From Zootoca vivipara (taxonomy: Eukaryota), in NCBI RefSeq assembly GCF_963506605.1, contig NC_083278.1, positions 95,294,001 to 95,358,000 on the forward strand: 64,000 nt of DNA, written 5' to 3'. How positions within the stretch are numbered: position 1 is the first letter of the stretch; every line of letters starts with the position of its first letter. Made by a program: the position numbers and the translations under genes. Below, piece after piece: positions 1-64,000 of the stretch. The notes beneath the pieces are model-generated. The model saw nothing but the letters and a program-made list of their open reading frames with translations, ran no database searches and was not told where the DNA came from.

Positions 1-177
1 CTTCCCATCAATAGGGAAGCCACTTTTGTTGACGAGGAAAGCCACCCCTCCATCTTTGTCTTCCTCTTCCGAGCCCCCGCTGTTGGCAAAGCCAACCGTC
101 CGGGCATGCGAGCTCCTCGAACGGCCCCCTTTGTCTCCTTTAGGGTGGCGGGAAACATTGGTGCTGGACCCCGTCAT
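1..177 (-). CDS. VASH2: Vasohibin-2 (tubulinyl-Tyr carboxypeptidase 2), first coding exon, truncated by window edge
   Basis: Reverse strand from ATG at 177 reads MTGSSTNVSRHPKGDKGGRSRSSHARTVGFANSGGSEEEDKDGGVAFLVNKSGFPIDGK, matching the VASH2 N-terminus (RSRSSHARP..SGGSEEEDKDGGVLFHVNKSGFPID); synteny with FLVCR1. Not in the supplied ORF track. Confidence 0.96.
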   Translation of the reverse strand, partial: MTGSSTNVSRHPKGDKGGRSRSSHARTVGFANSGGSEEEDKDGGVAFLVNKSGFPIDGK

Positions 178-799
178 CGTTGAACCTTCAAAGGGACAAG
201 AGGCACCTCTCCGGGGCAAAGCAGGAAGAGACGGACAGCTCAGTGTCCCAAACAGGTAGCACTCCCCATCCCCTCTTCCCCCACCCCCCAAGGAATCAGG
301 TTGGCATGAAGTTGCTTGCTAACAGCAGCCAAGCAGATCACCGGAGGGTCTCTCCTCTTGCAGGCAGAATCTATTCGAAAATAACAACAGAAGGTGCAAG
401 ACAGCACATGTTAGTATCATGGTCAGACGAAACAGCCCGTTTCCCACTAGGAGAGCTACCAAGCGAGATGCATCAGGCAGAGGCTCCCGTTGTTCTCAGC
501 CAGAAATGGGGAACAATGGAACAGCAATAATCAAAGCAGAGCCACTTACCGGATACACCTATGAAACAAAAGAGGAGGACCCTCAGATCCCCCTCTTCCT
601 CAGCACCCCCCCCTCAGGTTCTCTCTCACCGGAGGGCGGCAGAAGGCAAGAGGGATCCTGATCTCCCTCTAAGGACACGCATCTACACATTTATACGCAC
701 ACCCTGGAATAACCCTCTGGGAACTGTCACACAAAAGGAAGCGGGAGCCTGCTGCTGCAGAGGCTGGATCCCTCTCTTCCCGCATAACATTGTCCCGGG

Positions 800-1570
800 T
801 GGTCATAAATCTGTCACCCCCACAGCGAGGCTGGATTCCGCCAGATCTCCCTGCTTTCTGTGTCTGGCTACCCGGCTCCGCGCCTGGATGGAGCCTGACT
901 TGGGGCGGAGGGAAACGCTAAGGCCGTCGGAACGAGGATCCGGCAGAGCATCCCGGCGAGCCCCGCTGCCGTTCAGCAGTAGCAGCGGCGCGCTTCGTTC
1001 TTCCGGGGCTTGCATGCGGCAAACAGCCTCGGATGGTGCAGGTAGGAAGGCTGGGTGCATGCACGCATGCAGGCGAGCTGGCACCGGTCTCGGGATCCCG
1101 GGACCACTTGGAGAGGTGCAGGGACGAAGGCGGACCTGTCTGCTGCGACAACCGCAAGCCCTTTTTTAAAAGCAGACGGTTCCTCCCTCTCTCGGCCGCC
1201 AGGCGACCCCACCCATCCTCGGGCTCCCCTCCCTGCAAAACCCGGCCCGCCTCACCTGCTCGCGCAGCGATTCATTGCACCGGATCCTCTCCCGGCGGCT
1301 GCGGCTGATGCTGCCTCTGCAGCTGCCTCGGCCGCCCCGGCCTCAGCCCATGTTCCATGATCAAGTGTTGCTCTCTGACATGGAACCATGTTACCCGGCA
1401 GCCGCCGACGTTCCGAGCGCCCCCATTGGCCGCCGCAACAAAGAAGGGCGGTCCTCGCGGACCGGGGTAGCGGCGCGAGAAAGGCTGGCCGGGCTCCGAT
1501 TGGCTGCCGCGCCGGGCGCCGAGCGAGGCCAGCCCGGGAAATCTGATCGCTCGTGCTGCGAGTCAGGCCT
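800..1570 (-). promoter_or_regulatory. VASH2 CpG-island promoter with probable non-coding exon 1 (about 1420 to 1256)
   Basis: CpG-dense; two minus-strand CCAAT boxes (ATTGG near 1425 and 1499); minus-strand donor CAG|GTGAG at 1256/1255; candidate acceptor TTTTCGAATAG at 371/370. Confidence 0.7.
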
Positions 1571-2167
1571 TGGTGTCATTTTAAAAAAAATTAAGCGGGG
1601 TTCTCCCAGCAGCTCCCCATTCAAAGTGAGTGTAAGGGTCTATAAAATGAGCTGATTTCAATCTGCTTTAGTAGGCTATTTTAACTTTAAAAAATGAATT
1701 ATTATTTTTTAGTGCTTTCAGGAATGGTTGTGAATTTTCTTTTTTTATCTTTTGCAAACCGCTTTGGTGCTTCGTTTATGGGTTTTTTTCAAACAAGCAG
1801 TGTATAAATTTGATGATACGAATCCATTAAAGGAAAGGGATGGCGGCGGCGTGTCTTCTTGATTCGCTGCTGCGTATTCATAGCGATTCGAACAGCTCTG
1901 AAGGCATCGCTCCCCCCCTCCCCAGGATATTCCACAAGTAAAGCTGAGCGTTATTTATGACTCGCCCGTCTGAGCTCATAGCTGATTTCAGTAGCAGCTT
2001 CATGTACTGTACATACTATATATACTAATCACCAGGCAGATGATTAAACATAAACAAGAGTCACTGGCTATTCTTTCCTGGTGCCGTTCATGTTGCTGGT
2101 GGTTATTGCCTATAAATCCCTATGCAGCTTAGACAAAGCCGCTTGAAGGACTGTCTCTTCTTATTGC

Positions 2168-2352
2168 GGGGAAGGGCCCTCGCTCGTTGGACGAGCATCT
2201 GCTATGCCTGCAGGAGGCCTGGCCCCTAGTTCAATTTCTGACATCTCCAAGTAGGTCTAGGAGAGACCCTGGAGAGCTGCTGCCAGTCAGTGTAGACAAT
2301 ACTGAACTAGATGGATGGACCAATGGTCTGATTCCGCAGAAGGCAGCTTCTT
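2168..2352 (+). mobile_element. Old tRNA-derived squamate SINE (related copies about 5715-5860 minus, 41700-42020, 49410-49605)
   Basis: Degenerate A/B-box head followed by body GAGAGCTGCTGCCAGTCAGTGTAGACAATACTGA...AAGGCAGCTTC, recurring in the window. Confidence 0.65.
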
Positions 2353-4268
2353 GTGGCCCTATGCTTCCTACTGGAATTTGTCTATGCTTTAACATTAGCT
2401 GTTAACCCTCCCTTGTGTGTGCCATTGCTTAGTGAGGCGAGACTGGTGGCAATGCATGACGGGGCTTTTTCTGTGGTGGCCTCTTGTATGTGGAACTGCC
2501 TGCCCCAAGATGTTAAGTTACCTTCCTCTTTACCTGGGTTTCTCTGGCAATTGGAAATGTTACTTGTTAAACAAGCCGTTTTGGCTACCTGAATACGTTG
2601 TTGAGACTCCAAATCCCATCCACTATATGACTAGAGTCACCAGGGCCAATAGTCAGGGATTATGAGAACTGTTGTTCAGCAACATCGGGCAAGCACTAGG
2701 TTGGCTCCCTCTGCCTTACTGTATTGATTGTGAGCACTCTTCTTTGTGCACCAGGTGGTTGTTGTTTTTTCTTTCTTTCTTTCACTGCTGTTTATAGTTT
2801 TTATCATTTGTCTTTTAATAGCTTGATAGTTTGGTCTTCCTGTTTGCTTTTATATTTTGTGCCACATTGAGCAACTCCTGTGCAATGGGAAAGCAGAGTG
2901 TGTGTGTTTGTGTGTGTGTATTAATGGATAAAAATGATGTATGGGTATGGAAAGAACAAAAGATAACCCAGGTTCTGGAGAATGAAAGCTCAGCCTTTAA
3001 CCTGACATTACAAGAGTGCACTTTGATCAATAGGAACACAAAGAAATATAACAAAAAGCATATATGTAGTCTCTTGCATGCTACATCTCCCAGGTCTGAG
3101 TTCTGGCATATTTCATTTTATAAATTAAGAACTGATCTCTAACATGAAACATGCCAAACTAAAAGGGTTCGTCCACACTTCTGCTTGTCCTGTGCCTAGA
3201 AACCTGATTGATGTTTGCTCCGATACAGCAGGAAAGATTGAGCTTCTCCGGGAGAAAGCAGTGAGACAAGCAGAAGTCTGGATGAACCCAAAGTCTATTC
3301 CTCCCTCTGACTGAATCCCCTACCCCCACCCCCACCCCCCAATCCCACCCCATATATGTGGGACCTACTTTATTTTAGAGAGTCTTAGGGTAAAAAGAAA
3401 GTGGTTGTTCTGTCTTCTGACTATAAACTTAAAATGTAACCGCTAAGATGTAATATGCCTGCAAAGTAGCCCAGTTGGATTTCCTTTCCTTTCACCCTGA
3501 TGGGCAGCGGCATAATCTGGGGTTTACGAAAGTCCCATTATAGAGATCAGCAGATTTGATCCGTTAGACCTCAGATTCCCTTTTCATCTACCCCAGATGG
3601 CAGATGGGGAGGAGGGAGGTGAAAAATGAACATATATGCTAAACTCGACGAGCATGTCAAGAATGAAAGCTATTTGAATGCTAACTTTTCTTTTTTATAT
3701 ATACACCCCACAATAGACTTACTCAGGACTGAACGAGATTCCTCCCTGGTCAGGGCACCATCTGCATTCCAGGGGATTTGGGTGTGGGGAAGTAATCTTA
3801 CAAACATTCTGATACGTGCCCATTTGTATGGGCAGAGCTGGCCTGACCATTAGTCAGAGTGAAGCATCTGCCTCAGACAGCTCATTTTAGGTATCATTAA
3901 AGGGCAGCAAATGGTTAATCATGTAAATTATTATGATGGCATTGTTACCATCAGAAAGAGAGAAACGTTCTTGTGAGACTTCCTGCCTCAGGTGCCAAAA
4001 TCACCTGGGTAGTGTTTGGTACCTTTCACCTTGACAGAGGAAGGGGTGTGCCATTACGGTTCTTCCTCAGGCAGCAAAATGCCTTGGGCCAGCCCTGTGT
4101 CCAGGGGTGGCTGGTGGCGCCCTCTGGGACTTGTGGCATCAGAGGTGGATTTAGCAGAACATGACTGGTTCACCCCCTATTGGGCACTGAGCCAAGAGGG
4201 CACTGCAGAGCGCGTCACAACAAGGACGAACCATGGAAGGCTAGAGGCCAGGGGCCACTGAATTTTGG

Positions 4269-4970
4269 CGTCACACAGGGCACTGCTGGAATTTGAAAGC
4301 CCAAACTCCACCCCATAAGCCAGAGCCAATGACAGGCGGAGCCGACAGATCTAGCAGGCTCTTCTTATGCCCTTATGACTGGCATCTAATATTCCTAGGG
4401 AGCTTGGCCCATCCAGGAACCGCATGGTGTTTGCCAGGACTGATATTGCACCGCCCTGTTTTCTTGGATGCTTGAAGAGGAGCACTGGCACCTGAGCATG
4501 CATGGTTAGATCAAATAAACTATGCCGGGTGTAAGGGGGAGGGATTATAGAGAACCCTCCCCCCTCATCAGAAGCAGCCCATCTCGCAGCAGTCATGAGA
4601 GCGAGGGGTCTGAAGGGGTGAGTCAGGAAATGGAGAAGGAGTGCCACGAGTCTGGCAACATCAAAGAGCCCCTGTTCCATAGGCAGGAAGAGAGGGAGGC
4701 GGAAAGAGTGGACAGGAATAGGTCAGACAGAAGACCCGTCCCCCCGACGCCGGAATTGAGGAGGAGGAGGAGGAAAGGGAGGTGCTTCTCAGTTCCAAGG
4801 CTTTTATGCTGGTCCCGAACGCGGAGGGGGGCAGTGCAGGAATCTGACTCCAGCGGGTAGACATGAAATGAGCAATCCGTTACACTGTAAATAATGTGCA
4901 CCAATAAAAACGTCTGAAAGACAAGCATGTGGAAGGTCGTTACTCAAGAGTAGTCACAACAACCCTGACA
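4269..4970 (+). mobile_element. Probable solo LTR
   Basis: About 700 bp, GA-rich, AATAAA near 4903, ends CCCTGACA, imperfect inverted termini; no clear TSD, left boundary uncertain. Confidence 0.4.
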
Positions 4971-6034
4971 CCAGGTTACATGATTGGTTAGGTCTCAGCC
5001 TCGGAGCAAGATCTTCGCGGCACAAGCCCTGAAACTGTATTTCTGCAGATGGAATTGGCAAGTGTAGCTTGTGGTGGCGTTTGATTGTTTGTTTGCAGAT
5101 CTGCATAATGAAAGGTTTTAGTGCTACTGACTGCGTTAAGGTAACCCCAGAGCCCTACCGTAGCATTGTTGACTTGAAAAGACAACCTGCCTCTTTTGCT
5201 TCCAGTGGCGCAGTCAGGACAGGACTGTGGGGCAGAAACGGCAGGAGGCCTTGCCACATTTTGTAGTCAGTGAAGTTAAGCACATTAAAGAAGGGCTCCT
5301 CTCTTCAGTCTAATATTACGTAACTGCCTTGCACTGTAGGTATGAGCACACTTATTTTATGCTAATGCCACTCTGTGGCACTAAGTAATCCCCAGAGGAG
5401 CCAGCTCCCCTTCCGACTGTCTCCTTGGCTCGTGTTTCTCTCTCGGTGGAATTGCTGAACTCCATCATTAGCATGAGCAACCGGCAGACCATGGAGGTAT
5501 TGTTTGAGGAGCTAAAGTAAACCAGCTGTGTGGGTTTGTGATGCCTGCAGAGTGTTTGGTTCCAGGAGAAAGAAGGGCATTCAGGAAGTGAACTGGAACA
5601 AAGATGCTTCTCTTTGCTGTGAATTTGTTGCGTGTTAAGGATTTTCGGCCCTGTTAACTCTTGGCTTCTGGGTGTGCTGACAACAAGCGAAACAGGGCTG
5701 GTTTCTGACTAGGTTTCCTAGGAAGCTGACTTAGTATCAACTTCATTGAACTTAGTATTGTCTACACTGCCTGGCAGTCTTTTCCAAACCCTACCTAGAG
5801 AGAGATGGATTCCTGCCTGGATTGAACTTTGGACCTCCTGTACGCAAAGCAGATGCTTTGTAGCTCTTCAGTTTCTCTGCACTGTCTGCCAGCATTCCCA
5901 TTCCCTGAGCTGAAAGCGACAATGGCAGGTTGAAAGATGCTCAGTTCAGCTTTGCTGCTTCTATGGGACTTAAAGAGACATAGGTACATGCGTACAGGGA
6001 GTTGAAGCACATTTATATCAGCAGCCCTCCTACA

Positions 6035-6420
6035 CCGCAAGGACGTGCTCTATGGAGAGATGGCTTCCAGTACCAGGCCTGTTGGCAGACCAAGTCTGCA
6101 TTACAAAGATGTCTACTAACATGGCAGGAAGGCTGGCAACATCAACCCTGGCATGTGGGAATCCCTTGCAGATGGACCGCAATGCCTGGAGACAGGCAGT
6201 CAAGTTGTGTATCCAGAGTGAGTGACCAGAGGAGAAAAGGCCGCTTGGAGGAGCGCAGAGAGAAGAAACGCCATCGTGCATCTGCAGCAGCACAACTGGA
6301 CGCCTTCATCTGCCCTAGATGCAACAAAACATGTCTCTCCTGTACCGGTCTCTACAGCCACAGCAGGCGCTGAAACCTTCCAACAGCTTGACTTCATCCC
6401 CAGAGGCACACTCCTCTGTT
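6035..6420 (+). mobile_element. RTE-clade LINE 3' fragment
   Basis: Frame-disrupted KDVLYGEMASSTRPVGRPSLHYKDV...WESLA...NAWRQAVK and C-terminal Cys motif FICPRCNKTCLS..GLYSHSRR. Confidence 0.75.
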
Positions 6421-7133
6421 GGCTAAGGCCCTGTGGAACGCCCTCCCACCAGATGTCAAAGAGAAAAACAACTACCAGACTTTTAGAAGACATCTGAAGG
6501 CAGCCCTGTTTAGGGAAGCTTTTAATGTTTAATAGACTATTGCATTTTAATGTTCTATTCTGTTGGAAGCCGCCCAGAGTGGCTGGGGAGACTCAGCCAG
6601 ATGGGCGGGGTATAAATAAATGGTGGCGGTTGTTGTCTTTCCTCAACCTTTGAATCTGTCTCCTTGGCTTGAGCTTTGTTTTTAAAACTGTAACATGCAT
6701 TAATTTCGATTAAATGTCATTGTTTTCAACAACATAGCAACCAAAACACACCAGCCTAATGATAAGATATATACACCCAATAAGTGAAAACTAGGGTAAT
6801 GAAAACAGAAGGCTGCATGGCCAAACTATCAGTGGTTTCCTCCGTTGACTAGATGACCTTGGATGTCTCCCCCAACTCTACTATTCTATCATTAATCAGC
6901 TCATTTTCTTTGTCCCATAAGACAGGCAGAATTCCTCCAACCAGAAAGAGTCTTTTCACTGGGGGAAGCACTCCTCACATCAGAGGAAGGGAACATTGAG
7001 ATCCAACCTGAAGGCAGCCCTGTTTAGGGAAGCTTTTAATCTTTAAGAAACTAGTGTATTCTAATATTTCTGTTGGAAGCCGCCCAGAGTGGCTGGAGAA
7101 ACCCAGCCAGATGGGCGGGGTATAAATAAATAA

Positions 7134-7181
<48 letters not shown>
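6421..7181 (+). mobile_element. Two L2-type LINE 3'-end fragments (6421-6620, 7006-7181), the second ending in an (ATT)n tail
   Basis: Shared GAAGGCAGCCCTGTTTAGGGAAG...GGAAGCCGCCCAGAGTGGCTGG...GATGGGCGGGGTATAAAT terminus, matching the end of the RT-bearing copy at 57958-58711. Confidence 0.8.
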
Positions 7182-7184
<3 letters not shown>

Positions 7185-8369
7185 TAACCTAGAGTCAGGA
7201 ACTCTGTGGCAGCCTCACAACAGACCCTTCTTCTCCAATGGAAGCCCTCTGGTCATGTCGTCATCTATCTACCCTGTTGGCATTCCCCATGTTGCATTGC
7301 AGCAGGAACTTGGAAACTCCAGCTTGGCTGTTTTCACCTGGAGGAACCCAAAACGGCTGTGGTTAAGCAGCACACCACATGTTTCCAGCCCAAGCCCTAT
7401 TTTAGGTTCTGGGAGATGGAAAGAGCAGAGTAGCACACATACTTTGCACACTCCCTGGTGGGAGAAACAGTCGAGCCAAAAGACACCACTATTCACATCG
7501 CACCTCACTCCGTAGCTGCGTTTTTGTGAGAGATGACGGTATTACCACCACAATTATGTGGTTCCAGGAGAAACAACTTCCTTCTAACTTGTGCCCCTGA
7601 GGCTGTTTTCCCAATGCTCCGGTGTGATTTTGTGGTTTCTGCTTCAATCAGATTCTCCCTGCAGCTTTATTCCCAAGCGCAAGAAAAAACTGCCATGAAA
7701 GTGGTGGCCGGGTGATTTATCATAAGACTGGCTAGCGCCTGTGATGTCACTGATGCTGAAAGACACAATTCTTGAAATTTTCAAAGGGTGTAGGATATAA
7801 AATACATTTTAATAAGCTCTTCACTGGGTGAACAGTTTCTCTCTGTACAGCTCATGCAGCCCCCACCCTTTAAACACAAGACAGGAGTACTTGCTGGAGT
7901 CCCTTGCTAAAGGAGCAATCCTATACACCAGAAGCTGGTGTAAACTGAGCCAGTGTAAAGTTATACCAAATCCAGAACCAGTTCAGCAGTTGGGGCTTCT
8001 GCTGCTGCTCTGCCTAAGCCTGGCAGAGGGGAATCAAGCCTTTTAAATAGTGCTCAGTGCTGAGTTGTCAGGTCACATGGCCAAGCTGCACATGCTTCAG
8101 ATCCAGCCCAAGTCCCGCTTCTCTGGTCCCACCCATGCCATGCCCCCATAATCTCCCTTTGGGGGGACTTACACTGCCTGAACCAGGAAGTATCCTGCTG
8201 AACTGCCAGGGGCAGACTTTGGTCTTTCAAATTTCAGCGGTGCCCTGTGCCAAAATTTGGCACAGTCCTCCTACTTCTTGCCTTCCATTCTGCTCAATTG
8301 TCATAGTTGTAACACCCTGTGTCATCCCCTGGGTTCAGCACCCAGTACAGCAGAATCGGTCGCACTGCC

Positions 8370-8950
8370 CTAAATCCGCCTCTGGAACTGAGGATCTACA
8401 TCCTCAACAGCTTGTTCCAATGGTTCTTGCCAAAGATTGCCCCCTAAGTGAATAACTTTTTTTTTAAAGCCTCCTTTTGCTGGATTTGCCCTTTGTACAC
8501 ATTCCTTGCACTGACAGAACATTAGCACTGCTTTGAATACAACCCTGAGCATTTCCAAAAGATTTGTAGAAGCGAAGCGGAGACAGCGATCCTCTCGGTA
8601 GCAGAAGTATGCTTTCATGGGATGAAGTGAGCCACATAGTCTGCTTCTAGTCTGCAGATGTGAAATTTCATCTCCTCCCACTTGCTCTTCTCCATTGATG
8701 ATCTGCTCTGGCAATTCCTCATTAACAAGGAGGTTTGCTGAAGGAGCGAAAATATCAAAGCAGCAGCGGAGCATTTCATTGGCGACTTTCATCTGAGGAT
8801 CTCAAAGCACTTCACAAACACCCATCACCCATTATTAGTGTGGATGCAATGGGTGAGCCAGAGATGTGTAAAGCCCCATGGAATATCATTACATTTGCTG
8901 AAACTCTTCGTGGAAGTAAAAGGTGTGGGTGGATCACTTCACCATCCATG
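8370..8950 (-). mobile_element. Highly decayed LINE reverse-transcriptase remnant
   Basis: Minus-strand EELPEQIINGEEQVGGDEISHL resembles the LINE RT region preceding the FKYLG motif. Confidence 0.35.
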
Positions 8951-9744
8951 TAAGTACTTTGGTTTCAATTGCTAGCCTTTTACTATATGCATATATATCT
9001 AGTTTAGTAAACACTTGCTCTGTTTGGGATGCTTTTTTCCATCTGTAAAATGGGTATAACTATGACCTACTTCTCAGGGCTTTTTGTAAATAGATGATAA
9101 AAACTGGAAATAACTTTTCCTATTGTGAAACACTGGGATTTCACCTTTGATATGGCTTCAGTCTGAGTGAGGTTTCTTTGGGGGTGCATATTCGCATGGG
9201 GTGGGCGCAGCAAGGCTAGGTGCTGAGTGCAAAGGGGTTTCTCTGTACAGGAGCACCAGTAGATCTAATCTGTATGTAGAAAGGTCTTTCCCTCTGCAAA
9301 TAGCCTTGTCTGGATTAATAGCACAAGTCCTAAATAAATGCTGCCACCTACTGAGTAAACTGCCAAAATCATTCTACTTCAGTTTGATTTACTGGGGGAA
9401 AGTTGCAACATACAGACTCAGACCAAACACCACAAAAAGTCAAGGTTATTATGCTCCTTGTGGCATCCTAGGCACCTATTCATTTGCACTCCCCCAAGTG
9501 GACCTCAAGTTTTGCTGAAGCTTGGTCCAGTCTATACGATTTTCTAGTTTCCACACATACACCACAGCCTAATAACCATGTGGACCGGAAAGCTTAGAAT
9601 CAGCAAAACAGATTTGTCACCTATAAGGTCAAGAACTGATGTTATATCCAGAAGCTAGATGCTGGTGTCTCCCATCAGAGGTGATGGGTGCCTCAATGAA
9701 GTCCTGAATGGATGAACTCTCTGTACCATATATGTGATTTCATG

Positions 9745-9990
9745 TAATAATAATAATAATAATTAATAATAATAATAATAATTTATTTCTACCCCGCCCA
9801 TCTGGCCACTCTGGGCTGCTCCCAAAAGAATATTAAAAACACGACAAAACATCAAACATTAAAAACTTCTCTAAACAGGGCTGCCTTCAGATGTCTTCTA
9901 AAAGTCAGAGAGTTGTTTTTGTCCTTGACATCTGATGGGAGGGCTTTCCACAGGGTGGGCGCCACTACTGAGAAGGCCCTCTGCCTGGTT
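9745..9990 (-). mobile_element. L2-type LINE 3' fragment with (TAA)n tail
   Basis: Reverse complement of the same L2 terminus. Confidence 0.8.
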
Positions 9991-12900
9991 CTAGCCTTTC
10001 CAACAAACTACTGCAGAAGAAGTATGCCGTGTCCCACACCAGAGGCAATACCCCTCCCCTAACACTCCATCAACCCTCCACCGAGACCATCTAGGAAAAG
10101 GAAAACTCTGGTCCTAAACCTCTGCTGCCTTGCAGGATATCTTTGGGAGAAGAAAAGGCTAAGGAGTAACCCTACACAAATCCAGAGTGGAGTCCCTAAG
10201 ACTGTTGGATGGCAACTTATACAAGGCTACTTTGGCAACTCCTGCAGCTAAGCTGGCACCAAATGTATTGCTCTGTGAAACATACCCAAGCTTAGTACAT
10301 AACACTCTGTTTCCTTTGGATCACATCAGCAAGGCCAAGAAGGGTGGTCTTGTTGTCTGGGCAGCCCAGGACCTCCAAACACACTGTCCAGGCTTGTGCC
10401 CCGTGGAGGTCACTTTCCTGCTGCTAGCTTGGCCGTTTGGCTTCACCCCGGAGGCACACTATCAAGACAGGAAGAGGCCAACAACCCCTTCCAAAGTTGT
10501 TTTCCAAAAATGCTTAACTACACTTCTTTTTTTTTACTAGAATTCGTTAGTATAATTAAGACAACATACATATGGATAATGGCTTAATTGGTTCTCAAAG
10601 AAGAATCCAGATTTCCAGGTTATGTCATGTTGCACTTTGAGCGCATAATTCAAGATGCGCAACCCATTAGCAATCCCAGATGAGAGTTTTGAAAAAAGGG
10701 AATTGAAATCAGCAGGAGAGGAAAGATTGCCCGGGGGGGGGGACAGTAGTTGTACACATCTTGCCAGTCATTGCATATCTAAATCGGCCACCCTACATTC
10801 TAAGGATTTTGTTGCTAATTTGGTTTAGTAATCCTTTCCAGGGCCTGGTATTTGAAGCATTTTCTTAGTGCTGAATAGACTAATCCAATGAATGTCCCAC
10901 TGAGTTCAATGGGATTTACTCCTGGGTAAGTGTGCACAGGACTATGACCTACAGAAAACTTTTTCCTTTCTTTTTTTACATTCACCTATAGTCTCCAAAG
11001 TGTCAGGTGTGTGAGAGGTTTGAAGTGGCTATGAGAAATGGTCAGGAATCAGGGTGCCCAACCAATGATCCCACCTTTCCATCGAGGGGACTTAACACTA
11101 ACCAAAGGCCATCCACTCAGTGCTTAACTGTGTAGCATGCTGAGTTTGCTAATATCACGAGACCTTTATTTATATACACGCTATATGCCAATCCTTGATC
11201 CTTTTATAGGATACGTCCTCATTTCATTATATGTTTTGTGGTTTTACAAGGAGTTGCCAGTCTTGTTCAGCAGCTCAGACCATGTCATGTTGTTTGCACT
11301 TGGGCTGCCTTCCAGCTTGGAGAGTGTTTCGAAGCCAGCTAGTAATTTAATTCGAAGCCAGCTAGTAATTTAATTCACTTACTGCTATGCAGTCACATAT
11401 CTTGGGTCTTCAGTCCGTTGTTTGCTATTGGAGGCATGGAACCGATGCTCAAAGCTAACAGCAGAGGTCTCCCTCAGCTGAAACTTTAGCAATAGACAGT
11501 GATTTTGATGCAAACTCAGCCTTCACTAAAAAGTAAGAAAAATAACGGCCAGCTTTTTTACTAGAAAAGGGTGTTTAAAAAATAAAACTTTCAGGGATGG
11601 AGAAGGAAGGCAGGAAAAGATGAAGAAGAACCCTGCTGGATTGGGACCATTAGTATAAGTATACACACACCTCAATATAGGCTAGTACAAAAATGGATTA
11701 CAGTATTAATACAATCAAAAAGACAATGATTTCCCCACCTCACTCTTCATTTGCTCGCTTGCAACCACCTCCATTATGAAGGTTATGAATCCAGACTTTA
11801 AATGAAAGCCTTGCTAGGATCAGCAACCCTGAAATGATGTTGTGATACTTTGGTCTTACAACTCTGTAGAAACAGTTACACCACTTTTTTGAGGTGTGAG
11901 GAGGGGGTGGGGAAAGCCTATTGGTATAATATTTACTTTCAGCCATACAAGTTAGTGGGGACCATTTGGTTCTATGGAAGGAAGTAGAGGGCGCTGTAAC
12001 ACTATTGGGGCAAGGGTAAAAATCTTTCCACCCCAGAACCTGCCCGCAATGTTCGGTGTCAGAAATTAGTTACATCTTCAAGGCGGTCCACCACGTCCTT
12101 CAAAGTCTGACCTGCTTATTATTTAATCTTAGGAGATATTTATAGCACAGGATTAGGAAATAAGATCGGGTGAGAAGACGGTACATCATGTTGATGACTA
12201 GCATATAGGAAACAAACCAGGTCATTGTGTACCTAAAACATAGCAGTAAGACCTTGCTGAATGACATGCTTAGCTGCAAAAAGAGGTTGTGCAAGAATGA
12301 TGACTGTTTTACACACAGGGAGAGCTATCTGATGAGGGGAGGAGGTAGATATGCCTAGCAGCCAGCAATATTTTTAAAAAATCAGTGGATGTTCTCTAAT
12401 TGTAGCAGAATTGTGCCAAACAGTGCCTGGTAGTTATAACAGCAGCAGTAGCCAGATTGGCTGCTCACTTGCAACTGAATAATTAGTGTAGCACCTATTC
12501 ACTAGGAGATCTTGTTTATAGTCTCTCATGTTGTCCTGCCTGTGCCCACTCAAAACACTGAGAACTGTTAAGCAAGGGAGAAAACCACTTCCACTCTGAA
12601 ATATTCATGGCATGTACAGTTGACTAGAACATGCAAGGCTTAAAATAATAATAATTGTGACTATTTTTTTAAAAAAAACCACTGTCAACTACACTGGTAG
12701 AGTTCATGGTTCAAGTCTGGATGAATCCTTCCTAATAATGAGTCAGAGTCAAGTTATAAATCAGTTTAGGCCCGGCAGTGGTGTCCAGGTTAGGTCCCCG
12801 AAAAGGACTTTGGACATGCCTGGGGGGAGTTAATTCTGCTGTCAGAATTCTAACCAGTTGGCATGATCGGGCAGCTAAATAGGTCACTATCCCCAAAGGT

Positions 12901-14516
12901 CAGGAACACGGGGAAGGGGAACAGCGAGTGACAGTAGGAATAAAGGGAGCCCTGAAGCAAATTAAACCAAGCCATAGAAGTGTCTTTATACTAAGGGTAT
13001 ATCAAGTTTCCTACTCAAACAGCTGTTTAGCCTCAGGGCCAGCTGAAACCCTAGTTGCAAGGTCAACATGACACAGCATAGAATATCTAGATCATTCCCT
13101 GGCTTCCTTGATCTCCTGAAGTAGTGAGGCAGAAATGTTTTGTCTGCAGGACCTGATGTTTGTATCCAGCAATGTCAGTGCTTAACTTACTGATATATGC
13201 CATCTGTTTCTATTTACCAAGGAGTGGGGTGGGGAGACAATGTTCATATTCCAAGTACAGAATAAAAAAAATACTTGGTGTTAATGACCACATAGTCCAA
13301 AATGCAAGCATAGCTACTTCATGGTGTTAAAAGAATACTGAGCCACAATTTTCTGTTTATTCTTATTTATTGAATTACTACCCCACACTTCCTCCCAAAG
13401 GACTCCCGGACAGCAAGCACATCAGCATTTCTCCACAGCCTTCATGAACCCGGATGCCTTGAACTACAATTCTCATCCACCTCAGTCAACGTGGCCATGC
13501 TAGCTGGAGCTGAGGGAAGCTGTATTTTTATTTATTTATTGTTATTCATCTGGAGGGCCCCAGGTCCGTGAAGGCTGTCTGGACATACAGTACTGTGTTT
13601 TAACTGTTTGTTGCATATTACCCACATCAAAAATGTACACACAATGTAGTTGAGAGGCTTGCTCTGAAGCTGGGTTTGCTTGGGTGGAAAATAAGGTTAT
13701 GAAGACAAGATCTAGCAGAGAGCACTGGGGTCAACATCAGGTTCTTTGAGGATACACAACATGAGGAACTTGAACCAACATCTGATACAATGATTGCCAT
13801 AGTAGATTCCAAGATTATAAATACATTGTGTTAAAGCTGTTCAAGTTTATACAGTAGTTATAGGAGATTCCAGAACATTCCTCCTTTCCCTGATAGGACC
13901 CAGCTCCACCGTCCATGCTTGTTGTGAAGGGTTCCCCCAAACCTCCAAAGCAGATTGGGGGGAGCACAGTGGCTGTGGGGTGAAGGGTTAAAAAATATAT
14001 CCTGCCTCGCTTTCACCCACAGCAGTGCCCAATAAGCAGAGCTCCACACCATCCCCAATGTAGATGAAATTAGGGGGGGGGGAACTAACAAGGCAAAAAT
14101 CTACCCACTTATACCTCAATGGATCACTCAGACATTGCACATTTGAGAAGGCCCAAACTTGAGAAAGTATGGATTCCACATAAGATAGTGAAAGGAAAAT
14201 GAGTCCCTAAGAGGCCGTAATGGAGACCCTCAGTAGGAAGATTTTGGACCCACTATTTTGTTGAAAGGACTTCTCCCAGTACTTGAAAGCTGGCATGTTT
14301 TAGAGATGCTGAGTTTAACTATCCAACAGGTACAGGGCCGGCCCAATACATGTTGGCATCTGAGGTGAACCACAAAATGGTGCACACCTCCCTTCTAGGG
14401 AAGAAGGGATGAGTGAAGATCTATACCCAGGAACATGGAGGGAATAAAGATCAACATAGGGATCTACTGCCCCTGTGGATTCTGCCGCCTGAAGAATTTG
14501 CTTCATCTTGCCTCAT

Positions 14517-14965
14517 CATAGCTGCCAAGTACCCCGTTTTTCCCGGGAAACCTCCGTATTTTCTTACTATTTCCCGCTGGTCTCCCGAATGGACTTATAT
14601 CCCGTAAATCCCCCAGAAAGCAGCTCCTGCTGGCAGCCATGTTTCTGGTGCCGCTCTGGCCATGTATGGGCACTGGAAATCGGGCGGTGCCGGCATCGGA
14701 AGTTGCTTCTATGCATGTCCGGAAGTGCATAGAAGCGACTTCTGACACTGCAGACATTTTGGAAATGGGCACAGTGCACCGGAAGTCACTTCTACGCACT
14801 CCCGGACATAGGTAGAAGTGACTTCTGGCGCCACGGCCATTTTGGAAATGGGTGGAGCGGCACTGGAAGTTGCTTCTACGCGTGTCCGGAAATCGCGTAG
14901 AAGCGACTTCCAGTCCCGCGCCGCTTCTGGTCCCGGATTTTTCTATCCGGAACCTGGCAGCTATG
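14517..14965. mobile_element. Non-autonomous hAT element (MITE) with internal palindrome array
   Basis: TIR CATAGCTGCCA(A/G)G...CTGGCAGCTATG; 8-bp TSD TGCCTCAT/TGCATCAT; three internal palindromes of about 60 bp. Confidence 0.88.
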
Positions 14966-16336
14966 TGCATCATGGGTGGGCCAGCCCTGAGCCAATAGAA
15001 TCCTGCCAAGTAATCAAAGGAGAGGGGTCAGGCTTCCAAGAACCCTGAATTTCAAGCCAAGTAGCTTTATATTTGTTTTTCTCAAACAGAAGCAACCTAA
15101 GCTACATAAAAAAGTGGTTATGAACTAGAGGGGAACTTCAAAATTAGTTTCAGATACATTCTGGAGGTAAAAAGAAAAATCCCACTGAGCTAGTACAACC
15201 AGCTAAGCAGTTCTATGGATCCCAGCAAGAGAACTTAAACGCCAGTTTTTCTAAGCTCATAGATTTGCCCATAGATTCCCTTGTGAATTGAAATGATGCA
15301 AAATCATCCCATATTGCTAAGTATATAAGCAATGTAGCGCCAGCTCCCCACTAACCTACAATTATTTAGATAGCAAATAAGTTTGCTCATTGAAACTATG
15401 CAGCACATTTCCTCCCTTTTTATTTTTTATGTAATCCAGAATATAATTTGCCAATGTATACCTGAAGTCCCAGGGAAGAACTTGCGCAGTCCCAACAGGG
15501 AACCATTGTTGTAGCTGCCATTAAGCCCTCATTACAAGGAACACTTGGTTTTAAAAATCCCCACAGGCATTCTGCCAGGTCAAACTTATTTGGAAGCTTT
15601 TCAGAAGGCAACTCTGCAATTTGGCAAAAGACATAAAACAGGGGATTTAGCAGGATTAAGGTTTTAAGGTTAATTCTGGAAGGAAACTAACTTATTTTAA
15701 GCTCCTAATGTCATACTAAAGGTATGGTGATTTTTTAAGGTGGCTTTTGGGGGTGTGTGTCAAAAATTGGCCTTTTAAAATTTATATAACAAGCTTAGCT
15801 GTAAAGCTATCTCTCTTATGAAAGATGTTCCAAGGGAAGAGATGGCAGAAAAGGAATGTTTCCTTCCAAAAAAAAAAAAAATATCCCCCTACATTTATGG
15901 TGGGATTCACTTAATGAACAGAAGGGCAACACCTCCCCACCAGAAAAAGTTGGCTGGGTGGGGTTGGAAACAGCAGGTGGGGGGAGGGGAGATCATTTCA
16001 CCTGCCAAGCCAATATGCTTGGGCAAACAGAACATTGTAAATAGCATAACAATTGAATTCCACCTATAGGAAATATTTTTTTTATAAAAAAAAATTGATG
16101 GGATTTCTGCAGCATGTGGAATTACAGCTATAGATAATACCTGCATGTTGGTATGTGTCATGTGACAAAGGTATTTGAGAGCAGAAGCAATAAAGGAGTC
16201 TAGAAATGTTGTGAAATGCTGAAAAGCTGCAGAATCATTTAGCGTGCTTGAATCACTGAGACTCATTTTGAGGATGACTCATTCTCTGTATAAGTACGTA
16301 TTGTAGCTGCTTGCAGGCAGACTCAGTGTCTCTCTC

Positions 16337-16431
16337 GTGTATCTGAAGAAGTGTGCATGCACACGAAAGCTCATACCAAAATATAAACTTAGTTGGTCTT
16401 TAAGGTGCTACTGAAGGAATTTTTTTGATTT
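16337..16431 (+). mobile_element. Penelope-like element pseudo-LTR fragment
   Basis: CTGAAGAAGTGTGCATGCACACGAAAGCTCATA...AAACTTAGTTGGTCTTTAAGGTGCTACTG; related copies at 20270-20397 and 22145-22200. Confidence 0.8.
16339..16376 (+). ncRNA. Minimal type I hammerhead ribozyme motif (Penelope-associated)
   Basis: Stem I GTAT/ATAC, core CTGAAGA, stem II GTGTG-CATG-CACAC, GAAA, palindromic stem III AGCT, cleavage UH = TC (16371-16372). Confidence 0.7.
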
Positions 16432-16665
16432 TTCTCTCAGTCAGTCAGCCTCAGTCTGTGTGTGTGCTCAATGGGAAACTCTGTGTATGCTCTGAAGCTA
16501 GTTTAATCTTCTGTTCACTATGCTGTTATTTGCAAACAAGTTTATTTTAACTCAGTAAAGCTTTTATTCTTTTACTGAAGAAAACTCTGTGTTATTAATT
16601 TACACTGCGCGTCAGTACGTGTCTATTATAACGAGACAGTTGGTTGCATCCTATTAAGTTCTACA

Positions 16666-16755
16666 CATAGCTGCCAAGTTCTCCCTTTTTTTAAGGGAAA
16701 TTCCATTATGCTTAATAGGCTTCCTCGCGAGAAAAGGGAAAACTTGGCAGCTATG
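16666..16755. mobile_element. 90-bp hAT MITE
   Basis: TIR CATAGCTGCCAAGTT/AACTTGGCAGCTATG; perfect TSD GTTCTACA. Confidence 0.9.
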
Positions 16756-17228
16756 GTTCTACATGGTAAAACAGCCACGGCAATTACTGGACCCAGCTAG
16801 CCATGTCCATCAATTTAAATGGGGCTATTCTGAACAAAGCTTAATTTGATACACCCAATGCATCCTTTGTGCCAAGACTAGGAAAAGCTAACCAAAACAT
16901 AACAGGATACTCCTAAATATTTAGTAAAATTACAAGCTGTCTGCCTTCATAGTTCACTAAATCTAAAAGCAGAGGTGGCTGTTATGCAACAAAAGAAAGA
17001 TGGTTTACCTGTACGTTCTACCATAAGAGGGTTCTGCACTGGCACAAACCATCCACAGAATATTCTAGAGCTTTAGTCAAGCTGCAAGAGCTTCTGCACT
17101 TACCTGACCCTTGAGAACTCCTTCCCTGCACATGCTGAATGATAGGGGAAACACATTTCCACATGGTTCCTTCAACCCAGTGATTAGAGTACTCAGAAAC
17201 ATAGACAAGACACCAGCAGCAACAAAGG

Positions 17229-17691
17229 CATAGCTGCCAAGTCTCCCGTTTTTCACAGGGAAACCCCGTATTTTAAACCGTTTCCCACTGGCAGCCCAGA
17301 TTGGAAAAAATCCCATAAATCCCCTGGATTTCCTACCTGCCAGGGAGGCTCCATTTTGGGTCCTGGCGCTGCCCGATTTCCGGTGCCCATACATGGGTAG
17401 CGCGGCACCGGAGGTCGCTTCTATGCATGTCCGGACATGCGTAGAAGCGACTTCCAGTGCCGCTCTGCCCATGCCTGGGAACTGAAAATCAGACAGAGCA
17501 GCACCGGAAGTTGCTTCTACGCATGTCCGGGCATGCATAGAAGCGACTTCCGGTGCCGCGCTACCCATGTATGAGCACCAGAAATTGGGCGCCGCCGGCA
17601 CCGGAAGTTGCTGTAGACATGTGTAGAAGCGACTTCCGGTGCCGCGCCGCTGCTGATCCCGCATTTTTCAGCGGGAGACTTGGCAGCTATG
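17229..17691. mobile_element. Non-autonomous hAT element (MITE) with internal palindrome array
   Basis: TIR CATAGCTGCCAAGTCTCCCG/CGGGAGACTTGGCAGCTATG; perfect TSD AACAAAGG; palindromes at 17403-17462, 17499-17558, 17596-17644. Confidence 0.92.
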
Positions 17692-20149
17692 AACAAAGGA
17701 AGGAAGGTTGGGTGGATGTGTAACTTATGTAGATGACCACTTGAAGAAAGCTAGTTACAGCTAAGGAGTGGCCTCCCTTCTTCATAGTCTCTGTGCAATC
17801 CAGCAGTGAAGTGAAGCCTTCATAATACTGGACCACCAGATGACTGAAGAACAGCCCTTCCAACATGGCATCGAAGCAAGATTTCAAATCCAGGTCATAA
17901 TGGTGAATAAGCATGGATCGGGTGGCCAAAATGTGATCCTTAATGAAGTTCTGTCATGGAGGCACCCCTGCATAAAGTAGCATTCTCTCTAGCAGAACAT
18001 CCCAATATTTGTGGTCATGCCAAGGGATCTAACCCCCTGCCCCAACTTGTTTCCTTGAACAAAAAAGCAGCTATCCACAGATGCCTGTTGAGAAAGCTAT
18101 CAAAAACCCTGCAGAACTGCTTGTTAATGATTTGTACATATTATTCATATGTTGTTCTCATTATAAATGATTGATACTAAAATGAAGTAACCGTGTCAAG
18201 GGCAATACTAAAAGGACAAGGCAAAGTTTTTATTGCCTTCTCACCGAAGCCATGGAAGAAGTTGCTTAGCAACTAATGACACAGCACATTGGACAGATAT
18301 CCCGTATGTCCCACTGATGGGGCCGAGAGGGACTTTAGGATCTAGTTTCGGGATCTAGTTTTGTGTTCTTTTCGTTTTTAAAAGTATTCCTGAATTAAAT
18401 CAGGAATGGGGGGACATGATTCAGCCAGTTAAAGCACTTTTACATCCCACTGATTTCCAAAGAAGGATGTACTTAACTTTTGTTCAGTGCAATCAAGTAA
18501 GACTTGAGGATCTTGTTTTAGTTAGGTCATGCATACTTTAGTTGGGTCATGCATTTTTACTTTTAAATTATAGGACACAATGTTGTGGATGAAAATAATG
18601 TTACTGAAACCATTCTCATATATTTGAGAATCAAGGGTAGCAGCATGCGTGGGCTCAAAGACAGCAAACTTTTCACTTTCCTCTTTCCTTTAAAGCAAAG
18701 AGAGATCTAAAAAGGTAACCACCATTTACTACCAAGCAAGTTGTATTCAAGTGACATGAAGGAAGAACATTTAACAGACAAAATATTTCTCCAATGGACA
18801 CACAAAAATTTCCACCAAATCAGCAAGCAGCAGAGGCTGAATATATACTTTCAAGTTTTTCCTTAACTTCACAAGAGGGCATAAAGCACAAATCTGAGGC
18901 CAGATTCATTTGCTACATGATTCAGCAGGAAAAGGCACAATATTATAAACCTGCAAACGACTCTAACCAGGTGAAGCAGTAGATAAACATTCACTTTGTG
19001 CTCTTGCAATACTTTTATTTGCCCATTACTTTTCACTAACAAACATATAGACACACAAATGAAGAATGGCTGCAAGTATGTGCCTTTGTACGGTCTGGCA
19101 ATGCTTTTTTCCACCGTTCAAACATTAAGAAAAACACAGCTGCATTTTCAAAATGCAAAGGAAAAAAATAAGGACAGATGAGGATCTGGTTTTGTAGCTC
19201 AGAAATCCAGACTCTCAAAAACAAAACAAAACAAAAACCAGGATGTTAAATATTTCCAGAAAGTATGAGCTTATGAAGCTCCCACATCTGTATTTAAACA
19301 CAAGAGGTTTCATAAACTATAATCCTTTCAAGGCCAACAGAAATGGCGAACCGAAACTACAGTATAACACATTCAAAATCTGAATTAAGTATACTGCGTG
19401 TTGTGCTGGAGGAAATTCCACTTCCTATAGAAGTGGTGGATTAAAATTTCCAATATATTTACAATAAAAAAAAGGTGTAAAATGCTCCTTTAATTCATGC
19501 TAATCTTCGAGCACGCTTTCATATAAAAGATGTGTGGATTAATTAGTTGTGCAGCTTTTAATCAGAACTTATTTGTACTTGCCACAGTACTCAAGTTCCT
19601 TTGCAGCATAGATCAGGACCTGTGCCCCCCCCCCAAAAAATGACATTGGATTCCAGTTCCCAGTAGCCCTAGGCAGTATCACCACTGGTCAGGGGCAATG
19701 GAAGTTGAAGTCCAACAGCATCTAGGAGTGCCACAGTTTTCCCCATCCCTAGTTTACATTACAGCACTATGCATACTGACTTGGAAGTAAGAACTGCTGC
19801 AGTTGTTCAATTGTGTATCCCACAGTATGTTTAGGATTGCATTTTTCCGTCTCTGCTGAAACTACACAGCTTCCACAAAGGAATGGCAGGTTGCTGGAGA
19901 TCTTAAACTGCACAACTAAAAAAATAAATAAAAGTTAAGAAACCCGCTATAAATAAGTTGCCATAAAATTAGCAAGGTGCCTTCAGCAGAGTGGACAGTA
20001 TGTGTATCTTGAGTTCATCGATAAGCAGTACTGCATGATTATGACTGCAAACACATTACTTTGAGACAGTTCTTGTTATCTATCTCTCAAGTAGCTTCTG
20101 CTTGGTCTAACTTGAAAATTATGAGTCTCTGGCACTTCTCTCTTCCATC

Positions 20150-33258
<13,109 letters not shown>

Positions 33259-33384
33259 CCTCAAGCCTGGGTCCCCCACCCCCTTCAAGCCGGCTCCCCT
33301 GAACACACCCACAGGTCACACACAGGTGATCTACTGGAGGCCTCCCCAGTGCCTTGCCCACCCAGAAAGCCTCTCCCCTCAGTC

Positions 33385-33511
33385 ACACACACCCAAACTC
33401 ACTCTCCTATCCTTTGATCCACAGATACACCACCAAAATAAAGATATACCCCCAAAACTCCTATCCTGTGCCCTAGACACCCCCAAAAACACACTCTCCT
33501 ATCCTTTGATC

Positions 33512-33551
<40 letters not shown>

Positions 33552-33690
33552 ACACAGATACACTCCCCAAAACTCCTACCCTTTGCCCCAGACACACACA
33601 CCCAAAACACACCCTCCTATCCTTTGACCCACAGATACCGACACACACACACACACAAAACACACACACACCCCTATCCCAGACACAGGC
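33385..33690. repeat. Compound minisatellite: 5-6 degenerate CTCCTATCCTTTG(A/C)(T/C)CC units interleaved with (CA)n and (GA)n
   Basis: Units near 33404, 33458, 33496, 33573, 33614 and a partial one near 33672. Confidence 0.8.
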
Positions 33691-33829
33691 AAGATTATTC
33701 CCCGCCCTCCAAGGGACTAGCCCCTTTTATTGCCTCTATTGCCCCCCCCCCCAGCCTCACACGTCAAGGTCGCCCACCCCCCACCTGTCCTGCCTCAGGT
33801 TCGCTCCCCTTCCCAGCCTCCAACACAAA

Positions 33830-34260
33830 AGAGGATTTGCGCGCGCGCCCACACGTCCCTGCCCAGCTCTCTCACTCGCTCCTTCGCCCACGTCCTTCCC
33901 CACCCAGCCCTCTTCTGTCACGAGGGGCCTCTCGCTGTTTCCCCGCCGCTGCCACCCCGCCCCGCAGCACGGAAGGGCCAGGAGGGCTAAGCAACGGACG
34001 CAGCGCCCATCCTCGCTCCGCAACGCTTTCCGCCCCTCTAGCAACTCCTCGCCGGCTTCCGCACGCGCACACGGCACTCCCCCCGCCCCCCACCTCGGCA
34101 GATACGCCGAAGCTGCTTCCGCAGCCAATGGGACGTCCGGGCTCGGGGAAAGGGGGCGGGGCTTGACCCAGCATCCATCCATCCATCCACCCGAGGCTTG
34201 TGCGCCCTCCCTAGAGCGGGGGATGCTTTTCTTCCATGTCATTGGGGGCCACGTGGAGCT
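33830..34260 (-). promoter_or_regulatory. FLVCR1 CpG-island promoter
   Basis: CpG-rich; CCAAT 34125-34129, GC box 34153-34161, CACGTG 34250-34255. Confidence 0.75.
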
Positions 34261-36283
34261 CTCTGCTAACCCCTCCCCGCGGGGATTGCTGGGATCCTCG
34301 CCTTTCTCAACCCTCAGGCCCTCGTCCGAGGCAAGAGAGGTTTCTTCCCCCACGCACCCACCCTTGCCATTCTTCATGCACCCATTCGTGCCTTGCATGT
34401 AGTGACAAAAGGATGCTACAGAGACACCCGGGCAGCTCCTGGAAATCAGAGGGTGCAGTGAGAGGGATCCAAAAACAAAATTAAAATGTCCACAGAGAAG
34501 ATGACTTATTTTTTTTATTGCAATGGGGTAGGTAGTATGTGAACTGTGCATTTGCACTGCGCTGTTTGTTTTTTCCCAGGATGGGTGGATGGAGGAAAGA
34601 AGAAAGTGTGTCATTTTAGGCGCAGGGAAACACAGGTTCAGAAGGGCCGGATTAAACGTGATGTGAGAGATCTGTGACTGCATTTTCTGGCTTTTTCTTC
34701 TCTTGGCTAGAAGCACCCTTGCTTAAAATCACGGCTCAGGCGTTTGAGGATAGGGGGGTGTCACTAACTCTGCATGAAATATGAAATATCAGGGCAGTAA
34801 TATAAAAACCCATCAAAAGCTGTACAAAACCATCGTTAACATGCCTGGGTACTCAGTAAGATGTTAAACAGCTGCAAAGGGCTTTGGGCATAAAATGTCT
34901 TCAAGAGATGTTCAAAAGTGAGGATGCCTGCTGAATATCTGCTGGTAGTATGTTCTACACAGCATAGGACCAGCCAGCCAGCGACTAAACTGAGGCCAGT
35001 CACGCCTCTGTAACATGGTGGGGGGAAATGGAATAACAGTCCTCAATCTCTGCGATTGAGCTGATCTATAAGGGCTCAGGCAGTCCCTAAGGTCTCCTGG
35101 ACCCAAATGGTTCATTGCACAAAATATACAATTTATGCCACTCATGCCTGAACCAGAAAATCATTCCTCTAAAGCTACATGTTGCCCTAGAGGGGATACT
35201 ATGCAGAGAGTTGGAAGGTAAAATAGTATCTTATCTAGTTTGTCCTTGTTTTATTGTATATCACTAGGTTCAGAGAAACCTCACACTCTTATCAATGCAA
35301 GATCTAGAGGCTTTGCAGCAACTACAAAGCCCTCTTCCTTACCAATTTTTTTTAAAGACAACAAGGTTGGACAGGTAAACAGAAGCCTTATTGCTAATTT
35401 AGTCATGATTTGTTTATTTATAAATATTTATATTCTACTGTATCGTAAAAATACATCACAGCTGCTTACAAGAATATAAAAACATAAAACCAAACAATAA
35501 CATAATGAAAGTTAAAAATAAGTTTAAAGCAAAAAGAAATTAAAAATAGACATGAATAGACCATTGTGGGGGATGAGCTCTTAATTGTCTACATAGGCCT
35601 GGCAGCACATAAAAGTTCTCAGCAAGGTTTTAAAAGCTGGCACAGAAGGCAACCGCTGGTTATTTGAATTGCCAGTTGCTAAGCATCTATGGAACTTCCT
35701 GAAGTTCTAAACAGTCTCTGTTTTTCCATCAGGAGATCTAAGTTGGGAGTCCCACTCAATCTCTTAGGAAATCCGAGCACTGCAGGGTATGTGTTGGTTA
35801 AAGGTTGAGCTGGTATAGGAGGCCTCCACCTCTAGTTCCAGCATATTGGGAAGAATATAGGAGTACTTTCTGACAATACATGTAATCTAAGAAACAATGA
35901 CCTAATCAAGATTGGCATGCTGACCATGGTTTGCCAGAGCATCCCTCCCCAGTTTTGATCTACACTTCCCATCATTCTTGGCCGCTGTCTTTGCTGGCGG
36001 GGCTGATGGGAAATGCAGTCCAAAACGTCTGGAGGGCACCAGCTGGGAAAGGCTGTTCTGGAGACCTAGGCTGCACACAAATTATCATTTCTATCATGAA
36101 TCAGCTATAAATCAAATGGTGCTTCGAAAAGGAGCATTTCCAGCACCCCTTCATGAGTTGGATGGTCAAGTACCTTTTTTAAAAGAGTTCATTTCTAGCC
36201 TACTTCACAATTTAGATGCATCATCTGTAAGAATTATTTATCCCTGAAATAGTAGATCTGTGTTTCCCATATTGTGTGATGCC

Positions 36284-36491
36284 CAGGGCTGGCTCTAGGG
36301 GTAGTCTGTGTGGCGCGGGGCGCTAGGGCGCCGGCCCGGTTGGGGGAGCGCCTCGCGGTGGAGCCGTGCAGAAACTGTACTGCACGCTGCGCCAGCCCAC
36401 CAGCCGCAGCAAGAAACGGAGCAGTGCGGGGGCTCCGGAGCAATCTCCGCACCACGGCCCCAGGGTGCCAGACATGCTTGAGACGGCCCTG
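36284..36491. mobile_element. GC-rich hAT MITE
   Basis: CAGGGCTGGCTC...GAGACGGCCCTG with perfect TSD GTGATGCC. Confidence 0.85.
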
Positions 36492-37534
36492 GTGATGCCA
36501 CCCCCTGGGGGGGTGTTAGAATTATCCAGGGGTGCAGAATTAGCCTTAGGTGCAATTGGGGGGGCATTGAATAAATATAAGGGGGCAGTGGAAGCATAAA
36601 GAAGAGATTTTTTTTAAAAAAACAACACCTGTTTGTTGTGTAATAATGCTTATTACCAGGTCGGGCATGTTGTGGGATGGCAACAACACCTCCCCTGGAT
36701 CTGGTGGTTGGGCTGTGGGTGAGGGTTTTTTCTGGGCTTGGGTGAACCCTTTTCGGCTTCCCAGGCTTGGGAAATAGATCACAGCTTGCCCATTTGGCCA
36801 ATGGTAGGCAGGCTGTGGCGACAGCCCTGCCCCTGGGGTGGATCAGACTGAGTTGGGGAATGCTGAATATATTTTTTCTTTCTGAAAAGGGGTGGTGGTA
36901 GGCCAAATAAGTTTGGAAAGCTCTGTATTAGATGATGGGTTTAACCGAAAGGTAGCCAACAAGGTGCCCTACAGGTGTTGTGGACTACAACTCCCATTGT
37001 CCCTGATCATTGATTAGGCTGCCTGGCCCTTAGGAGTCTCCTCAGGTCATGCCTCTTCCCTAAGCACACTCTCCTTGAATGTTTTTGCCTGGCTGATATG
37101 GGACCTTAAACTCATATAATGCCTCTTGCTTGCTTGAACGGAAGACAGAGAGGGGTGTGGGAGTATCATCGCTACAACCACTTTTTGCCTCTGGTCCCAC
37201 CCACCTCTAGCATGCGGCCCTCAGAAGGTTGCACACAAGGGAAGGTGGCCCCTGGACATGAGTTTCTTATCTTGTTTTAAAGCATCCTTATTATTTGATC
37301 CCAGAAACAGTAATACTGATCAGCATGGGGGCGGAGGGAGAGAGCTGGTTGTACCATCTTCTGTTGCACAACTGTATCTTAGGTTTCATTCCTATAGCAA
37401 CTGAGCAGGGCTACAGTGTCCTGCTTTCACGTGGACTAAAAGCATTTCAAGTTACTGAGGCTTGCTTGTATTTTTGCTGTGCTTTTAAAAGCAGGAATTC
37501 CTCTCGGGATAAAGAGAAGTTCCAACTGACCAAC

Positions 37535-40500
37535 ATGGCTGAAGATGAGAAAAAGGTCTTGATTGAATATAACAAGATGAGGGACCCTGGATGCCTGCTG
37601 GAAGGAAAGACCGAAACGGCCTGGCTCAGGCCTCAGAGAAGACATTATCCCTATTCTAACCGCAATTCGGCAGAGATTTTTAAAATAGTGAAGCATGAGT
37701 ACATCAGTGACAGGGCCTCCTGGATAACAATTGCCCCTCCTGAAAACAGGGAAAAGAGGCATTTCCAGGAAAAAAGTAAGCTAATTCGTAATATAGTGTG
37801 ACACACAATATTGCCAATCTCCACAGCAGAGATTACAGGGAGTTCCAGGCACTCTTTAGCCCAGGTTTGTGTTTCCTTTTGGACAATGAGGAACAGCGGA
37901 GACTGAGGTGTCTTTATGATATATGGTTTATCTACATATCTATACAATCTGAGCCTATGATGGAGGGGCATCCAGCATTACAGTCCAATAGGGTTCCGTT
38001 TCTCCCTTGGACTCTTCCTTAGATTCAACTGTCCGCCCACATTGTGCTCTGACTCCCACCTTTCTCCAGCAAACTGTAATTATCTTTCTTCCAGCTTACA
38101 CCATGCCCACTGCAATCCTGAAACTCCCTTCCTGAAACTCTGGTGTTGTCTTTGGCTAGCCATCCAGAACCTGGGATGGAGCACATAGTCTCGGCCCAGT
38201 ATACCTGAAGGAGCGTCTCCACCTCCATTGTTCAGCCCAGACACTGAGGTCTAGCTCCAAGGGCCTTCTGGTGCTTCCCTCACTGCGAGAAGTAGTACCT
38301 CGGTTTATGAACTTAATCTGTTCTGGAAGTCCGTTCTTAAACCAAAACGGCTCTTAAAACAAGGCACACTTTCCCTAATGAGGCCTCCTGCCACCAGTTC
38401 CCTTTCACCGTTTGGATTCCATTCTTAGACTGAGGTAAAGTTTGCAAGGTAAAAGTAAAGGTAAAGGACCCCTGACAGTTAAGGCCAGTTGCGAACGACT
38501 CTGGGGTTGCGGCACTCATCTCGCTTTACTGGCTGAGGGAGCCGACGTTTGTCCACAGACAGTTTTTCTGGGTCATGTGGCCAGCATGACTAAGCTGCTT
38601 CTGGAGAAACCAGAGCAGTGCACGGAAACGCCGTTTACCTTCCCGCCGGAGCAATACCTATTTATCTACTTGCACTTTGACATGCTTTCGAACTGCTAGG
38701 TTGGCAGGAGCTGGGACTGAGCAACGGGAGCTCACCCCATCACAGGGATTCGAACCGCTGACCTTCCGATTGGCAAGCCCTAGGCTCAGTGTAAACCAAA
38801 TCGTTCTTAAACCGGACTGTTCTTAAACTGAGGTACCTGCTGGGAGCTGCCCGGAGTGGCTGGGGAAACTCAGATGGGCAGGGTATAAATATTATTATTA
38901 TTATTATTAGCCTTCTTAATGGCTTTGTTAATGGGTCATTACCCTTCCCTTTCCCCTCTTTCAATGGTCCATCTTGCCAGGAGATTGCTTCATCAGGAAG
39001 ACAGCCTGGCTTATAATATTTTAACATTTGCTGGGTACTGTACAGGGATTAAAAGGTCTGTCACCCACAAAAACATAATAATATATTACATTGCACCTAA
39101 ATGTTGAACTGTAGGAATCTGTAATTCTACCCCTCTCTACACGTCAACTTTGGAGGAGTAATGAGGGACACTTCTGCACAACAGTTTATAATGGATTCGG
39201 TTCTGCGCATGGATGCAGTTTTTCATAGCGTCCGCATGATGACGTCCTTCTCAAAATACCAGCCCATATTTCCCTCCTGTTTTAATCCATATTTACTTTT
39301 TCCACAATTTATTTGTTTTTTACTTATGTTTTCTGCGCTCACAGTAATGCCAGATTAAATGGGGAAATAATAAAGGACAGCATCTTTATGTGATTTATGT
39401 CATGTGCTTTGCAAAAAAATTGTGTGCATGAGTTAGCCCCTTAGTTTGCAATGGGCCTACTGGTCATTCTCTGTCCATCCTGCCTCTTGTGCTCTGAACT
39501 CCCATCTCTTCTGTTTCATTATCCTTTACCCAGCATACCATTTTCTTCTGCCTGTGGAAGCATGAAGCTGCTGAAAAGTATGGCATTATCTTTCTTTCTC
39601 CTGAGGTGCAATTCAGCTGCATTGCTTCCCTATGTTGTGTAGAGCTATGCTTGCCTCACTCCCCCAAAGCGTTGAAAACTTTCAGGGGTACATACAGTGC
39701 TTACCTGGGCTTGGTTTCCTTTGGAAGAAGGGAATAAACAGAATGAATATACAAACAAGGAGGGGGATGATCAAGAAGCGTATTCCTCTGAGGGCATATT
39801 TCCCAAGCCCATCTGCCCACCCCCACTGGCTATTTTTGCTCAATTGTAAAGACTATCAGCTAAGAAACATTCTTGTTTAGAGTCGGTGGGCGTATTTCAT
39901 GGCTGAGCTTTGCTACTGCAAACAGGTACTGGGGAATGAGCGCTGACTCAGCCACCAACTAATTCCTTGTAAAACAAAACAGAAAACTGATGTTGAGTGT
40001 GGGCTGAAGCAGCAGAACAGGTGTTTCATCATCACCACTCAATTTATTTTAGATGCTGCTTGCAAAACAATGAGGAAAAAGGCAGCACTTATTTATTTAG
40101 CTTTTTGCCTTATCTTGCCTGGCCCACAGTTCCGTGCATGATTAACTTTTAAGACTGGGAGAAAGGCCACTGAAGTAGAGTTAAAACAATTTGGTCTGAT
40201 AAATTCTCTCAAGGTTAGAGATACAGTGGTGCCTCGCTAGACGAATTAAATTCGTTCCATGGGTCTTTTCTTATAATGAAAAATTCATCTAGCGAATCCC
40301 ATAGGAATGCATTGAATTTTTTTTGAATTTTTTTTTTGCCCATAGGAACACATTAATTGAATTTCAATGCATTCCTATGGGAAACCGTGATTCGCTAGAT
40401 GGATTTTTCATAAAACGAATTCATCTAGTGAGGCAACCTCCGCTCAAAAAATCCTTTCGTTAAGCGGAAATTTCGTTAAGCAGGTCATTCGTTAAGCGAG

Positions 40501-41336
40501 GCACCACTGTAGATGACTCTTGTCAGTTTTGCTTTCTAATCTTTCGAAACTTACCTTTGGTTCTCCAAATTTCTGCAGCAGCTTCCATGAATGAATAAAT
40601 AAAATTATCCATGAAAATTCAGCAGCAATTTAATGCAATTTTCTCCTAATAAGCACATTTCTGTTTGCAGTTTTTTGCACATTTTTGCAAGCAACTTTCC
40701 CTAACTTTTTGTGTAATTTTTCACTTATATGCATTTTTATACATGTTTTCACCTAATATTTTTTAAAAATCAGTTGGAGAACTAGATCACAACATTTGTA
40801 GAAGTGTGAATTTTGAATCATAGTGGCCAGAGACTACTGGGATAGGGGAGAATGTTGGTTCAGTTTGCATTTTATGAAAAGCAGCTTACCCTGGTTTCCC
40901 AGGTCCTAGCCCAGCACTCTAACCACTGCACCACAATGGCTCTTACCAGTACAGGTTACATCATGCTGGGAACTTCCCACTTCAGACAGTAGCTCTCCAA
41001 CTGTTTGACAGGTTGGGGAAGGTAGAGCTGGCAGGCTGCTCTCCCTCACCTGTTGCTTTATTCCAATTCTTGAACATCTGTAGAGAGCTTGTTGATTTTA
41101 CTCAAAAGTTAGCCAAGATGGTGCCCTGCAGATGTTGTGGACTAAAACTCCCATCATCCCTGATCATTGGCTATGCTGGCTGAGGCTGATGGAGCGTGTA
41201 GTCCACAACATCTAGACAGCACCACATCGGCTACTCTTGCTTTAACCAAATGGTTCTAAGAAAGTCATCGTCTCCTACTGATTCTGTTTTATGCTTCTTT
41301 ACTTTGTATCTTGCAGGCCATGCCATATTTGGATGA
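37535..41336 (+). CDS. SPATA45: Spermatogenesis-associated protein 45, 86 aa, coding exons 37535-37775 and 41317-41336
   Basis: MAEDEKKVLIEYNKMRDPGCLLEGKTETAWLRPQRRHYP...RASWITIAPPENREKRHFQEK-SHAIFG* aligns with human SPATA45 as recalled (EINKKRESNCLVE..LLRVQKRHF..RSSWI..ERKHFPPKNNAIFG); phase-1 intron GTAAG...TTGCAG; AATAAA 41389-41394; expected syntenic position and orientation. Confidence 0.9.
38168..38910. mobile_element. Nested cluster: L2 fragment > Tigger-like MITE (about 38291-38838) > Sauria SINE (about 38447-38797, minus)
   Basis: L2 body and tail flank the MITE ends GTACCTCGGTTT/AAACTGAGGTACC, which flank a reversed Sauria SINE with (GGTAAA)n. Confidence 0.8.
40224..40509. mobile_element. 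Tigger-like MITE
   Basis: TIR CAGTGGTGCCTCGCT/AGCGAGGCACCACTG, TA flanks. Confidence 0.88.
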
Positions 41337-41864
41337 TGTGCTCCTCAAAGGCTGTTTCTCCTGGAGTGCTGGGCATTTCTCAGAAGCGAATAAACAATTA
41401 TAATACTGTCTGTGTTTGAATTAAATTGGTTACCAAAAATTAAATAGTTTTAAAATAAGTTATGTAAAATATGCCAGTACGTTTTTTTCATTTTAAAAAT
41501 TGTATCTATTTCCTTGGTCCAGACTAAGTGAATAAGAAATAAATTTGACACACTTGGCTTGTATCTAATGCACTATTTAAGATAACATTTTGTGTTTGTT
41601 GTTTCAGTAATCAAATAGCTAAAGACAGTTACATAATATTAAAACATGGGGCAACTATAATACTTTATTCTTACAGTACTGCTCTCAAAATTGCAAGAAG
41701 GGAACTGCAGTTCAGCAGAATAACATCTGCTTTGCATACAGAAGGCTCTGGGTTCAATCTCTGCCATCTCCAAGGTGGGCTAGGAAAGACCCCTTCTCAA
41801 AACCCGACAGAGCTGCTGCCAATCACTGTTGACAACCTGAGCTTGATGGACCAAGGGTCTGACT

Positions 41865-42000
41865 CAGGCATAGCCAACCTTCGGCCCTCCAGATGTTTTG
41901 GCCTACAACTCCCATGATCCCTAGCTAACAGCACCAGTGGTCAGGGATGATGGGAATTGTAGTCCAAAACATCTGAAGGGCCGAAGGTTGCCTATGCCCT
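41865..42000. mobile_element. About 135-bp hAT MITE inserted in a SINE
   Basis: Same body as the 24560 copy. Confidence 0.8.
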
Positions 42001-42464
42001 TGATATAAGGCAGCTTCCTCAGCAAAAAAAGTGCCATACCTTAACTAAAATAGGATAGGGCTGCCAAGGACCAGATGACATTACCTTAGAGCAGACATGG
42101 CCCATGAGCTGCTGCTAGACAGATCTGCATGAAAGAAAGCAGAACACATTTTATTCTGCCTTAACTGAGACAGCAAAGCAAAAAATATTTAAAGAAGGGA
42201 ATGAAAATGCAGCTTGGTCCCCAAAGTCAGCAGATGCCACTCTGAATAAAACAGAAGGTGCCTAGATCTGTTATGTAAGAAGATGTTATTTTTCCTATTA
42301 TTGCTTTCCAGAGTAGATCAGCTGTGCACCATGGCACCTTCAAAGGTTTTCACTGGAACACCTGAGCAGGTGCCCAAGACACCGAGCTTTCATTGAGGGA
42401 GGGGAAAGTACATCTCTAGCCTGCCTTGAAAGAAAGCTATGGGCCAAAACATGCAGTTGCCTTC

Positions 42465-43629
42465 TGTCAGGGACTGGCTGGATGAGGAGGAGTGGGAGGA
42501 GTCTCCCACCCAGGAGCTCCCATGCGAGGACAGGGAAGACGAGGACTTAGACCCCATTGTCCGTGGCGGGACATCAGGGAGGAGACTGGGGGAGGGATGA
42601 GCTGGGAGGTGGTAGAAGCAGGAGGTTGGAGCCAGGGTCGGTGCTAGAGTTTTTTGCGCCCTAGGCCTTCTGGCGCCCCGCCCCCCGGGCAATCATATTT
42701 CAAACACAGGGTGCCGGTCCCCCAGGGGTGTCCCAGCGAGTGCAGCGAGCTGGGGAGCTGCATGGCCCCACCGGCGGCCTCCCCCCTCCCTGCACACCAC
42801 ATTCTTACTTAACCTGAATTAATTCTTTTCTGCTTCTCAATTTCCTTTCCAAAGAATTAAGTTTTGTCTGTTTATATGCAAGGATCAGCAGGAACACAAA
42901 GGCCAAAAGGCAGAGAGACCATCTCGTACAGAACAGGACGTCCTCAGATGCAATCACATCTGACAGATTGATGCCTTTAGGATTCCCTCTGTCTACTCGG
43001 GAACAGGCTGCTTTCAGGCTCCAAGAAAACAGCTTTAAGTTAGCACATGGGGAGAGGCTGTCCCCATCCACAATTCACCTCCATTTCTTCCCTTGTGATA
43101 TTCAGAACCAACCAAATTGTTAAAACCTTTTGCGCATCAGAAACAACAAGTCCAGGCTGGCCAGCGCCCCCTCCATGTTGGCGCTCTAGGCAACTGCCTA
43201 GCTTGCCTTAATGGTAGCGCCGGCCCTGGTTGGAGCGATCAAGGGGGGGGGGGACAGGGCTGGAGGCTAAGCATCTCAGTGTGAGCACAGACACAGGGAG
43301 GAATCAGAGGCACCTGCCATCCCGTAGCAGGGCAATCTCAATCCTGCTGCTCTCCTCCTCTCACAACCTGGCTCCAGGAGAGCCCAAACAAAGGGCCAAG
43401 CAGGCCCATCCCCATGTTGCAATCTCTCTGTTGGGGAGGTCTCCAGAGTGAGAGGCTGGAGGGGAAAGGCAGGGCCAGAGGTCCGTTTTCCAGCAATGTC
43501 TCAAGCTGAAGGAGTCGAGCCACAGAGATGCCTCTGTTACTTTCTGTGAATAGAAGTCAGTTGCATTTCAAGCCTCCAGCCTTTTCCTGACCTGTGGAAA
43601 CCCAGCATTTCTCTGTCAGCCTCATGACA
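42465..43629 (+). mobile_element. Probable solo LTR interrupted by a hAT element
   Basis: Begins TGTCAGGG, GA-rich, ends TGACA; TSD not clear. Confidence 0.45.
42633..43228. mobile_element. 596-bp non-autonomous hAT element
   Basis: TIR CAGGGTCGGTGCTA/TAGCGCCGGCCCTG; perfect TSD GTTGGAGC. Confidence 0.88.
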
Positions 43630-44232
43630 CTAACTGGTTTCTGTCAAATGGGAGTGGTTGTCATGTGGCCACTTTGTATATTTTTCCTGGTAGTGAGGAA
43701 TGTTCCCTCCTTATTAAGACAGCAACAACATATGTGCTTGTTTGTGTAAAATCAGTGTTGTGCAATCTCTACAATCAGGACCTAGAGAACTTAGCTGACT
43801 TATGGTGAGCGTAAAGTTGTCTATCTAATTTTGGGTTATGCCCCAGCACTCTCCCAAAATTCAAAATGTGGCCACTGGTCCCAAAAGGTTGCCCCCCCCC
43901 TGTTCTAAACACAGACCAACTCTTACTTCTTTCCCCCCCAGACAGACAACATTGAAATGCCTGGATCAGGGGTGGCCAACTTAATTCCTCCCAGGTGTTG
44001 TGGACAACAACTCCCATCATCCCTGGCCATTAGTTATGCTTGTATTGATGGGAGTTGTCGTTCACAATAGCACCAGATTGGCTAAGGCTGCCCTAGATTA
44101 TTCATTGATGTTACCGTACATTCACTTTAGACCCAGTCAAGCACCAGTGGTTAATTTAGTTTCCTTATAAGCTGCTTTTCCATTGTGCCCAAAGCTGCTC
44201 AGAATAAACACCAAGTAATTATCATGATAAAG

Positions 44233-44313
44233 CATAGCTGCCAAGTTTTCCCTTTTCTCCCTTTTCAGCATAAGGGGAAATCCCTTTAAAAAAGGGATAA
44301 CTTGGCAGCTATG
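44233..44313. mobile_element. 81-bp hAT MITE (CATAGCTGCCAAG family)
   Basis: TIRs; perfect TSD TGATAAAG. Confidence 0.9.
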
Positions 44314-44830
44314 TGATAAAGCAATGTATTTGGAACAGCAATTCATTACACGTTAAGTTAAATATTATGATACTATTATACTTCATTATTATTTACTTAT
44401 TTGATTATATAACACTCAAACAGTAGGCTGCTAAGAGGTTCAAAAGACAACCTAAACTATTTATTAATATAGATAAATATAGATAAAAGCAAACATTAAA
44501 AATAAAAGATAAAGATAAAAGCAAACATTAAAAACAAGTTAGATAACATTTGGTTACATAACAAGTTGTCATACATTTTGACACTTGAGATTATGTTTTT
44601 AGGACACACCTCATTTTCATGGTTGTAAGTTGTTTAAAATTGTTATCATATTGTCTTTTAATGCTGTAACTTACCCTGGGACCTTAGGGTAAAGGGTGGG
44701 TAACAAACAAACTTGTTAAAAAATATTTAAAAAACGAGTAATTGATAAACTATTATATTGATTAAAACCACCTGTTAAAACTGCATGCTAACATTACATG
44801 CCTGGGTAGGCTTTCTGAAATGTAACAGTG

Positions 44831-44925
44831 ATGGCTCAGTTGGTTAGAGCATGGGGTTGATAGCGCCAAGTTTGCAGGTTCGATCCCCGTATGGGACAGC
44901 TGCATATTCCTGCATTGCAGGGGTA
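44831..44925 (+). mobile_element. tRNA-derived SINE head (second copy about 52990-53100)
   Basis: A box TGGCTCAGTTGG, B box GGTTCGATCCC, continues into a CR1-like tail. Confidence 0.7.
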
Positions 44926-47900
44926 CCTAGCAACAATACAGCAAAGGTACTTGCCTAATATCAATGGGCAAGGAGTTCCAAAGAGTGGGCTGAAGGACCA
45001 ATTTCTTGCAAGTGGGGTGCAAACACTTGTAAAAGTGCAAGTTTCACAGACCTAAGTGATCGGATGAGCACCTATGGAGTTAAAATATATGCAATACAAA
45101 AGCAAGATCAAAATTAATAGTAAATAAAATTACATAGCTGGCTCAGCTCACACATATCTAGTGCTGGTCTACTCTAAGCAGCCTGAAGTTGACATAGTTT
45201 GAGATCCTTGACTGGGCAAGGGCAAAATCTTTTCAGCTGGTAGATGGTTTTGCTGGCTTCCTCTTTTTTACTGCAAAGGAACACTGGCAGCAACATGGTA
45301 TCTGTAATAAATGTAAAATTCATTGCACACACACACAGAGAGAGAAGGAGAGATAAAGTATCTCGGCCAAACTGATTCAATTTTGTGCTACTTCTTGTCT
45401 CTGGCCCATTGCAAGCGCAGGCAGGCTTGGTCCAATTTCTACCAAACAAATCTGAGAGCTGCTTAAAATTCAATAAGCTAAGATCACATGGTTAGTATGG
45501 TTACCGGGGTGGGCAGGCCTCAGGTTATTTGGATCTGCTTTGGGGTTGGTTTGTTTTTTCTAGACCTCCAAGATGGACCAGGTGCAGGAGGCATACAGGT
45601 AAAATGAAAGAACTGAGTGGCTCTGAGCACGTTATGAGTTTCCAGTTTCCAGGATTCTTTGAGGGGAAAATGTGTTACAGGACTGCTGTGTTTGAGGCCC
45701 TTTTGCTTAGCCTATGGAGTGGGGCCCTGGATTTCTGCCCTAAAGTGCTGCCCTGACAGTACCATGATTTCATCTCCTGAAAACAAAACACATTTGATCT
45801 GAACTGGGAGGTGTGTGTGGAACCCAGCCACAATGTTGACCTTCGTTGAAACAATGAGGTTCAGAGGTGCCAGCTGTCATTGCTTTTCTTGACAGAAGCC
45901 CCATTGATATCCTGCCAGAAAAGCAATTTGAAGATCAAGTTGCCAGTTAAAGTTCCCTTTGTTTATCTTAAAAGCTGGTCCAACAGAGTAACTTAGGATG
46001 GAGAAAGTTAATTCACACAGAGAGAGATATTTTCCACTGAATAGGTGGTGTCAACGCTAGACGAATGCAAACTGTTATGTGGCTTAAAATGCAGCAATGT
46101 GAGATTTGATTCATATTTTGGAGTGATCATTGGAGACACTTGTGATAGTGCTGTTAATGCTCACCTCAGTTCTCAGAGCAATAAGATGCTCCAGGGGTGT
46201 TGAACTAATTCTGGTTTGGTTTCCTTTGGAAGGAGTCACTGGAAATGTCTTTGGTGTTTAGCAACATTGTATTTATTTACAAAAACAAAGAGGACACTTG
46301 TCCAGGGCTTCTAAACTGGTTTGACCATTTTAACAGTCCCTCTCTTTTGCAGACCCTCCTCTTACAATAAAATTATTGGGCTAGCAGGGATCCTTTGAAG
46401 ACTTTCAGCTCAACCCCAGTCCTAAAACATTGGGCGAAGTTCTAGAAAATTATCTGCTAGAGACTTGATGACAGAGGTGAAGAATCCGTGTTTGTATGAG
46501 AAAAGAATGTTTCCCTAAGTATGGGATGGCTTCAAATTTGAGGAGATGTTGTTTCAGAGGGTTAATTTCATGGCATATCATCTCAACAAATATTTTTTTT
46601 CTTGAAAGACATTAAGGTAAAGAGATGGCATATGTGCCTAGATTAACAGCATGGCAGTTAAGCAAAAAAAAAAAAAATCACAGTAACAAAGAAATCAAAA
46701 CATTCTTCACTTGCAATAGTGATCAAATTATTATCATGCTTCTCAAGCGTAGAACAGCAAGTTCCAGCCAAGGCAAGCAAAACCTTACTAGACCTCAAAG
46801 CCTTAAAAGACCTTTGAAACGGCTATGGTGAAGCTTCTGAAACAGGCAGAAATCCTTATAGCCAATTATTTATGTATTATTTGTCACTCACCACAAGCAA
46901 CAAACCTCTAGAATGTAAAACAAACATTCAGGCATGCAAAATACCAGCAAAATGCAAGCAATTCAAAACAGCACAGGCAGTAAAAAACAATCAAAACACC
47001 TGCATTATCCTATAAATCTAAGGCCCCAATGGAAACGAAAACTAATTGCTATCAGATTGAACAAAGACTAATATTAAATCTGTCAGCATAAGTACATAAC
47101 ATACTTGCATCCAGTCCAGGGCTCAGTTTTTAGTTTCTTAGCCACAGTGTTGCCCTTGTAGGGAGGAAGATGTGAACAAAACTAGAATGAGTTGGCTCTG
47201 CCTGTCATTGGCTCTGGCTCCCCTAAGTGTTGGGTCACCTTGCCCTCTTCCAGTCCCAAATGGCACCAACTACCACTGCCATTTTGTGTGAGGCCACACT
47301 TTCCACACTTTCCACAGCAGCTATATTGTGTTAGGCCTCACCCCCATAACAGCCATTTTGTGGCTGGTGCCCACGGCACTTTCTCAAAATTATATATGTG
47401 CCCACTGCCCCCAAAAGGGGTAGTGATGCATGTTCTCACGTAGTAATTGGAATATTTCTCCCTAATTATTAGAATAAACTTCCCTGAGGAGGAGCTGGAA
47501 AAGCAGGTTACTGTACTTAGAACAATAAAAACTCTTTCTACTTCAGCTTTGGCTATTTGCCAACCCAGTCCTGCTTGTCTCTGCTTTAACATGTCCATTC
47601 TTTCAGCATAGCAGACATCTTTTAGCTTCTTTGACCGCTATGTCCTTCTGGAACTGTGATTGATTTGAAAAACAACCTGGAGGTTATTTGTATTCTAAAG
47701 CGCTGTTAGGGATGCATACACAGGGCACCCAGTTCTGTCTTAGAGAGGAAACAAGCTAGACTTGTTATTCCCCCCTGAGTACCTATAATGGAATATATAT
47801 CTTGATTTCAATCATGCCCATACAGTGGAAAGCAAGTGCATTTTATTAATCATTTATGAAGTGCCTAAAATTTTATAGGCACCAGATGCCAGAAGCCCAC

Positions 47901-48331
47901 ACAAATCCTTCACTGTACTCTTTCTAGTACCCTTAAAACACATTTTTGTTTAACAAAACAAAAGATGGAAAATGTTGATTTATGTTTTAATCTGTTTTTA
48001 GTTTATTGCTGGTTTTCTTAAATATAAAAATGCTTTAAATAGTAGTTTTTAACAGTTTTACCTGATGATTAGGTTGTTTTATTGTCTTTGTAAACTGCTT
48101 TGAGGTTTTGTTTTGTTTTTAAAAAAACATCAAGCGGTGTATAGATTTTATGAAATAAGTATGTAAAGCATGTTGCTCATGCTAATTGAATAGCCAACAA
48201 CATTGCCTTATCTCCCAGCAAACAAATCAGGAGGGGCTGCTCAATAAATGAGTTAACATATATTCTTTTTAAATTTTATTTATTGAATTTATATCCCACC
48301 CTTGCTCCCTAAGGAGCCCAGGGTGGCAGAT

Positions 48332-48368
<37 letters not shown>

Positions 48369-48535
48369 TAGTTGCACATTAATTTTTTACCTCAGACTGC
48401 CTTCTACCATCTGCTCCCATGTTTTATGGCAGATGCCCCACACCGTCTGAGAGCAATCTGTGCTTCAAATCCTTTCCAAACTACCTTAACTTGTTATATT
48501 AATGGAAAGGGCTAATGGCACAGCTACAAACTGAT

Positions 48536-48911
48536 GGGAAAATCAAATGAAAAGATTCCAAGAGCGCTGGCCAGGTAGTAGATTAATTTTTAGAAAGTTT
48601 TAAGTTGAGAATAATAAGACAAATTCCAGTAGCAATCCAGTTTTTAGAAATCCAGGACAAGGCCCTGTTTCGGTTTATTCTTCATCAGCTCTAGTTTCAT
48701 AGTTTCAAGGTCAAAGCGTACCATTCATGTTTTTCTCAACATTAACCTTGAAACTATGAAACTAGAGCTGATGAAGAATAAACCGAAACAGGGCCTTGTC
48801 CTGGATTTCTAAAAACTGGATTGCTACTGGAATTTGTCTTATTATTCTCAACTTAAAACTTTCTAAATATACCTGGTCAGAGCTCTTGGAATCTTTTCAT
48901 TTGATTTCCCC
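48536..48911. repeat. Long inverted repeat: perfect 123-bp arms (48589-48711 and 48745-48867), 33-bp spacer, imperfect outer arms
   Basis: Arms compared base by base and found identical; outer 40 bp or so have 2-3 mismatches and an indel. Confidence 0.95.
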
Positions 48912-49893
48912 AACTCTCCAAGGACTCCAATTTATTTAGTACAGCTTCAGACTGAAGCAAATTACTCCCCAATATCTCTCTCTGTGTGTGCGTGTGTGTG
49001 TGTGTACGCACCTGCGCATACACAGAAACACACATGCTGCTTCCCCCTTTTCTTCCTCCCCACAGGAGAGCAGGGGAGCAGCAAGGAGTTGGCTTCCTTA
49101 CCCCTTTGATCCCACAGCAGCTGCTGAGGTAAATGGAGGTCAGGGAGTTTGCTGGAAGGAATATGAATCTGGCAGCCTTCTCCTCTCCTCACGCCTGGCC
49201 AGCAACAACTCCTGCTTCACCCCAGGTTGCTAGAAAAACGGTCTCTGCTTCCCCATCTTATTTAATTTCAGCGCTGCAAGCAAGAGGACAGTTATCACAG
49301 GAATTTGGCTCTCACACGATTTCCACAACAGGCATGCGGAACTGGTGTTGCAGGACTCCCGTTCCTGGGTTGGACCAAAGATAGGGATAATCTAGCAGTC
49401 ACAACGGGTGACGGTCCATTGCTCAGTAGCAGAGCACATGTGTTGCATGCAGAGGGGCTGGTGTCCGATTTCTGTCTTCTCCAAGGATCAGGACAGCCTC
49501 CTGGGAGAACAGCATGTAGGCCTAGAAAAGGTCAATATCTTTGACTGGACATAACCGTCCTTTACCTTTTACCTAGTCTGATTGGGTATTAAAGCAGCTT
49601 CCTATGATCATCATTTTGGGGTTCCAACTGGATACCTGCATAGCTCCCACATTTTTTAGGAGGGTAGCACTGTGGAAGGGTGTGTCTAAGAGCCACCATT
49701 AAAAAGACGAGGAAAATGCATTATGAGAGCTCAAGGACACATTCCAGCCAGGCAAATGAACAAAGGGAAGACGCAAAACAGGGCCAGTGAGGGGAGTGGC
49801 CTGTAGGGTGTCTGAAAGGCCAGAGAGAGATGCCTTGAGGGCCACATTCTACTCCCAAGCATAAGGAGAGTTTGGATTTGATTTGATATCCCG

Positions 49894-50108
49894 CTTTATC
49901 ACTACCCGAAGGAGTCTCAAAGCGGCTAACAATCTCCTTTTCCCTCCTCGCCCACAACAGACACCCTGTGAGGTGAGTGGGGCTGAGAGACTTCAGAGAA
50001 GTGTGACTAGCCCAAGGTCACCCAGCAGCTGCATGTGGAGGAGCGGAGATGCGAACCCGGTCCCCCAGATTAGGAGTCTACCGCTCTTAACCACTACACC
50101 ACACTGGC
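49894..50108 (-). mobile_element. tRNA-derived SINE (MIR/CORE-like, L2-type tail)
   Basis: Minus strand begins GCCAGTGTGGTGTAGTGGTTAAGAG...GGGTTCGCATCTCC. Confidence 0.75.
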
Positions 50109-61625: not shown

Positions 61626-64000
61626 GTAAGGGCGGCCGGGAAGGGAGAGGCCTACACGCCCCCCTCCCCAACAACCGTAGCTTTCTGGGTTTCGGGCGGC
61701 GCGGGTTACCCTGTTTCTAAGGCGTACCAGATCCAGAATAATTTATCTCCATTGCGTGTCACTGAATTGCTTGTGGAGCCTTGTTCTGTGGTGCTAAGAT
61801 GTTTGGTGCAATAATTTCTTTCTTTTTAAAAAAAACTATTACTTTTCTATATATACTGTAATAAAGTTTATTTATTTATTTATTCTCCCTTTCTCCCTTT
61901 TTGACCTGACTCTGGGGGTCAAGGCGGCTTTAAGATAAAAGAGAAACAGATCGTTGCAATACAAACATCACAGCACCAGCCGTTTCCTTAAATATAATTT
62001 TAAATGCAGTAAACCACAACAGCAGCTAGCCTTGTCATTTTTGGGGGTGGGAACAGGGGAAGCATATCGGCAGCTTAAAATTAGAACCATGACTTAGATG
62101 CATATTAAAGGCTCCGATCCTATAAGTCTCTCCAGGTGTTTCCTTTGGTCTGAGGCAGTGCTGTTTTTCTAGAAAAAGAAGAACTCTCCATGAACTCACT
62201 CATTCTCCTAGAATGGCAATGGTGCCCACCTGAGAGGTACTGGAACTGAGTTCCAGTGAGTTCTGGCTGGAAAAAAAGCCCTGATCTGAGCAGGTTGTCT
62301 TGATTTATTGTTTCTCATCTCATAGATGAATGGATGCCAGGTGTAAAAGTATAGAGGACTCATCTTGACTCTGGCAAGGGACTGAGGTGCTGTCCTTGGT
62401 ACTTGTCAAATAGATTTCCAGGGCAAACAGGTTAGAGACCAGGACCTTTGATGCTGATCATAAGGCGCTAGAAGGCTCATGTGGGTGAAGGTGGCCTTTT
62501 AAGGTTAACCCAATATATAACATTAATTCTGAAAATGAATGAAGTTATAATTCAGTGGTTGAAGTTTCATGAAATTTTCATGGTTCCAGGATCTGGTGAA
62601 AATAGTGATAATATAGATGGCTATTGTATGATTCTTTTTTAAAATTGCTTTTTCTAAATGTTTAAAATTGTTCACATACAGCGTATTACAGTGAAAGTAT
62701 ACATGTTTATTTGGAAGTTCAATTGTGGCTTAGTAGGCTACTTTAGGAGTGCAGCCTTTGTGATTCTTGCAGCAGATGTATTGACTAGGCCAGTATTATC
62801 GCCATATTACAGGGTTGTATTCTTTCTCATCAAAGTGAACTGAAGTATGTTATAGTCTAAAAAAGGGGGGGGGTTAAAATAGACTTTTAAACCATAAATG
62901 ATGGAGACTACCTTGTGCCTTAAAAATAGAGCTGAGCATTACCTTTGCATGGAGATGAGGACCATTCCTGCCTTGGCATCCTTGTTTTTGTAACCCGAGA
63001 AAGGCAGGAAAAGCACAAACTTATCAAGCTTTTTTTGCGGGGAGGGGAAGCATTTGGCCTGATGGTTAAAAATTGCCTAGGCATGGTATATGTGCTGAGT
63101 CTCAGGCTGTTGAAGTAACAGTAGCATGATTTGCATGTACCTTTATACCACAGTTTAAAATAAACTATGGTTTAATTTGAAAAGCAGTGGAATGGTCCCC
63201 CTCCCCATATACTGTATAGACCACACCTATAGCACACACAGTCTCACACATACACACTTTGACACATACAAACATACACACACATATCTCTCTCACACGC
63301 ACACACACAGAGAGAAATACTGCCTTTTGCTTTTCACAGAATGTTTTGTGAAGATTAAAATGAGGTGTTTTCTACCCCCCCCCCAATCATCTAGCTTCAG
63401 CTTTAAACAAACAACAGTTTCCCAAGTTTGGATGCAACAATCCAAATGTTACTTCAGCTGAAATAGTCACATATTTTTTCTGTGTTTACTTCTGTCTCCA
63501 CTTCTCTCCGCTGTTTCCCCTAAATTTTTCCCCCTTAACCCATGTAAAGGCACTGTTTGCATTTTTTGGCTCCAACATGTTTTGGGTCATTCTTCTGAGT
63601 CTGCATGAATTGGTCATAAAAAGGATGTGAAATATATTCCCTGCTCATCCAGAGCCCTTCTTACCCGTTTATTAAGGCCTTTTCCTATGGCACCATTGGC
63701 CTGTTGTTGAGGGATGCTCTGTGACAGACATCCTCGCTTAGGATGGGTGCTGGGAAACATGGCTACTATTTATGTGTGTTTGTTGGTTCAATCCCTCTCT
63801 GTAGTCCCATAGCAGAGGTTTTGTATTATCGGTTTGTGGAAGCATGCTTGTGAAGGGGACTCTGTGACCACTCAGTCCTTGCCCAGAAGAACTAAGAAAG
63901 AATGAGGAACTTTTAAAACAAAACAGGAACTTTATTTGTTTACACATAAAGAGATTATAGCTTAGTGGGTACTTTTGCAAGGCACAATACTTTGTTTCCA

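What the first reader, a model, noticed from the sequence alone, without database searches (positions are those of the whole stretch)
48536..48911. 123-bp perfect inverted repeat whose arms each encode a hammerhead-like core
Seen: arms 48589-48711 and 48745-48867 are 100% complementary around a 33-nt spacer, while the outer 40 bp or so carry mismatches and an indel. Each arm contains CTGATGA-AGAATAAACC-GAAA-CAGGGCCTTG-TC (plus 48768-48800; mirrored on minus 48688-48656), that is a hammerhead core with self-complementary stem III and a GUC site, though stems I and II are weak. Established: inverted pLTRs with minimal hammerheads typify Penelope-like elements; this sequence differs from the Penelope family at 16337. 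Inference: (i) the identity gradient suggests arm-to-arm correction or a secondary fold-back event; (ii) a transcript from either strand makes the antisense arm first, which would trap the ribozyme in long dsRNA; (iii) it lies about 1.4 kb past the TATDN3 polyA signals between convergent genes, so read-through could feed Dicer/ADAR as an endo-siRNA source against this retroelement family.
Basis: partly seen in the sequence, partly recalled or inferred. Interest (0 to 1): 0.7.

Follow-up and report, generated by a model that had tools for sequence, protein, structure and literature searches.

The report
Spliced, twin-primed Penelope retrotransposon stub
This hairpin is one of dozens of short mirror-image stubs of a Penelope-like jumping gene, likely copied twice from the spliced start of the element's RNA, and its ribozyme motif lacks an arm that related copies carry in an intron, so it is likely inert here while the family records how these elements insert.

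Summary
The 123-bp perfect inverted repeat is real but is the core of a larger insertion (48520-48955). That insertion holds two head-to-head copies of the 5' end of a Penelope-like element (PLE) between a 15-bp target duplication. 68 of 107 family loci examined are such head-to-head pairs with varied junctions. None has two long ends; 53 pair a long with a short end, as twin priming at two start sites predicts. Both arms lack a ~180-nt GT..AG intron found in ORF-linked copies. The intron's 3' splice site supplies hammerhead stem I (5 bp unspliced, 2 bp here), which explains the weak stem. Arm correction is not needed: family-wide, arms diverge independently with no gradient. Three RNA runs show no reads on the nearest unique flanks, at low depth. 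The layout is published, and this scan noted twin-primed Penelope stubs in other genomes. The addition here is that 47 of 51 exact cores are spliced and no spliced copy was ORF-linked, which argues against the published antisense self-priming model.

The parts
48520..48534 (+). left target-site duplication copy (13/15 match to the right copy in this assembly)
   Evidence: contigs of runs X1, X2 and X5 read the two mismatched places (48526, 48529) as in the right copy
48535..48736 (-). left arm: spliced pLTR copy from the inferred transcription start to the 'short' 3' end (reference positions 1-202)
   Evidence: blastn against a natural copy, 97%
48737..48741 (.). 5-nt filler between the two 5' ends (head-to-head junction)
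   Evidence: sequence
48742..48941 (+). right arm: spliced pLTR copy (reference positions 23-231) ending at the 'long' 3' end, with a 9-nt deletion
48589..48711 (-). perfect part of the inverted repeat, left (123 bp)
48745..48867 (+). perfect part of the inverted repeat, right (123 bp)
48768..48800 (+). minimal type I hammerhead core: stem I 2 bp (spliced form), stem II 1 bp, self-complementary 12-mer at 48788-48799, predicted cut after 48800
48656..48688 (-). the same core on the left arm
48767..48768 (+). exon-exon junction where intron-bearing copies hold a 177-188-nt GT..AG intron (mirrored at 48689/48688 on the minus strand)
48906..48941 (+). ~35-nt 'tail', present on one arm only
   Evidence: tail described in PMC8557442 and PMC11167929
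48941..48955 (+). right target-site duplication copy

Best explanation
It is a short insertion of a Penelope-like element with a C-terminal GIY-YIG endonuclease, made of two intron-less copies of the element's 5' end joined head to head, and likely built in one event by twin priming on the spliced sense RNA. SHOWN: target duplication, two arms with different 3' ends, intron absent here and present in ORF-linked copies, related RT/EN coding sequence in the genome. INFERRED: the endonuclease makes staggered nicks about 15 bp apart. One nicked strand primes reverse transcription at the downstream start site (long arm with tail), the other at the site ~35 nt upstream (short arm). Both copy toward the RNA's 5' end, and the two cDNA ends are joined. 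Because the template was spliced, the intron's 3' end (UCCAG), which pairs with CUGGA to form stem I, is gone, so the hammerhead is predicted inactive even without the hairpin. The locus is likely an inert passenger.
For: 68 of 107 loci are inverted, all head-to-head: 53 long+short, 13 long+shorter, 1 short+shorter, 1 short+short, 0 long+long; solo copies end short 22, long 17. In the set picked only by the exact core: 26 of 50 loci inverted, 21 long+short, 5 long+shorter, 0 long+long, 0 short+short; solos 13 short, 11 long (P about 4e-7 for 21 of 21). In 30 of 68, this locus included, each arm holds >=10 nt that the other lacks, so neither arm can be a copy of the other. Target duplications are visible at most inverted loci, mostly 12-17 bp. 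Both arms share the four-site subfamily type in 33 of 40 loci (shuffle mean 11.7, maximum 22). Both arms share splice state in 14 of 14 scorable places (10 spliced, 4 unspliced; 2 more unscorable). Intron: G|GTAAG donor in 6 of 7 printed copies, TTCCAG acceptor in 7 of 7, a TATA-like box 32 nt before the 5' end in 6 of 6. 47 of 51 exact cores are spliced, and 20 of 30 in sister families. The 7 loci that reach >200 nt upstream all keep the intron; 0 of 79 spliced loci reach that far. Stem I is 5 bp in 7 of 7 unspliced own-family copies and 2 bp here; in sisters 3 bp (9 of 10) against 0-1 bp (20 of 20). In vitro, the anole PLE protein nicks and extends both strands and starts at two internal RNA sites that bound the tail (PMC11167929).
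Against: No full-length copy with 5' pLTR plus ORF start was found, so that the RNA runs on past the tail is inferred only from ragged ends up to reference position 242. No RT-bearing copy of this exact family was found; RT comes from a sister family 77% alike in DNA. Splicing is inferred from DNA, not from junction reads of an intron-bearing locus. 13 of 68 second arms end well before the short site, and overlap between the arms requires strand displacement, which is untested. Same-type arms could also come from two RNAs of one source gene. Four spliced loci start 12-27 nt upstream of the main 5' end. For this locus alone the perfect run has p about 0.01, so local correction is not excluded. 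In two rarer relatives (L190, L203) the inferred spliced form could still make a 5-bp stem I (my reading). RNAfold does not form stem I even in the unspliced monomer.
Confidence: 0.78

Rival explanations
1. Fold-back (self-priming): one cDNA, or an antisense template as proposed for rotifer PLEs, folds on itself and is copied into the second arm.
For: Several junctions sit at a small palindrome near the 5' end. The arms share subfamily type and splice state. The long arm reaches further 5' in about half of the loci. Proposed in PMC3846280.
Against: In 30 of 68 loci each arm has sequence absent from the other. Some loci have little or no overlap between arms (L031, L159). The second arm stops at the same short site where solo copies end. 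Spliced copies cannot come from an antisense transcript (established: the spliceosome reads the sense strand).
Confidence: 0.1
2. A PLE stub whose inner arms are kept identical by gene conversion or cruciform repair.
For: 0 differences in 123 bp; within-locus p about 0.01.
Against: Family arm-arm divergence 201/5270 = 3.8% against 2.1-2.3% per copy; bins from the centre 3.8, 4.3, 3.3, 4.0, 6.4%. Both arms equal the family majority across the 123 bp, with no shared private change. 0.28 such loci expected among 18, 1 seen.
Confidence: 0.07
3. A co-opted hairpin locus: read-through from the TatD-family gene makes long dsRNA that feeds Dicer/ADAR against the family.
For: Predicted hairpin of -283 kcal/mol. 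It lies 1.35 kb past the gene's 3' end. Left-junction contigs in two other samples suggest that it is shared between individuals.
Against: Depth 0 on unique flank bins 48388-48498 and 48943-49830 in 3 of 3 raw RNA runs; reads on the arms carry other copies' variants and flanks. It is one of at least 68 similar loci, with nothing special about its place. The depth is too low to exclude a few percent of read-through, and tissues are unknown.
Confidence: 0.05
4. A fold-back element (MITE or retrozyme) that moves as a unit, or an assembly artefact.
For: Short, dispersed, 2% divergent. No long read or contig was seen to span the whole hairpin.
Against: Junctions and arm lengths differ among loci. 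No tandem monomers were seen; the apparent tandems are the intron. Only 1 of 175 5' ends lies within 2 nt of the predicted cut. A target duplication, unequal arms and junction contigs in other samples argue against an artefact.
Confidence: 0.02

Closest known systems
Insertion units of EN+ Penelope-like elements with an inverted 5'-truncated pLTR and a one-sided 30-40-bp tail (Craig et al. 2021, PMC8557442; Arkhipova et al. 2013, PMC3846280)
   Same: Head-to-head inverted pLTR, tail on one arm only, target duplication, TATA-like box in the pLTR, RT plus C-terminal GIY-YIG in the parent group.
   Different: No ORF between the arms; both arms are intron-less and bounded by the inferred transcription start. 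The published explanation (antisense self-priming) does not fit spliced copies.
Poseidon element PAc of Anolis carolinensis (Frangieh et al. 2024, PMC11167929)
   Same: Two 3' ends about 35 nt apart, both strands usable as primers, uncleaved RNA as template.
   Different: Other clade by the linker Zn-finger-like motif (Neptune/Nematis-like). The parts that I read do not explain inverted copies or describe an intron. Its sequence file could not be read, so no direct comparison was made.
Minimal hammerheads of metazoan PLEs, including Drosophila virilis Penelope whose intron end maps to helix I (Cervera and de la Pena 2014, PMC4209133)
   Same: Type I core, extra base after the CUGAUGA box, G10.1-C11.1 pair, palindromic helix III, opposite-strand pairs 100-700 bp apart, intron end at helix I.
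   Different: Stem II is only 1-2 bp. Here genomic copies of both splice forms exist, and the spliced form loses most of stem I in this family and in the sister families.
L1 twin priming (recalled; no call)
   Same: Second nicked strand primes on the same RNA, giving an inversion between target duplications.
   Different: The arms usually overlap, giving an inverted duplication, and the second priming site is mostly fixed.
Non-LTR retrozymes (bioRxiv 10.64898/2026.07.22.740005)
   Same: Short, non-coding, hammerhead-bearing, PLE-related.
   Different: No tandem units seen; ends do not map to the cut site.

Membership tests
EN+ Penelope-like element | RT domain in the parent ORF | tested here: met
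   PF00078 E 4.8e-8 in the 675-aa ORF of L180, a sister family; own-family piece L174 is 79% identical to its residues 363-633. No RT-bearing copy of this exact family found.
EN+ Penelope-like element | C-terminal GIY-YIG endonuclease with two cysteines inside the motif | tested here: met
   CIYAWICPCQKMYIG..R..EH in L168, L178, L180. Pfam itself gave no PF01541 hit; blastp E 1e-29 to a PF01541-positive ORF of the genome.
EN+ Penelope-like element | pLTR downstream of the ORF with hammerhead, inverted copy and one-sided tail | tested here: met
EN+ Penelope-like element | Target-site duplication | tested here: met
   15 bp here
Neptune/Nematis clades | CX2-5CxxC motif between RT and EN | tested here: met
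   CGECNVC / CGRCNVC; definition from PMC8557442
Neptune clade | Placement in an RT tree with named references | not tested
   No named reference sequences were fetched.
Minimal type I hammerhead | Conserved core boxes and cut triplet | tested here: met
   Core kept across sister families while loop II and flanks vary; 192 further matches to a degenerate sister-family core.
Minimal type I hammerhead | Helix I of 4-5 bp | tested here: not met
   2 bp at this locus; 5 bp only in intron-bearing copies
Minimal type I hammerhead | Palindromic helix III allowing dimers | tested here: met
   12/12 self-complementary, duplex -18.9 kcal/mol
Minimal type I hammerhead | Self-cleavage | not testable with these tools
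   Indirect only: 1 of 175 5' ends near the cut site
Non-LTR retrozyme | Tandem units each with a hammerhead | tested here: not met
   None among 107 loci
MITE / fold-back element | Same termini and centre in all copies | tested here: not met
   Junctions and arm lengths differ among loci
Endo-siRNA hairpin locus | Transcription through both arms and small RNAs | tested here: inconclusive
   No reads on the nearest unique flanks at low depth; no small-RNA library

The most novel reading that the evidence does not exclude
Splicing is a position switch in these vertebrate Penelope elements: the first intron's acceptor is also hammerhead stem I, so the spliced 5' end of the transcript is disarmed while the unspliced pLTR at the 3' end stays armed. 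PLEs keep their intron not through an antisense template but because only the 5' copy is spliced; it yields dead stubs, and the unspliced 3' copy regenerates promoter, intron and ribozyme.
Probability: 0.35. Interest if true: 0.72.

Novelty: new member of a known kind. Interest (0 to 1): 0.42.

Why it matters
The locus itself is an ordinary dead stub. The family is useful: how PLEs make inverted copies and why they keep introns are stated as open in PMC8557442 and PMC3846280. Here the genome holds a natural record that separates the models: spliced, start-bounded, long+short head-to-head pairs fit twin priming on sense RNA and do not fit antisense self-priming. It also gives a direct bench pair, the spliced and unspliced form of one hammerhead.

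Tried and rejected
Rfam scan: no hammerhead model matched. Search for the parent through PF01541 returned the other PLE family (19 of 20 hits by their translations) and one unrelated-looking gene. Search for a copy running on past the tail into an ORF: 5 of 5 hits ended at a target duplication or flank; six longer stretches showed no 5' pLTR before an ORF start. Solved-structure and NCBIfam searches gave only weak RT hits. An extra G before the 5' end (copied cap) was seen in 8 of 21 spliced and 0 of 6 unspliced copies, too weak to use. No RNA holder was listed by the run index. No listed contig spans the hairpin's centre, and no empty-site joint was listed in 4 runs; neither proves anything. 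No earlier scan note matched by sequence. Lunse et al. 2016 is not held. Paper searches for twin priming in PLEs (2 papers, listing only), self-priming, intron-less copies and splicing with hammerheads listed no title or abstract start describing spliced PLE stubs; most subscription papers are outside the library, so absence from print is not shown.

Full report
OBSERVATION. The arms 48589-48711 and 48745-48867 are exact reverse complements around 33 nt, and each holds the core CTGATGA..GAAA..GTC. The exact core occurs 51 times in the 1.44-Gb genome, the backwards control 0 times. Rfam has no hammerhead match at E<=1. The host is a vertebrate, probably a lizard (my recall of its repeats; not tested).

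ANATOMY. Against a natural solo copy the insertion is: target copy 48520-48534, left arm on the minus strand 48535-48736 (reference 1-202), 5 nt of filler, right arm 48742-48941 (reference 23-231), target copy 48941-48955. The two target copies differ at 2 of 15 places in this assembly. Contigs of three other runs read those two places as in the right copy. Two of these contigs run 30 nt into the left arm, one letter short of the tool's bridging rule, so presence in other individuals is suggested, not shown.

THE FAMILY. Five searches and 29 fetched stretches gave 107 distinct loci. The 20 PF01541 loci were left out; L130 and L131 look like one duplicated insertion. favours inverted copies and favours long ends. 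68 of 107 are inverted, all head-to-head. 3' ends cluster at about 190-200 (short) and 225-240 (long). Pairs: 53 long+short, 13 long+shorter, 1 short+shorter, 1 short+short, 0 long+long; solos 22 short, 17 long. In the subset picked only by the exact core: 26 of 50 inverted, 21 long+short, 5 long+shorter, none long+long or short+short. In 30 of 68 each arm has >=10 nt that the other lacks. Only 1 of 175 5' ends lies within 2 nt of the predicted cut.

THE INTRON. Nine of the 107 loci carry an extra piece exactly between ..AACTAGAG and CTGATGA. It is 177-188 nt in six printed copies (512 in one with a later insertion), begins GTAAG in 6 of 7 and ends TTCCAG in 7 of 7; a TATA-like box lies 32 nt before the usual 5' end. 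47 of 51 exact cores are the joined form, as are 20 of 30 cores of sister families (192 matches, the first 30 fetched). All 7 loci that reach more than 200 nt upstream keep the intron, and none of 79 spliced loci reaches that far; four spliced loci start 12-27 nt early. Among loci found through the ORF, 19 of 20 distinct cores follow TTCCAG and none is spliced (my count). Both arms share splice state in 14 of 14 scorable places. That the piece is spliced is inferred from DNA alone.

THE RIBOZYME. The intron's last bases pair with the bases after the cut: stem I is 5 bp in 7 of 7 unspliced own-family copies and 2 bp in the window; in sister families 3 bp in 9 of 10 unspliced and 0-1 bp in 20 of 20 spliced copies. 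Stem II is 1-2 bp; the stem III region is a self-complementary 12-mer (-18.9 kcal/mol as a dimer). Against a general rule: in two rarer relatives the inferred spliced form could still pair 5 bp (my reading), and folding does not form stem I even in the unspliced monomer. An intron end at helix I is already described for D. virilis Penelope, as are opposite-strand pairs of minimal hammerheads and low activity in vitro (PMC4209133, parts 1-2 of 4 read).

THE PARENT. Upstream of intron-bearing pLTRs lie coding pieces with CxxCxxC and a GIY-YIG-type motif. A sister family, 77% alike in DNA, has a 675-aa ORF with RT (PF00078, E 4.8e-8). Pfam did not hit its endonuclease, but it matches a PF01541-positive ORF at E 1e-29. 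That locus shows the textbook layout: inverted pLTR with long end, truncated ORF, pLTR with short end. The linker motif points to Neptune/Nematis (PMC8557442, passages); no tree was built. The motif at 16343 belongs to another, abundant PLE family.

MECHANISM. Shown: the parts above. Inferred: staggered nicks; each strand primes reverse transcription on the spliced RNA, one at each start site; the cDNA ends join. This fits the in vitro finding that an anole PLE protein nicks and extends both strands and starts at two internal sites bounding the tail, using uncleaved RNA (PMC11167929, parts 1-2 of 4 and supplement 1 read; its sequence file was unreadable). The published model of self-priming on an antisense template (PMC3846280, passages and Discussion) cannot give spliced copies, nor arms that each hold private sequence. 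One RNA is favoured by identical subfamily type in 33 of 40 loci and by splice state, but two RNAs of one source are not excluded. L1 twin priming is recalled, not read.

Correction: arms differ at 201 of 5270 sites (65 loci with overlap), copies differ from the majority at 2.1-2.3%, and there is no trend from the centre. One locus of 18 has a perfect run of >=120 nt, against 0.28 expected; alone it has p about 0.01. Trapping: predicted by folding, but the core is already short of stem I. Read-through: in three raw RNA runs (about 6% of each read, tissue unknown) depth is 0 at 48388-48498 and 48943-49830; one run has 0.3-0.6 at 47944-48387; the TatD-gene exon has about 2-11. Reads on the arms carry other copies' variants and flanks. 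This is weak evidence against; small RNAs were not tested.

WHAT IS KNOWN. The layout is published (PMC8557442, PMC3846280, PMC2377424 passages). PMC2377424 states that most D. virilis and rotifer copies keep the intron and explains this by selection. Retrozymes differ by being tandem (bioRxiv 2026.07.22.740005, part 1 of 5 and passages). A review was seen as passages (PMC6765202). Earlier notes of this scan reached 'twin-primed Penelope stub' in other genomes; I had written that reading before seeing them, and they are not independent support. No note held all the words of the splicing query. Paper searches (listings only unless named) showed nothing on spliced PLE stubs, within a library that lacks most subscription papers.

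VERDICT. A real, ordinary, likely inert PLE stub: new member of a known kind. Interest 0.42, carried by the family-level evidence on splicing and insertion, not by this locus.

Noticed in passing
window 16318-16418: Stub of a second, abundant PLE family: its hammerhead motif (16343) matches the one that follows 15 of the 20 PF01541 hits in the genome.
   Followed up: partly
window 17371-17590: GC-rich fold-back repeat inside another dispersed element; matches only hairpin-shaped miRNA models below their gathering score.
   Followed up: no
window 24586, 27769, 35951, 41130, 41891, 43993, 52760, 55490, 60949: Many ~84-bp palindromic repeats hit by one miRNA model below its gathering score, probably a MITE-like family.
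   Followed up: no
window 49860-50110: High-copy SINE-like repeat between the finding and the TatD-family gene; draws most RNA reads in the region from other loci.
   Followed up: no
window 37535-37798 (+), 32437-33315 (-), 50551-50718 (-): Small ORF without Pfam hit (SPATA45-like by recall), an MFS transporter exon (FLVCR1-like by recall) and a TatD-family last exon.
   Followed up: partly
L204-L233 and further places: Sister PLE families with 192 exact core matches, many in opposite-strand pairs about 100-200 bp apart, with the same intron position.
   Followed up: partly
L090-L094: Some long ends run on to ..CAACATGG, and in three of five the target duplication begins with those letters, suggesting priming by short homology and an RNA that continues past the tail.
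   Followed up: partly
L130 and L131 (G000:C13, 39 kb apart): The same insertion with the same target duplication occurs twice, probably a segmental duplication.
   Followed up: no
L038 flank: RNA reads of run X22 carry a family copy joined to sequence matching this locus's flank, so at least one other copy is transcribed as a passenger.
   Followed up: no
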